Below the pieces are notes generated by a model. It was not told where the DNA came from, searched no databases, and was given only the letters and a program-made list of their open reading frames with translations. A stretch of 64,000 nt of DNA from Gemmatimonadota bacterium (GTDB lineage: Bacteria > Gemmatimonadota > Gemmatimonadetes > Gemmatimonadales > GWC2-71-9), in assembly GCA_039591075.1 (NCBI GenBank), contig JBDHEI010000008.1:15984-79983 (forward strand), in the 5' to 3' direction. Both the position numbers and the translations under genes were made by a program. Shown piece by piece: positions 1 through 64,000 of this stretch. Each line of letters starts with the position of its first letter. Position 1 is the stretch's first letter.

Positions 1-1269
1 CGCGAGCAGGTTGAGGTACCTGACCATGGCCTGGGCGGAGTCGAGCAGCCCTTCGTCCATGTTCACGTCTATCATCTGCGCGCCGCCCGCGACCTGCTCC
101 CGCGCAACTTCCAGGGCCGTTGTGTAGTCGCCATCGCGGATCAGCCGAGCGAAGCGGGTGGAGCCAGTGACGTTGGTTCGCTCCCCGACGTTGACGAACA
201 GGGTATCGGGACGGATCACTAACGGGTCGATGCCCGACAGGTGCATATACGGCTCGAGCGTCGGGATGGGGCGTGGGGCAAGCGTCTGCACAGCGTGAGC
301 GATGGCGGTGATGTGGTCCGGGGTGGTGCCGCAACAGCCACCCACGATGTTCACCAGGCCGCTCTCGGCGAACTCCGCAACGATTGTCGCCATCTCGTTG
401 GCCGACTGATCATATTCGCCGAACTCGTTCGGCAACCCGGCATTGGGATGACAGCTGATCAAGGTGTCGGCTACCGACGCCAACTCGGCGATGTGCGGCC
501 TGAGCTCGGCGGCGCCAAGCGCGCAGTTGAGTCCAACGCTGAACAGGTCGGCGTGGCTTACCGAAATCCAGAACGCTTCCGGGGTCTGCCCCGAGAGCGT
601 GCGGCCGCTCCGATCGGTGATGGTACCGGACACCATGATCGGCACGTCCTCCGCCCGCTCGTCGAGCAGCTCTCGGATCGCGAAGAGCGCTGCCTTGGCG
701 TTCAGCGTGTCGAACACCGTTTCGACCATGAGTACGTCCGCTCCTCCGTCGAGGAGCGCGGTGGCCTGCTCGCGGTACACCCGTGCCAGGTCGTCGAACG
801 TGACCGCGCGGGCCCCCGGATCGGCCACTGATGGCGACATCGAGGCAGTGCGGTTGGTGGGTCCCAAGACGCCTGCCACAAAGCGCGGGCGCGACGGATC
901 CCGGTCAGTGATGCTGTCTGCAGCGCTCCGCGCGAGACGAGCGGCCTCGAGATTGATGTCCCGCACCGCGCTCTCGAGCCGATAATCGGCCTGGGAGATC
1001 GCGTTGGCGTTGAAGGTGTTGGTCTCGACGATGTCCGCACCCGCCTCGAGATAGGCCCGGTGGATGGACTCGATCACGTCGGGTCGGGTGAGACTCAGCA
1101 GGTCGTTGTTGCCCGACAGTGGGACGGGATGGGTGCTGAACACGTCACCGCGGAAATCGGCTTCACTCAACCGATGCGCCTGGATCATGGTGCCCATGGC
1201 GCCGTCGAGGACGAGGATTCGCTCGCGGGCAACCTCGCTCAGGCGTCTGATTCGCGATGCGGGTGTCAT
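1..1269 (-). CDS. metH: Cobalamin-dependent methionine synthase, 5' part (runs off the window)
   Basis: Manual translation from ATG 1269: [30 protein letters not shown], later GGCCGT and [11 protein letters not shown] motifs. Absent from the ORF track because its stop lies outside the window. Confidence 0.97.
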
Positions 1270-1314
1270 CCGACGACCCTTTTCGTCACGCCGCACAGTC
1301 GATCAGTAGTCTTC

Positions 1315-1354
1315 AAAAAAACCCCCCGTCGCCAAAACGCGCCGGAGGACGGGC
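1315..1354 (-). terminator. Intrinsic terminator between the riboswitch and metH
   Basis: Minus strand reads gCCCGTC...GACGGGggg followed by 7 T. Confidence 0.7.
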
Positions 1355-1405
1355 TTTTTAGCGACTTGTTTAACGTGGCCGCAATATGCCGCAAATCACC
1401 ACGAT
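1355..1405 (-). promoter_or_regulatory. SAM-II (SAM-alpha) riboswitch aptamer
   Basis: Minus strand TCGTGGTGATTTG...TTGCGGCCACGTTAAACAAGTCGCTAAA matches the SAM-II consensus and lies directly upstream of metH. Confidence 0.9.
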
Positions 1406-1470
1406 ATTCGATTGTCCCCACAATCTACTGCGGTCCCGTCCCCGGCGCTATCCGGGGGATGAATCACCGC

Positions 1471-1788
1471 TCACATGACGCCAAGACGGCGCAGCACCTC
1501 CGCCCGCCGGACGCCCGCAATGGTGACTCGCTTGCGTCGGCTCCCGTGGCCCGCGACGATTCGCACCGCCGCTCGCGGCACCCCAACCCGCTGTGCCAGA
1601 AAATCGATGAGCGCCTGGTTCGCTGCTCCGTCGACCGGCGGGGCCGAGAGCCTGACCTTGATGGCATCACCGTGCCAGCCACTCACCTCTGTCTCGCGGG
1701 CACGGGCCTGCACGTGGAGGCAGAGCGTGACCTGGCCTACGTCGTCAGCCGTGGTCTCGCCGCCATCCGCATCGTCTCGCACGGTCAC
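1471..1788 (-). CDS. DUF167 / YggU family protein
   Basis: KVRLSAPPVDGAANQALIDFLA...GHGSRRKRV motif; adjacent to yggT. Confidence 0.9.
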   Translation of the reverse strand: MTVRDDADGGETTADDVGQVTLCLHVQARARETEVSGWHGDAIKVRLSAPPVDGAANQALIDFLAQRVGVPRAAVRIVAGHGSRRKRVTIAGVRRAEVLRRLGVM

Positions 1789-1807
1789 CGCTTCTCCGGG
1801 CTCAACG

Positions 1808-2371
1808 TCACAGAAGCCCGAGGATCATTCCCCTCAGCAGGAGGATCAGGAACCACGCAATGATGGGTGTGATGTCAATCATGCCCAGCGGCGGCACGAC
1901 CCGCTGCAGCGGTTTCACGATCCAGTCGGTGAGTGCGTAGAACGGACGCATCCAGCGGTGGAACGGTCCGAGCCCCAACCACGAACCGACGACCCGAACG
2001 ATGAGGGCAATCAGCAGGATCCCAGACGCGTAGTAGACCACGAGTCCAATCAGGCCGCTCACGCCTTGCTCCGCGGCGCGGGCCGTCCGGCGGACCGTCA
2101 TCGCGACCCAGTCCGTGGCCGTGATGACCAGGATCCCGCCGACCACGCTGATGCCGAGTAGCCACCACCCTGCCTGCTGGGGGTTACCGCCGCGTTTGAG
2201 GAGATACGACTCCAGCGGTTGAAGCACCGGGTCCGAAACCTTGCGAACCAGTTGGCCCGTCCGACCAAACGGGTTGATGCGCCGGGTCCGGACAGCCCAC
2301 GAACCGGCGGCGACCGCGCCGCTGAACACGAAGACTCCGAAGACGGCGTACCTGATCAGATCGAATACCAC
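1808..2371 (-). CDS. YggT family membrane protein
   Basis: Two YGGT-like repeats, e.g. LTDWIVKPLQRVVPPLGMIDITPIIA. Start moved to GTG 2371. Confidence 0.88.
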   Translation of the reverse strand: MVFDLIRYAVFGVFVFSGAVAAGSWAVRTRRINPFGRTGQLVRKVSDPVLQPLESYLLKRGGNPQQAGWWLLGISVVGGILVITATDWVAMTVRRTARAAEQGVSGLIGLVVYYASGILLIALIVRVVGSWLGLGPFHRWMRPFYALTDWIVKPLQRVVPPLGMIDITPIIAWFLILLLRGMILGLL

Positions 2372-2607
2372 GTGCGTTGGCCTTTGGCTCCCTCGTCCTC
2401 GAACGGCATCGGCTCGACCGCGTCCGCTCCGGCGTGGCGGCAATGCACCGCAAGGTCTCGTGATGCCGGCCCCCCCGTCAAGGGAGGGCGGAGCGCGAAG
2501 GTATGGTTGGCTTCCGTGTGGGACGCATACATCTTGTAGTCCACGAGGGCAGCGTCTGCCGAAGCGTGGTGGGGGGAACGTTGGGCCTACTCGATTTCCC
2601 GATCAAG

Positions 2608-4380
2608 ATGGGACGATGGATCCGGTACGGACTCAGGCCGCCGGAGCTCGTGATCGTACATCATCCCCGGTACGCTGCGCTGAAGCTGGGACGGCTTTTC
2701 GACTCGGCGCGTGCCGACAAGATCTTGGCCTTCCTCACGGATCGGGATCTGGTGCGTCGCCAAGATGTCAGCCGGCCACGCCCCTCGTCGCTCGAGAACA
2801 TCTTGCGCGTGCATAGCCCAGACTATGTCGAGTCGTTGGTTGATCCGAGCGTCGTCGGAGCGATCCTCGGTGTACCCGTCGGCGAGAAACAGGTGAATGA
2901 GGCACTGGACCTGTTTCGCCTCGCTGTCGGTGGCACCATTCAGGCTACTCGTCTGGCGCTTCGCACGGGGAAAGTGGCAGTGCACTTGAGTGGCGGATTT
3001 CACCACGCCACCCCCGACGAGGGAATGGGGTTCTGCGTCTACAACGACGTGGCGATTGCCATTGCCCGTCTCCGCGCGCGGGGATTCGACGAGCCCATCC
3101 TGGTCGTGGACCTCGATCTCCACGATGGAAACGGCACGCGCGCGGTGTTTGCCACCGATCCGACCGTCTACACCTTCTCGATTCACAACATCCACTGGGA
3201 CGAGCACGATGCCATGGCGTCGACCAGCGTGGCATTGGGAAGCGACGTGACCGATGAGAGGCTCCTTGCGACCCTGACCGAGCTGTTGCCCCCAATCGTC
3301 GACCGTCACCGGCCGGGGTTGGTTGTCTACGTTGCCGGCGTCGATGGTGCAGTGGACGATGCGCTGGGCGACTGGCAGCTGACCGCCGAGGGGTTGCTCG
3401 AGCGGGATCGGTTCGTGGTCGGACTGCTCCGGAACGAGACCCGGGCTATCCCGCTCGCCGTCGTGCTGGCCGGAGGATACGGATCGTCGGCGTGGCGGTA
3501 TTCGGCCCGCTTCCTTGGGTGGCTTGCCAGGAGTGAGGTGTTCGAGCCTCCCGATGATGCCGAGATGGTGCTCAAACGGTTTCGGGCGATATCCCGAGGG
3601 TGGGACACCGAGAGTTCCACGACCAAGGACGAGGACGATTGGGGTCTCACGGAGGAGGACCTGCTCGGGCTCGTCACGCAACAGGAGACACGGTTTCTCG
3701 GGACCTTCTCCCGATACGCGGTCGAGCTGCAACTCGAACAGCTGGGCATGCTGGACAAGGTCAGAGACTCCGGGTTCAACTCACCGACACTCGTGCTCGA
3801 CGTCCCCCGGGGACTCGATCAGGTTCTCCGGCTCTATGGCAAACCGGACCGCACCGACCTGCTCATGGAGCTCAAGGCGTCCCGCAGTCGGAGCATCGTA
3901 CCCAATGCCGAGGTGATCGAGATCGGATGGCTGCTGCTCCAGAACCCCCGCGCGGCGTTCACGACCAACCGTCCCCAGCTCCCCGGGCAGGAGCATCCGG
4001 GACTCGGCCTGCTACGTGAAGTCGCAGGCTGGCTCATCGTGGTATGTGAGCGGCTGCGGCTCGACGGCATCGCGTTCGTGCCGTCGCAGTACTACATGGC
4101 AGGCGTCGGGGCTCGGCATCTCAAGTTCGTCAATCCGGCCCATCAAGGCCGGTTCGAGGCGCTGCACGCGGCGATCCGGACGCTCGGATTCGCGGGAGGG
4201 AATCAGGCACTCAACGCCGGGGACGTGATCGACGAAGCAACCGGCGAATCCGCGCGGTGGGAACCGCGACCCATGGTCCTTCCGGTCAGCGGTCGGCTAC
4301 GAGCACGCGTGGCCGGTCGCGCCTACCGTGAGGAAGTCGAACGGGTTCGGTCGCGGGTCTCGTTCAGGTTGGGGGGATAG
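2608..4380 (+). CDS. Zn-dependent histone-deacetylase family protein with a C-terminal extension
   Basis: [29 protein letters not shown] and GGY motifs, plus roughly 250 extra C-terminal residues. Start uncertain. Confidence 0.9.
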
Positions 4381-4393
4381 AAGGAACGGGGCT

Positions 4394-8020
<3,627 letters not shown>

Positions 8021-8136
8021 CGGAGCCCGCTGGTCTCGTGAACCGTCTATGGGGGGAGGGAAGATACGGGGATTGTGGAGCACTTGGTAGCGCGAGCGGT
8101 CGCAGGGGCTACGCGGCGAGTGCGATACCCCAACCC

Positions 8137-10908
8137 CTAGGGCTTCTCGGGCGTTGGCGCAGCCAGGAAGCCTACAGCGTGCTCGAGATCAGCATTCAGG
8201 AGCACCCGCAACACTTCGCCGTCGCTCTCTCGGGGCACGTCGATCACTTTCAGCGTTTCGGCCAAGTGTGCAAACTCGGGAAGCATTTCTGGCAACACGT
8301 TGGTGGACTGCGTGAAGAAGCGCTCCTGGAAAACCGTGTCGGGCTCGTCCGGATACAAGGGCAGGTAACGGATACCTGCTTCCACCAGGTCTTGGAAGAA
8401 ATGCGTGCCGAACGACAGTTCCGGGACGTAGTTCCCTTTCTTGCGGGCTACCTCCACCAGCATCGCGGTGTTGCTGATGTCTGAGTACGTGACGTTGACC
8501 CCCAGCTTGATGTCGCCACGGCTCCCCCACCGACCGGGTCCGATGAGCACGAATCGTCGCTTGGGGAGCATCGCGTTGAGCTTGCCGACGGCGCGCGCGA
8601 CGTCCTTGAGGTCCCCGTGGCTGGCGAGCCGTCCATATCCGTCAGGATCGACGTACACGATATGAGAGACGGGCGGCACCCGTCCGTTGGCAACGTACCG
8701 GCGAGCCGAGAACAGGATCTTGCTCTTCGAGAGGTTCCGGGGAATAGGATCGGGTGCGTGTTCCTCGGAGCGGCTCTGGGCCCGACATTGCAGGATGTAC
8801 AGGTCCGACCCGTCGCTCGCGAACTCCACGTCCACCGGCATGCCCAGCCGCTCGCTGAGCAGGGTGAACAGCGTCCGGATCTGCCGTAGGAACGGCGTCT
8901 TGCCGATCAGGCCCTCGAAGGTGACCACGAAGTGGTCGGCGGCCCAGTCTGGCTCGAGTCCGATCGGCTCGCGCAATTCGTCGCCGTGCGCGACGGAGAC
9001 CAGTCGTCCTGCGAGTGGGTAGTTCTCCCCGTGCGCGCGGAGGAGTTCGTGCAAATCGATCGTCTCAAACGTGTTGGTCTCGAGGTCGATCACATCGGCG
9101 CGCTTCGGTGAGTACCGCTCGGCCTCGTCGGTGGTGACGTTCACGCGGAGTCCCGGTTGTCCGGGACTGACCAGGATGGGGTAGTCGTCACTCACACGAT
9201 CGACGGCTCGGGTGCCCAGTCCGGCCACCATGCGGACGAGTCCGTCCTCACGCCGTATGCGCGGTGACCAGCGCATTTCCGCGTTGCTGAAGGCGACCCC
9301 CGAAAACGCCGGGAGGAAGTACTTTCCGATCCGCGTGCCGACGACCTCCTGGATCAGGACACCCATCTCCTCGCGGAAGTCCAGCAGTCCTCGTTCGGTC
9401 CGATACTCGATGGGGTCCGGCCCGAACACGGAGGCCCAGATTTCGGCCACGGCATCCTGGAGCGCCTCGAGTCGCTGCTGCTTGGTGCCCTGGTTGGCCA
9501 AGAACAGGCTCTTGTACTTCCCCGAGAACGACGACCCCGCTCGATCCTCGAGCATCGACGAGCTGCGCACGATGAGTGGCCGGTCGTCGAAATCGTCGAG
9601 CACGGCGGACAGGCCTTTGGTGATCTCCGAAGTGAACCGCGAGTTCTTGAAGAACTGGATAACGAACGGGTAGTCGCGACGCACCCGATCGATCGGCATG
9701 TACTTGCGGTCATAGACTTCGTTCAGGCCGTTCGATTGGATGAAGTCCAGTATGCCATCCGACGCCACGTACCAAGTGCGGGGGAACTTGACGTTCCGGA
9801 AGAGGTCGGCGTACTCGGTAGCGGATCCCACAATCTTCTCCGCCTGGAACAGCCCGGCAGCCTTACCGCCGAGTTTTCCCTGGCTTCGAGGCGGATAGAC
9901 GACGCGGGGCATCAGATCGTAGAAATCCCTGACCGTCACGTGTTTCTTGGCCACGTTGATGAAGTCGAGCTGATCGAGGAACACTCGCCGCAGGAGCCCC
10001 ACCTTGATGCTGGTGCGAAAGGCGAGCGAGAGCTGGGATTCGTCGACTGATGCATTCCGATAGCGGAGCACGGCGTCGCCGATCTCGTTCATGGTGGTCG
10101 CCTGGTTCTCGAGACCATGGAGCAGGAAGACGCACTTGTCTTCGTTGATCCACGACTGAATGACCGAGACGATTTCCGTCTCGCTCAGGTGGCGGCCGGC
10201 CAGTTCGAACGTCCGCTCCACGAGACTTGGCGTGGGGCGCAACGCGTGTCGCTGCTGTGGTCGGTTCTCGTCCCACCCCGCGTGCACGCCCCGGGTGCTC
10301 GGCAATTCCTCGTGCAGCAGCTTGCCCGCCTCTTCGATGCCGGTCCAGCAGAGGTGGCGGACCATCCTGCGCGTGATGCGCTTGAGAAGCTCTTGGTCGG
10401 TTCGCATCAGAAACTCGACCAGCACCCGCCACGATCGTCGCTCGCGACTGGTGAGTTTCGCCACGACCCGCTCCCAGCTCTCTCGGTCCTGGCGAAGCCC
10501 CCGCTGCATTGCCCAGAGAGCAATGCGCTCCGCGATGGCATCGATGAGCCGCCGTTCCTCCTTGAGGAACGGACCTTCGTAGAGTGCCGGTCGTTCCTCC
10601 CGATAGGACACGGCGACGCTCCCGGTGATCTCTCCCTGCACCCGGATGTCTGTCTCCAAGGTCCAGGGGGTCGAGACGTGATCGTCCGGCTGATACGTGT
10701 TTCGGCCCATGGTAATCCTGGCCTGGCAGATGTCCGGGTACTTCCAGCCGGCCGGGATGACCAGGATCAGCTGATTGAAGACATCCGTTTCTTCATGTGC
10801 GGCCTGCCTGCTGAGGATCTCGTCGATCCGGTAGAGGCAGTTGAGTTCCTTGGCCCGCTCCTGCAGGTCTTCCAATAGCTGTTCGGCGGACCGGTCAGGA
10901 TTGATCAC
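8137..10908 (-). CDS. PEP-synthase/PPDK-like ATP-grasp protein with an N-terminal GAF-like sensor region
   Basis: LGGKAAGL, VRSSSMLED...FSGKYKS, DVEFA, YILQCR and C-terminal SFGTHFF. N-terminus LQERAKELNCLY...PFLKEERRLI. Start GTG 10908 follows gagga. Confidence 0.85.
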   Translation of the reverse strand: MINPDRSAEQLLEDLQERAKELNCLYRIDEILSRQAAHEETDVFNQLILVIPAGWKYPDICQARITMGRNTYQPDDHVSTPWTLETDIRVQGEITGSVAVSYREERPALYEGPFLKEERRLIDAIAERIALWAMQRGLRQDRESWERVVAKLTSRERRSWRVLVEFLMRTDQELLKRITRRMVRHLCWTGIEEAGKLLHEELPSTRGVHAGWDENRPQQRHALRPTPSLVERTFELAGRHLSETEIVSVIQSWINEDKCVFLLHGLENQATTMNEIGDAVLRYRNASVDESQLSLAFRTSIKVGLLRRVFLDQLDFINVAKKHVTVRDFYDLMPRVVYPPRSQGKLGGKAAGLFQAEKIVGSATEYADLFRNVKFPRTWYVASDGILDFIQSNGLNEVYDRKYMPIDRVRRDYPFVIQFFKNSRFTSEITKGLSAVLDDFDDRPLIVRSSSMLEDRAGSSFSGKYKSLFLANQGTKQQRLEALQDAVAEIWASVFGPDPIEYRTERGLLDFREEMGVLIQEVVGTRIGKYFLPAFSGVAFSNAEMRWSPRIRREDGLVRMVAGLGTRAVDRVSDDYPILVSPGQPGLRVNVTTDEAERYSPKRADVIDLETNTFETIDLHELLRAHGENYPLAGRLVSVAHGDELREPIGLEPDWAADHFVVTFEGLIGKTPFLRQIRTLFTLLSERLGMPVDVEFASDGSDLYILQCRAQSRSEEHAPDPIPRNLSKSKILFSARRYVANGRVPPVSHIVYVDPDGYGRLASHGDLKDVARAVGKLNAMLPKRRFVLIGPGRWGSRGDIKLGVNVTYSDISNTAMLVEVARKKGNYVPELSFGTHFFQDLVEAGIRYLPLYPDEPDTVFQERFFTQSTNVLPEMLPEFAHLAETLKVIDVPRESDGEVLRVLLNADLEHAVGFLAAPTPEKP

Positions 10909-10933
10909 GCGCACCGTCCTCGTCGGCGAGTGC

Positions 10934-12688
10934 TCATGTACGGTACCATACTGCACCACGGCCGGACCGGCCGTCCACCTTGACCAGCAGCGGGCCCGCA
11001 GTGCGGATGTGTCGGACAAACTCCGTTTCGGCGACGGCCTCGTTCCCGTCGAGCCACTGCCAGTCGATTCCGGGCGCTGTGTCGTGAGGCACCGAGAAGT
11101 AGCTCACCTGGAAGCTCGAGATGTTGTGGAAGAAATGCGAGCCCTGGCTGGCTTCGATCATCATGTCGGGTCGGGTGGCCTCTACGATGGCCTTGGCCCC
11201 GCAGATCTGCCCCCATTTCACGGGGATCCCGAGCCAGGGATCTGCGCTTCCCCATCGGCCAAAACCGATCAGCAGGTAGGGGCGGTCCTGATCCAACAGT
11301 CCCGCATTCATCTTTTCCAGCTGCTCGCCAACCGTGCGCGTGTGACGGGTCTCGAACACCGCAGGCTTCACGTAGACCACGTCCTCGATGGTCTCGACGA
11401 CGCCGTTGCCCATCACGTGGCGCGAAGCGAGCAGCACGTTGGGGGAATCGAGCTCGCTCTCGTCAACGTGGACCTCTTTGTCGGGCACCACCATCGGGCG
11501 GATTTGCAGAAAACCGAGGTGTGGCTTGGAGCCGGCAGCTTTGGGGAAGGTCATCGCGAATTCAATTTCGACGTCACGCCCCGTGGCGCTCTCGCAGGAG
11601 TCGAGGAGCGAGCGGACCACCGAGTTGAGCGGGTACTGCTCGTGCAGGAGCAACGGGGCGAAGTTGAGAATCCGTGGTCCTGCGGTCCCGACGCCTGGCG
11701 TCACGCGGTCGGAGTCGGCGACGTATGTCGACGCCGAGTAGCGCAGGGTGCCGTCGTACTCCGCCTCACGAAGGCCCGCCTGAGCCAGATACTCCGTTTC
11801 GGCCATGGGGTCGTACGGCGGTGCCTTCCCGACATTGATCGCCCAGAACTCTCTCTGGGTCACGGCGAGGAGGTCTCTCGGCGAGCTGTAGGGCGGTGGG
11901 GATTTGGGCCTGGCGGGCGAGTAGGAGTAACACAGACCCCCGTCGACGATGGTCTTGCCGAGGCCCAGGGCCAAATCGACCACGCCCTCGTCTCGATCGG
12001 CGCCGCCTGTAGGATAGAAATTGAACGAGCGCGCGACCCCTGAGACATCGGGGTAGAACCGGTCGCCGTGCCGTTGGCCCACCACCTCCTGGAGGATCAC
12101 GGCCATCTTCTCCTCGCCGTCGGGCGTACGGGATGACCGGCGATAATCGCGGGCCGATTTGAAGAAGGTCGAGGCATAGACGAACTTCAACGCCTCCACC
12201 AGCCGCTGGAATCGAGTGGTGCTGTCTGGCTGGTTGTTCGGCGTCATCTTCGTCTCGTAGACGCCGGCGAAGGGGTGGAGCAACGCATCCTCGAGCAGGC
12301 TGGAAGAGCGCACCGCGAGTGGCGCGCGGATCAGATCCGCCAGTGTCCGCAGATCGCCGAGGATCTCTGTCGGAAGGTCCCCCTGCTGGAACGCGTGGGC
12401 GATGCGCTCGTCGAGGAGGTCGGAGGAGGCGATCTCGCCGAGGTGGTTCCGTTCCAGGAACGCATCGAATACGTCCGTCGCCACCACGGCAAACCTGGGA
12501 ATGCCGACCTCGATCTGGGCGTCGGTGCGGGGTCCGAACCCCGCGTGCAGCATCTTCCGAACCGAGACGAGGCCCCGGGCCTTTCCACCGATCTCCCCGT
12601 GTCCAATGCGTCCCGGAGTGCCGTCGGATCCGAAGGCATCCCGGTCGAACGGGGAGAGGTCATGTCTGTTCCGAGCGTATCGGTCCAT
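10934..12688 (-). CDS. Second PEP-synthase/PPDK-like ATP-grasp protein, no sensor domain
   Basis: IGGKARGL, AVRSSSLLED...FAGVYET, GLGKTIVDGG, EIEFA, LQIRP, SQGSHFF. Confidence 0.88.
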   Translation of the reverse strand: MDRYARNRHDLSPFDRDAFGSDGTPGRIGHGEIGGKARGLVSVRKMLHAGFGPRTDAQIEVGIPRFAVVATDVFDAFLERNHLGEIASSDLLDERIAHAFQQGDLPTEILGDLRTLADLIRAPLAVRSSSLLEDALLHPFAGVYETKMTPNNQPDSTTRFQRLVEALKFVYASTFFKSARDYRRSSRTPDGEEKMAVILQEVVGQRHGDRFYPDVSGVARSFNFYPTGGADRDEGVVDLALGLGKTIVDGGLCYSYSPARPKSPPPYSSPRDLLAVTQREFWAINVGKAPPYDPMAETEYLAQAGLREAEYDGTLRYSASTYVADSDRVTPGVGTAGPRILNFAPLLLHEQYPLNSVVRSLLDSCESATGRDVEIEFAMTFPKAAGSKPHLGFLQIRPMVVPDKEVHVDESELDSPNVLLASRHVMGNGVVETIEDVVYVKPAVFETRHTRTVGEQLEKMNAGLLDQDRPYLLIGFGRWGSADPWLGIPVKWGQICGAKAIVEATRPDMMIEASQGSHFFHNISSFQVSYFSVPHDTAPGIDWQWLDGNEAVAETEFVRHIRTAGPLLVKVDGRSGRGAVWYRT

Positions 12689-12707
12689 GGCGGCAGCCGG
12701 AGGGTGG

Positions 12708-13997
12708 CTATCCCTGGATCCAGCCGCGGTCCCGACACGCTCGGGTCACGCGATCGACCGCGATGACGTACGCGGCCGTACGCGTGAAGAGCTTCCGTTT
12801 GCGGGCGAGCTCACTGACGGCGACAAACGCCGCCGTCATCTTGACGTCGAGCTTGCTCAGCACCTCGTCTTTGTCCCAATAATAGTTGGAATTGCTCTGC
12901 ACCTGCTCGAAGTAGCTGCACGTCACCCCGCCGGCATTGGCGAGCAGATCGGGTATCACGAAGATCCCGCGTCGTTCGAGTGCCGAGTCGGCAGCTGGCG
13001 TGGTCGGTCCGTTGGCGCCTTCGACTATGATCCTGACCCGTTTGCCTATCCGGGACACGTTGTCTTCGGTGATCTGGTTTTCGAGGGCTGCCGGGATCAG
13101 GATGTCGACGTCCTGCTCGAGCCACGCCTCGCCCGGCAGGATCTCGTAGCCCAAGTCCTGCACCCTGCGCTTGTCGATTCCACCGAACCGGTCCGTAACA
13201 CCGAGCAACTCGTCCAGATCGATGCCCTCCTTCCGACGGAAGGAGTAGCTGGCCTGGTCGGTCTGATCCCAGCAGGAGACGCAGACCGTACGGCCACCGA
13301 TCTGGCTGTAAAGCCGAATGGCGTTCTGCGCGACGTTTCCGAATCCTTGGACACTGGCGGTGGTATCGTCCGGCCGGATGTCGAGTTCCTTGAGCGCTTC
13401 GCGCAGCGTGAACACCAGACCGAAACCGGTGGCCTCCGCCCGGCCCTGTGAGCCACCCACCCCGACCGGTTTTCCTGTGATGAAGCCGGGCTGCTTGGAT
13501 CCGTGGATCGCCTCGAACTCGTCCAGCATCCACAACATGTGTTGTGCAGAGGTCATCACATCCGGGGCGGGCACGTCGAGGTGAGGGCCCATGTTGCGGC
13601 CCATGCAGCGAACATAGCCGCGACACACGGTCTCTTGCTCCCTGGCGCTCAGGTTGTGCGGGTCGCACACCACCCCGCCCTTGGCCCCACCGAGTGGGAT
13701 GTCGACGACGGCGCATTTCCACGTCATCCACATTGCGAGAGCCCGGACCGTGTCGAGGGTCTCCAGCGGATGAAATCGTATGCCGCCCTTGCACGGTCCC
13801 TTGGCGTCGTTGTGCTGGACCCGGAATCCTCGGAAGATGTGGACGCGCCCGTCATCCATCCGAGCCGGGATGGCGAACGTGAACTCCCGCATGGGGTAGC
13901 GCAGGAGATCGCGCGCAGACGGATCGAGATTCAGCAGTTCGGCGACCCCATCGAACTGCGCCTGAGCGATGTCGAAAGCGTTGTACGATCTGGTCAT
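12708..13997 (-). CDS. gdhA: Glu/Leu/Phe/Val family dehydrogenase, probably glutamate dehydrogenase
   Basis: KGGIRFHP, MTWKC, GGAKGG, VPAPD, TGKP, QGFGNV, EGANGPTT, NAGGVTCSYFE. Confidence 0.93.
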   Translation of the reverse strand: MTRSYNAFDIAQAQFDGVAELLNLDPSARDLLRYPMREFTFAIPARMDDGRVHIFRGFRVQHNDAKGPCKGGIRFHPLETLDTVRALAMWMTWKCAVVDIPLGGAKGGVVCDPHNLSAREQETVCRGYVRCMGRNMGPHLDVPAPDVMTSAQHMLWMLDEFEAIHGSKQPGFITGKPVGVGGSQGRAEATGFGLVFTLREALKELDIRPDDTTASVQGFGNVAQNAIRLYSQIGGRTVCVSCWDQTDQASYSFRRKEGIDLDELLGVTDRFGGIDKRRVQDLGYEILPGEAWLEQDVDILIPAALENQITEDNVSRIGKRVRIIVEGANGPTTPAADSALERRGIFVIPDLLANAGGVTCSYFEQVQSNSNYYWDKDEVLSKLDVKMTAAFVAVSELARKRKLFTRTAAYVIAVDRVTRACRDRGWIQG

Positions 13998-14191
13998 CTG
14001 CAGAGTCCGGCCGACGCGATGGTCGGAACGCGAACCTTTCCTTTCTGGAAGTCCCAAGCCCCCCTCATCCCCACCCGGTGCTGCAGCGAGGTGCCTGAAA
14101 TGTAATAGGGTCTATCGGTTACGGCGTTTCGCGCCGGTTGGGGGCCGGCCGGGAGATTGGACTGGGGGAAGGCGGCAGACCGAGCGAGGAA

Positions 14192-14223
14192 TTGAAAATC
14201 TATATGATTATCATATATATGTT
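14192..14223 (+). promoter_or_regulatory. AT-rich promoter with palindromic operator
   Basis: TTGAAA at 14192, then TATATGAT-T-ATCATATA (14201-14217), just before ATG 14228. Confidence 0.6.
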
Positions 14224-14227
14224 ATTC

Positions 14228-14719
14228 ATGACACTCGGTCAGTTTGCCGTTGCGGTCGGCGCACCAGCGCGCTGGGTCCAGAACGCGTATCAGGCGCTGG
14301 GCATACCGGCGCGATACACGGAGGATCTTGCTCGGCGTCTGAGCTTTGCCCGCACGGTGAAGGCTGCGTGTGGGATGTCGCTGCGGCAGGCGTTCCCGCT
14401 GGCGGAGGAGGCGCTGGCCCGGTGGCCGCAGCATCGTACGTGGGAGCTCGCCGGCCCGGATGGCGTCGTCCGCATGACCCTCGATCTGGAGCGGTTCCTG
14501 TCCGACTGTACCGTGCGACTGTCGCTCGCGCGATGCTGGTATGCCGAAAAGCGGCGAGGGCGACCACCGAAAAAGCGCCGGCGCGGCATCGCGTGGGCCA
14601 AGTGGTACGGCGTGGACATTTCGCTCCTCGAGGCGTCGTTACGGTTGACGCCCGAGCAGCGGCTCAAGCGATTGGATGAGGCGGTGGAGTTCTTCCGCAA
14701 GGCGCGCATTCTCCGATGA
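14228..14719 (+). CDS. Hypothetical protein, putative HTH/antitoxin-like
   Basis: HTH-like N-terminus MTLGQFAVAVGAPARWVQN; C-terminus VDISLLEASLRLTPEQRL; ATGA overlap with the next gene. Confidence 0.6.
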   Translation: MTLGQFAVAVGAPARWVQNAYQALGIPARYTEDLARRLSFARTVKAACGMSLRQAFPLAEEALARWPQHRTWELAGPDGVVRMTLDLERFLSDCTVRLSLARCWYAEKRRGRPPKKRRRGIAWAKWYGVDISLLEASLRLTPEQRLKRLDEAVEFFRKARILR

Positions 14720-15204
14720 CGCTGTTCCAGTCCCAGATCGATGCGCTGGTGAGAGCGCCTGTCCGGTTCGTGGTTGTCGGGGGCGTGGCGGCTGGGCTGC
14801 ACGGGATGGCGCGTGCGACCTTCGACCTCGATATCTGCTATGACCCGGCACCGGATAATCGCGGGCGCCTTGCGGCCGTGCTCGCGGAGTGGAACGCCTA
14901 TCTCCGCGGTGTGGAAGCCGACTTGCCCTTTGTCATGGATGCCCGGCAGCTCGAGATCTCGCCGGTGATGACACTCGCGACGTCGTTGGGGGATCTCGAC
15001 GTCATGGACCGCGTTGAGGGGGTAGGGGACTTCACAGCTGTGCTCGCGAATTCGGTCGAGACAATCGTTGGTGATACACGATTCCGGATTCTGGACCTTC
15101 CCGCGCTGATCAAGGCCAAGCGTGCGGCGAACCGCCAGAAAGACCGCGGGCAGCTGCCGGAGCTGGAGGCGTTGTTGGAAATGAGAGGGCAGATGAACGG
15201 TTAG
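14716..15204 (+). CDS. Pol-beta superfamily small nucleotidyltransferase
   Basis: VVGGVAAGLHG...RATFDLD (GG...DxD) and LIKAKRAANRQKD. Confidence 0.85.
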   Translation: MTLFQSQIDALVRAPVRFVVVGGVAAGLHGMARATFDLDICYDPAPDNRGRLAAVLAEWNAYLRGVEADLPFVMDARQLEISPVMTLATSLGDLDVMDRVEGVGDFTAVLANSVETIVGDTRFRILDLPALIKAKRAANRQKDRGQLPELEALLEMRGQMNG

Positions 15205-15228
15205 GCGGTTGAGCGGTTAGGCGGTTAG
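15196..15228. repeat. Left octamer array / inverted-repeat arm
   Basis: aacggtta ggcggttg agcggtta ggcggtta g. Confidence 0.9.
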
Positions 15229-15290
15229 ATGGTACCGCGGGCGCGGATTTGCATGACACCCGTCAAGCACTGGCGGTCATGTTTCCAGTC

Positions 15291-15668
15291 ATGGCGCCGT
15301 ACGAGCGATTCGAAGCCTTCCGCCTCTGTCACGAGCTCGCACTGATCGTCTATCGGGAGACGACGTTCTTTCCGAAGGCTGAGCAGTACGGTCTGACGTC
15401 ACAGGCTCGAAGAGCCGCATTCTCGGCCGCCGCCAACATCGTCGAGGGATCAGTGAAGCGGGGCGCAGCTGAATTCCGCCGCTATCTGGACATCTCCCTC
15501 GCATCATTGGCCGAGTTGGGTTACGTCATTCGCCTCGCGCACGAGCTCAGTTTGCTGGATGGCGACCAATTTGGGCAAATCGGTGCCGCCCATACTGAAG
15601 CGAGCAAGGCAACCTGGGGTCTCTACGCCTCGATGCGCCGCCAGTCGGCCCAGAAGCCGACCGCCTAA
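15291..15668 (+). CDS. Four-helix-bundle protein (23S rRNA IVP / Avd-like family)
   Basis: FPKAEQYGLTSQARRAAFSAAANIVEG...FRRYLDISLASLAEL signature. Confidence 0.92.
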   Translation: MAPYERFEAFRLCHELALIVYRETTFFPKAEQYGLTSQARRAAFSAAANIVEGSVKRGAAEFRRYLDISLASLAELGYVIRLAHELSLLDGDQFGQIGAAHTEASKATWGLYASMRRQSAQKPTA

Positions 15669-15724
15669 CCGCTCAACCGCCTAACCGTTAAACCGCTCAA
15701 CGGCCTAACCGCCTACCCGCCTAC
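15660..15724. repeat. Right octamer array, 8 units of CCGCCTAA-like sequence
   Basis: ccgcctaa ccgctcaa ccgcctaa ccgttaaa ccgctcaa cggcctaa ccgcctac ccgcctac. Confidence 0.92.
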
Positions 15725-17062
15725 TCTCCTCGTCTTCCGCTTCATGAAGTCCATGAGGATGTACTGACCCAGCGTCATGGTGTTGGTGAAGTAGGCCTTC
15801 CCGCGGCTGATCTCGCACACCTCTTTGACGAACTCCACCAGCATTCGCTCGCGCGCGAGCATGAAAGTGTTGATCATGATCCCCGCTCGCTTGCAGGCGG
15901 ACACCTCGCGAAACGTCTCCCGCAGGATCCGAGGATCGAGGCCCACGGAGTTCACGTACACCCGGCCGTCCGGTAAGGTGAGCGCCGACGGCTTGCCGTC
16001 GGTGATCATGATGATCTGCCGCATGTCCTTCTTCTGCGACAAGAGGATGCGACGGGAGAGCTTGAGTCCCTCGGCGGTGTTGGTGTGGTACGGGCCCACC
16101 TGTGCTTCGGCGAGCCGCCCGAGCGGGATCTCTTCGGCGGTGTCGTGAAACAGCACGACGCGGATCGAGTCGCCGGGGAATTGCGTACCGATGAGGTGCG
16201 ACAGCGCGAGGGCAACCTTCTTGGCAGGGGTGAAGCGGTCCTCCCCGTAGAGAATCATCGAGTGCGAGCAATCGAGCAGGAGCACGGTGGCCGCGCTCGA
16301 GCGATACTCGCTCTGGTGGACCATGAGGTCGGGGTAGTCGAGATCGAGGAAAGGCGGTTCGGCGGTTGACCGGTCGAGCGGATTGGTGTTCCCGACCGCC
16401 CGACCGCTGGACCGCCCGACCGCCTTCTTCAACGTCTCCGGCACGTCGATGTTCATCGTGTCGCCGAACTCGTACGGCTTGGAGGCCGCTTCGGCTTCGA
16501 CCCCGGTGGCGAGGTGCGGGGTGTCATGCGCACCGAAGCTCGACTTGCCGATACTGCCCAGCAGGTCGCGTAACGCTCGGTAACCGAGGAAGTCCAGGCC
16601 CTTGCCGGTGAGGCTGAACTGCACCTGCTGCGCCGCCGACTGGGCCTGCCCGCCCGGGCCGAACATGGGCTGGTGTCCCTCGGGCATCTGCGGGGTCTCC
16701 TGCACGTTGAGGTAACCCTGCTCGATGAGCTTCTGCACGATCTGGTCGATCAAGTCCGCGAGCTGCTGCTGGATCTCGGCGTCTCGTGCTTCGTCACCCG
16801 ATGACTCGCCCCGCAGCACCTGGAGCATCTCCGGCGTGAGCTTGCCCGAATCCACGAGGGCCTGGATGATCGCCGCCTTGAGGGCCTCCAGCGATCGATC
16901 GCCGTCGTCGTGCTCGCCGAACTCTCCCCAGAACGGGTGATACATCGACCCGCCGGCGAACCCCGACTGCAGCAGGAAATCGCTCAGCTGGTCGAGCAGG
17001 TCTTCGAGGTTGACCGCATCGAGCAGCTCGGGGATGTACTTGGAGTACGTCGTGTAGCGCAT
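15713..17062 (-). CDS. VWA domain protein, likely partner of the AAA+ ATPase
   Basis: MIDAS motif [11 protein letters not shown] and ITDGKPS. Start ATG 17062 (MRYTTYSKY). Confidence 0.9.
16353..16424. repeat. In-frame 72-bp element of inverted degenerate octamers inside the VWA gene
   Basis: ggcggttc ggcggttg accggtcg agcggatt ... cgaccgcc cgaccgct ggaccgcc cgaccgcc. Confidence 0.75.
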
Positions 17063-17082
17063 GGAGTCTGCCTTCTCACGCT

Positions 17083-17153
17083 CAGCGCACAGTGCACAGC
17101 GCACAGCGCACCGGCGTGGGTCTTCTGAAACGTGAACGGTGAAAGGTGAAAAG
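17083..17153. repeat. Two intergenic heptamer arrays
   Basis: CAG(C/T)GCA x4 at 17083-17110 and TGAAAGG-like x4 at 17126-17153. Confidence 0.8.
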
Positions 17154-17184
17154 GGAACCTCACGGTGGCATTTGGCATCCAGCG

Positions 17185-18411
17185 CTACCGTGTCGCCCGT
17201 ACCTCCGCCGACCGGAGCACGAGCCCAATCGCCACCGCCGCCGTCACGGTCCCGCCAATCGCGATGGCATTCCCGGCCCCCAACCACTCGGCCACGGATC
17301 CGGCCTGGAGCGCCCCGAACGGGCTCAGGCCCACGAAGGCCCAGGCGTAGAACGCCACCACGCGTGAGCGCAGCTCGTAGGGGGCAAGGGTCTGGACCAG
17401 CGTGTTGGTGATCGCCGTTGTCACGATCATCGAGCAGCCCAGGCACGCCAGGAGCACCAGCGACACTGCCAGCGAACGCGAAAGCCCGAACAGGATCACC
17501 GAGACGCCGAACGCCGTGGTGCTCCAGCCAAGTAGGTGACCGCGCGGAAGCTTGTGGCCGAATACCGCAATGGTGAGCGCGCCGATGAGCGCGCCCACGC
17601 CCATGGCCGACATCATCCAGCCGTACTCCTGTGCACCGCGTCCGAGGACGTCCCGGGCCACCACCGGCAGCAGCACCAGAGCGGGGAGGCCGAACACACT
17701 GATGACGGCGATGTTGAGGATGAGGATCCGGGTCCGCCGCTCATCGATCACGTGCCTGAACCCACGGCCCAGTCGCACCCACGCCGACTCTGCAGCGCTG
17801 GTTCGCCCCGTCATGGTCGATACCCGCACGGCGACGAGCGCTCCGATCACGGCCAAGTAGGACACGGCATTGAGGAGGAAGCAGAGACCCACGCCCACGG
17901 CCGCAATGACAATGCCGGCGATTGCCGGACCTACGATGCGGGTGGCGTTGAATGCCGAGGAGTTGAGTGCGATGGCATTGGTCAGGTCGTCCTTCCCGAC
18001 CATGTCGACCACGAGCGCGTGGCGCGCGGGGATATCGAAGGCGTTCGCCGTGCCCAGAAGCGCAGCAAGCACCACGATGTGCCACAGGGCGATCGTGTCA
18101 GCGAGTACGAGGACGGCCAAGGCCAGCGCGAACACCATGGCCGCCGTCTGCGTGACGATCACCATTGGCCTGCGCGGCACGCGATCGGCCAAGACCCCCG
18201 CGTAGAGTGTAAACACGAGCACGGGAAGCGAGCCAAGCGCATCGATCAGCCCGACCCAGAACGCGGAATCCGTGAGCTCGAGGACCAGCCACGACTGGGC
18301 CACGCGCTGCATCCACACGCCCAGGAGCGACACCACGAATCCGGCGTAGAACAGCCGGAAGTCACGGTGCTGGAGCGCGGGGAAGATGGGTGGCCGGCTG
18401 CGAGGCCGAAT
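17185..18411 (-). CDS. MFS transporter; start unresolved
   Basis: FPALQHRDFRLFYAG...WMQRVAQSWLV, GVLADRVPRR, NSSAFNATRIVGPAIAG. No canonical in-frame start upstream of the conserved N-terminus. Confidence 0.88.
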   Translation of the reverse strand: MRPRSRPPIFPALQHRDFRLFYAGFVVSLLGVWMQRVAQSWLVLELTDSAFWVGLIDALGSLPVLVFTLYAGVLADRVPRRPMVIVTQTAAMVFALALAVLVLADTIALWHIVVLAALLGTANAFDIPARHALVVDMVGKDDLTNAIALNSSAFNATRIVGPAIAGIVIAAVGVGLCFLLNAVSYLAVIGALVAVRVSTMTGRTSAAESAWVRLGRGFRHVIDERRTRILILNIAVISVFGLPALVLLPVVARDVLGRGAQEYGWMMSAMGVGALIGALTIAVFGHKLPRGHLLGWSTTAFGVSVILFGLSRSLAVSLVLLACLGCSMIVTTAITNTLVQTLAPYELRSRVVAFYAWAFVGLSPFGALQAGSVAEWLGAGNAIAIGGTVTAAVAIGLVLRSAEVRATR

Positions 18412-18494
18412 GTCGGGGAGTGAGGGGGGAGGGAGGGGGGGAAAGGCTGGGCGGACGGACTGGTGTCATGCATCGCGATCTGTTACCCCTCGGT

Positions 18495-18550
18495 CCGCCT
18501 AACCGCCTAACCGCCTAACCGCCTAACCGCCTAACCGCCTAACCGCCTAC
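18495..18550. repeat. Octamer tandem array (CCGCCTAA)x6 plus one variant
   Basis: Six perfect copies at 18495-18542, then ccgcctac. Confidence 0.97.
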
Positions 18551-19180
18551 CCACCCTCGCAGCCGCGCAGCCTCGATCACGAGGCCCGCCGCGTCGTCGT
18601 AGTCGAAGACACCGGTGTTGATCACCAGGTGATAGTTGTCGGCGTTGTCCCAGTCGCGGTCGTAGTAGGTCTCCACGTAGCGACGGCGCCCTGCATCGGT
18701 GCGATCGACCGTGTCTTCAGCTTTGTCCCTGCTCAGGTCGAGGCGACGTACGGCCGCCTGCACCCGCACCTCGCGCGGCGCGACGATGAACACGTGTAAG
18801 GCGTCGTCCCGTTGAGCGAGGCATGCCTGCGCTCCCCGTCCCACCATGATGAGACGTGGCGCTTCCCGTACGGCCTGTTGGATGACGGCTTCGGTGGCAC
18901 GCACCAGTTCGGCCTCGTCGGCTAGGCGACCCGCTGGCGGTTCTGCGGCCGTGACGAAGACTTCGGGAGACGAGACGGCGAGTGCGCGGGCCAACCGCTC
19001 CACCAACGAGGGAACGCGCTCCTCACGCTCCTCGACCTCCAGACGCGGTACCCCGGTCTCCACGGCCACCCGGTCCACGAACTCGTTGTCGATGAGTGGC
19101 CAGCCCAGCCGCTCCGCGATGCGCTTGGCGATGTCCGACCCGCCGGACGCGTACTGGCGTGAGATCGTGATGACCGGCAT
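18539..19180 (-). CDS. Cytidylate-kinase-like family protein
   Basis: ITISRQYASGGSDIA, VGRGA, RRRYVETYY...YHLVINT. Confidence 0.88.
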   Translation of the reverse strand: MPVITISRQYASGGSDIAKRIAERLGWPLIDNEFVDRVAVETGVPRLEVEEREERVPSLVERLARALAVSSPEVFVTAAEPPAGRLADEAELVRATEAVIQQAVREAPRLIMVGRGAQACLAQRDDALHVFIVAPREVRVQAAVRRLDLSRDKAEDTVDRTDAGRRRYVETYYDRDWDNADNYHLVINTGVFDYDDAAGLVIEAARLRGWVGG

Positions 19181-19192
19181 TGGAGTCGCGAC

Positions 19193-20659
19193 TCAGCCGA
19201 AGATCTGCTGACCGCCCGGCCCGCCGGGGCCACCAGGGCCTCGCATACGACTGCGGACGTAGCCGAGTTCGTCGGACCGGGAGATCCGTTTCTGCGCGAC
19301 GAGCCCTTCGAGAATCAGCTCACACGCCGCCACAACGGAGCCCGGGTCGTTTCTGGGAGCGAGTCCGACGAGGTCGACGGCGTCCAGCAGGCTCGGCACG
19401 GTGGCGAACCCCTTGAGGCAGAGCTTGGCGGCTTCGTGTTGGGAGAGTTTCAGGGCGCCACCCTGATCGAACCACTCGACGATGCTGTCGCAGTCCAGTC
19501 CGCCGCAACGGTTCTCGAACGTCTTGCCGGCGGCTCGTCGCACGAGATCGCGCGCGATGATCTCGGCACCCTGCAGCTCGCCTTCGTACTCCAGCTCGAT
19601 CTTTCCGGTGATGGCCGGGAGCGCGCGGTAGAGATCGGCAATTCGGGGAACGATCCGTGCTTCCTTCTTCATGATGGCGCGCTGTTCGGCGCTGGACACG
19701 ACGTTCTCCAATACCGCGATGGGGAGCCGCTGGCTCACGCCCGATCGACGATCGATGCGCTTGTCCTCCCTGGCCTCGAAGGCGATGCGCTCCACCAACT
19801 CCCGAATGAAATCGGGGACCTCGACGGGGATGCCGTCCCGCGCCACCCACGCCTCCTGCTCGGTGATCTCCATCCCGTGGTCGATCGTGACGGGATAGTG
19901 CGTGAGGATCTCGCTGCCAACTCGGTCCTTCAGCGGCGTGATGATCTTGCCCCGAGCGGTGTAGTCCTCGGGGTTGGCCGAGAACACCAGCAGCACGTCG
20001 AGCGGCAGTCGGATGGGATAGCCTTTGATCTGGACGTCGCCTTCCTGCATGATGTTGAACAGTCCCACCTGGATCTTCCCTGCCAGGTCCGGCAGCTCGT
20101 TGATCGCGAAGATCCCGCGGTTGCTCCGCGGCAGCAGACCGTAGTGGATGGTCAGCTCGTCCGACAGCAGATGCCCGCCGCGGGCGGCCTTGATCGGGTC
20201 GACGTCACCGATGATGTCGGCGATCGTGACGTCGGGGGTCGCGAGCTTCTCCACGTAGCGGCGGTGGCGCGGAATCCACTCGATCGGCGTCCGGTCACCG
20301 CGCTCGTCGAGGAGCTGCCGGCCGAACTTCGAGATCGGACCGAACGGGTTGTCGTTCACCTCGCTCCCGGCGATGATCGGGATCTCCTCGTCCAGCAGGT
20401 CCACGAGCTGGCGGAGGATGCGGCTCTTGGCCTGTCCCCGAAGGCCCAGCAGGATGAAGTTGTGGCGGGCGAGCACCGCGTTCACGGCCTGCGGCACGAC
20501 GGAGTCCTCGAACCCCACGATGCCGGGGAAGAGTTCCTGGTCCGCGTCGAGCATGCGAACCAGATTCTGGCGCATTTCGTCCTTCACGGACCGCCCGTGC
20601 ACGCGGGGATCGGCCCACTCGGTCTGCTTCAGGTCGGCAAGGGTCGAAGGCTTAGTCAT
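19193..20659 (-). CDS. Mg-chelatase/MoxR-like AAA+ ATPase
   Basis: Variant Walker A GLRGQAKS, variant Walker B FAINELPDL, SANPEDYT, LKDR. Confidence 0.88.
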   Translation of the reverse strand: MTKPSTLADLKQTEWADPRVHGRSVKDEMRQNLVRMLDADQELFPGIVGFEDSVVPQAVNAVLARHNFILLGLRGQAKSRILRQLVDLLDEEIPIIAGSEVNDNPFGPISKFGRQLLDERGDRTPIEWIPRHRRYVEKLATPDVTIADIIGDVDPIKAARGGHLLSDELTIHYGLLPRSNRGIFAINELPDLAGKIQVGLFNIMQEGDVQIKGYPIRLPLDVLLVFSANPEDYTARGKIITPLKDRVGSEILTHYPVTIDHGMEITEQEAWVARDGIPVEVPDFIRELVERIAFEAREDKRIDRRSGVSQRLPIAVLENVVSSAEQRAIMKKEARIVPRIADLYRALPAITGKIELEYEGELQGAEIIARDLVRRAAGKTFENRCGGLDCDSIVEWFDQGGALKLSQHEAAKLCLKGFATVPSLLDAVDLVGLAPRNDPGSVVAACELILEGLVAQKRISRSDELGYVRSRMRGPGGPGGPGGQQIFG

Positions 20660-20738
20660 GTAGTAATGATAACGACCAACGCGAGGCCGACGGCGGTCCG
20701 GGACCAGCGTGAGAGGAGGACCGTCCCTCGATTCGCGG

Positions 20739-23057
20739 TCACCGCAGCCGCAGCCCCGAGAGGCGCACGGCAATCACACCCCAGCCACGGACCGACACGG
20801 CGATCCCTCCGGGAACGGGCGTCGCCGGCTCCGCTATATCCCGGCCCAGCAGGTCCACCCGGCGAGCCTCGTCGAATGCCAACAACCCATACCCGAGCGT
20901 GAGGGACCGAGCGGTTCCTGACAGATCCTGGAGATAGACGATCATGCTGATTCCGTCGGCCTCCGGCTCGATGCCCACGATCGCCGCGTCCTTCTGATCC
21001 AGGACAAACGGACTCCCGAACCGGGGTATCCGGCCCGTCGGACTCCCGAGAACCGGCGCTGCCACGAGCGGCTCGCTGTCCCATCCGAAGCGGGCGCACT
21101 CCGCCACGGAGAGCGGTGCGTCGGCCGTAGCAATGCGGTATCGGGCCCGGTCGGCTGGGGCGTGGCTCGTCACCGTGCCGTCCTCGTCCACATCGAAGTG
21201 CGGCGCATCGATTCCCCGGAACAGCGCCACCCCGCTGCCTGACTGGAGGGCGATCCACCGCAGGTGCACTGCCCCCTCTACGGGCGATGTAGTGCCGCGA
21301 TGCCCGGCGGGGATCTCCCACCGGGTGAGAGGATACGGTAGAGCAAACGCGAACTCGTACCGCGCGACACCGATGGCCTCCACGGCGACGTTCTCGATGT
21401 CGATCCGGGGCAGGGCGTCGTACACGGTGACCACGCTGGTAAAGGCTCCCAACCGTGGCGAGCGGCGCCACGCCGTGAGACGGGTACCGACCCCGGCGAC
21501 GGTCTCGACCAGGTGGTCTTGGAGGATCGAGCCGTCCACGGTGTTGAGTCCCGCAACACGGGCCCACTCCCGACCGGTTCGTCGGTCCCGGAGCGAATTG
21601 ATGGCGCCGGTTCGGTCGTCGAGTTCCAGGCGCAGCACCGCTCCCGAGAGGCTACGGGAGACCAGCGGAGCGACGGCCGGATCATCAGCAGGTGATCCCG
21701 GCGGCTCGAGGATGAACGCATGGCCCAGGGGAGGGACGTCGGTGACGATCACCGTTCGTCCCTCAGCCAGTGTGACGACGTCCGTCCGTCGATGCGGCGC
21801 GGGATTCACGACGAGGTGGCCGGGGAACGTCGTGTCGATCGCCGCCGCCAGCGTACCGAGCGGGTCACTCGCCCGATCGCCGCCCACGACGGTGGCGATG
21901 GGGAGCAGCATGGACTCGACGCGTCGCGCGTAGGCCGCTCGGCGTTCGTCGACGAGGGCCGTCAACTCCCCGGGCGACGGGAGCGCCTGGGTGCCTACTT
22001 GGACCGCGGCTTGGAATGGTTGGACCCCTTCGGTCGGGAGCAGCGCGTGCAGATCGTCGGATCCGCCGATCACGATATGCGGGTACGCAAACCGGCGGTT
22101 CCACTCCCGCACGTTGAGTAGCATGGCCGCCAGCGTGTCGTCGGTCTCCGTGCCCAGCACGAACGTCATCGGTCCACTCCCGCCAGCAACCGGCACTGCC
22201 GATGGCGACCACGACAGGAACGTCTCAACCCGTCGGGCCATGACGTCCTGGGAGTCGGTGAAGGCCAGCGCCTGCGGGTCCGCGCCGGCCGGGAACATGG
22301 TAGTCACCAGTCGGGTGCCATCGGGGCTCTCCCACCACCGGGCCACCCCGTCGGCCGGCTCACGACGGATGACGTGGCGCACCCCGGATCCCGCAAGGGC
22401 CATCGCGGCCGTGGGTGGCACTCGGTCCGGCACATCGACGAGTGCCACGGAACTCGTGCGAATACCGATCCGCCGCTCGAGATTTCGACCAACGCCTCCC
22501 AGGCGGAGAAACTCGACGTGGTCCAGCGTCGCAAGATGCGCGGTGGATGGCAGCGGGTTCACGGTCACGCCGGCTTCGCGCCACAAGGTGGCGAGCACAG
22601 CCTGGTTCAACATTGGGATCTCGTCGAGACGGCGCTCGAGCGCCACCGGATCGGTGATGGTGAGCCAGATCAGTGTCCACCGGGGTGCGGGGGAGAGCCG
22701 GTGGGTGGTCCGATGGATGCCGCGAATGCCCGGTGCTTCCAGCTCGCTCACGAGCAGTGACTGGTCCTCGACCCGTAGCCAGAGTTCACCGAACAGCCCG
22801 TCGTTGGACCGCAATACACCGGCGGTGCCGAGGAGTCGGCGGCCGCGATCGTACACGCGCAGCCTGCCTGCCGGGGCATCGATCCCCGCAGCGAGGAACC
22901 TGACGAGACTGGCCTGGCCATCGGGCTGGCGATAGAACGGTGTCGACTCGGCGGTCACCGTGGGTGCATCCACCCGGGCGCTGAGCGGCGACGGGCGGGC
23001 CACGATGCCGGCGATCGAGCCGGTCACCATCGACAGGAACGTTCGACGGTCCGTCAT
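20739..23057 (-). CDS. Tat-exported protein with degenerate GH38-like architecture
   Basis: MTDRRTFL twin-arginine signal; WWESPDGTRL, VPPLG, LDDRTGAINSLRD resemble GH38 segments. Confidence 0.6.
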   Translation of the reverse strand: MTDRRTFLSMVTGSIAGIVARPSPLSARVDAPTVTAESTPFYRQPDGQASLVRFLAAGIDAPAGRLRVYDRGRRLLGTAGVLRSNDGLFGELWLRVEDQSLLVSELEAPGIRGIHRTTHRLSPAPRWTLIWLTITDPVALERRLDEIPMLNQAVLATLWREAGVTVNPLPSTAHLATLDHVEFLRLGGVGRNLERRIGIRTSSVALVDVPDRVPPTAAMALAGSGVRHVIRREPADGVARWWESPDGTRLVTTMFPAGADPQALAFTDSQDVMARRVETFLSWSPSAVPVAGGSGPMTFVLGTETDDTLAAMLLNVREWNRRFAYPHIVIGGSDDLHALLPTEGVQPFQAAVQVGTQALPSPGELTALVDERRAAYARRVESMLLPIATVVGGDRASDPLGTLAAAIDTTFPGHLVVNPAPHRRTDVVTLAEGRTVIVTDVPPLGHAFILEPPGSPADDPAVAPLVSRSLSGAVLRLELDDRTGAINSLRDRRTGREWARVAGLNTVDGSILQDHLVETVAGVGTRLTAWRRSPRLGAFTSVVTVYDALPRIDIENVAVEAIGVARYEFAFALPYPLTRWEIPAGHRGTTSPVEGAVHLRWIALQSGSGVALFRGIDAPHFDVDEDGTVTSHAPADRARYRIATADAPLSVAECARFGWDSEPLVAAPVLGSPTGRIPRFGSPFVLDQKDAAIVGIEPEADGISMIVYLQDLSGTARSLTLGYGLLAFDEARRVDLLGRDIAEPATPVPGGIAVSVRGWGVIAVRLSGLRLR

Positions 23058-23166
23058 GCGGGAGTGCCTCGGTCAGACACGCGCGGGTCCGTCGCGCGCC
23101 GTTCGCGAGGCTAACTTCCAGTCGCGACCCGCGGTCTCACCCATCGACGCAACCGGAGGTTGGTGC

Positions 23167-23346
23167 ATGAAATGGCTCGTCATCGTGCTGGCAATGATAG
23201 TCTCGGTGTCGTGTACCGATCGATCGGAGGACGCGGACCAGTCCCTCGACACGACTCCCGCCGTCTTGGTGCCGGCACCCACGGACTCCGCCGCCCCGGA
23301 TTCCATCATGGCGCGAGATACGGCGCGGCTGCCGGCAGAGCGGTAG
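23167..23346 (+). CDS. Small putative lipoprotein
   Basis: ggagg RBS, MKWLVIVLAMIVSVSC signal peptide with lipobox-like Cys. Confidence 0.6.
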   Translation: MKWLVIVLAMIVSVSCTDRSEDADQSLDTTPAVLVPAPTDSAAPDSIMARDTARLPAER

Positions 23347-23394
23347 GTCACGTACCGAGGCTGTGTCACGGCTGGGCGTGAAAGAGGTATTGCG

Positions 23395-24810
23395 CTACTC
23401 GAGGGTGAAGTAATTCGGTAGCGGGTCGACGTACCCGGCGGGCACGTACTCGCCGCTCGATCCGTGAAGCCGGTAGTCCGCTCGGTAGTCCCCGCCGGCC
23501 ACTCGCTGCAACATCTCGATCAGGTGATCGACATCAGTGGTGGTGTTGTAGCACCCGAAACTCGCCCGCACCAAACCCGGCATGTCCGACTTGTCACCGG
23601 CGAGCACCTTGTCCTTCCACGCCTCCCGCTCCCGTTCGGGCAGTTGCAGCAGGTGCACGACGTACGGATGGGCGCAGAAGCACCCCGACCGCACGCCGAT
23701 TCCACCCTCGTAGCCAAGCACCGCGGCCACGAGATAGTGTGAGACCCCGTCGATGTTGAAGGGAATGGCGCCGACGCGTTGTGCCGCCCGTTTCGGGTCC
23801 GTGTCACCGTACAGACGAATCTTCGGTACCGTCCGGAGGCCTTCGAGCGCATAGGCGGTAAGCTCCGCTTCGTGCGCCGCTACCCTATCCATCCCTATCT
23901 CCATCAGTACCTGCGCCGCCTTGGCCATGGCGACGGCGCCAATCACATTTGGGCTTCCGGCCTCGTCCCGGTCAGGCATGCCGGCCCAGTGCACCTCGTC
24001 GAGCGTCACGACGTCCACGGTCCCCCCGCCCGGGTATTCCGGCGCCGACCGCAGGAAGAACTCTTTCGGTCCGACGAGCGCGCCCGTCCCGTACGGTGCG
24101 TACATCTTGTGTCCGGCGAGCACCACGAAATCCAGATGCTCGGGATCGTCGTCCGTCTTCATGTCGACCGCCCGATGCGGTGCGTACTGGGCGGCGTCCA
24201 CCATGATCAGCGTTCTCGCCGCGTGCGCCTTGCGGGCCAGCCGGTGCACCGGCTGAATGAGCCCGGTCACGTTCGACGCGGCGGTCACGGTCACGATCGC
24301 CACTCGACCTGCGTACCGCTCGAGCTGCCGATCGAAGTCGTCCTCGTCAAGCCGGCCATCGGGTGTGGCCTGTACGTGCACCACGGTGGCGCGGTTCCGC
24401 CACGGGAGGTCGTTCGAGTGGTGCTCCATGACGGTGCTGAGCACCACCGAGTCGTCCCGGAGGGAAATGCGGTAGGACAGTTTGTTGATGGCTTCGGTGG
24501 TGTTCTTTCCGAAGATGACGGTATTCGTCGCAGGGTCAGCCCCGACGAAGCGCGCCAGGATCTCGTGTGCCTGATCGTACACCATGGTGCTGAGTCGCGA
24601 CTTGAACCCCGAACCGCGGTGCACGCTGGAGTAGTACGGCAGAAAGCGCTCGACGGTCTCGACCACGTCGCGGAGCGGCGGCGTGGTGGCCGCATTGTCG
24701 AGGTTGATGTACGGCATGAGCCGGCCATCGAGCACCGGGACCTTGCGATCGAGCCCAAGCACGCGGTCGCGAAGGCCAGCCGAGTGGGTTGCCGTACCCG
24801 CCGTGTTCAT
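23395..24810 (-). CDS. Class V PLP enzyme, cysteine desulfurase/selenocysteine lyase-like
   Basis: LDNAATT, EHHSN, DAAQ, AGHKMYAPYG, VRSGCFCAHP; ATGA-coupled to the FDH gene. Confidence 0.9.
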   Translation of the reverse strand: MNTAGTATHSAGLRDRVLGLDRKVPVLDGRLMPYINLDNAATTPPLRDVVETVERFLPYYSSVHRGSGFKSRLSTMVYDQAHEILARFVGADPATNTVIFGKNTTEAINKLSYRISLRDDSVVLSTVMEHHSNDLPWRNRATVVHVQATPDGRLDEDDFDRQLERYAGRVAIVTVTAASNVTGLIQPVHRLARKAHAARTLIMVDAAQYAPHRAVDMKTDDDPEHLDFVVLAGHKMYAPYGTGALVGPKEFFLRSAPEYPGGGTVDVVTLDEVHWAGMPDRDEAGSPNVIGAVAMAKAAQVLMEIGMDRVAAHEAELTAYALEGLRTVPKIRLYGDTDPKRAAQRVGAIPFNIDGVSHYLVAAVLGYEGGIGVRSGCFCAHPYVVHLLQLPEREREAWKDKVLAGDKSDMPGLVRASFGCYNTTTDVDHLIEMLQRVAGGDYRADYRLHGSSGEYVPAGYVDPLPNYFTLE

Positions 24811-27554
24811 GCCACGCCCTGCCTCGCCGACGGTGCCTCGGCCGGTTCCACCCGCACGGGGCAGACCTTGAGTTCCGCCGTCTGGGTGACGGGATCGTAC
24901 CCCCCGCCAGTCAGGATGTTGACCGGTACGTCGTTGAAGCTGAAGCTCGCGAACACGGTGCCTCTCGGTGAGCGACGCGTCTCCTTCACCTTGATCACCA
25001 CGCAACCGCGCCGACTGTGCATGCGGGCCCAGCCGCCGTCGTGGAGCCCCCATGCCGCGACGTCGTGCGGATGGATCTCGAGACTCTCCTCGGACAGGAA
25101 GTAGTCGATCCCCTCCGACCGTCCGGTCTGTGTGCGCGTGTGGTATGACTGGAGCCGTCGGCCGGTGGTGAGCCACACCGGGTACTCGTCATCGATCGTT
25201 TCGGCGGGATCTCGGTACGAGATCAGGTGGAAGATCCCGCGACCGTTGACGAACGTGCCTTGGTGCAGGATGGGTGTGCCCGGGTGCCCGGGTTCGGGAA
25301 CCGGCCACTGATACTCGCCGTGCGCGATGCGGTCCCAGTCCAGTCCGGCGTAGGTGACAGACAGGCTGCACAGCTCGTTGAACACGCCCTTGGCGTCCGT
25401 GAATTCGAAGCCCTGGAATCCGAGTCGCCGCGCCAGCTGACTGATGATCCACCAGTCCGGCTTGGCGTCTCCCGGTGGCGGGACGGCCGCGCGCAACCGC
25501 TGAACTCGGCGTTCCGTGTTGGTCTGCGAGCCATCGGTCTCCCCCCACGCCGCCGCCGGCAGCACAACGTCCGCAAGCTCCGCGGTCTCGGTGAGGAAGA
25601 TGTCGATCACCACCAGATGATCGAGGCTCTTCAGCGCGTGCTCGCAGTGGTGGCGGTCGGGGTCTGAGACGACCGTGTTTTCCCCGTCGATGAGCATGGC
25701 CCGGATCTGGTCACCGGCCATTTCGAGTGCCGTGACCTTCGTGATGCCCTTTTCGAGATCGACCGTGCGGCCGTAGGCCTGCCGAAATTTCTCCTGGTTC
25801 TTCGGGTCCGTGACCGGCTGGAAGCCGGGATAGTTGTTGGGAATCGCGCCCGTGTCGCCGGCGCCCTGAATGTTGTTCTGGCCCCGCATCGGGTTGATGC
25901 CCGTCCCCTCCCGGCCGATGTTGCCGGTCATGAGGGCGAGGTTACACAGACTCTGGACGTTCTCGACCCCACAGATGTGCTCCGTGATGCCGAGCGTGTA
26001 GTAGATGGCTCCCCGATCGGCCTTTCCATACAAGAGTGCCGCCCTCTCGATGTCCTCGGCGGGCACCTCGGTGATCTCTGCGGCCCACTCCGGCGGGAAC
26101 TGCTTCACGTGCTCGAGGAACTTCTCACCCTCGACCGTGCGATCGCCGATGAACTGTTCGTTGACCAGCCCCTCGCGGTCGATCACGTGTGCCATAGCGA
26201 GCAGCAGCGCCGAATCCGAGCCCACCCTGATCGGGAGATAGATGTCGGCCAGGTCCGCCAGCCCGATGTGACGGGGGTCGGCCACGATCATCTTGGCTCC
26301 CCGCGCGAGCGCGCGCTTGAGACGCGTCGCGGCGACGGGGTGGCACTCCGTCATATTGGTGCCGATGCAGAAGATCACGTCGGGCTTCTCCATGTCGGCT
26401 AGCGGGTTCGACATGGCGCCGCGTCCGATCGAGGCCGCCAGACCGGCGACCGTGGGAGCGTGTCAGGCCCGGCTACAGTTGTCGACGTGGTTGGTGCCGA
26501 GTCCCGCCCGCACGAACTTCTGCATGAGATAGCCGGCCTCGTTCGGTGCACGACCCGAGGCGACCGCGTAGACACTGTGGCGACCGTGCTCGTCGACGAC
26601 CTTGCGAAAACCTTCGGCGGCCCGGTCGAGTGCCGTATCCCAGTCGGTCGGCTGCAACTCGCCGTCCGCTCCGCGCACCAGCGGCGTCGCCAGCCGGTCG
26701 GGGTGCTGCACGAAGTCCCACGCGTACTGGCCCTTCACACAAAGCGCGCCGAGGTTGGCCGGGCCGTCCATGGCCGGGAGCACGCCCACCATGGTGCTGT
26801 CCTTCGTCAGGATGTCGACCGAACACCCGACGCCGCAGTACGGACAGATGGTCCTGGTCTGCTTCGTCTCGCTGGGCAGGTGCGCAAATCGCATGGCCTT
26901 CCGGTCGGCCAGCGCACCGGTGGGACACGTCTGCACGCACTGACCGCAGAAGGTGCAGGCCGAGTGCTTGAGCAATCCTTCGAACTCAGTCGTGATCTGC
27001 GTGTGGAACCCGCGGCTCATCACGCTGATGGCGTGGTCGCCCTCCTGTTCGGCGCAGACGCGCACGCATCGGTAGCAGGAGATGCAGAGATCGTAATCGC
27101 GGAGAATGAATGGGTTGTCGTCGTCGGGCCGGCTCGCTCCCGACTGCGCGCCGGCAAAGCGGCCGGTGCGGGCGTCGTAGCGGTCCAGGAGGGTGGACAG
27201 CTCCTGCGACGCATAGCCTCGCAGCGGATCGACGTCGATTTCCCGATTCTCCGACGCCACCATCTCCAGCAACGTGCGCCGGTGCTTCTCGACGCTGGCG
27301 GTGCTCGTGCGGATCACCATGCCCTGCGTGGCCCTCGTGGTGCAGGACGCCACCGGAAGCCGGGAGCCCTCCACCTCGACGGCGCACAGGCGGCAGCCAC
27401 CGAACGGCTCGAGGCGCTCGTCGTAGCAGAGGGTGGGGATCCGCTTGCGATGCCGCGTGGCGACTTCGTAGATGGTCTCGCCGGGGGTGAACGAAACTTC
27501 CTTCCCGTCGAGCGTCAGCGACTCGAGCTTGGCGTCAGTCGGATTGGCGATCAT
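24807..27554 (-). CDS. fdhF: Selenocysteine-containing formate dehydrogenase alpha subunit with N-terminal Fe-S domains
   Basis: Two track ORFs are in frame across TGA 26463-26465, giving DNCSRA-U-HAPTVAGL. Also CPYCGVGC, RGQNNIQG and a C-terminal molybdopterin-binding domain. Confidence 0.95.
26433..26451 (-). promoter_or_regulatory. Bacterial SECIS hairpin
   Basis: GGTCGCC-GGTCT-GGCGGCC starts 11 nt after the UGA, like the E. coli fdhF SECIS. Confidence 0.85.
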
Positions 27555-29257
27555 CGGTCACCTCGTGCGTCGTGGCCGGTGCGCTCGACATGCCGCGCCA
27601 CGTCCTTCGGGAAGTACTTGAGCAGGCTCTCGGTGATGAGCGGTGCCGCGAGGCCGAGCCCGCAGGCGCTCATCGCCTTCATCGTCTGTCCGAGGTCGGC
27701 CACCTCGTCGATCCACGCCGAGAGGTCAGTGGGTCCCGCCTCTCCGGCGAGCCGCTCCGTGATGCGTTGGGTGCCGATCCGGCACGGGAAGCATTTGCCG
27801 CACGACTCGTGCGCGAAGAACGCCATCGCGTCTCGTGCGACCGCGATCATGTCATGACGGTCGTCGAACACCATGATCCCGCCCGCGCCCAGGAACGAGC
27901 CCTTGCTGCGGATGCTCGGCTCGTCGAGGGTGACGTCGAGATCCGTGCCGGCCAGGAACCCACCCGAAAGTCCCGCCATGGTGACGGCCTGAATCGTTCG
28001 TCCGGCCTCGGGACCCCCCGCCCATTCGTGTAGCAGGGTCTCGAGTGGTAGCCCCAGCGGAACCTCGTAGTTCCCCGGTCGCCGGATGTCGCCCGACAGG
28101 CTGATCACCTTGGTCCCGGCCTGCCCGTTCATGCCGAGTCCGCGATACCATTCGGCGCCGCGGCGCACGATTGCCGTGACCGCCGCGAGCGTCTCGACGT
28201 TGTTCACCACCGTCGGCAGGTTCTCGTATCCGTGCGTGACCGGGTACGGGGGGCGGTTGCGCGGGAAGGGATGCTTCCCCTCCAGGCTGTTGAGCAGCGA
28301 GCCCTCCTCGCCGCAGATGTAGGCGCCGGCACCGCGCCGAAGGTACAGCCGGAAGGTGAAGTCGGTACCCGACACGTTGTCGCCGAGGAGGGCGGCGGCT
28401 TCGGCGTCGGCAATGGCCCGCTCGAGGATGCCAAACGCATCGGGGTACTCGTATCGCAGGTAGATGAATCCGCGCGTCGCGCCGGTGGCGTAGGCGGCCA
28501 AGGCCATCCCCTCGATTACCGCGTGCGGGTCGTGATCCAACAGCGCGCGATCCTTGAAGCAGCCCGGCTCGCCCTCGTCGGCGTTGCAGACGATCGACTT
28601 GGGTGCCCCGGGGGCGTCGGCCACCGCGGTCCACTTGGTGCCGGTGGGGAATCCCGCGCCGCCGCGGCCCGCCAGCTTGCTGTCGGTGATGGCGGCGAGT
28701 ACCTCGGCGGGTGCGCCGGATCGCACCACGCGCTCGAGCGCTTCGTACCCGCCGGTGCGCCGATAGCCCTGGAGCGTCGCGCGCCCCGGTTCCCGGATGT
28801 GGGCGAACACGCATTCCTCGGTCCCGCCGGGGTTGGGAACGGGGATCGGCGAGGGCTTCGTCGCAAGCGATTCAGGGGTCGTGCCGACGAGCAGCTCCCC
28901 ACCGCGCAGCACCGGAACGGGCTCGTCGCAGCGACCCGCGCACGGCATGGGCCGCGCCCCGGTCTCACGGAGCGCCTCCAGCAGCTCCAACCCGCCACGG
29001 TGCGCGCACACGGGTCCGGTGCACACTCTGGGCGCCCCGTATCCCTGTGGCTCCCTGGCGAAGTGGTGGTAGAAGGTCACATCGCCGAACAGCTCCGCGA
29101 TCGGAATCCTGAGCGCGCCGGCGATTTCCCGCAGCGCCTCCTCCGAGAGGTACCCATCGCGCTCGTGGAACGCATGGAGCAACGGCAAGAGCGGGGCCGG
29201 CTCGGTGCGGCACTGCTCGATCAACTGGTGATTGGTGGGGATCGCGGTGACCGTCAT
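27551..29257 (-). CDS. NuoE/NuoF-like fused diaphorase subunit of NAD-linked FDH
   Basis: VTFYHHF, CTGPVC, CAGRC, GRGGAGFPTG, NADEGEPG, GAGAYICGEE, ESCGKCFPCR, SACGLG. Confidence 0.92.
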   Translation of the reverse strand: MTVTAIPTNHQLIEQCRTEPAPLLPLLHAFHERDGYLSEEALREIAGALRIPIAELFGDVTFYHHFAREPQGYGAPRVCTGPVCAHRGGLELLEALRETGARPMPCAGRCDEPVPVLRGGELLVGTTPESLATKPSPIPVPNPGGTEECVFAHIREPGRATLQGYRRTGGYEALERVVRSGAPAEVLAAITDSKLAGRGGAGFPTGTKWTAVADAPGAPKSIVCNADEGEPGCFKDRALLDHDPHAVIEGMALAAYATGATRGFIYLRYEYPDAFGILERAIADAEAAALLGDNVSGTDFTFRLYLRRGAGAYICGEEGSLLNSLEGKHPFPRNRPPYPVTHGYENLPTVVNNVETLAAVTAIVRRGAEWYRGLGMNGQAGTKVISLSGDIRRPGNYEVPLGLPLETLLHEWAGGPEAGRTIQAVTMAGLSGGFLAGTDLDVTLDEPSIRSKGSFLGAGGIMVFDDRHDMIAVARDAMAFFAHESCGKCFPCRIGTQRITERLAGEAGPTDLSAWIDEVADLGQTMKAMSACGLGLAAPLITESLLKYFPKDVARHVERTGHDARGDR

Positions 29258-29305
29258 ATCCAATTTGGAAACTAGCGATTCCGCGGAGCGGGGCAACGCG
29301 GTCGG

Positions 29306-30106
29306 TCACTCGGCAAGGTGCCCGTGGCCGGCATACACGTTGTAGCTCCGGTCGCGCGAGAACCCAACCAGGAGCATGTCCAGGCCGTCTGCCAGCTCCA
29401 CGGCCAGCGACGACGGGGCGGAGACCCCGACCACACCACCGATTCCGGCCACGGCGGCCTTCTGGACGATCTCGAAACTTTGGCGCCCGGAGACGACCAG
29501 CAGGGTGGGAGGGAGCGGCCAGTGCGCCACGGCGGCCGCCCCAATCGCCTTATCCACGGCATTGTGCCGCCCCACGTCCTCATGGACCACGAGTGCCCGT
29601 CCCTCGAGGTCGAACAGTCCGGCGGCATGCAATCCACCGGTCGCGTCGAAGGTCGGCTGCTGCGCGCGGAGCTCCGCGGTGAGACCGGGAAGCACCTCGC
29701 GTCGCACCGTAAAGGGCTTTGCCGGTCGGGCGAAGATCTGAACGGCCTCGATCGCCGCCTTGCCGCACACCCCACACGAGCTGGACATGAACAGGTTTCG
29801 CTGAAAGCGGCTTGGGTCCACGTCGATGCCCTCTCGAAGCCGAACGTCGATGCGGGAGTCGTCCAGGCGCTCGAGCGTCGCGATCTCGTTGGGGGCCAGC
29901 AGGATGCCTTCGGTGAGGAGAAAACCGGTCACCAGGTGGTCGTCGTCGCCGGGTGTCCGCATGACGACCGCCAGTGCGGTACCCGACAGCCGTACCTCCA
30001 GCGGTTCCTCGAGCGCAACCCGATCGGTCTTCTGCGCCACACTCCCCTCATGGTGGCGCTCCACCGCGATCTCGCGCACCCGGTCCGACACGTGGTGATC
30101 AGTCAT
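29306..30106 (-). CDS. fdhD: Formate dehydrogenase accessory sulfurtransferase
   Basis: EEPL, MRTPG, SSCGVCG, TGGLHAA, EDVGRHNAVDK, SAPSSLA. Confidence 0.96.
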   Translation of the reverse strand: MTDHHVSDRVREIAVERHHEGSVAQKTDRVALEEPLEVRLSGTALAVVMRTPGDDDHLVTGFLLTEGILLAPNEIATLERLDDSRIDVRLREGIDVDPSRFQRNLFMSSSCGVCGKAAIEAVQIFARPAKPFTVRREVLPGLTAELRAQQPTFDATGGLHAAGLFDLEGRALVVHEDVGRHNAVDKAIGAAAVAHWPLPPTLLVVSGRQSFEIVQKAAVAGIGGVVGVSAPSSLAVELADGLDMLLVGFSRDRSYNVYAGHGHLAE

Positions 30107-30236
30107 GGTGGTGCATAGTGCCGGGCTCGTGACGGCGGGTCAAGCGCTTGGCCGGCCTCCGCGGGCTGGGCTACATTGCGGGCTGGCGAGCACACGGCGC
30201 CCCGCCGTGTGCGACTGTACCGCCGGAGGACCTGCC

Positions 30237-30821
30237 ATGGCCGCCACCCCATCGACGATGCTTCCCCTCGGGACCGAGCTGCCCGACTTCTCCCTGCGCA
30301 ACGCCGTGGACGGACGCCGCGTCACGCCGGCCGACTATCACGGCTCGGTGGCCCTCGTGGTCATGTTCATCTGCAACCACTGCCCGTTCGTGAAGCACGT
30401 GATGAAAGAGCTCGGTCGGCTCACGCGGGAGTACCTGCCCAAGGGCGCGGCGTTCGTGGCCATCAACTCCAACGACGTGCAGGCCCATCCCGACGACAGT
30501 CCGGAGCACATGCAGGAATTGGCGGTGACGGAGGACTGGATCTTCCCGTTCCTGTACGACGGATCGCAGGAGGTGGCCAAGGCGTTCCGCGCCGCGTGCA
30601 CGCCGGACTTCTTCGTGTTCGACGAGGAGCGAACGCTCGTCTACCGCGGTCAACTCGACGACAGCCGTCCCGGGAACGACGTGCCGGTGACCGGCAGGGA
30701 TCTGCGTGCCGCGCTCGACGCCCTCATCGCCGGAAAGAGCGTTCCCACGGAGCAGCGACCGAGCGTGGGCTGCAACATCAAGTGGATGCCGGGGAACGAG
30801 CCAGACTACTTCGCCCGCTGA
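30237..30821 (+). CDS. Thioredoxin-like AhpC/TSA family protein
   Basis: FICNHCPFV, ACTPDFF, YRGQLDDSRP, SVGCNIKW. Confidence 0.92.
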   Translation: MAATPSTMLPLGTELPDFSLRNAVDGRRVTPADYHGSVALVVMFICNHCPFVKHVMKELGRLTREYLPKGAAFVAINSNDVQAHPDDSPEHMQELAVTEDWIFPFLYDGSQEVAKAFRAACTPDFFVFDEERTLVYRGQLDDSRPGNDVPVTGRDLRAALDALIAGKSVPTEQRPSVGCNIKWMPGNEPDYFAR

Positions 30822-30832
30822 GGTCCGTCCAC

Positions 30833-32119
30833 CTAGTTCCGCGTCGCCGACAGGAAATCCCACACCAGGTACGCCATGGACGTGATGCCGACGGCAATCG
30901 CGCCGTCGTCGGCTTGAAAGGTCGGCGTGTGGTGATTGCCTGACGACCCCCCAGGGGCGAGCGTGCCCAGTCGGAAGTACAGGCCGGGAATGACGTTGGC
31001 GAAGTACGAGAAATCCTCGGCGACGGTGGCCGGCTGGATGCGCACGACGTTGTCAGCGCCAAGCGCCCGCTCCAGCGACGGAACCATGCGTTCGGTGAGC
31101 GCCACGTCGTTGACCGTGACCGGGATGCCGCGGTCGTAGGTCAGCTCGTAAGTGCCACCCCCGGCGCTCGTCACGCCGGCAAGAATCTCGTGCATGCGGC
31201 GCTCGACCAGGTCCTGCACGTCCGCGCTGTAACTGCGGACGGTGCCCTCCATCCGCACCTCTTCGGGGATGATGTTGAACCGGGTTCCACCCTGGAGGAG
31301 CCCGACCGTCAAGACGCCCGGTTCCATGGGCGACATGTTGCGGGACCGGATGGTTTGGAGGGCCGTCACGGCCTGAGCCGCCATGACGACTGGATCGACC
31401 GCCAGATCGGGTGAGGCGCCGTGGGCACCCTTGCCTTTGATGGTGATCCAGAAGTGGTCGGCGGCGGCGAGCGCCGGCCCAGGCGTGTAGCCAACCTGTC
31501 CCACTTCCATGTTCCAGAACGTGTGCAGCCCGAAGATCGCCGCGGGGCGCGGGGACTTGAGCACGCCCAGCTCGACCATCAGCTCGGCGCCGCCCCGCTC
31601 TCCGGGTGGCGGGCCCTCTTCGGCGGGCTGGAAGATGAACACCACCGTCCCGGGCAACTCGTCGCGCAGCGACGCCAAGACGCCTGCGAGTCCGAGCTGC
31701 ACCGCCATGTGAATGTCGTGCCCACAGGCGTGGGAGACGCCCACGTCCTGTCCGGCATAGGTGGTGTGCTGAGTCGATTTGAACGGGAACGGCGTGGCCT
31801 CGGTGACCGGGAGCGCGTCCATATCGGCGCGGACGGCTACCACGGGTCCGGGACGGCCGCCCCGCAGGATGCCGACGACGCCCGTGTGCGCTACCCCGGT
31901 CCGGACCTCGTCGAAGCCCAGCGAGCGGAGTTGCTCGGCGATCAGCTTGGCGGTTTCGAACTCGCGGTTGCCGAGTTCGGGGTATTGGTGCAGGTGGTGC
32001 CGGATCTCCACCATCCGGGGCGTGACCTCTTGCACCACCCGGTCGATCTGCGCGTATTGAGCGAGCACGCTGCCAGGGACGATGACGAGTGCGACGAGTA
32101 TGGAGGCGAAACGTGACAT
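30833..32119 (-). CDS. M20 family amidohydrolase with signal peptide
   Basis: HQYPEL, RADMDALP, HACGHD, FQPAEE, GAHG, AEDF. Confidence 0.93.
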   Translation of the reverse strand: MSRFASILVALVIVPGSVLAQYAQIDRVVQEVTPRMVEIRHHLHQYPELGNREFETAKLIAEQLRSLGFDEVRTGVAHTGVVGILRGGRPGPVVAVRADMDALPVTEATPFPFKSTQHTTYAGQDVGVSHACGHDIHMAVQLGLAGVLASLRDELPGTVVFIFQPAEEGPPPGERGGAELMVELGVLKSPRPAAIFGLHTFWNMEVGQVGYTPGPALAAADHFWITIKGKGAHGASPDLAVDPVVMAAQAVTALQTIRSRNMSPMEPGVLTVGLLQGGTRFNIIPEEVRMEGTVRSYSADVQDLVERRMHEILAGVTSAGGGTYELTYDRGIPVTVNDVALTERMVPSLERALGADNVVRIQPATVAEDFSYFANVIPGLYFRLGTLAPGGSSGNHHTPTFQADDGAIAVGITSMAYLVWDFLSATRN

Positions 32120-32220
32120 GGTATCGATGGGCGAGAGTCGAAGGTTATGTACGAAGTGCAATACTACCCGTCCGGTCGCCGGTATGGCCAGCGCGGGATG
32201 ACTTCTGGAAGGAGGACCGA

Positions 32221-32688
32221 GTGTTGAAGCGAATCGGAGTGATGATGGTGCTCGCCATGGCGGCCTGCGCGGGAGCGGGCACGACGGCCACCGTCGAAGA
32301 CCTGTTCGAGGCGGACCGCGCGTTTGCAGAGGCGATCGCAGCGCAGGGCGTCGAGGGGTGGGTCTCGTACTTCGCGACGGATGGGATCCAGTTCCGTCAG
32401 GCCCAGCCGGTGATTGGGCACGAGGCGATCCGGGCGTTCATGGGACCGGCGTTTCAGGATCCCAACTTCAGCCTCACGTGGGAGCCCTTGAGCGGTGAGA
32501 TTGCGGCCTCCGGCGACCTGGGCTACACGCGCGGCCGTTACGAGATGCGCGTCACGGCGCCTGACGGCACGATCGGCACCAGTGCCGGGAGCTATGTCAC
32601 CATCTGGCGCCGGGTGGCCGACGGTTCCTGGAGGGTTACGCTGGACATTGGAAACCCGGACCCGCCGCCCGCCCCGGAGGGTGGCTGA
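32221..32688 (+). CDS. NTF2-like / DUF4440 family putative lipoprotein
   Basis: aggagg RBS, AMAAC lipobox-like, SGDLGYT...GSYVTIWRR..DGSW. Confidence 0.85.
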   Translation: MLKRIGVMMVLAMAACAGAGTTATVEDLFEADRAFAEAIAAQGVEGWVSYFATDGIQFRQAQPVIGHEAIRAFMGPAFQDPNFSLTWEPLSGEIAASGDLGYTRGRYEMRVTAPDGTIGTSAGSYVTIWRRVADGSWRVTLDIGNPDPPPAPEGG

Positions 32689-32726
32689 TTCTCTCGAGCT
32701 GGGTCGCTGCGCTGTCACATTGCTGG

Positions 32727-33818
32727 TTGAGTCGCAGGGCAGGACGGCGTTGGCCGGGCATCGTGCTCACGGCCACCGGTGCCGTGATGGTGGCGTTCCC
32801 CGGATCGCTCGCCGCGCAGCTCGTTCGGGGTGAGATCGTCGATGCGCTGAACCGTCGTCCGGTCCCGGCCGCGTTCGTGCTCCTGGTGGATAGTGCGGGC
32901 GCCGAGACCGCACGCACCATGACGGACCCCACGGGCCGCTTCACGCTCCGCGCCGGCCGGCCGGGGACGTTCACGCTGCGCACGCTCGTGGTTGGGTACC
33001 AGCGCTGGGAGTCGGATCCGATCGTCCTGGCGGGAGGGCAGACCGTGGAGCCGCGGATCGAGCTGATGCTCGTGCGGGTGGAGCTGCCCGCGTTCACGGT
33101 GGAGGGCGAGCGCACGTGTCGCGGCCGTCCCGACGAAGGCGCGGCCGCGGCCACGTTGTGGGAGGAGATCCAGACGGCGCTCGCCGCCACCGAGTGGGAG
33201 CAGCACGCACGTCGGTATCGGTTCTGGACGGTCACCGTGGAGCGCACGCTCGATCGGTATGCCGCTCTCATATCTCAGGATGAGCAGGTGGGCGCCGGGT
33301 TCGCCTCGTGGCCGTTCGGGACGCTCGAGCCCGAGCGGCTGATGACGCTGGGGTTCGTGCAGGACGCGCCCGGCGGCCCCATCTACTACGGGCCGGATGC
33401 ACGGGTGCTCGTCTCCGAGGAGTTCCTCGCCGAACACTGTTTTCGGCTGGAGAAGCGTCGCGATGCCGACACGCTGCTCGTCGGCCTCGGGTTCGAGCCG
33501 GTGCGCGGGCGGCGCATCCCGGACATCAAGGGGGTGCTGTGGGTCGACAGCGCCACGGTCGCGCTGCGGCGGCTCGAGTACCGCTACGCGAACCTGCCCC
33601 GTTGGGCCTCGGAGCCGCAGGTGGGTGGCACGGTGGAGTTCGCGCAGCTGCCGGGCGGCGCGTGGTTCATCAGGCGCTGGCGTCTCCGCGCACCGATCCC
33701 TGAGGTGCGGGCGATGCGTGGCGACACGGTGTTGTACGGCTACCGGGAGCGCGCGGGCGACGTGGTGGAGGTGCTGACCAAGACTGGGGAGTCGGTGATC
33801 AGGTTCGAACATCGTTGA
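32727..33818 (+). CDS. Secreted protein with carboxypeptidase-regulatory-like N-terminal domain
   Basis: Signal peptide, VRGEIVD...TDPTGRFTL...GTFTL. Confidence 0.75.
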   Translation: MSRRAGRRWPGIVLTATGAVMVAFPGSLAAQLVRGEIVDALNRRPVPAAFVLLVDSAGAETARTMTDPTGRFTLRAGRPGTFTLRTLVVGYQRWESDPIVLAGGQTVEPRIELMLVRVELPAFTVEGERTCRGRPDEGAAAATLWEEIQTALAATEWEQHARRYRFWTVTVERTLDRYAALISQDEQVGAGFASWPFGTLEPERLMTLGFVQDAPGGPIYYGPDARVLVSEEFLAEHCFRLEKRRDADTLLVGLGFEPVRGRRIPDIKGVLWVDSATVALRRLEYRYANLPRWASEPQVGGTVEFAQLPGGAWFIRRWRLRAPIPEVRAMRGDTVLYGYRERAGDVVEVLTKTGESVIRFEHR

Positions 33819-33832
33819 GGCGTGCGTGCGGC

Positions 33833-34837
33833 TCACCGCGCCGGCGCCGCCCGGTCCATGAACCACCTGACGGTCCGGCGCAAGGCTTCGTGGGGCTCGG
33901 TGGTCGGCACCCACGCCAACTCACGCACCGCCTTGGCCGACGTGTAGGGGTTCTCGCGTGCCAGGAAGTGTCCGCTCGACGCGCCGACTCCTCGGTAGCG
34001 CTTCGGGTGGATCAGGTGGGTCACCGCGTGCCACACCTTGCCGGCGGCCACGGCGGTACGGGGTGCAATACGCATCAGGCGCAGGCGACGGCCAGTCGTC
34101 TCCCGGATGATCTCGTAGAACTCCCGCTGCGTGAACCCGCCGTCGTTCGCCGTGTTGAACGGGCCGGTCGCGTGCGGGTGATCGAGTGCGGCGACCAGGG
34201 CGTCCACCACGTTGCCGACGTACACCATGGCCAGCCGGTTCTCGCCGGATCCCACGAGCGGAGCGACACCGAACCGTGTTGCGCGCAACACCGGCCCTAT
34301 CAAGAGACGGTCACGCTCCCCGTAGATGACGCAGGGCCTGAGCGCCACCGCTGAGACCCCTAGACGCTCGCTCTCGTGCCACAGCACCTCTTCGGCGAGC
34401 CGCTTGGACCGAGCGTAGTAATCCGTTTCGGCGATCACCCCGAAAGGGGCATCCTCGGCGACCGCCGTGCCCGTCCCGGCGTCCGGCTGCCGGCCGTACA
34501 CGGCCACGGAGGAGATGTGAATGAGTCGCGCGTTCGCTCGCGCGGCCGCCCGGACGGCATGGCGGGTGCCCTCCACGTTCACGCGTTCGTACGTGGTCCA
34601 GTCGGTCGGCGTCGTGACGAGCGCCGCCGCGTGCACGATGGCGTCGACGGGGTCCAGCGCGCGCCAGGTCGCTTCGTCCTTGACAGTGCCATGACGCGGC
34701 GCGGCACCGAGGCTCGTCACGAGTCGACGGGCGGGCTCCGAACGGGTGAGTGCCTGGACCCGGCACCCCGATGCCACGAGCCGCTCGATGGTGTGGCTGC
34801 CGAGCAACCCGGAGCCACCGGTGACGAAAACCTTCAC
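33833..34837 (-). CDS. NAD-dependent epimerase/dehydratase (extended SDR)
   Basis: VTGGSGLLG, HAAA, NVEGT, YARSK, LRPCVIYG. Start GTG 34837. Confidence 0.9.
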   Translation of the reverse strand: MKVFVTGGSGLLGSHTIERLVASGCRVQALTRSEPARRLVTSLGAAPRHGTVKDEATWRALDPVDAIVHAAALVTTPTDWTTYERVNVEGTRHAVRAAARANARLIHISSVAVYGRQPDAGTGTAVAEDAPFGVIAETDYYARSKRLAEEVLWHESERLGVSAVALRPCVIYGERDRLLIGPVLRATRFGVAPLVGSGENRLAMVYVGNVVDALVAALDHPHATGPFNTANDGGFTQREFYEIIRETTGRRLRLMRIAPRTAVAAGKVWHAVTHLIHPKRYRGVGASSGHFLARENPYTSAKAVRELAWVPTTEPHEALRRTVRWFMDRAAPAR

Positions 34838-36027
34838 AGCGCGAGCCAAACGGCCCGGAGACCCAGGACCGCGCACAGGAGCGCGACGAGGCCTCCGGCA
34901 AGGTTCCCCCGCCAGGTGTTCACGTGGCTGCCCAGGCGACTGCGATCGTTCATGGCGACCAGCAGCACGACGGCGATGATCGGGAGGACCAGACCGTTGA
35001 CGACCTGCGCCAGCACGATGAGCGGTACCGGACGCACGCTGGCCAGCGCCGTGACCGCCCCGACGATCACACAGCCACCCCACACCAGGCGCGCCGTAGG
35101 ACGCCGCACGTCTCGGCCACGCCCCAGGGTGTCCAGCACGGTGTAGGCGGCGGCGAGCGGCGCGGTGATGGCGGATGACACGCCCGCGGCTGCGTAGCCC
35201 AGTGCGAACGCGTGGCTTGCCCAGCGGCCCAGCAGGGGCTCGAGCTGCGCGGCCATGTCGGACGCCGAGTGGACCTGCGCGCCGTCGAGTGCCGACGCCG
35301 CCGTAACGACGACGGCCGCCGACACCACGCCACCGAGGCCGATGGCTAGCACGAGATCCCACCGCGCGGCGGGGAGGTCCTCCGGACCGGACCACCGCTC
35401 GCGCACGGCGGCGGCGTGGAGGAACAGATTGTACGGAACGATAGTGGTGCCGATGAGGGCCAGCGCTGTCACGTCGGCGCCGGACGGCAGTCGGGGCCAC
35501 ACCGCGCCCTGAAGCAGTGTGGCGACTGCGGGCGCCACGAGAATGGCCGTGGCGAGGAACATCACGCCCATGGTCGCCACACAGGCCGCGAGCACCCGCT
35601 CGAGCAGTTTGTACCGGCCGCTCCAGAGCAGCAGTCCGGCCACGACGGCGCCGAGCGCCACCCATCCTCTGAGCGGCACACCGGTCATCGCTTCGAGACC
35701 CAACGCCGCGCCGGTGAGATTCCCGGCTTCATATGCCGCGGCGCCGCTGACCACGGCGGTCGCCGCGAGTGCGGCGAGAGAGATGCCGAGCCATCGCGGA
35801 CCGCGGACCGCCCGAAGAGCCGTGCCGAGCCCGGCGCCGGTCGTGAGCCCCAGTCGTGCACTCATCTCCTGGAGCACGATGGTCGCGACGGTCGCAAACA
35901 CGAGGGCCCAGATGAGTTGTGCGCCAAACCGCGCGCCGGCGAGGGTGGCAGTGGTGACCGTGCCCGGCCCGATGAACGCGGCCGCGACGATGATGCCGGG
36001 GCCGACGCCCCGCCAGCGTCGGGTCAC
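34834..36027 (-). CDS. NRAMP-family divalent cation transporter
   Basis: [40 protein letters not shown]. Confidence 0.88.
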
Positions 36028-37064
36028 CTGATGTCGAACGGAAGGCCCACGACCTGCGCGGAGGCGCCGGCCGCATCGACCGTGGCGTTGAGCTCCACCT
36101 CTCGGCGCAGTAGCGCCAGCCCCAGGTAGCCGTTGTACCGGTGGACCCAGGCGATGCTGGTCACGCGACCCGCGTCTTTGCCGTCGCGCTCGACGGTGGG
36201 GTCGTCGGGATCGGGAGGGTCATCCCACATCAAGCCCCCTAGCCAACGGTTGGGGTGGCCGCGGAAATGGACGCGCGCGACGGTCTCCTGCCCGGTGTAG
36301 CACCCCTTCGTGTACGACACGCCGTCGATCTCGTCGAACCGCACTTCTTGCGGCAGGGTCTTAGGTCCGATCTCGGTCCCGACCTGCGGCCAGCCGGCGA
36401 GGATGCGCGCCAGCTCGAGCAGGTGCGGGTCGCCCGCCAGGATTTCGGCCTTCCCCAACACGTCGAGTACACTGTCCGATTCACTCGCCACGCACGAGAT
36501 CTGAAACGCGAAGGGAACGTCGTCCGGCGGTCGCGAGACGAGACAGGCGACGTTGCCGATCGACGTGTCGATCGTCTTCCCCGGCTCGGGCACGGATAGG
36601 CCGGCACCGCGCGCTCGCCCGCCCGCCTCGGGTCCCACGACGCGGAACACGGCCAACTCGTCGGTGCGGTCCAGGATCCGCGCGAGGCGTGGGGGGAAGT
36701 AGCGATGGAACATCTGCAGAATGGCGGCCCGTGCGGCACCCGGCCCGAAGGCGAGAATCTCGCCTTCAGCGCGTGCGATCCAGAGATCGCTCACGATCAT
36801 GCCTTTGGGCGTGAGCACGGCTCCGTAGACGAATCCCCGCCCGCCGCGCGCCTCGACGTCACTGGTGAGCACGCCCTGGACACACGTGACGGCACCCGCG
36901 CCCGCCAAGCTGACCGAGCTGCTCTCGTACTCGGCCACGGCGGCGCCGTCGAGCACCTCGCTCTCCTGTGCCAGCGCCAATGCCTCCTCGTCGAGGAGGA
37001 AGACCGTCTGAGCGGGGAGGTCGTCCCGCTGGGTCTCAGGGCGCGTATCGTCCGGCTCGTTCAT
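36024..37064 (-). CDS. ygfZ: YgfZ/GcvT-like folate-binding protein
   Basis: KGCYTGQE signature. Confidence 0.88.
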
Positions 37065-38274
37065 ACGACCAATCGAGAAGCTCAACCGGGTGGACGACGG
37101 GAATAGTGAGGCCGGCTGCGAGGAGTCCCGCGCCGATCTGCATGATACACCCGGGATTGCCACTCGCCACCACGTCTGGCCCTGCGTCCCGGATGGCGGC
37201 GACCTTTCGATCGAGTACTGCTAGTGAGATCGCGGGCTGGGCCAGCGAGTAGCTTCCGGCGCTCCCACAGCAGAGGTCCGCCTCGTGGTGGCGGACGCGC
37301 TCCAGACCGTCGATCGCGTCGATGAGCGTTTCGGGCTCGGTGGTGATCCGCTGCGCGTGCGCCAAGTGGCACGGTGGGTCGTACGCCACTCGCAGGTCGA
37401 GCCGAGCGCCGGGCGCGGGACCGCGAGCGCTCAAGAACTCACTCACATCCCGGACGCTGGCGGCGAGCATCTCCCCTTGGGTTTGGAGCGGGTCGCCTTC
37501 GAGCAGCCGGCCGTATTCCTTGAGGATGGCTCCACAGCCCGCGGCATTGACCGCGATGAGGGCGCCGTCGGGACGGGACGAAAACGCCTCGACGTTCCGG
37601 CGTGCCAGCTCGCGCCCGGCCTCGTGCTGGCCCGCGTGCACGTGCAGCGCGCCGCAGCACCCCTGGCCCGCCGCACCGTGGACTGCGTAGCCGTTGGCCG
37701 TGAGCACACGCTCGGTGGCATCGTGCACGTGGGAGAACAGATCGTCCATGATGCAGCCGCGGAACAGCGCGACTGGTGTGCCGGCTCCGTCTGTCGAAAT
37801 TCCGCGTCTCGCTGTGTGAGTGCGCAGCGGTCGCGTCGCGGCCAGCATACCGAGCGCGAAGCCGGGTCGGGAGCGACCCGCCAGGCTGGCCGCGAGCGGT
37901 CGCACGAGTCTCGCCGCGGTCAGGAACGGTCTGCGAAACAGCGGCTCCGCCATGATCGCGTGCGTGATGCGAACGATCGGATGGAGCGGCCGCGCGTCGT
38001 GGAGGACGCGACGGGCGTCCTCGATGGCCGGCCCGTACTCCACCCCCGACGGACACACGGGCTCGCAGGCGCGGCATCCCAGGCACCGATCGAGATGGTG
38101 GGCGACCACGCTGTCGCCGGGCACGAAACGTCGAGCCGCCATCGCCCGCATCAACACGATGCGTCCGCGTGGGCTGTCCGCCTCGTCGTCGGTGACCAGA
38201 TACGTGGGGCAGCTCTGGAGGCAGAACCCGCAATGGACGCAGGGGTCGAGCCCGGCCAGGGCGCTCGCTCTCAC
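37036..38274 (-). CDS. glcF: Glycolate oxidase Fe-S subunit
   Basis: [33 protein letters not shown], two CCG domains. Confidence 0.9.
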
Positions 38275-39473
38275 GCGTCGTTGCCCAGCGGCACCACCAG
38301 GGTGCCGGCGGGATCGAAGGTCTCACGGAGTTTTTCGACCAAGCGGCCCACCCCTTCGCGGTACGCACCGAAGTGACCGAAGCGAGACCGGAGACTCCAC
38401 GGCGCGCGCTCGAGGGTGAGCGGGAACTCCATCTGCGCGGCGGCATGTCTGAGCACGCGCAGGTCTTCGAGCCTCGCGGTCCCGCTCCAGCGTACGATGC
38501 CGGTACCGACTGACGCCGCGATCCACTCGTCGGCGGTATGGTGGATCAAGAGATCCAACACCCGGTCGAGTGCCCCGGGCAGCCCGCCCAGTCGCAGTGT
38601 CGTCGGATGCCGCGTAGCGAGGGTCATGGCGCTCGACCAGAACGCGGCCGCGTCATGAGGCTCGAGATCGGTGGTATCTGCCCGCAGGAGCCCGCGGACG
38701 CTGTCACGGATCGCCGCGACTTCGGCGTCGCGGCCCACCACGCGAACGGCAAGGGTCCAGGCGTCGTGGCCGGTTGCCGCGGGAGACAGCAGCTCGAGGG
38801 CCCCGGGGGTAATGCCCTGTTGCAAAATGTCGAGCGCGCGGGCCAGCAACTCGTCACGCGGTCCGTGGGCCGCCAAGGTCACATCCGCGCGCGGCACCGT
38901 GCGCAGCCGCACCGTGAGGCTCGTCAAGACACCGAACGCGCCGAAGCTCCCGAGCCCGAGCTTGGCCAGGTCGAATCCGGCGACGTTCTTCACCACGCGA
39001 CCGCCGGGCCGCAGCACGCGGCCGTCGCCCGTGACGAGGGTCAGGCCCAACACCTGGTCGCGCAGGTTCCCGAACCCCGCGCGGAGTGGTCCGCCCGTTC
39101 CGGTCGCAGCAATAGAGCCCACGGAGCGATCGGGACCGACGTGATCGAGGGCGACCCAGACTTCCTGGTCGGCGAGTACCCCGCGCATCTCGCTCCACAG
39201 GGTTCCGCCTTCGACGGTGACCACGAGGTCGCGCGGGCTCAGGTCGATCACATGGGTGAGCCGCCGGGTCGAGAGGGTGAGGTCTGCCGGCGCGTCGGCG
39301 GGCATCCACCGACCGGATCCCGACACGCGCACGCGCCACCCCTCCTGCGTCGCGGTGCCAAGCACGAGCGCGGTGGCCGCATCGTTGCGCGGGGCGACAA
39401 TCGGGATACCATCGGGACCGCCATCGTCCACCGCGTCCGGGCCGAGGAGGGTCCGGAGGTGCTGGGCAATCAC
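38271..39473 (-). CDS. glcE: Glycolate oxidase FAD-binding subunit
   Basis: GGRVVKNVAGFDLAKL.GSFG; start GTG 39473. Confidence 0.88.
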   Translation of the reverse strand: MIAQHLRTLLGPDAVDDGGPDGIPIVAPRNDAATALVLGTATQEGWRVRVSGSGRWMPADAPADLTLSTRRLTHVIDLSPRDLVVTVEGGTLWSEMRGVLADQEVWVALDHVGPDRSVGSIAATGTGGPLRAGFGNLRDQVLGLTLVTGDGRVLRPGGRVVKNVAGFDLAKLGLGSFGAFGVLTSLTVRLRTVPRADVTLAAHGPRDELLARALDILQQGITPGALELLSPAATGHDAWTLAVRVVGRDAEVAAIRDSVRGLLRADTTDLEPHDAAAFWSSAMTLATRHPTTLRLGGLPGALDRVLDLLIHHTADEWIAASVGTGIVRWSGTARLEDLRVLRHAAAQMEFPLTLERAPWSLRSRFGHFGAYREGVGRLVEKLRETFDPAGTLVVPLGNDA

Positions 39474-39856
39474 TTCTGGGCCAGCCACGGCGCCGCCAAC
39501 TCGGCGGTCGCGTCGATGAAGCTTCTCGCCTCGACGACATACTTCCGAGCGTCCGTCGTCCGCCACGGGCTCGTGAGCACCTGTTGAACGTCCATCCCCG
39601 CGAGAGCGGCGAACAGGCTCGGCAGATTTTCCTGGACTCGTCTGTGCATGGCCTCGGGCGTCATCACGTGCTGCCACGGCGGGCTCTCGACCCAGACGCG
39701 GATTGTCGCGCCCGCGACGACGGCGGGGTACGCCTCCTGCAGCGCGCGACCCCCGTCGTCGTCGGCAAGATGGCGTTCGGCCTGCTGTACCCGCCGTTGG
39801 GCGCTCTCCACCTGATCGTGAACCAGCGTGCGCCATCGTGTCGGGATCGGGGTCAC
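39470..39856 (-). CDS. Hypothetical helical protein, possibly degenerate HEPN fold
   Basis: Fills the glcD-glcE gap with GTGA overlaps at both ends. Confidence 0.65.
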   Translation of the reverse strand: MTPIPTRWRTLVHDQVESAQRRVQQAERHLADDDGGRALQEAYPAVVAGATIRVWVESPPWQHVMTPEAMHRRVQENLPSLFAALAGMDVQQVLTSPWRTTDARKYVVEARSFIDATAELAAPWLAQK

Positions 39857-41283
39857 GACGCGAGGGCCTCATGTGTCTGCGATCCGAGGATGCCGCTCGC
39901 CGGGAGCACCTTGCCCGGGTTGGCCACCGTGAGGGGATCGAACACCCGTTGGACGTCCCGCATAGCGCCCAGCGTGTGCGGATCGTACACGAGGGGGAGG
40001 TAGCGGATCTTGTCGGCGCCCACGCCGTGCTCGCCCGTCACGGTACCGCCGGCCCGAATGCACGCGTGCATGATTGCCTCTGCCGCGCGCTCAACCCGCT
40101 CCGACTGCTCTGGGTCGCGTGCGTCGAACCCCATGTTGGGATGCAGGTTACCGTCGCCCGCGTGGAACACGTTGGCGATGGTGATGCCGAAGCGCTGGCC
40201 GATCTGCTCGATCTCCTCGAGCACGCTCGGCAGCGCGGATCGGGGCACGACCGTGTCCTGAACCACCAGGTCGGGGCTGATCCTGCCCAGCGCGCCGAAC
40301 GCCTTCTTCCGACCGTGCCACAGGCGGGCACGCGTGGAGGGATCGGCCGCGGTTCGCACGTCCCGGGCCCCCGAGTGCCGGAGGATGGCCTGGACCTCCG
40401 CCGCGTCGGCCTCGATCGGCTCGGCGTGCGGACCGTCCAGCTCCACGAGTAGGATGGCTCCGGCGTCGGTGGGATAGCCGGCGGCGTAGATGGACGCTTC
40501 CACCGCCCTGATGCAGTTGCGGTCCATCATCTCCAGCGCGGCCGGCACGATGCCGGAGGCGATGATCGCCGACACGGCCTCGCCCGCAGTGGGCAGGCTC
40601 TCGAAATCGGCGAGCAACGTCTGCACGGCCCGCGGCAGCGGCGTGAGCCGGACGGTGATGCTGGTGGCGATCCCGAACATGCCCTCGCTCCCGACGAACA
40701 CGCCGACGAGGTCCGGGCCCCACGGTTCTCCATTCGGCGAGCCCAGGGTGACGACACTCCCATCGGGCAGCACCACCTCGAGGGCGAGGATGTGGTTGGT
40801 GGTCACACCGTGCTTCAGGCAGTGGGGGCCACCGGCGTTTTCTGCCACGTTGCCCCCGATGGTGCAGACCGTCTGACTCGACGGGTCCGGGGCATAGTGC
40901 AGGCCATAGGGGGCTGCGGCGGCGGTCAGCCGATCGTTGACGACACCGGTCTCCACCACCGCACGCCGGTTCCGCGGATCGATGTCGAGAATGCGGCTCA
41001 GTCTGGTGAGCACGATCAGCACCGAGTCGGGCGAGGCGATGGCACCGCCCGAAAGCCCGGTGCCGGCGCCGCGGGCGACGAACGGGATCCGCTGGCTGGC
41101 GAGGTGCGCCACGACGCGCGCCACCTCGTCGCGCGACCCGGGGATGACCACGGCGCCCGGACGGCACCTCCGCGTCGGGAGGGCGTCGGCCGCGTAGGTC
41201 TCGAGCGCAGCGGGCGTGGTCCGGACCCAGTTGGGGCCGACGATCGCCTCCAAGTGACGCACGACCGCCTTCGGGATCGTCAT
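39853..41283 (-). CDS. glcD: Glycolate oxidase subunit, FAD-linked
   Basis: RGAGTGLSGG, PDPSS, GGNVAENAGG, GSEG, HAGDGNLH, GEHGVG. Confidence 0.92.
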   Translation of the reverse strand: MTIPKAVVRHLEAIVGPNWVRTTPAALETYAADALPTRRCRPGAVVIPGSRDEVARVVAHLASQRIPFVARGAGTGLSGGAIASPDSVLIVLTRLSRILDIDPRNRRAVVETGVVNDRLTAAAAPYGLHYAPDPSSQTVCTIGGNVAENAGGPHCLKHGVTTNHILALEVVLPDGSVVTLGSPNGEPWGPDLVGVFVGSEGMFGIATSITVRLTPLPRAVQTLLADFESLPTAGEAVSAIIASGIVPAALEMMDRNCIRAVEASIYAAGYPTDAGAILLVELDGPHAEPIEADAAEVQAILRHSGARDVRTAADPSTRARLWHGRKKAFGALGRISPDLVVQDTVVPRSALPSVLEEIEQIGQRFGITIANVFHAGDGNLHPNMGFDARDPEQSERVERAAEAIMHACIRAGGTVTGEHGVGADKIRYLPLVYDPHTLGAMRDVQRVFDPLTVANPGKVLPASGILGSQTHEALAS

Positions 41284-41966
41284 TGCGGGTCCCCGTCCGG
41301 CGCGTGGTGCAGCAGTCCGCGTCCATTCCGCTTGGCACGTTGGTGGTGCACCACGCGCCGGGTGACTTCCTCGTTGAGGGAGGCGAGGAGTCCACGCAGG
41401 CGCGTGAGGCGGTCGATGGTGGAACGCGACGTGAGCAGTGGCAGCGCGTCGGCGAAGTCCAGGTCGAGTGACCCGGCGACATGAAACGACGTGGCGGTCG
41501 GCTCGAGCGGTATCTCGACCGATTGCGGCGGCTGGTCGTTCAACACACCCATGGCTGTCACGAAGCGCTCGAAGGCCCGGCGTACCTCGCGCGCCAGCGC
41601 CTCGGCCTCCGCGTCGTCCGGCCAGGGCCCGTCGCCAAACGGCTCCACGTCCGCCACGAGGTACAGGCGGTCGGTCTCCACGTAGCGGGACAGCACGTAG
41701 CGGTCACCGCCGGTCACCAGGATGTTCGAGCGTCCGTCCGGGAGGGGCCAGACATTGTGGATGATCACCGATGAGCCGACCGAGCCGGGCGCGGGCGTGC
41801 CCTCGACCTCGTCTCCGGTGAGAGGTGAAATTCCGAACTCCCGGTCTCCATGTTCGCAGTCGGCGAGGAGCTGTCGGTATCGGGGCTCGAATACGTGGAG
41901 CGGCGTGGGCGTGCCGGGGAAGACCACGAGTCGCAGGGGGAAGATCGGGAGTCGACGTGGCGACAT
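41280..41966 (-). CDS. Lon protease substrate-binding domain protein
   Basis: LPIFPL..VVFPG..LHVFEPRY, LPDGRSNI. Confidence 0.9.
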   Translation of the reverse strand: MSPRRLPIFPLRLVVFPGTPTPLHVFEPRYRQLLADCEHGDREFGISPLTGDEVEGTPAPGSVGSSVIIHNVWPLPDGRSNILVTGGDRYVLSRYVETDRLYLVADVEPFGDGPWPDDAEAEALAREVRRAFERFVTAMGVLNDQPPQSVEIPLEPTATSFHVAGSLDLDFADALPLLTSRSTIDRLTRLRGLLASLNEEVTRRVVHHQRAKRNGRGLLHHAPDGDPQ

Positions 41967-42030
41967 GGGTCAAAGATACGAGCCCGGGGTGAGGAACGAG
42001 AGTGGTGGGCTCGGGAGCCGCGGAGCGCGC

Positions 42031-42062
42031 AAGACAAAACGGCCGGCCCAAGGGCCGACCGT
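42031..42062 (-). terminator. Intrinsic terminator after the sigma factor gene
   Basis: Minus strand ACGGTCGGCCC-TT-GGGCCGGCCGT followed by TTTGTCTT. Confidence 0.7.
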
Positions 42063-42086
42063 CCGTGGTGTCGCGTGGGAAGGGGA

Positions 42087-42980
42087 CTAAGCCGCGACCC
42101 AGAAGCCTTTGAGCGCCTCGCCGTGGGGGCTCTCGCGCAGTTTCTCGAAGGCCCGCTCCCGGATCTGACGTATTCGTTCGCGGGTCACGCCCATCAAATC
42201 CCCGATTTTCTCCAGGGTCATGCCTTCGGAGCCTTCCTCCAGTCCGTAATACAAGTACAGGATCTTGCGCTCCCGGGCGGTGAGGTAACGCTGGAGCACC
42301 TCGTCGATGAACTCGCGCATGAGGCGCCCGTCGGTGATGGTCTCGATCTCGCCGCCCTCGTCGGCGGTGAAGCGCTCGCCGAGCGTGGCTGCGTCGCGAT
42401 CGGAGCGGTCGACGGGGGCGTCCAAGGACATCTCGGCGGCTGTCATCCTGCGCGCGCTACGGACGTTCTCGACCGTGTCGTTCAGCGCTCGGGCGATCTC
42501 GTCATCGGTGGGCTCGCGTCCCAGCTCCTGCGAGAGGTAGGTCTCGGTCCGAGACATCCGGATGAGATGGCTGTTCTGGTTGAGGGGGATTCGAACGCTG
42601 CGGGTCTGTTCGGCGAGCGCCTTCAATACTGCCTGCCGAACCCACCACACCGCGTAGGAAATGAACTTCACACCATGTTCCGGATCGAATTTCTTGACCG
42701 CCTTGAGGAGGCCCTCGTTGCCGATGGCCACCAACTCCGACAGGTCGAGGCCGTGGCCTTGGTACTTCTTCACGTAGGAGATCACGAACCGCAGATTCGC
42801 GGTGACCAAACGCTCGGCCGCCTTCTGATCACCCCGCCGCGCCCGGCGGGCGAGCCGCCGTTCCTCCTCGACATTTGGAATGAGGGGGAGCTTTTGAATA
42901 TCCTGCAGGTACTGGTCGAACGCGGACGACGCAGGCGAACGGAAAAAGCCTTTCGCCTTGCCACTGCGGAGTTGGGTCAT
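42087..42980 (-). CDS. Sigma-70 family RNA polymerase sigma factor lacking region 1.1
   Basis: ANLRFV, GNEGLLKAVKKFDP..GVKFISYAVWW, TRERIRQI. Confidence 0.93.
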   Translation of the reverse strand: MTQLRSGKAKGFFRSPASSAFDQYLQDIQKLPLIPNVEEERRLARRARRGDQKAAERLVTANLRFVISYVKKYQGHGLDLSELVAIGNEGLLKAVKKFDPEHGVKFISYAVWWVRQAVLKALAEQTRSVRIPLNQNSHLIRMSRTETYLSQELGREPTDDEIARALNDTVENVRSARRMTAAEMSLDAPVDRSDRDAATLGERFTADEGGEIETITDGRLMREFIDEVLQRYLTARERKILYLYYGLEEGSEGMTLEKIGDLMGVTRERIRQIRERAFEKLRESPHGEALKGFWVAA

Positions 42981-43111
42981 ACACGCCTCAAGGTCGTTAT
43001 AAAGGTCGGCTCTGGGAGGGCCAGGTGACCGTGGCGAAAACCCGCCAAAATGACCGATACCAAGGCGGGCCGAATATAGGAAGCACCATTCAATCAGTCA
43101 AGAAAATTAAG

Positions 43112-43265
43112 TTTTCCACATCACAAATCATTTGTTGCCAATTTGTTCGGAGCTTTGTCCACTTTCGGGCCGATTTGGGCCGGTGTGGCGATGGTGTCGT
43201 GAAACCGTAAGCTGTTGTGGATAGGAGACTTGTGGCCGGTGGTCGTGTGGAAAACCTGTGGGAAT
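43112..43265. promoter_or_regulatory. AT-rich intergenic region with DnaA-box-like 9-mers
   Basis: TTTTCCACA 43112, TTGTCCACT 43155, TGTGGATAG 43216, TGTGGAAAA 43246, TGTGGGAAT 43257. Confidence 0.45.
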
Positions 43266-43271
43266 CCCCGT

Positions 43272-44324
43272 TTACCAGTCGAGTGACCGAATCAGATCGC
43301 CAATCTCGGTGAGGGGTACTGGGAGACCACCCATTGGACCCGGTCCCGAGGCCATTTCGCCGATCGCTCGCGGGAATGCAAAGCTGACAGTTCCATCCGC
43401 TGCGGTCCTCGTGCGCTGGAGCGCCTCGACGAGCTGGTCGGGGGCGGCCGAGGACAGAGGTGTGTCTGGCAATCCGAACGTGGTGAGGGCTTCCTCGATC
43501 CGGCCCGGCACGCCGCGATCGGTGACGCCGAGCGCGACGCCGAATTTCGCCTCCGCGAGCATGCCGACGGCCAGCGCTTCGCCGTGCAGGACCTCGTATC
43601 CCAGCACCGCCTGCAACGCTTCTGCGATGATCTGGCCGAAGTGCGATTCCACAGGCGCCCCGTCCCGATCGTCTCGCGCCGTCATGATCTCCCGTTTGAT
43701 CTCCACGCTTCGGCGTACTACCGATTCGAGTACGGCTGGTTGTTTCGCCACGATGCCCGCGCGCATCTCGAGCAGGCGCTCGAAGTAGTCGACGTCGGCG
43801 ATCACCCCATGTCGCAGCGTGTGCGCCATTCCCGCGGCCAACTGGACCGGTGGCAACGTCGCCAACGTGGCAACGTCGCCTGCCACCAGCGCCGGCTGAT
43901 GGACTGCCCCGACGAGATTCTTGCCTGCCGGGGTGTCCACCCCCACCTGTCCGCCGATCGCGCAGTCCGCCATCGCCGAGAGCGTGGTTGGGAGCGAGAC
44001 GTAGCGGATGCCATGCAAGAGGGTGGCTGCTACGAACCCCACCAAGTCGCTGCACACACCGCCTCCGAGCCCGATCAGCGCCACACGGGAATCGAGCGGG
44101 TTCGTCAACAGCTGGTCGGTGAGGGTTGTCCAGCTCTCCCGGGACTTGTTCCACTCGCCGGCAGGGAAGGTGAGCAGGATAGTGGGGGCGATGGTCTTGG
44201 CCGCAGCCACGGTGCGCTCGGCGTACAGAGGCGCAACGTGGGAATCGCTGATCACGGCGTACCGGGTGGCGGGACAGTGGGTGGCGAGTAAGTCGCCGAG
44301 AGTCGCGAGCAGTCCCGTACCCAC
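43272..44324 (-). CDS. aroB: 3-dehydroquinate synthase homolog with substituted catalytic residues
   Basis: GEWNKS, GGGVCSDL, PTTL, GKNLVG and LHGEA are present, but several metal/substrate residues differ. Start uncertain. Confidence 0.8.
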   Translation of the reverse strand: MGTGLLATLGDLLATHCPATRYAVISDSHVAPLYAERTVAAAKTIAPTILLTFPAGEWNKSRESWTTLTDQLLTNPLDSRVALIGLGGGVCSDLVGFVAATLLHGIRYVSLPTTLSAMADCAIGGQVGVDTPAGKNLVGAVHQPALVAGDVATLATLPPVQLAAGMAHTLRHGVIADVDYFERLLEMRAGIVAKQPAVLESVVRRSVEIKREIMTARDDRDGAPVESHFGQIIAEALQAVLGYEVLHGEALAVGMLAEAKFGVALGVTDRGVPGRIEEALTTFGLPDTPLSSAAPDQLVEALQRTRTAADGTVSFAFPRAIGEMASGPGPMGGLPVPLTEIGDLIRSLDW

Positions 44325-44374
44325 GATCAGGTCATGCGACCCGCTTGATGCGTTGTCGGCAACCCGGCGCGGGG

Positions 44375-45292
44375 CTATAACGTCACCTCGCCTTCGATCA
44401 CGGTGATGGCCTGTCCGCCCACACGCACCTCGGCGATGTCACCGCCGGGTGCGACATCGACCTCGACGTCGATCCGGCTGGGTCGGCCGATTTCGAGCCC
44501 CTGTTCCACCACGACGCGAGCAGTGCGGTCCGTCGCAGCCACGAGGTGGTGCCGAACCATGTAGGCGCCGAGGGCTCCGGCGGCGCTCCCGGTAGCGGGA
44601 TCCTCTGGCACCCCGAGTCCGGGCGCGAACATCCGGCAATGAACCGTGGCGTCCGCCGCGCGAGTTTCCCGTGTGAAGCACATCGCGCAGTCGGTGCCCA
44701 GGGTCCGGAGAAACGTTGCGAGATCGCCCCCGCGACCGCCGCTCGGCAGGGCGGCGAGCGCATCGAGCGACCTGACGGGGACCATGAGTTGGGGCAGGGC
44801 GGTCGAGACGACCTGCGGGGGTGGTTCGCCCGCGACGAGCTCGGCTCCGCCACCCAGCATCGTGCCGAGGGTGCCCACATCGGCAACGGTCGGCCCGAAC
44901 TGTGGCACGGCCTGGACCATGACGACGTTGGTCGGCTGCCCACCCACGGTCCGAATGCTCACGGGCAGCACCCCGGCACCGGTCTCTTGCGTCACCTGGG
45001 TGACCCCGTCGCGTGGGAGATCAACGTTGCCCCGTTCGGCGAGCGTCCACCAGGTGCCGATCGTCGGGTGACCGGCCAGTGGGATTTCCGCCGTCGGCGT
45101 GAAGAACCGCACGCGGCGCGTGGCGCTATCCGATGCGAAGACGAAGGTGGTCTCGGAGAGGTTCATCTCCCGCGCCAAGGCCTGCATGGCGGCGGGATCG
45201 AGGCCCGCGGCGTCTGGAAAGACGGCAAGCGCGTTGCCGGCTAGTCGGCGATTGGTGAAGACGTCGATCTGGTAGAATCGATAGCGGTGCAT
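44375..45292 (-). CDS. PhzF family isomerase
   Basis: DVFT...GN, EMNLSETTF, FTPTAEIPLAGHPT, EDPATGSA. Confidence 0.93.
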   Translation of the reverse strand: MHRYRFYQIDVFTNRRLAGNALAVFPDAAGLDPAAMQALAREMNLSETTFVFASDSATRRVRFFTPTAEIPLAGHPTIGTWWTLAERGNVDLPRDGVTQVTQETGAGVLPVSIRTVGGQPTNVVMVQAVPQFGPTVADVGTLGTMLGGGAELVAGEPPPQVVSTALPQLMVPVRSLDALAALPSGGRGGDLATFLRTLGTDCAMCFTRETRAADATVHCRMFAPGLGVPEDPATGSAAGALGAYMVRHHLVAATDRTARVVVEQGLEIGRPSRIDVEVDVAPGGDIAEVRVGGQAITVIEGEVTL

Positions 45293-45293
45293 C

Positions 45294-45848
45294 TCACCAT
45301 TTCACGTCCGGGACACCGGCGCGGTGGTTGGCCAAGCGAGCGAGCATGAAGAGGAGATCCGACAGCCGGTTGAGATAGCGGAGGATCTCGGGATCGACCG
45401 ACGACTCCCGCTGCAGGGTGACGACTCTCCGTTCGGCGCGGCGGCACACGGTGCGGGCCAGGTGGAGCTGCGCCGCCTTCGAGGTTCCGCCCGGGAGAAT
45501 GAACTCGTGCAGCGGGTCGAGCTCGCTGTCGGCCTGGTCGATCGCGGTTTCGAGCTCCCCGATGCGACCGGCAGGGATCACGGCCTTCCGAAGTGCCTTG
45601 GCCACCAGCTCCGGGGCGGGGCTCGCGAGTCGCCCGCCGATAGCAAGGAGGTCGCTCTGGATGGACTCCAGAAGTGGTCGCTCGAAGGCCACCGGCTCCG
45701 TCGCGAGCGCGACCCCGATCGCGGCGTTCGTCTCGTCCACGTCGCCATAGGCGACGACGCGGATCGCATCTTTCCGCACGCGATCACCGCCAAGCAGCGA
45801 CGTGTCGCCCTTGTCACCCGTCTTGGTGTAGATCTTCACGCTGACCAA
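45294..45848 (-). CDS. PduO-type cob(I)alamin adenosyltransferase
   Basis: KIYTKTGDKG, YGDVDE, RTVCRRAER, YLNRLSDLLF. Confidence 0.95.
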   Translation of the reverse strand: MVSVKIYTKTGDKGDTSLLGGDRVRKDAIRVVAYGDVDETNAAIGVALATEPVAFERPLLESIQSDLLAIGGRLASPAPELVAKALRKAVIPAGRIGELETAIDQADSELDPLHEFILPGGTSKAAQLHLARTVCRRAERRVVTLQRESSVDPEILRYLNRLSDLLFMLARLANHRAGVPDVKW

Positions 45849-45928
45849 GGTAGAGGTTCGCGCGTCGAGTCGCTACTCTCTCGCGTGCCGCCCGAGTCGC
45901 TGACTTACCTGGACGGTGCCGAGCGGAT

Positions 45929-47362
45929 ATGATGCACGCCACTGAGAGCAGCAGGGAGCGCATCATGCAGGTTGGTAGGTCCCGACCGTTGCGGGTGGCG
46001 ATCGTCGGATCCGGACCCGCGGGGTTCTACACGGCAGAGCATCTGTTCAAACGCGGGGGAGACCAGGTTCACGTCGACATGTTCGAGCGGCTCCCCACGC
46101 CGTTCGGGCTCGTGCGGTTCGGGGTGGCTCCCGACCATCAGAAGATCAAGAGGGCCACCAAGAGCTTCGAGCGCATTGCGACCAACCCCCGATTCCGCCT
46201 TTTCGGCAACGTGGAGTACGGTGAGCACGTCCGACTCGAGGATCTTGCCCGGCACTACCACGCCATCTGCTTCGCCACGGGTGCGCAAACCGACCGCAGC
46301 ATGAACATCCCCGGCGAGGACCTCGCGCGCAGCCACCCCGCGACGGACTTCGTGGCGTGGTACAACGGTCATCCCGCCTTTCGCGATCGAGAATTCGATC
46401 TCTCGGTGGAGCGGGTAGCGGTCGTAGGGGTGGGGAATGTGGCGGTGGACGTGGCCCGGATTCTCTCTCGCACGCCGGAAGAGCTGGAGCAGACCGACAT
46501 CGCCGACTATGCGCTCGCGTCGCTGCGCGAGAGTCGCATCAAGGAGATCTACGTCTTGGGTCGGCGCGGCCCGGCGCAGGCCGCGTTCACGAACCCCGAG
46601 ATCAAGGAACTCGGTGAGCTCGCGGGGGCCGACTTCGTCATCCCATCTGAGGACGTGATGTTGGATCCGCTGAGCGCCGCGGACCTGGCGAAGAGCGAGG
46701 ACCGTGCCCTGCTGAAGAAGGTGGAGATTCTCCAGGACGCGGCCCGGCGCTCGCCTGCCGGCAAGCCCCGCCGGCTGACGCTTCGGTTTCTCGTATCGCC
46801 TGTGGAGCTCATGGGGGATGCGGCAGGCCGGGTGGCCGGGATGCGCATTGTGCGCAACGAGCTGTATCGGGCGGACGACGGTACGCTTCGGCCACGGGCC
46901 ACCGACCTGACCGAAGATCTGGCGGTGGAGCTGGTATTCCGTTCGGTGGGGTATCGGGGCGTTCCGCTTCCCGGTGTGCCCTTCGACGACCGGCGCGGCG
47001 TGGTTCCCAATCAGGAAGGTCGGGTGATCGACCCCGCCACCGGCGAGCCCGTTCCCGGCCTCTACGTAAGTGGATGGATCAAGCGCGGGGCAACCGGGGT
47101 GATCGGGACCAACAAACCGGATGCGGGCGAGACGGTGGAACGCATGCTCGAAGACGTCGAGCGGGGTGCGGTCCCGAACCCGGGTGATCCGGACCCAGCC
47201 GCCATCGAAGCGCTCGTCAGGGATCGCCAGCCGGCGTGCGTGTCGCTCGACGACTGGACACGGCTGGACGAGATCGAGGTCCGGCGCGGCGAGGAACTCG
47301 GGCGGCCTCGGCTCAAGTTCACATCGGCAGCCGAAGTCGCGGAGGCCCTGGGACGCCCCTGA
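45929..47362 (+). CDS. Adrenodoxin-reductase-like ferredoxin-NADP+ reductase (FprA type)
   Basis: GSGPAGFY, PFGLVRFGVAPDH, GVGNVAVDVAR, GWIKRGATGVIGTN. Confidence 0.92.
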   Translation: MMHATESSRERIMQVGRSRPLRVAIVGSGPAGFYTAEHLFKRGGDQVHVDMFERLPTPFGLVRFGVAPDHQKIKRATKSFERIATNPRFRLFGNVEYGEHVRLEDLARHYHAICFATGAQTDRSMNIPGEDLARSHPATDFVAWYNGHPAFRDREFDLSVERVAVVGVGNVAVDVARILSRTPEELEQTDIADYALASLRESRIKEIYVLGRRGPAQAAFTNPEIKELGELAGADFVIPSEDVMLDPLSAADLAKSEDRALLKKVEILQDAARRSPAGKPRRLTLRFLVSPVELMGDAAGRVAGMRIVRNELYRADDGTLRPRATDLTEDLAVELVFRSVGYRGVPLPGVPFDDRRGVVPNQEGRVIDPATGEPVPGLYVSGWIKRGATGVIGTNKPDAGETVERMLEDVERGAVPNPGDPDPAAIEALVRDRQPACVSLDDWTRLDEIEVRRGEELGRPRLKFTSAAEVAEALGRP

Positions 47363-47366
47363 GTCG

Positions 47367-48863
47367 TTACCGGGCCAACTCCAGAACCAGTGAGTCGATC
47401 TGCTGGAGCATGGCCGAGTACGGCACGGTGTGGTTGTTGGCGAAGATGGCAAAGGCGACGGTACGGCCGTCGGGCCGCTCGACGTAGCCCGCCAGCGAAT
47501 TCACCCGTGCGATGCTCCCGGTCTTGGCCACGACTCGGCCTTCGAGCGGAGTCCCGATGAACCGGTCACGGAGCGAACCGGGCTGCCCCGAGCGTGGCAG
47601 TCCGCGGATAAACCCGCCTCCGCTCGGATGGGTGCGCATATAGGCCAGCACCTGCACGAGGGCGCGTGGGGTGAGCAGGTTCGTGGTTGCCAGTCCTGAG
47701 CCGTCGCTTAGGGCAATCGCGGTCGAGTCCACGCCGACCGAGTCGATGAGAAATCGCCGTTCGGCCGCCAGCCCGGCCTCCCACGATCCGGTCCCCGCCG
47801 TGTGCCGGCCGAGGTTCTTGAGGATCATCTCGGCAAACCAGTTCTGGCTGGAATTGAGGATCGGATAGACCAGATCGTCCAGCAATCGGGATGCCACCTC
47901 GGCGACCGGCGCCGTCGTGCGGAGTGACGCGTACAGTGCCGGATCGACCGTAGAGCGAGTCGGTCCCAGGACGCTCACGCCGCGCCGGGCCAACGCTTCG
48001 CGCAGCGCGGCGGCAAAGAACAGGTTGGGATCGGGGACCGCGAAGTACTCCGTACGGGGGCGGGCACGTGCCGACACGCCACCCTCTGCCCAGATCCGGG
48101 TCGTGCCGGGCTCCCGGAAGAAATCGATGGTGCGCCGCTCCCCCGCGTCCAGAGTGCGGGTGCGGTTCTCGAACAGGAACAGGCCGAGGTCCGGCCAGAA
48201 CTGCACCTCGACCGGAGCGCCGACAGCCGGGCCCGGCCCGTACGTCACGTCGAGGCTGTTGTCGTTGAATCCCAACCCCGACACCGGTGCAGCGTACCAC
48301 CAGTTCAAGTCGTAACTTTCCCACCCGGGATGGGTCAGTTCGGGGTCGAAGTGGCTCCCGTCGCCCACGACGGCGCCCGCCACCCGGCGGATGCCGCGGG
48401 CAACGAGCTGGTCGGCCAACGTGTCGACCCGCGCCCACGCGGAGTCGCATGCCCCGGCAGCGAGAGTGTCGGTGCCGTAGCACCGGGTGGAGAACGTGGG
48501 GTCGCCCCGACCGAAGATGACGAGGTCCCCTTGGAGGATTCCATCCGCTATTGGTCCCGCCGCATACACGCTCGTGATGGCGCGGAACTCGGCTGGGAGC
48601 AGCGCGCTGGCTGCCGCGGCGACCACGAGTTTCGCGGTCGAGGCAGGAATAAAGAGCCGGTCGGCGTTGTGCTCGTACAGCGTGCGGCCGCGCTCGTCGA
48701 TCGCCAGGATACCCCAGTGAGCCCGGTCGAGTGGCGGGCTCGCGAGTCGGCGCTCGATGCGCCGCGCCGGGGCGCCCTGGGCGTGGAGCGGGACGGCACC
48801 GCCGACCAGGGCGGCGCACGCTCCCAGGAACCACAGGTTGCGACGTAGGTTACAGTTCTTCAT
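47367..48863 (-). CDS. dacB: D-Ala-D-Ala carboxypeptidase/endopeptidase PBP4
   Basis: PASTAK (SxxK), SQN (SxN), KTG, GRGDP, DGSGL. Confidence 0.92.
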   Translation of the reverse strand: MKNCNLRRNLWFLGACAALVGGAVPLHAQGAPARRIERRLASPPLDRAHWGILAIDERGRTLYEHNADRLFIPASTAKLVVAAAASALLPAEFRAITSVYAAGPIADGILQGDLVIFGRGDPTFSTRCYGTDTLAAGACDSAWARVDTLADQLVARGIRRVAGAVVGDGSHFDPELTHPGWESYDLNWWYAAPVSGLGFNDNSLDVTYGPGPAVGAPVEVQFWPDLGLFLFENRTRTLDAGERRTIDFFREPGTTRIWAEGGVSARARPRTEYFAVPDPNLFFAAALREALARRGVSVLGPTRSTVDPALYASLRTTAPVAEVASRLLDDLVYPILNSSQNWFAEMILKNLGRHTAGTGSWEAGLAAERRFLIDSVGVDSTAIALSDGSGLATTNLLTPRALVQVLAYMRTHPSGGGFIRGLPRSGQPGSLRDRFIGTPLEGRVVAKTGSIARVNSLAGYVERPDGRTVAFAIFANNHTVPYSAMLQQIDSLVLELAR

Positions 48864-48917
48864 GGGTTACTCGGGGATCGCCGGTCGCGGGATGCGGCAA
48901 GCTATTGAGGTCCGCAC

Positions 48918-51056
48918 ATGAGGTCAATTCGTGTGGGGTGCCTTCTTGCCCTCCTCACCCTGGCCGCTCTGCCCCAGGGACTCACGGGTCAGGCTCGTGA
49001 TGTCCGGGGTCCCGTCGTGCGAGGGCTCGCCTTCGACGGCAACAAGTCGATCGACGACAACACCCTCGCGATCTCCATTGCCACCTCGGTGTCGACCTTC
49101 TTTGCGCGATCGGCCCTGGTTCGTTGGATGGGGTTCGGCGAACGGCGGTACTTCGACGAGGTCGAGTTCCAGCGAGACGTACTGCGAATCCTGGCCCTGT
49201 ATCGGCAGAGTGGGTTCGCAGACGCCACGGTCGACACGGTGGTGCAGCGGTTCGACGACGCGGTCAAGGTGCGCTTCGTCATCACCGAGGGCGAGCCCAT
49301 TCGGCTGGCGGCATTCACGGTGCGGGGTCAGGAAGACATCATCGCGACCCCCGAGCTCATGAGCACGTTCCCGCTGCGGGTAGACGATCCGTTCAACCGC
49401 GTGCTGATGCTGGCTTCCGCCGATACGGTTCGGCTCCGCCTCGCGAACCGTGGCTACCCGTTCGCCGAGGTTTTTCGGAACTTCGACATCGACCTGGAGA
49501 GCCGCACCGGAACGATCGAGTTCGAGGTGGATCCGGGTCCAAAGACCATCGTCGAGCGGGTGGAGATCGGCGGTCTCCGCGACGTGGACGAACAGGTGGT
49601 GCGGCGATCGGTATCCGTCGAGCCCGGGAAGACGTTCCGATTACGAGACCTCTATCAGAGCCAACTCGATCTGTACCGTACCGACCTGTTCAACTATGTG
49701 AGTGTATCGCTCGTCGATACCGCGCGGGGCCGGAGTGCTCCCGAATCGCTAGTCACCGTCCGGGTCCGCCTCGCCGAGGGGCCGCGACAGCGCCTTCGGC
49801 TCGGGGGAGGGTACGGTACGATCGACTGCTTCCGCACGCTGGGGAGCTGGACGCTCCTGGATTTTCTCGGCAACGGTCGATCGGTGCAGCTCCGCGGACA
49901 GGCCTCACAGATCGGGGTGGGGTCTCCACTGAGCGCCGGGTTCGAGCGTTCGGTGTGCGGAGCGCTGGCGAGTGAAGACACGAGTCGATTGAAGCTGAAC
50001 TACAATCTGACCGCCACGTGGCACGAGCCCCATGTCTTCTCGCGAAAGACGAGTGCCAATCTCACTCTCTACGGGGAGCGCTACACCGAGTACCGTGCCT
50101 ATCTCCGCGAGGCCGTCGGCGGCGAGGTCAGCGTCACCAACCATCCCCGCCCACAGCTTCCGGTCACGTTGTCGTACGGCTTGTCGTACGGGAGTACGAG
50201 AGCCGACCCGGCCGCGCTCTGTACCTTCCTGAACGTCTGCCGCAGCGAGGACACTCGGGTGTTCACGGAGGATCGCCTCCGGGCGACGTTATCGCTGTCG
50301 GCAGTGCGCGATGTGCGGAACTCCGTCTTGAATCCCACGGGAGGGAGCTGGCTTGGCTCGGAGATTCGGTGGGCCTCCCCGGTCATCGGATCCGACTCGC
50401 TGATCCGTTTTGCCAAAGGCACGCTGGAATTCTCGGTGTACGGCCGCGCCGGCCGACAGAGCGTGCTCAGCGTCCGAGCCAAGATTGGCCGGATCCTCCC
50501 GTCGACGCTGGGGGCCAATGCGCAGGATCTCAGGTTCGTACCGCCTGAAGAGCGGTTCTATGCCGGGGGTGCCAGCACCGTTCGCGGCTACGGCCAGAAC
50601 GAGCTTGGACCGAAGGTGCGCGTGCTGGATACGGTCATTGTGCGCACGGAGGACCGAAACGGGCAGTCGGTGCAGGTCGTCGACAGCGTGATTCGGACCT
50701 CTCCGATCGGCGGAAACGAGCTGATCATTCTGAACGCGGAATACCGGGTGCCGTTGGCGGTGTTCTCGAACCGGCTCGCGGCAGCCGTCTTTGTGGATGC
50801 AGGTCGAGTGGTGGACCGTACGAGCGACGTGGCACGCGGGAGCGGCTTGCGCATCACGCCGGGGATAGGGATGCGGCTCGCGTCGCCGCTCGGCCCCATC
50901 CGCCTCGACGTCGCGTTCAATCCGTACCCGACCGATCTGAGCCCGCTCTATAGAAAGGAAGGCCCTGACCTGGTCCTGGTCACCCAGACGTATCAGCCGA
51001 CCCGCTCGTTCCTGGGTCGCTGGCGACTGCACTTCTCCGTGGGACAGCCCTTCTGA
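48918..51056 (+). CDS. Omp85 family outer-membrane protein (TamA/BamA-like)
   Basis: POTRA-like repeats, FYAGGASTVRGY, SPLGPIRLD, terminal GQPF. Confidence 0.9.
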   Translation: MRSIRVGCLLALLTLAALPQGLTGQARDVRGPVVRGLAFDGNKSIDDNTLAISIATSVSTFFARSALVRWMGFGERRYFDEVEFQRDVLRILALYRQSGFADATVDTVVQRFDDAVKVRFVITEGEPIRLAAFTVRGQEDIIATPELMSTFPLRVDDPFNRVLMLASADTVRLRLANRGYPFAEVFRNFDIDLESRTGTIEFEVDPGPKTIVERVEIGGLRDVDEQVVRRSVSVEPGKTFRLRDLYQSQLDLYRTDLFNYVSVSLVDTARGRSAPESLVTVRVRLAEGPRQRLRLGGGYGTIDCFRTLGSWTLLDFLGNGRSVQLRGQASQIGVGSPLSAGFERSVCGALASEDTSRLKLNYNLTATWHEPHVFSRKTSANLTLYGERYTEYRAYLREAVGGEVSVTNHPRPQLPVTLSYGLSYGSTRADPAALCTFLNVCRSEDTRVFTEDRLRATLSLSAVRDVRNSVLNPTGGSWLGSEIRWASPVIGSDSLIRFAKGTLEFSVYGRAGRQSVLSVRAKIGRILPSTLGANAQDLRFVPPEERFYAGGASTVRGYGQNELGPKVRVLDTVIVRTEDRNGQSVQVVDSVIRTSPIGGNELIILNAEYRVPLAVFSNRLAAAVFVDAGRVVDRTSDVARGSGLRITPGIGMRLASPLGPIRLDVAFNPYPTDLSPLYRKEGPDLVLVTQTYQPTRSFLGRWRLHFSVGQPF

Positions 51057-54000
51057 TGGCCCGTCGTGTGGTGACGGTGCTCGCCTTACTCGCGGCGTGG
51101 GTCACCGGCGTGACCATGGGTGTGGCCGGTGCGGCGCTCAGGACGCAAACCGGTCGGCTCGCTGTGGTCGCGTGGGCGCTCGACCTGGCCAATCGTGCCG
51201 TGACGGGGTCGATCGAGGTCGGCGACGTCGACGGCTCTTTCCTTCGCGGGCTCGAGCTGCGTGAGGTCGTCGTCCGCACCGACGATGGGTCCACCGTTGT
51301 GCGGGCGGAGCTGGTCGGCGTGGGGTACGGCATTCGAGAATTGCTGCGGGGACGGATCGTGTTCGGGGAGCTCAGGCTCCTACAACCGGAAATCACGGTT
51401 GTACAAGTCCGGCCCGGAGCCCCATTCAACTTCGAGACGTTGTTCCCGACCGACGACCGGGCCGAGCCCAGGCCTGGACCACTCATCGCATTCGGCGACG
51501 TATCGATCACCGCGGGCCGCATCGTGGTGAAGACACCGGTTCCGGATGGGGCCGTAGGCGTCCGCGAGCGGGAGCGGGGTCCGGATGGTCCGCTGCAGGT
51601 CCGTCGATTCAAACGCCTGGACGGCCACCTCGGCTATCTCCGAGTCTCGTCACCGAGGAGGGACGATCCTATCCTGATCGAGGTCACGCGGCTTCGCACG
51701 GATGTCTCTGATCCCGTGCTGAGCGTGTGGGATCTTCGCGGGACCGCACGTGTGTGGAGTGATTCGCTGGCGCTGGATCTGAGTCGTGTCATGCTGCCAC
51801 AGACGGAGGCGCAACTCGAGGGAACCGTGACGTGGAGTTCCGGATCGTTGGGTTTCGATCTCGAAGGTCGGGCGTCGCCGGCTGCGACCGACGACGTCCT
51901 GGGGTTGGTCCCGGCGCTCCCTGCGGGGCTCCGCGGGCAGGCGCGCTTCGAGATGCGCACGCCGCGCGCGGACGTCCTCGCGTTTGCGGGGCACGGCCTG
52001 GACGTGCGGGGGCTGGAGGGCGGCCGTATGCGCGGACGCTTGGGCATGATCCTCGGACCCAGAGAGCAGTGGGCCTTTGAGCAGACCGCGCTCGAGCTCG
52101 ACGACTTCGATCTGGAGTACGTGCGCGGCTACCTCGATACGCTGCCCTTTGTGGGTCGGGTGACGGGTCGGGTCGCGGCGGACGGTCCCGCGGAGCGGCT
52201 CATGCTCGAGCTCGACGCCGGGTTACGGGATCTCTTGGTCGAGGGTGAACCGGTGTCGACCGCCCGAGGCTCGGGCATCGTCGCCTTGAGCGACGAGGAC
52301 TTCGTCTTCCGGGACTTCATGGTCCAAGAGGCCGACATCAGCCTCGCAACCGTGCGGCGCTTGGTCCCGGCCATGCTCCTGCAGGGGCGTCTCGCGGGAT
52401 CGGGTGTCCTCACCGGCCCGTGGCTGAACGCGACGTTCGACGGGCGGCTCACGCACCGCGATCGTCCGTTGCCGGAGAGCGCCGCCACGGGTCGGCTCAC
52501 GCTCGACGCGCGCCGCGATACGCTGGGCGCGTGGGCCGAACTCGTGTTCGATTCGCTGCGCCTGGGTGGGCTGCGTTCGAGTTTCGAGGGACTCGACCTC
52601 GCGGGGGCGTGGCACGGGACGGTTACCATTGCGGGCTTTGTCGATTCGCTCGCCCTCACCGCGAGGCTCGACGGCGATGGCGGTGTGCTGGACCTCGGTG
52701 GCGCGTTCTTCTTCGTGGAGGCCGGCATGGGCGCGCACCAGGTTCAGGTCCGAGGAGAGCGTCTCGACCTGGCGCAGCTGTCGCCCCAATTCCCCATGAC
52801 CGACTTGAACGGGTTGATCATCGGCGCAGGCAGCTTCGCCACCGACGATCGTCATCCGTTTCGCGCCGACGTCGCGCTGGGACGATCGTCGGTGCAGCGC
52901 GTCAACATCGATACCGCGACCGCCGTTGCACTGCTCGCCCCCTCGCGCGTGACGTTCGACACCCTAGCGATCGAGGCATACGCCCTGCGCATCCACGCCG
53001 TGGGGGGAATGGGCCTCGACACGGCGGTGCGGGACACGCTGACGTTCACGGCCGTCACGGACTCGATCGGCGTCTTCGAGCCCGTGCTCGAGCGGATCCT
53101 GGGTCCGCTCGAGACGACGGATGAGACCATTCCGCGTCCGTCGGGGTCGGCGCGAGCCGCCGGGCGGGTCGTGGGATCCGTCGACGAGTTCCAGGTGGTT
53201 GCCGACATCGACTTGGCGCAGCTGCGCCGCGCCGACGCGTACGTCTCCCATGCCGGCGGCGTCTTCACCTGGGTATCCGCCACGCGGAGCCTTCGGCTCG
53301 ACGCGTCAATCGATTCGATGGCGGTTGGCGCGGTGGCTCTGGGTGATGCGCGTGTGGGGCTTCACGGGCAGCTCGATTCACTGGGGTGGCACGCCCAGTC
53401 GCGATTGGGTCACGGGGCGTGGATCGGGGCAGGGCGATGGCTCCGCGACTCGACGGTTGCAGAGTTGGCGTTCGATTCGCTGGGATTGAGCCTGGCCTCG
53501 GGCCCATGGTTCTTGGATCCCGGCGCATCCGTCGCGCTGGACGACAGCGGACTCACATTTACCGAGCTGGTGCTGCGCAATGCTCAAGGTCCGGGTGTGG
53601 CCTCCGTCCGCGGCCGATGGCCGTTCCGCGGAGAGGGCGTGTTGGAAGGCGCTATTGACGGTCTGCAGTTCGGTGACGTGATGGTTCTGGCCTTCCGGGA
53701 TCCGGAGGATGCGGCCGGCGAATTGAGTGGGACGTTCACGCTTGGAGGTACGGCCCGCGCTCCGGTGCTCTCGCTGTCCGCCAACCTACGCGACGTGCGC
53801 TATCGGAACTTCAGCGCTCCGTACACGCAAGGCGTGTTCGAGTACCGAGATCAGCGGCTTCGCGGTGATTTCGAGCTGCGGCGACTCGGGGTCCCGATCC
53901 TCTCGGTGACGGCGGAATTGCCCGTCGACCTGGCTCTCGCGAGCGTCGAGCGACGGCGGCTCCCTGGGCCCGTGAGTGTCCGGGCGCATGCAGAGGGCGT

Positions 54001-55393
54001 CGATCTCGCCCTGCTCGAGACGACATTACCGCAGGTTCGTGAGACCATGGGAACCTTCGATGCTGACTTTGGCGTCGAGGGTACGTGGGAGCAACCGCGC
54101 CTGACCGGGCAGCTCGCGATCAGGAACGGCAGCGCAACGTTCCCGGCTCTAGGTGTGCGTCACGAGGCAATCGATGGCCGGCTCTCGCTCTCTGGCGACA
54201 CGGTCTGGGTGAATGAACTCTCGCTCCAGAGCGGGTCCGGGACGGCGACGGTGAGCGGCTACGTCCGATTCGAGGAGTTGAGCAAGCCGATCCTCGCACT
54301 GCGCGTCGCCTCGGCAAACTTCCGCGCGATTGACGTCCGCGGGTTTCTCACGCTCGCTACGACGGGGAGGGTTCAGCTCGATGGGCCGCTGTATCAGGCC
54401 CGGTTGACCGGCAGCGCCACGGCCACGCGTGGGGTGCTCTACTTCGCCGACCTCGTGACCAAGGAGATCATCAATCTCGAAGATTCGCTCTATGCCCAGT
54501 TCGTCGATACGGCCCTCGTGCGGCGACAGGGGCTCGGTGCCGAGTTCCAGAGCCGATTCCTCGATAGCCTGCGCATCGACAGCCTCCGAGTAGACATGGG
54601 GCGGGACTTCTGGTTGCGTTCCACGGAGGCCAACGTCCAGTTGGCCGGCAACGTGTTCGTCAGCAAGGTGCGAAAAGAGTACCGACTCGATGGGATCCTC
54701 GAGGCGCCGCGTGGCATCTACCGGCTCCAGCTCGGGCTCGGGACGAACCGGGATTTCACGGTGACTAGAGGTCAGATCCGATACCTTGGCACCACGGATT
54801 TGAACGCGGACTTGGACATCGACGCCCGCCACGTCGTACGTGGGACGGTTGGAGAGGACGTGAACGTGAATGTTCACATCGGTGGAACGCTCTACGATCC
54901 TCGGCTGGCGCTCTCCAGTGATTTCCAGCCGCCGCTGTCCGAGCCTGAGATCATCAACTACTTGGTGTTCGGTGCCCCGACTCTTCGTGAGGGGCCGGGC
55001 GCTGGATTGGATTCGAGGCTGTTCACCCAGTGGCTCACTACAGCGTTCTCGGGTCAGCTCGAGTACGCGTTGATCTCGGATCTCGGCGTGCCGCTGGACT
55101 ACCTTCAGATTCGGCCGACGACGACCGTGAGCGGACTGAGCGGTGCAGAGGTCGCCGTCGGAAAGCAATTCCAGGTTCTGGGGACCACGGCGTTTCTGAC
55201 GGCCAGCCCGCGGCTATGCCGGCGGCAGGCCACGTCGTTTGCCAGCATTGGGGCGAGCCTCGAGTTCCGTTTGAGCCGGCAGTGGCTGGTCGCGGCAAGC
55301 GTGGATCCTCTGACCAGCTGCGAAAACCCATCGGCACAGTCCGCGGTGAACTACCAGTTCGGGGCCGACTTGTTCTGGGAGAAGCACTACTAG
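51056..55393 (+). CDS. TamB-like translocation/assembly module protein
   Basis: 1445 aa, N-terminal anchor, beta-rich, C-terminal TamB-like GTLYDPRLALSS..PLSEPEIINYL; coupled to the Omp85 gene. Confidence 0.85.
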   Translation: MARRVVTVLALLAAWVTGVTMGVAGAALRTQTGRLAVVAWALDLANRAVTGSIEVGDVDGSFLRGLELREVVVRTDDGSTVVRAELVGVGYGIRELLRGRIVFGELRLLQPEITVVQVRPGAPFNFETLFPTDDRAEPRPGPLIAFGDVSITAGRIVVKTPVPDGAVGVRERERGPDGPLQVRRFKRLDGHLGYLRVSSPRRDDPILIEVTRLRTDVSDPVLSVWDLRGTARVWSDSLALDLSRVMLPQTEAQLEGTVTWSSGSLGFDLEGRASPAATDDVLGLVPALPAGLRGQARFEMRTPRADVLAFAGHGLDVRGLEGGRMRGRLGMILGPREQWAFEQTALELDDFDLEYVRGYLDTLPFVGRVTGRVAADGPAERLMLELDAGLRDLLVEGEPVSTARGSGIVALSDEDFVFRDFMVQEADISLATVRRLVPAMLLQGRLAGSGVLTGPWLNATFDGRLTHRDRPLPESAATGRLTLDARRDTLGAWAELVFDSLRLGGLRSSFEGLDLAGAWHGTVTIAGFVDSLALTARLDGDGGVLDLGGAFFFVEAGMGAHQVQVRGERLDLAQLSPQFPMTDLNGLIIGAGSFATDDRHPFRADVALGRSSVQRVNIDTATAVALLAPSRVTFDTLAIEAYALRIHAVGGMGLDTAVRDTLTFTAVTDSIGVFEPVLERILGPLETTDETIPRPSGSARAAGRVVGSVDEFQVVADIDLAQLRRADAYVSHAGGVFTWVSATRSLRLDASIDSMAVGAVALGDARVGLHGQLDSLGWHAQSRLGHGAWIGAGRWLRDSTVAELAFDSLGLSLASGPWFLDPGASVALDDSGLTFTELVLRNAQGPGVASVRGRWPFRGEGVLEGAIDGLQFGDVMVLAFRDPEDAAGELSGTFTLGGTARAPVLSLSANLRDVRYRNFSAPYTQGVFEYRDQRLRGDFELRRLGVPILSVTAELPVDLALASVERRRLPGPVSVRAHAEGVDLALLETTLPQVRETMGTFDADFGVEGTWEQPRLTGQLAIRNGSATFPALGVRHEAIDGRLSLSGDTVWVNELSLQSGSGTATVSGYVRFEELSKPILALRVASANFRAIDVRGFLTLATTGRVQLDGPLYQARLTGSATATRGVLYFADLVTKEIINLEDSLYAQFVDTALVRRQGLGAEFQSRFLDSLRIDSLRVDMGRDFWLRSTEANVQLAGNVFVSKVRKEYRLDGILEAPRGIYRLQLGLGTNRDFTVTRGQIRYLGTTDLNADLDIDARHVVRGTVGEDVNVNVHIGGTLYDPRLALSSDFQPPLSEPEIINYLVFGAPTLREGPGAGLDSRLFTQWLTTAFSGQLEYALISDLGVPLDYLQIRPTTTVSGLSGAEVAVGKQFQVLGTTAFLTASPRLCRRQATSFASIGASLEFRLSRQWLVAASVDPLTSCENPSAQSAVNYQFGADLFWEKHY

Positions 55394-56286
55394 TGGCGCG
55401 TGCCCTGTTGATCTTCAATCCCGTCGCCGCCCGGGCCAACCTCAAGGTCGTGGACACCGTGGTCAAGGTGTTCAAGCGTGAGGGGTGGAGCGTGGAGGTC
55501 GAAGGGACCTCGCGCGTCGGGCATGCCAAGGACCTGGCGCGGGCGGGGGTTGAAGGAGGCGTCGACCTCGTTGCCGTGTACGGTGGCGACGGAACGACCA
55601 TGCAGGCCGTGGCAGGCATGGTCGACCACGGTGTGCCGGTCGCCCTGATCCCCGGAGGGACCGGGAATCTCCTTGCCGGCAATATGCGCCTGCCACGGCG
55701 GCCGGCCGCGGCCGCGCGGGTCGCGATTCGGGGGCGACCACGGCCAATCGACCTGGGAATACTCCCGAGGGAGGACGGTCTGCACTACTTTGCCGTTGGC
55801 GCCGGGGCCGGTTTTGACGCCGTGCTCATGACCGAAACCACCGGCGAGGCGAAGCGGCGATGGCGCATGGGGGCATATGTTGCAACCGGTGTTGGGGCGG
55901 TCGCGAAACTCAAGGCGGTGCGCCACCGAATAACCGTCGATGGGACCCCGATGGATGTGGAGGCGGCCATGGTGCTCGTGGCCAACTGCGGGGAGATCGT
56001 TCCGCCGTTCCTGCGCCTGCGGAAAGGGGTCGCTCCCGACGACGGTGTCTTCGACGTGATCATCGTCAATGCGACGACGGTCATGGAGGGTGTCTACGCC
56101 CTCTGGCGCTTGGCTAGCGGGCTCGCCGCGGACAATTTCCGTATTAGGTTCGCCCGGGGCCAGGAGGTCGTCGTCGAGCCCGAAGAGCTACTGCCGGTTC
56201 AGTACGACGGCGAGGCAGCCGGCTGGACCCCGTTCACCGCCCGCATCGTGCCGCACGCGATCAGCGTGATGGTACCGCGGACCTAG
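55393..56286 (+). CDS. Diacylglycerol/lipid kinase family protein
   Basis: FNPVA, GGDGT, PGGTGN, GAGFDA, QYDGE. Confidence 0.92.
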   Translation: MARALLIFNPVAARANLKVVDTVVKVFKREGWSVEVEGTSRVGHAKDLARAGVEGGVDLVAVYGGDGTTMQAVAGMVDHGVPVALIPGGTGNLLAGNMRLPRRPAAAARVAIRGRPRPIDLGILPREDGLHYFAVGAGAGFDAVLMTETTGEAKRRWRMGAYVATGVGAVAKLKAVRHRITVDGTPMDVEAAMVLVANCGEIVPPFLRLRKGVAPDDGVFDVIIVNATTVMEGVYALWRLASGLAADNFRIRFARGQEVVVEPEELLPVQYDGEAAGWTPFTARIVPHAISVMVPRT

Positions 56287-56297
56287 TGGGAGTCGTC

Positions 56298-56480
56298 ATG
56301 GGTCAGGAAACCGATATCATGATCTGTCGCGCCTGCGGAAACCAGGAGCGTGCGTCCGAAGGCTACCCGTGCACCGAGTGTGGCGCGTTCATTTGCGTCG
56401 TTTGCAACATGCGTGGCGTGACCATGTGCAAGAGTTGCCGCGAGGCCGGCAGCCCGGGTGCGAAGCCGGCCAATGGGTAG
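56298..56480 (+). CDS. Small protein with four CxxC motifs (putative zinc finger)
   Basis: CRAC, CTEC, CVVC, CKSC; ggag RBS; packed within the operon. Confidence 0.7.
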   Translation: MGQETDIMICRACGNQERASEGYPCTECGAFICVVCNMRGVTMCKSCREAGSPGAKPANG

Positions 56481-57180
56481 CGGATATCGAAAGCTGGTTC
56501 TGTTCGATATCGACGGCACGTTGTTGTGGTCGGGTGGGGCCGGCCGCTCCGCGATCGGTCAGGCGCTCACGGCGGAGATCGGAGCCGCCGGACCGATCGA
56601 GGGCTATCGGTTTGACGGCAAGACTGATCCGCAGATCGTTGCCGAACTGATGACCGCGGCCGGTCATCCCGATGCCGAGGACGAGTCCCGTATCGCGGCG
56701 GTGTGTCGCCGCTACCTCGAGTTGTTGAGAGTCGAGCTGGTGACCCGCAAGACCGGCATCCGTCTGTATCCCGGGATTGCCGCATTGCTCGCCGCGATGG
56801 AGCGGCGCCACGACGGGCTGGTGGGTCTGCTGACCGGCAACCTGGCGCTCGGGGCCGAACTCAAGCTCACGGCAGCGGGGGTCGATCCGGCCCGCTTTCG
56901 CGTCGGGGCCTATGGGTCTGATTCGGCGGTGCGGGCGGAGCTTCCCGCGATCGCCGCGGCCCGTGCCGCGCCCATGATGGGTCGCGTGCCGCAAGGCAAG
57001 GAGATCGTGATCATCGGGGACACGCCAGCGGACATGTCCTGTGGGCTCGGGGTCGGTGCCAGGGCCCTCGGCGTCGCGACCGGCCGCCATTCGGTGGTGG
57101 ATCTGCTCGCGGCGGGGGCGGACGTGGCCTTCGAAGATCTCACCGACACCGATCCCGTCCTCGACGCCATTTACGCGTGA
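56473..57180 (+). CDS. HAD family hydrolase
   Basis: FDIDGTL, LTGN, IGDTPAD. Confidence 0.92.
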   Translation: MGSGYRKLVLFDIDGTLLWSGGAGRSAIGQALTAEIGAAGPIEGYRFDGKTDPQIVAELMTAAGHPDAEDESRIAAVCRRYLELLRVELVTRKTGIRLYPGIAALLAAMERRHDGLVGLLTGNLALGAELKLTAAGVDPARFRVGAYGSDSAVRAELPAIAAARAAPMMGRVPQGKEIVIIGDTPADMSCGLGVGARALGVATGRHSVVDLLAAGADVAFEDLTDTDPVLDAIYA

Positions 57181-57914
57181 GCAGTTCGACGACGCTCTTG
57201 CCGCTCCGCATTCCGGAATTGGGCCCCTATCTGGGGAAGCTCGTGACCGGAACGGGCCGAGCACCCGGCGGGCTGCGGCTGGACGCGGTGCGCGTTCGCC
57301 TCGTGACGCGCATGTTCGAGCGGGTTGGTGAGGCGAAGCGACTGGCCACGCGTGAGCAGCGTCAGCAGGCGGTTAGTGCCATCGGCCGAGCCGCATGGCT
57401 AGAAGCATGGGAAGAGGCGGTCGCCGGAGCGGCGGATCTGCTCGTCGCGCGAGCGTCGCGCCGTGTCCAGGAGGAGGCCGAGGCGGTTCGCATGCCACGT
57501 CGTGGCCGCCGCCGTCTCGCTCCGAGTTCGGCGGACCGACGAGCCGTGGGTGCGCGGCTCGGCTCGGCAGGTGCCGCTCTCGTGCCGGCGCTCGACGCCG
57601 TCGAGCGCAGCGGATCTGCGGCGCTTGCGGCCACGGGGACCGAGCCGGCGGCGCTCACGGGCTGGCAAGAGGCGTTGACCACGGCGGGGCGCCGACTCGA
57701 AGCGGCCTGGCTCGCGCTGGAACAGGCGATCGAGGTCGAGTCGGCACGGTGGGAATTCGTTGCGTCCGATGTGGCACGATGGCGACGATCGTTGTGGCCG
57801 GTGGCGGCCGTCGGGCTGGTGGCGCTCGCCGGGGCCACGTGGTTCGGACTCGTCCTCGGTGGCTACGTGCCACCTCCCGACTGGCTTGCGACGCTCTGGC
57901 AGCAGGTGTTCTGA
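57177..57914 (+). CDS. Hypothetical protein with C-terminal transmembrane helix
   Basis: GTGA overlap with the HAD gene; Ala-rich helical body and hydrophobic tail. Confidence 0.7.
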   Translation: MSSSTTLLPLRIPELGPYLGKLVTGTGRAPGGLRLDAVRVRLVTRMFERVGEAKRLATREQRQQAVSAIGRAAWLEAWEEAVAGAADLLVARASRRVQEEAEAVRMPRRGRRRLAPSSADRRAVGARLGSAGAALVPALDAVERSGSAALAATGTEPAALTGWQEALTTAGRRLEAAWLALEQAIEVESARWEFVASDVARWRRSLWPVAAVGLVALAGATWFGLVLGGYVPPPDWLATLWQQVF

Positions 57915-57916
57915 GG

Positions 57917-58300
57917 ATGACGGTCCTCGGCCTCGGCATCGATCTCGTCGACGTGTCCCGTGTGCGCCGGCTACTCGACCGCCACGGCGACCGAGCCTTG
58001 GAACGATTGCTGACGCCAGACGAACGGGCGTATTGCACGACACGAGCCATCCCCTCCGTCCATATTGCCGCTCGGCTTGCAGCCAAGGAAGCCGCGTTCA
58101 AGGCCCTGGCCGGCGAGTCCGAGGCGCGACGGATCTGGTGGACGGATCTCGAGGTGCGGCGGGAAGGCGATGGCCGGCCCACGCTTCACCTCCATGGAAG
58201 GGCCAGCGCGCGTGCTGAGCGCTTGGGCGTGCGTTCCTCACTCCTGTCCCTGACACACGAGCGCGATCACGCCGCAGCCGTGGTGCTCTTGATCGGCTAG
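57917..58300 (+). CDS. acpS: Holo-[acyl-carrier-protein] synthase
   Basis: GLGIDLV, AARLAAKEAAFKAL, GRP, SLTH. Confidence 0.95.
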   Translation: MTVLGLGIDLVDVSRVRRLLDRHGDRALERLLTPDERAYCTTRAIPSVHIAARLAAKEAAFKALAGESEARRIWWTDLEVRREGDGRPTLHLHGRASARAERLGVRSSLLSLTHERDHAAAVVLLIG

Positions 58301-58394
58301 GCTCCGATCCAAGGGGCGCTCGGCGGCGCGCCCCGTTCTTGCCTCCGATGGATGGTGCGCGCACTATTGGACTGAGTTGAACCAGTGAGGAGCC

Positions 58395-59243
58395 ATTCGC
58401 CGCGACTTTCTCCCCATCGTCCGCCGAGCACTCGAGGGACGGTATGTCGTCGAACGTGAGATCGCGCGGGGCGGTGCTGCCCGGGTATTCCTTGCGCACG
58501 ATAAGGACCAGCGACGGGTTGCACTGAAGGTTCTCCACCCGCAACTGGCCGTGTCCGTCACGGCTGACCGGTTTCTCCGAGAAATCTCGATCCTGTCCGA
58601 AATCGAGCACCCCCACATCGGGAAACTCATCGACTGTGGCGAGAACGACTGGTTGATCTACTATGTCATGCCGTTCATCGAAGGTCCCAACCTCAAGGAG
58701 CACCTGACTCGCGTCCGCCAGGCGTCCATCTCCGATACGCTGCAGATCGCGGTCGATGTCCTCGAAGCGCTCGAGTACGCGCATGGCAAGGGGATCGTCC
58801 ATCGTGACGTGAAGCCGGAGAACATCATGCTGACGTCCAGAGGTGCCGTTCTCCTGGACTTCGGCATCGCCCGCGCGATCCTGCAGGCCGGGATGGATCG
58901 GATCACCCGGTCCGGATTCGCGGTTGGCACGTCCACCTACATGAGTCCCGAGCAAGTGCAGGGGAACATCGACATCGACGAGCGGAGCGACTTCTACTCG
59001 CTTGGCTGTGTCTTGTTCGAGTGTCTTGCGGGGCGACCTCCGTATTCGGCGCAGCGGGAGGAGTTGGTACTACGGATGCATTTGCAGGCTGCTGCGCCGG
59101 ACGTCCGGCAGTTCCGAAGCGAGACCCCCGACGCGCTCGGGCTGGTCATCGCCAAGGCGCTGAAGAACCAGCCAACCGACCGCTGGCAGTCGGCTCACGA
59201 GATGCGTGAGGCGCTTTCGGTGACGACGGGCTCCGGCGAGTGA
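58395..59243 (+). CDS. Hanks-type Ser/Thr protein kinase, catalytic domain only; start unresolved
   Basis: The frame upstream of the track ORF gives RYVVEREIARGGAARVFLA...VALKVL; then HRDVKPEN, DFG, YMSPEQ. Confidence 0.9.
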   Translation: MRRDFLPIVRRALEGRYVVEREIARGGAARVFLAHDKDQRRVALKVLHPQLAVSVTADRFLREISILSEIEHPHIGKLIDCGENDWLIYYVMPFIEGPNLKEHLTRVRQASISDTLQIAVDVLEALEYAHGKGIVHRDVKPENIMLTSRGAVLLDFGIARAILQAGMDRITRSGFAVGTSTYMSPEQVQGNIDIDERSDFYSLGCVLFECLAGRPPYSAQREELVLRMHLQAAAPDVRQFRSETPDALGLVIAKALKNQPTDRWQSAHEMREALSVTTGSGE

Positions 59244-59276
59244 TGCTGTAAAGGAGGCCTGCCCTCGTCCCGGGTC

Positions 59277-60125
59277 TCAGCGCTTCCCCGGGGCGGCTGG
59301 TGGTTTCAACGCTTCCACGCGTTCCACAGCCACGACAGGCTTGCTCTGAAAAGCCGCTGCCAACATCGCGCCGATCGCCACGACGGCGAGGGCCGTGAGT
59401 TGCGCCAGCGACAAAGCGCCGAAGAAGCGGTCGTCCTTGGCCCTGATGAACTCGACGAGAAAGCGCTCCGTTCCAGCGAGCATCAAGTACAGACCGAAAA
59501 GCCAGCCGGTACCCCGGGGATGTGCGCGCAGCCGCCACAACAGCCAGAAGACGAATAGCATGATCGCGGTCTCGTAGAGCTGGGTCGGATGGACCGCGAG
59601 CACGTCAAACGGGCTCGCGTCCGGCGGGACCTCCACTCCCCAGGCCGCGAGGTTCTGCGCAGTGGATGCCGGCAAACCGTGCGGGAACTTCATGCCCCAC
59701 GGCAGCGATGTCGGGATGCCGTAGTCATCCTGCACTAGGAAACACCCAACGCGGCCGAGCGCATAGCCCACCGCCAGCCCCGGCGCCGCCAAGTCGAGCG
59801 TGAACCGCATCGGCACCCGGCGCCATCGCCCGTTGAGAAGCACGGCGGCCGCGCCACCCAACAAGCCGCCGTACCACACCAATCCCGCTCGGTGAAACAG
59901 GGCACCCGGATCGCCGTACAGGGCGACGTACCACAGCTTGGCTCCCAGCAGTCCGCCGATCACACCAGCCACGATGATGTCCCACGCGTAGTGATCACTC
60001 CTGCCGAGTTCGCGGAGGCGCTCTTGCATGACCCAGCCGGCTATGAAGAACCCCAGCATGACCATGATGCCGAACCCGGTGATCTCGATCGGGCCGAGCT
60101 GGATACCGAAAGGATACACCGTCAT
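59277..60125 (-). CDS. lgt: Prolipoprotein diacylglyceryl transferase
   Basis: GLVWYGG, LGRVGCF, HPTQLYE, RFLVEFIR. Confidence 0.93.
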   Translation of the reverse strand: MTVYPFGIQLGPIEITGFGIMVMLGFFIAGWVMQERLRELGRSDHYAWDIIVAGVIGGLLGAKLWYVALYGDPGALFHRAGLVWYGGLLGGAAAVLLNGRWRRVPMRFTLDLAAPGLAVGYALGRVGCFLVQDDYGIPTSLPWGMKFPHGLPASTAQNLAAWGVEVPPDASPFDVLAVHPTQLYETAIMLFVFWLLWRLRAHPRGTGWLFGLYLMLAGTERFLVEFIRAKDDRFFGALSLAQLTALAVVAIGAMLAAAFQSKPVVAVERVEALKPPAAPGKR

Positions 60126-61168
60126 GACGGCCCTCCGATGTGGGTGGGGACCGGTCCCCGCTCGAGGCCGGGCCACGGAAGCCGCGGATCGGCGTCCAGG
60201 TAGGCGTTACTGCGCTCGCCGCGCTCGAGATGAAACCACCCGGCGCGAGCGATCATGGCGGCGTTGTCCGCGTTCAGGCGGGGCTCGGCGACCACCACCC
60301 GTGCGCGTCCGGCAAGGTGGACCGCCATCACCTCCGCGAGGGTTCGGCTGCAGGCCACCCCACCGCCAAGCACCACGGTCGCATAACCGGTTTGCTCCAC
60401 AGCCCGGTCTACCTTGTCGGCGAGCACGTCGAACACGGCGGACTGAAAGGACGCCGCCAGGTCGGCCTGATCCCGCGCGACATCGGACGACCGCCGTACG
60501 GCGTGGAGAACTGCAGTCTTCAGCCCGCTGAACGAGAAATCGAACCCGTCGCCCCGCATCGGCCGCGGCAGGTCGAAGCGATCCGTTCCACGGTGTGCCA
60601 CGGACTCAATGGCGGGGCCCCCGGGGTATCCGAGACCGAGGAGGCCGGCCACCTTGTCGAATGCCTCTCCCGCGGCGTCGTCCCGGGTCTCACCGAGGAC
60701 GCGGTAGCGCCCCCACTCGGGTACGTCGAGGAGCAGCGTGTGGCCGCCCGATACGACGAGGGCGACGAATGGTGGAGTGCAAGCGGGATGCTGGAAGGTC
60801 GGTGCGAAGACGTGACCTTCGAGGTGGTGCACGCCGATGAGTGCCCGGTTTGACGTGGCGGCCAGCGCCTTGGCGTAGCACACGCCAACGAGGAGAGAGC
60901 CGACCAGGCCCGGCCCAGCCGTGACAGCGATCGCGTCGATCGCACCGAGTGACACGCCGGCGAGGTCCAGAGCCTGTCGCACGACGGGTCCGATCGTCCG
61001 CACGTGGGCACGCGAGGCTAGCTCTGGCACGACGCCCCCGAACACGGCGTGAATGTCCTGTGACAGGATGACGAGGCTCGCGAGCTCGATGCGCTGACCG
61101 TCGCGGATCAGCACCGCCGCCGAGGTCTCGTCGCAGGACGTCTCGATGCCGAGGACGACGTCAATCAC
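60122..61168 (-). CDS. tsaD: tRNA N6-threonylcarbamoyltransferase
   Basis: GIETSCDET, GGVVPELASRAH, HHLEGH, SGGHT, DDAAGEAFDK, DNAAMI. Confidence 0.97.
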   Translation of the reverse strand: MIDVVLGIETSCDETSAAVLIRDGQRIELASLVILSQDIHAVFGGVVPELASRAHVRTIGPVVRQALDLAGVSLGAIDAIAVTAGPGLVGSLLVGVCYAKALAATSNRALIGVHHLEGHVFAPTFQHPACTPPFVALVVSGGHTLLLDVPEWGRYRVLGETRDDAAGEAFDKVAGLLGLGYPGGPAIESVAHRGTDRFDLPRPMRGDGFDFSFSGLKTAVLHAVRRSSDVARDQADLAASFQSAVFDVLADKVDRAVEQTGYATVVLGGGVACSRTLAEVMAVHLAGRARVVVAEPRLNADNAAMIARAGWFHLERGERSNAYLDADPRLPWPGLERGPVPTHIGGPS

Positions 61169-62108
61169 GGATGGCTCGGCGGACCACGACCGAGTCGGGG
61201 GTGACCCACGCGGTGACGTCCCTCGGTGCCGTGACCTCGAGCCCGACGATAGTCTCGCGGGTTCCGCCTTGGGGCCGTGCCCGCACGCGCACGCTGTCGC
61301 GCGTGAGCGCCGGCAGCCGGATGCGTCGCCCGCGGATGGTGACGCTCACCAGGCGAGGATCGCTCACCCAGCCGCCCGGTGGGCTCGACACGACGACCAC
61401 GGGGATCCCCATCAGGACCTTCTCCGCAAAGCCGCCGACATCCGCTTCGACGAGCACCTCCTGGTGTGACAGCCGAAGGCCACCCAGACCCGCCGTGTCG
61501 ATCGCCAGGCGTTGGCTCACGGGGTTGGTCACCCCACGCAATTCCAGTGGAACCGTCAGCACCGAATCGAGGTCCGACATGCGAGCGTCGGGTCCGCGGA
61601 TCGTGATACTGCTGGGCGTCACGAGGATGGTGCCGAAAAGCTGATATCCGGAATCCGGCTCTAGCGCGACGCGCGGGAGAACCGGCACGCTCCGCTGCAC
61701 CACGTCGTCGAGCTGGACGGTGACCGTGCGCGGCTCGATTTGCTGCACTTTGACGGCCGCGCCTTCGATCGTGCCGAGGTCCGCGATGCTGAGCTGCACC
61801 TGGAACTCGGACCCGGAAATGCTGTCGGGCAGTGCCTTGCGAATGACGGGAGGCCGTCCGTAGAGCTTGATCAACTCGCGCGCGGTTCCTGTAAACAGGG
61901 CCTGCACGGGAGGATGCTCGCTGCTGACGATCGACCGTCCGGGTGGCGGCTCGATCTCGAGTCTAACCGGTACGAGCTGGGTGGAGGGTTCCTCCGCCGC
62001 GACCGCCGCCCACAAGATTGCCGCAAGGATCAGCGCGGTGACCTTGATGGGCCAGTTGTCGAGCAGGACGGCGCGAAACTTACTGAACGCGTTCTTCCAC
62101 TGTGTCAT
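61161..62108 (-). CDS. YbbR/CdaR-like membrane-anchored protein
   Basis: NWPIKVTALILAAILW anchor followed by YbbR-like repeats (PSSITIRGP). Confidence 0.75.
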   Translation of the reverse strand: MTQWKNAFSKFRAVLLDNWPIKVTALILAAILWAAVAAEEPSTQLVPVRLEIEPPPGRSIVSSEHPPVQALFTGTARELIKLYGRPPVIRKALPDSISGSEFQVQLSIADLGTIEGAAVKVQQIEPRTVTVQLDDVVQRSVPVLPRVALEPDSGYQLFGTILVTPSSITIRGPDARMSDLDSVLTVPLELRGVTNPVSQRLAIDTAGLGGLRLSHQEVLVEADVGGFAEKVLMGIPVVVVSSPPGGWVSDPRLVSVTIRGRRIRLPALTRDSVRVRARPQGGTRETIVGLEVTAPRDVTAWVTPDSVVVRRAIRD

Positions 62109-62640
62109 GGGAGCCCAGGAGTCGACGCATGAGTTGGATCTGTGAGGGGTGGTCCCAATCCGCAGGGCCGATGACCTTCTTCACGATTACGCCGTCACGG
62201 TCGATCACGAAACTCTCCGGTACCCCGGTAGTCTGGTAAATCCGCTCGATCCGACCCGACCGATCCTGCAGGACGTCGAACGTCAACGCACGGGCCGCAA
62301 TCCACTCGCGAACCTCTTCAGAGCCGGCATCGTCCACACTGACGGCTACGACGCGAAGCCCTGCGTCGTGGAGCTCGTCGTAGAGCCGCTGCATGGAGGG
62401 CATCTCCTTCACACAAGGCGGGCACCACGTCGCCCAGACGTTCAGCAGAACCACCTGCCCGCGGTAACTGCTGAACATCACGGTGTCGCCGCTGATCACG
62501 TTGACCGCCGTGAAATCGGGCGCTTCGCTTTCCACGCCGACCGGCTGTAGCGAGGGCGTGAGTAGCAGCCCGGCGATCAGGCCGGCACCCAAGGTGCCGA
62601 TGATCGCAAGAACGAAGATCCACTGACCGCGTTGCGTCAT
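62080..62640 (-). CDS. TlpA/ResA-like thiol-disulfide reductase
   Basis: NVWATWCPPCVKEMP, GVPESFVIDRDG. Confidence 0.93.
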   Translation of the reverse strand: MTQRGQWIFVLAIIGTLGAGLIAGLLLTPSLQPVGVESEAPDFTAVNVISGDTVMFSSYRGQVVLLNVWATWCPPCVKEMPSMQRLYDELHDAGLRVVAVSVDDAGSEEVREWIAARALTFDVLQDRSGRIERIYQTTGVPESFVIDRDGVIVKKVIGPADWDHPSQIQLMRRLLGSHDTVEERVQ

Positions 62641-62641
62641 T

Positions 62642-63310
62642 TCACGTCACCGTCAAACAGCGTTTGCGCAGTTCCCGTACCTCCCGTGCCGGATCGTCGG
62701 CAGCGAAGATGGCCGATCCCGCTACGAACGTGTCGGCCCCAGCCGATCGCGCGCCGAAAATCGTCTCTCTCGATATACCGCCGTCAACCTCGAGGTACGC
62801 TGCGCTCCCTCGCTCTTCCAGGAGGTGGCGAGCCCGCCCGATTTTGCCCAGCGAGGCGGGAATGAACTCTTGGGCGGGGAATCCCGGGTTCACCGTCATG
62901 AGCAGCAACAGGTCCAGATCGTCGAGGACCTCACCTGCCAGGCTGAGCGGCGTTCCGGGATTCAACGCGAGTCCGGCGAGCATGCCTCGCTGGCGCACGG
63001 CCTGCAGCTGCCGTTGGACGTGGCGCGTCGCTTCCGGATGAAAGGTAAACACCGACGCGCCCACATCGGCAAACGCGTCGATGAAGATCTCGGGCCGCTC
63101 CACCATCAGGTGCACGTCGATGGGGAGCGTCGTCGCGCGGCGGACAGCGGCGATCATGCCCGCGCCGAAGGTCAGGTTCGGCACGAAGTGACCGTCCATC
63201 ACGTCTACATGAATCCAGTCGGCACCGGCGTCCTCGACGAGGCCGATCTGCTCTTCGAGCCGCAGCAGGTCCGCACTGAGCACGCTGGTTGCGATCCGCA
63301 TGCCGCTCAT
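62642..63310 (-). CDS. rpe: Ribulose-phosphate 3-epimerase
   Basis: SVLSAD, HVDVMDGHFVPNLTFG, DVHLM, MTVNPGF, VDGG, VAGSAIF. Confidence 0.96.
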   Translation of the reverse strand: MSGMRIATSVLSADLLRLEEQIGLVEDAGADWIHVDVMDGHFVPNLTFGAGMIAAVRRATTLPIDVHLMVERPEIFIDAFADVGASVFTFHPEATRHVQRQLQAVRQRGMLAGLALNPGTPLSLAGEVLDDLDLLLLMTVNPGFPAQEFIPASLGKIGRARHLLEERGSAAYLEVDGGISRETIFGARSAGADTFVAGSAIFAADDPAREVRELRKRCLTVT

Positions 63311-64000
63311 GGTGTGGCACCCCGTGCCAGGGTCACGTTGATGGGTGTTCCGGGGGCACTTAGCGTCCTGGGTGCCGGATCCTGGTCGATGATGGTGCCC
63401 GGCGGGGCCGTCGGGCATCGTTCGCCGCACCGACGTCCCGAGCCGTAAGCCCACCCGCGCGAGCGCGGAGTCGGCCTCGAGCGGGGTCAGGCCGGCGAGG
63501 TTGGGCACGGGGATCGTCGGCGCGCCGACGCTGACGACGAGGGTCACCGATGCACCGGGAAGGAGACTGGTGCCGGCCGGTGGTCGGGTGTTGATCACGA
63601 CGTCTTTTGGTGCCGGTGCCTGAGTCGCCTCGGTCCGTCCAACCGAGAGGCCAGTCGCAGCGAGGATCTGCTCGGCCAGCGCGGCATCGTAGCCGTTCAG
63701 ATCGGGTACAGGAATTCGCTGCGGGCCGCTGCTGACCACCAGCGTCACCGTTTGGCCGCGCGTCACGGACGTCCCGGAGGGTGGATCCTGCCACACCACG
63801 TGACCCTGAGAGGTGGTGGGGTGACTTTCCGTGCCAACCTGCCCCAGCCGCAACCCCGATTCGGCCAGGGCTGCGGTGGCCCGGTCCTGAGGCAACCCGA
63901 CGACCCGTGGGACGGTAATGGTCGTGGCGAAGATTGGCGCGGGAAACAGGAAGAGCACGGCCGCCAGATACCCCAGGCCGAACGCGCCGAGCGTGCCGCC
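63307..64000 (-). CDS. PASTA-repeat membrane protein, 5' end outside the window, apparent frameshift near 63399
   Basis: VPRVVG, VPDLNG and VPNLAG repeats; the third repeat finishes in another frame (TIIDQDPAPRT...VTLARGATP-stop). Confidence 0.85.

Follow-up and report, generated by a model that had tools for sequence, protein, structure and literature searches.

Genes of the PF05635 four-helix-bundle (4HB) family typically lie between two inverted arrays of a short tandem repeat, and the gene with its two arrays is a real unit that is typical of the whole family. We analysed one such cassette, 494 nt from arm to arm, within a window of 64,000 nucleotides, the whole stretch of DNA under study. 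The cassette is very probably a PF05635 module, built of a gene and a short leader between inverted arrays of 7-8-nt units, and a chromosomal equivalent of the 23S rRNA intervening sequences (IVS) that carry an ORF. Our best explanation as a whole, which joins this identity to binding of the stem by the encoded protein, we favour by a small balance.

The preliminary description of this locus claimed a perfect 30-bp inverted repeat of octamers around one 125-aa gene, and both a string test on the window and the period-8 arrays agree with it. Positions 15196-15225 are the exact reverse complement of 15660-15689. In a repeat search this pair could be extended to 37 nt at 92% (15189-15225 and 15660-15696), with 434 nt between the arms. 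The left arm (15196-15228, plus strand) is made of about four G-rich tandem octamers (TTAGGCGG / TTGAGCGG) and was detected as a period-8 array of 3.9 copies at 15198-15228. It is followed on the same strand by a 62-nt leader that runs from the left array to the start codon (15229-15290) and flips together with the gene in the species G003, and by the 4HB gene itself (15291-15668). The TAA stop of the gene lies inside the first unit of the right arm (15660-15724, plus strand), which holds eight C-rich tandem octamers of the ACCGCCTA type (period-8 array at 15660-15723, 8.0 copies).

The cassette is positioned between two protein-coding ORFs and not inside a 23S rRNA helix, and both neighbours end within the arrays. 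The upstream ORF (14716-15204, plus strand, 162 aa) is nucleotidyltransferase-like according to an Atlas lead (DUF2204/DUF6036, score 0.97) and had no Pfam or NCBIfam match; its TAG stop (15202-15204) falls within the first octamer of the left arm. The convergent neighbour (15713-17062, minus strand) encodes a vWA-domain protein whose start near 17062 was placed from the end of conservation, and its stop codon (15713-15715) falls within the right array. Pfam gave no transposase-like or recombinase domain in the four ORFs scanned at the locus, in line with the transposase-free cassette described earlier. No sigma-70-like promoter site was found in 14600-16000, where the promoters of this phylum may differ, and no Rfam family matched 15000-15900 at E values up to 1.

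The assignment of the gene as a four-helix-bundle gene was confirmed by two profiles, PF05635 (7.5e-24, 84.4 bits, cut-off 33.8) and TIGR02436 (3.9e-23, 81.7 bits, cut-off 24). PF05635 was the sole Pfam family matched, with no Y1 HUH transposase, and by sequence comparison the protein is similar to PDB 2GSC (E 2.1e-17). The ATG at 15291 is backed by three orthologues, all of which begin with MAPYERF or MAPFERF. The stripe characteristic of the family is GxxRxxxSxxxNxxE (PMC3936711). The window protein carries it as RxxxSxxxNxxEG, with Q replacing the first G, and Q, N, E, S and E do not vary across the proteins of 29 relatives. Compared with G001-G003 it shows 92-96% amino acid identity and a dN/dS of 0.02-0.05, with synonymous sites near saturation. 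The window protein is under strong purifying selection. XCC0516 of the same family has the four-helix-bundle fold and is a homopentamer. To our knowledge, the PF05635/TIGR02436 family is very widespread, has members of solved structure, and has a known function only in diversity-generating retroelements.

To score the architecture, we aligned the upstream flank of each locus with its reverse-complemented downstream flank. The window locus scored 48, far beyond chance: among 1500 random segments of 420 nt from the genome the maximum was 32, and 0 came to 34 or more. Other 4HB genes had been predicted to carry matched inverted 7-9-mer arrays, and such arrays, with 7-8-mer units, do recur in relatives and in many phyla. 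All three PF05635 genes of this genome lie between inverted short-period arrays (3/3), and their units differ (TTAGGCGG, GGGAAGC and TACGCGG/TGCGCGG). Among relatives of this order, a score of at least 34 was reached by 26 of the 30 best-hit loci, in contrast to 0/58 pseudo-gene control positions within the relatives' loci. With an alignment of seven proteins we found 80 loci from many phyla, 75 of them with full flanks; 46/75 were positive (48/80 overall) against 4/106 controls. When all copies in five distant genomes were taken, 17/22 had inverted arrays.

The arrays are also alike in their build. The best period was 7 or 8 in 208 of 256 flanks (178 with period 7 and 30 with period 8) and in 16 of 206 control segments; the flanks come from 131 loci, 5 of them fetched twice. 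The median copy number is 4.4, the arms are mostly heptamers in about 4-5 units, and the unit differs from one copy of the module to the next. The upstream arm is G-rich (94/105) and the downstream arm C-rich (92/106). A unit motif common to the loci is weak (nT[CA][GA]GGn, 4.18 bits versus about 3.5 for shuffled units).

The genome holds 191 arrays of period 7 or 8, which frequently overlap the stop codons of adjacent genes. Arrays of (CGGTNNNN)n with at least three units number 88, as opposed to 2 in a block-shuffled copy. The unit of the window gene is the top array family, with 47+13 of the 144 period-7/8 arrays of at least 3.5 copies, and AAGCGGG, the unit of the second cassette, is the third most abundant with 10 arrays. 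The arms had been described as matched to each other beyond a common octamer, which could not be confirmed. The 28-nt core of the arm occurs 14 times in the genome, only the full 30-mer being unique to the cassette pair, and 3 of the 26 cross-locus combinations that include one of the cassette's arms pair at least as well as its own two (own score 30, best cross 36). For the 14 inverted octamer pairs of the genome the mean was 18.5 for own pairs and 14.9 for cross pairs. Locus-specific matching within the octamer family was not found.

G-rich arrays are followed by adjacent C-rich arrays in 31 pairs, 15 of which have a gap of 1-26 nt. Three of the pairs, spaced by 431, 438 and 450 nt, correspond exactly to the genome's three 4HB genes. 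In a cluster of seven tRNA genes the spacers are filled by array hairpins, which are therefore tolerated within transcribed spacers. Three candidates for cassettes with other cargo were discarded: C37:18815-19930 encloses an ordinary ORF of about 325 aa and has its own short hairpin at one end, and the inverted array pairs on C4 and C119 enclose spacers of 83 and 147 nt with no convincing ORF.

Inversion of the DNA, which had been suggested for this locus, was observed between species at two sites. At the window site the sister species G003 and G002 have the segment inverted, and the breakpoints fall inside the arms; at the C24 site G004 and G006 have the inversion. The segment was inverted through recombination within the arms. 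Orthologous sites that lack the gene had been suggested as well, and one site, C24, has such versions, with arrays and no ORF in G005 and G008, where loss of the ORF left array hairpins behind. The arm units at C24 drift between species, and the opposite arm mirrors the change. At the C92 site the G000 and G005 proteins do not group as sisters (AU p 6e-5), and the outer array ends mark exactly where homology stops; the whole module, arms and gene, was replaced at this fixed intergenic site.

The idea of an actively mobile cassette fared worse. The window module keeps the same site in four species, the orthologues of a site form one clade in the genus tree, and replacement was seen at one site only. 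Paralogues inside the genome share at most 82% nucleotide identity, which means no recent copies, and with no near-identical paralogues recent transposition was rejected. We also set aside the 'skip' joints in Logan contigs (15226 to 15655 and similar) as evidence of empty sites, inversion or expression: their sides are 27-33 nt long and lie within arrays, and together with the foreign letters between the sides this points to other short-loop hairpins or other organisms. Over the region, Logan contigs are interrupted at the arms.

When 15180-15735 is folded as RNA, the two arms form a duplex in the minimum-energy as well as the centroid structure. Across 85 loci the arm mismatches were 91 sense-compatible versus 103 antisense-compatible (p 0.43), with no G-U excess. 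Since there is no wobble bias, selection for a sense-strand RNA stem is not visible. Because the gene is selected in both orientations, transcription may start inside the leader, and this would leave the 5' arm out of the 4HB mRNA. RNase III is the usual enzyme of IVS RNA excision. In this genome (95% complete) no RNase III gene was detected by PF14622, PF00636, TIGR02191 or tblastn with the enzyme of a relative, and the sole weak match was antisense to a peptidase gene. PF14622 matched 1 of 41 genomes (this one and 40 relatives), on a 1.5-kb contig.

For the function of the module we propose a mechanism that we hold tentatively, at somewhat less than even chances. The two arms would pair into a periodic stem, in the transcript or in single-stranded DNA. 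This stem is the predicted binding site of a putative pentamer, with about one protomer per repeat unit, and the grip is modelled on the relative Avd, which holds a stem-loop from the element that encodes it. That 4-5 repeat units agree with five protomers is numerology at this stage. In RNA or DNA form, the candidate ligands are (UUAGGCGG)4-5, its complement or the two annealed into a stem. Through binding, the protein would decide what becomes of the RNA of its module, and perhaps also of array hairpins elsewhere in the genome, and the inversions would be a by-product of inter-arm recombination. The Avd complex and the array hairpins in tRNA spacers speak for this explanation; the missing RNase III gene, the arm mismatches free of wobble bias, the weak unit consensus and arms that are not specific to their locus in this genome speak against it.

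Several other readings were weighed against this one. Arrays of period 7 and 8 are common here and often cover the stop codons of neighbours, so they could be ordinary intergenic filler with a small gene between two of them by chance. This is already contradicted by the controls (none of the random segments or pseudo-gene positions), by the three copies out of three and by the recurrence across phyla, and we give it next to no weight. Unlikely, at about one chance in a handful, is a mobile system similar to REP/RAYT, where the 4HB protein spreads or maintains its own arrays and the hairpins are ORF-less derivatives; the gene would stand between two arrays because these are the cis-sites of the element. 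The abundance of the window gene's unit (the 88 strict arrays) fits such a system, as does its distribution: octamer-array matches number 43-103 in the four species with the window cassette (G000 86, G003 103, G002 74, G001 43) versus 2-11 in five species without a cassette at that site. The CCAGTAG unit that two G043 cassettes share has 148 matches at many sites, and the replacement of a whole module at one site would also be expected. Inverted array pairs were also counted in contigs sampled from five relatives rich in 4HB genes (272 kb, 12 pairs) and from five with no 4HB match (312 kb, 0 pairs), a test which went in the expected direction and was small, noisy and not phylogenetically independent; as the sampled genomes are related, the array counts are not independent either. 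Against such spreading, the modules are fixed in place across species with monophyletic orthologues, and the paralogues have diverged to the identity given above. Moreover, the unit TAGGCTG of the G045 cassette is near-private to it, with 4 matches in that complete genome, the unit of the G041 cassette occurs at about 5 sites, and the sampled contigs of 2 of the 5 4HB-rich relatives contained no hairpin pair. We know of no nuclease or recombinase chemistry in the PF05635 family.

The cassette could also be an element strictly of the rRNA-IVS type, in which the stem serves only for RNase III cutting, the cassette RNA is released, the flanking transcripts stay intact and the protein is dispensable cargo. 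The 30-bp perfect duplex would suit such cutting, and an insertion between cmr3 and cmr2 is on record in the literature. Nevertheless, we consider this quite improbable: RNase III was not found here and its PF14622 domain is nearly absent from the genomes searched, the arms have no wobble signature, and the strong purifying selection means that the protein is not expendable. At two sites, close species differ in orientation and the breakpoints fall in the arms, which would agree with a programmed invertible switch (inverton) that, by flipping, turns the 4HB gene or adjacent genes on and off inside one population. This we find more improbable still, as no recombinase domain was present in the four neighbouring ORFs scanned and both orientations were seen only between species, the contigs examined breaking at the arms. 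Furthermore, over evolutionary time a perfect inverted repeat of 30-60 bp can generally recombine with no enzyme dedicated to it.

We keep the PF05635 module with a putatively protein-bound stem as our preferred reading. Short 7-8-nt tandem arrays are an old unexplained feature of many bacterial genomes, and the finding ties a puzzling protein family to these equally puzzling repeats. If the two belong together, the protein gains a defined nucleic-acid ligand and the repeats gain a defined protein, and the ORF-bearing rRNA IVS could be understood as a single landing site within a far larger class. A bolder view, which we offer as speculation and consider doubtful, is that PF05635 proteins are dedicated array partners across bacteria. 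Each gene would lie in its own array pair, the predicted pentamer would read about one unit per protomer, and the module would flip, decay to hairpins and be swapped at fixed sites. The orphan arrays of cyanobacteria, Xanthomonas, Geobacter and Beggiatoaceae would then be targets or remnants, and the rRNA IVS copies that landed in rRNA. The rule of an array-framed gene is simple enough for automatic annotation, and cultivable carriers exist for experiments, among them the non-pathogenic Thiohalocapsa halophila DSM 6210 and Adhaeretor mobilis HG15A2.

Among known systems, the likeness to a 23S rRNA IVS pointed out in the preliminary description holds for the architecture. As far as the accessible part of the source goes, the Coxiella IVS is 428 nt long, its ends form a stem of 28 bp, it carries an S23p ORF, and its 5' end has 2-3 tandem heptamers (PMC4990558). 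The ORF-bearing IVS of Coxiella and Leptospira, as covered there, resemble the cassette in their size of about 430-500 nt, terminal inverted repeats with a stem of about 28-30 bp, the PF05635 (S23p) ORF in the loop and the tandem 7-nt repeats on the 5' side (PMC4990558). The cassette differs in that it lies between protein genes and not in helix 45, its arms consist wholly of tandem octamers, and its genome has no detected RNase III gene. Its protein is strongly conserved, whereas the Coxiella authors argue, in the part available to us, that theirs is decaying and not expressed (PMC4990558).

Avd and the cassette protein belong to a common fold family. In the portion of the structural study at hand, Avd is a pentamer on a stem-loop of its own element's RNA; the 11-bp stem-loop is bound by all five protomers, and flipped-out bases sit in crevices between them (10.1101/2023.10.23.563531). 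Unlike Avd, the cassette protein reached only 16.6 bits with NF033474 (cut-off 80), and no reverse transcriptase (PF00078) was found anywhere in the genome, unlike the retroelement setting of Avd. By reading only, the sequence around the cassette gave no sign of template or variable repeats. REP/RAYT (REPIN) systems share with the cassette a lone gene between inverted copies of a genome-scattered repeat and ORF-less hairpin doublets of the same repeat. They differ in having an HUH/Y1 transposase in place of a four-helix bundle and a single palindrome in place of tandem arrays, and the scattering of the cassette unit is not universal.

Cyanobacterial STRR belong to the orphan short-period arrays. 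Further examples are GGGAATC in Xanthomonas (PMC4692102), the paired 4x octamer / 5x heptamer sites of Geobacter (PMC2700814) and TAACTGA in Beggiatoaceae (PMC4679880). Supplementary tables aside, these three papers make no mention of a four-helix-bundle or IVS protein, and in the literature covered, which left most subscription journals outside its scope, we found no statement that links PF05635 proteins to 7-8-nt arrays. The orphan arrays are nevertheless like the cassette arms: they are intergenic, have a unit of 7-8 nt in about four or more copies and often form convergent pairs, of which 70-75 were reported in Xanthomonas (PMC4692102).

The inverted repeat reported in the preliminary description is indeed perfect: in a string test, 15196-15225 was exactly the reverse complement of 15660-15689. 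A repeat search extended the pair to 37 nt with 92% complementarity and 434 nt between the arms. Both arms were called as period-8 arrays by Tandem Repeats Finder, with 3.9 copies on the left (15198-15228) and 8.0 copies on the right (15660-15723). The enclosed ORF matches PF05635 (23S_rRNA_IVP; E 7.5e-24, 84.4 bits, cut-off 33.8) and TIGR02436 'four helix bundle protein' (3.9e-23), and its closest solved structure is XCC0516 (PDB 2GSC, E 2.1e-17). The 125-aa reading of this four-helix-bundle (4HB) protein from the ATG at 15291 was right, as the orthologues of three sister species all start with MAPYERF or MAPFERF. The arrays also supply the stop codons of three genes. The upstream neighbour ends with a TAG (15202-15204) in the first left-arm unit, the 4HB gene with a TAA (15666-15668) in the first right-arm unit, and the convergent vWA gene (minus strand) with a stop at 15713-15715 in the right array.

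Other elements were observed nearby. The vWA coding region itself contains two octamer-like arrays in inverted orientation (CGGTTCGG... / ...CCGACCGC) at 16355-16430; they are in frame and without stops because, at positions where intergenic units carry A, theirs have C or G. Further arrays are found at 7774-7808 (GGGCGGTT x4.4), at 17079-17151 between the vWA and transporter genes (CGCACAG x4.7 adjoining TGAAAGG x3.7) and at 18495-18549 (perfect CCGCCTAA x6.9). The region 14138-15204 holds a two-ORF module of 193 aa, with no family match, and 162 aa, nucleotidyltransferase-like (Atlas lead DUF2204/DUF6036/AbiEii, score 0.97), which is possibly an accessory toxin-antitoxin-like pair.

Matched inverted arrays had been predicted at other 4HB genes, and we found them in the source genome, in relatives of the same order and in other phyla. 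To score a locus, we aligned its 300 nt of upstream sequence locally with the reverse-complemented 300 nt on the downstream side. The window locus scored 48; 1500 random 420-nt segments drawn from the source genome all stayed below 34, with 32 as the highest score. Three PF05635 genes are encoded in that genome (3.83 Mb, 66% G+C, 133 contigs, 95% complete), and inverted short-period arrays bracket every one of them, with a different unit at each: TTAGGCGG in the window, GGGAAGC on contig C24 and TACGCGG/TGCGCGG on contig C92. The C24 copy (L002, G000:C24:26553-29864; gene near 1463-1824, minus strand) carries an in-frame TAA. Among the genome's 191 arrays of period 7 or 8, a G-rich array is followed by an adjacent C-rich one in 31 cases. 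Short-loop hairpins (gaps 1-26 nt) make up 15 of the 31, and the three pairs whose gaps measure 431, 438 and 450 nt coincide exactly with the three 4HB genes. G-rich and C-rich arrays also stand 486 nt apart, near cassette size, at G000:C24:53679-54215; their units (GGGACGC, ACCCTGC) are non-complementary and the interval has no PF05635 match.

PF05635 matches occur in 36 of 41 genomes of the order, the source included. At the best-hit loci of the relatives 26 of 30 scored at least 34, or 25 of 29 without L025, which comes from an unpublished genome (G021). The misses were L013 (at a contig end, 71-nt flank), L016 (20), L030 (19) and L031 (32), and pseudo-gene control positions gave 0 of 58 at 34. 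Long inverted repeats with no evident periodicity form the arms at four or more loci (L017, L021, L028, L033). Outside matches of the relatives' proteins included Gemmatimonadaceae MAGs. A cross-phylum scan with a 7-protein alignment and one genome per species gave 80 loci from Acidobacteriota, Planctomycetota, several proteobacterial classes, Cyanobacteria, Chloroflexota, Bacteroidota and Nitrospirota, along with a Ruminococcus MAG, a Patescibacteria MAG and one archaeal MAG. Of the loci with full flanks 46 of 75 scored at least 34 (48 of 80 overall), against 4 of 106 control positions (maximum 66). When all 4HB copies of five distant genomes were scored (Thiohalocapsa halophila, a Phormidium, a Desulfobacca MAG, a Ruminococcus MAG and Adhaeretor mobilis), a score of at least 34 was obtained for 17 of 22, and the copies of any one genome each had a separate unit. 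The Desulfobacca MAG (G043) also has inverted CCAGTAG arrays about 370 nt apart (G043:C7:78-168, plus, and 531-593, minus) with no PF05635 match between them, which may be a degenerate module or carry a different cargo.

We pooled the flanks of 131 loci, five of them fetched twice. The best array period was 7 (178) or 8 (30) in 208 of 256 flanks, compared with 16 of 206 control segments taken at a distance of 850-1100 nt, and the median copy number was 4.4 (interquartile range 3.7-5.4). Of the upstream arms 94 of 105 were G-rich, and of the downstream arms 92 of 106 were C-rich. The unit consensus across loci is weak (nT[CA][GA]GGn, 4.18 bits vs about 3.5 for shuffled units). We conclude with high confidence that framing by inverted short-period arrays is the normal state of the 4HB family.

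The arms had also been said to match each other beyond sharing a common octamer. This is weak in the source genome, judged by array abundance, core recurrence and cross-locus pairing. (CGGTNNNN)n arrays of at least three units occur 88 times, compared with 2 in a block-shuffled genome. The arm's 28-nt core occurs 14 times, and the full 30-mer is unique to the window pair. When 14 inverted octamer pairs were compared in a matrix, the mean score was 18.5 for own arms and 14.9 for cross-locus arms; the own-arm score of the window cassette, 30, was equalled or beaten by 3 of 26 cross combinations.

At the window site of two sister species, G003 and G002, the segment from arm to arm sits on the other strand with respect to both flanks, which in G003 are 90-93% identical. 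Its breakpoints fall within the arms, and the 4HB gene takes its 62-nt leader along. A third species, G001, has the source orientation and is without window ~14132-15125. Since the source and G003 are the closest pair and yet have opposite orientations, a minimum of two inversions must be assumed. Across the four species the protein shows 92-96% identity and a dN/dS of 0.02-0.05, with synonymous sites near saturation. It is functional in either orientation. In the other five species, G004-G008, the vWA gene has different neighbours and no cassette, and short C-rich octamer-like runs persist at its stop.

In the genus tree, evolution at the C24 site is about ten times as fast as at the window site. 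Identity among the C24-site proteins is 49-75%, much lower than at the window site, yet they form one clade (support 96/98). The 4HB gene has the source orientation in G001, G002, G003 and G007, and is inverted in G004 and G006, where the G006 copy is frameshifted. The unit drifts by species (GGGAAGC, GGGAAAA, GGGGAAA, GGGATAA, and a GGGTGCA type in G001), and the opposite arm always mirrors the drifted unit. Three species share a conserved TATATT between right arm and downstream start codon (L002 ~1945-1965, and at the equivalent position of L131 and L130). The check for orthologous sites without the ORF found it missing here in two species. G008 has a short-loop hairpin in place of the 4HB gene, and G005 has inverted arrays around a ~150-nt spacer with no ORF.

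At the C92 site both flanks are present in G005, with a 4HB gene at the equivalent place. The G005 protein groups with the C24-site clade, and the C92 protein of the source is sister to a G008 copy; joining the two C92-site proteins was rejected by the AU test (p 6e-5), for a group named after the tree was seen. Homology between the source and G005 ends at the start and stop codons of the neighbours, which are the outer array ends, so the whole module, arms and gene, was replaced. G005 (L130; L224/L140, G005:C16) combines an ORF-less array pair at the C24 site with a C24-clade protein at the C92 site, and the module could have relocated. Within-genome paralogues share at most 82% nucleotide identity, so nothing indicates recent copying.

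The main rival explanation is REP/RAYT-like, with the 4HB protein spreading its arrays. The array family is partly tied to the gene genome-wide. The source's commonest unit flanks the window gene and its third commonest the C24 gene. The four species with the window cassette have 86, 103, 74 and 43 octamer-array matches, and the five without it at that site have 2-11. CCAGTAG, the unit of two cassettes in the Desulfobacca MAG, has 148 matches over many sites there. On the other hand, TAGGCTG is practically private in the complete Adhaeretor genome (4 matches), and the Thiohalocapsa cassette unit is found at about five sites. In a small contig sample of related genomes, the 312 kb from five relatives lacking PF05635 matches contained 14 arrays and no inverted pair, and the 272 kb from five PF05635-rich relatives contained 55 arrays and 12 pairs, with two of these five lacking a pair.

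Excision of the cassette purely by RNase III, which cleaves the Coxiella 23S intervening sequence (IVS) within its stem, as described in PMC4990558, fits this lineage poorly. No RNase III was found in the source by PF14622, PF00636, TIGR02191 or tblastn with one relative's enzyme; the sole weak match is antisense to a peptidase gene. PF14622 matched in one of 41 genomes (the source and 40 relatives, several 98-100% complete), on a 1.5-kb contig. Such an absence, if true, is unusual for bacteria. Sense G-U mismatches in the arms were also not commoner than antisense-only ones (91 vs 103; 85 loci, p 0.43). A role at the RNA level, against which both of these results count, is favoured by the predicted fold of 15180-15735, in which the arms pair (minimum free energy -233.5 kcal/mol, z -2.74), and by a cluster of seven same-strand tRNA genes (Arg, Pro, Arg, Val, Met, Gly, Ala; L208, G000:C7:63800-65000). 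Its 45-79-nt spacers are filled by inverted octamer arrays of TAGGACGG / TACCGTCC type, forming short-loop hairpins, and therefore array hairpins occur within transcribed spacers. The layout shared with the Coxiella 23S IVS also favours RNA, as does the Avd pentamer: all five of its protomers bind an 11-bp stem-loop, with flipped-out bases in inter-protomer crevices, according to the account in 10.1101/2023.10.23.563531. The source has no reverse transcriptase, the cassette has no Rfam family match, and no sigma-70-like promoter was called in its region. Contigs of public sequencing runs break at the cassette arms. With moderate to low confidence, we propose that the arms would form a periodic stem as the ligand of the putatively pentameric 4HB protein, and that inter-arm recombination would occasionally flip the module, delete its interior or exchange it.

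Cyanobacterial STRR are a comparison case for short-period tandem arrays. We found no statement in the literature of PF05635 genes outside rRNA framed by inverted tandem arrays, and Geobacter or Xanthomonas gene tables might list such genes. The passages describing short-period arrays, convergent pairs among them, in Rehm 2015 (PMC4692102), MacGregor 2015 (PMC4679880) and Aklujkar 2009 (PMC2700814) do not mention a 4HB protein, and the passage on 23S_rRNA_IVP genes within cas loci in Zhang and Ye 2013 (PMC3936711) does not mention repeats. We hold with high confidence that the cassette is a chromosomal member of the class that holds the ORF-bearing rRNA intervening sequences. The Coxiella 23S IVS, as presented in PMC4990558, shares the layout of the window cassette: it is 428 nt long and has a 28-bp terminal stem, an S23p ORF and 2-3 tandem GACAGAT units.
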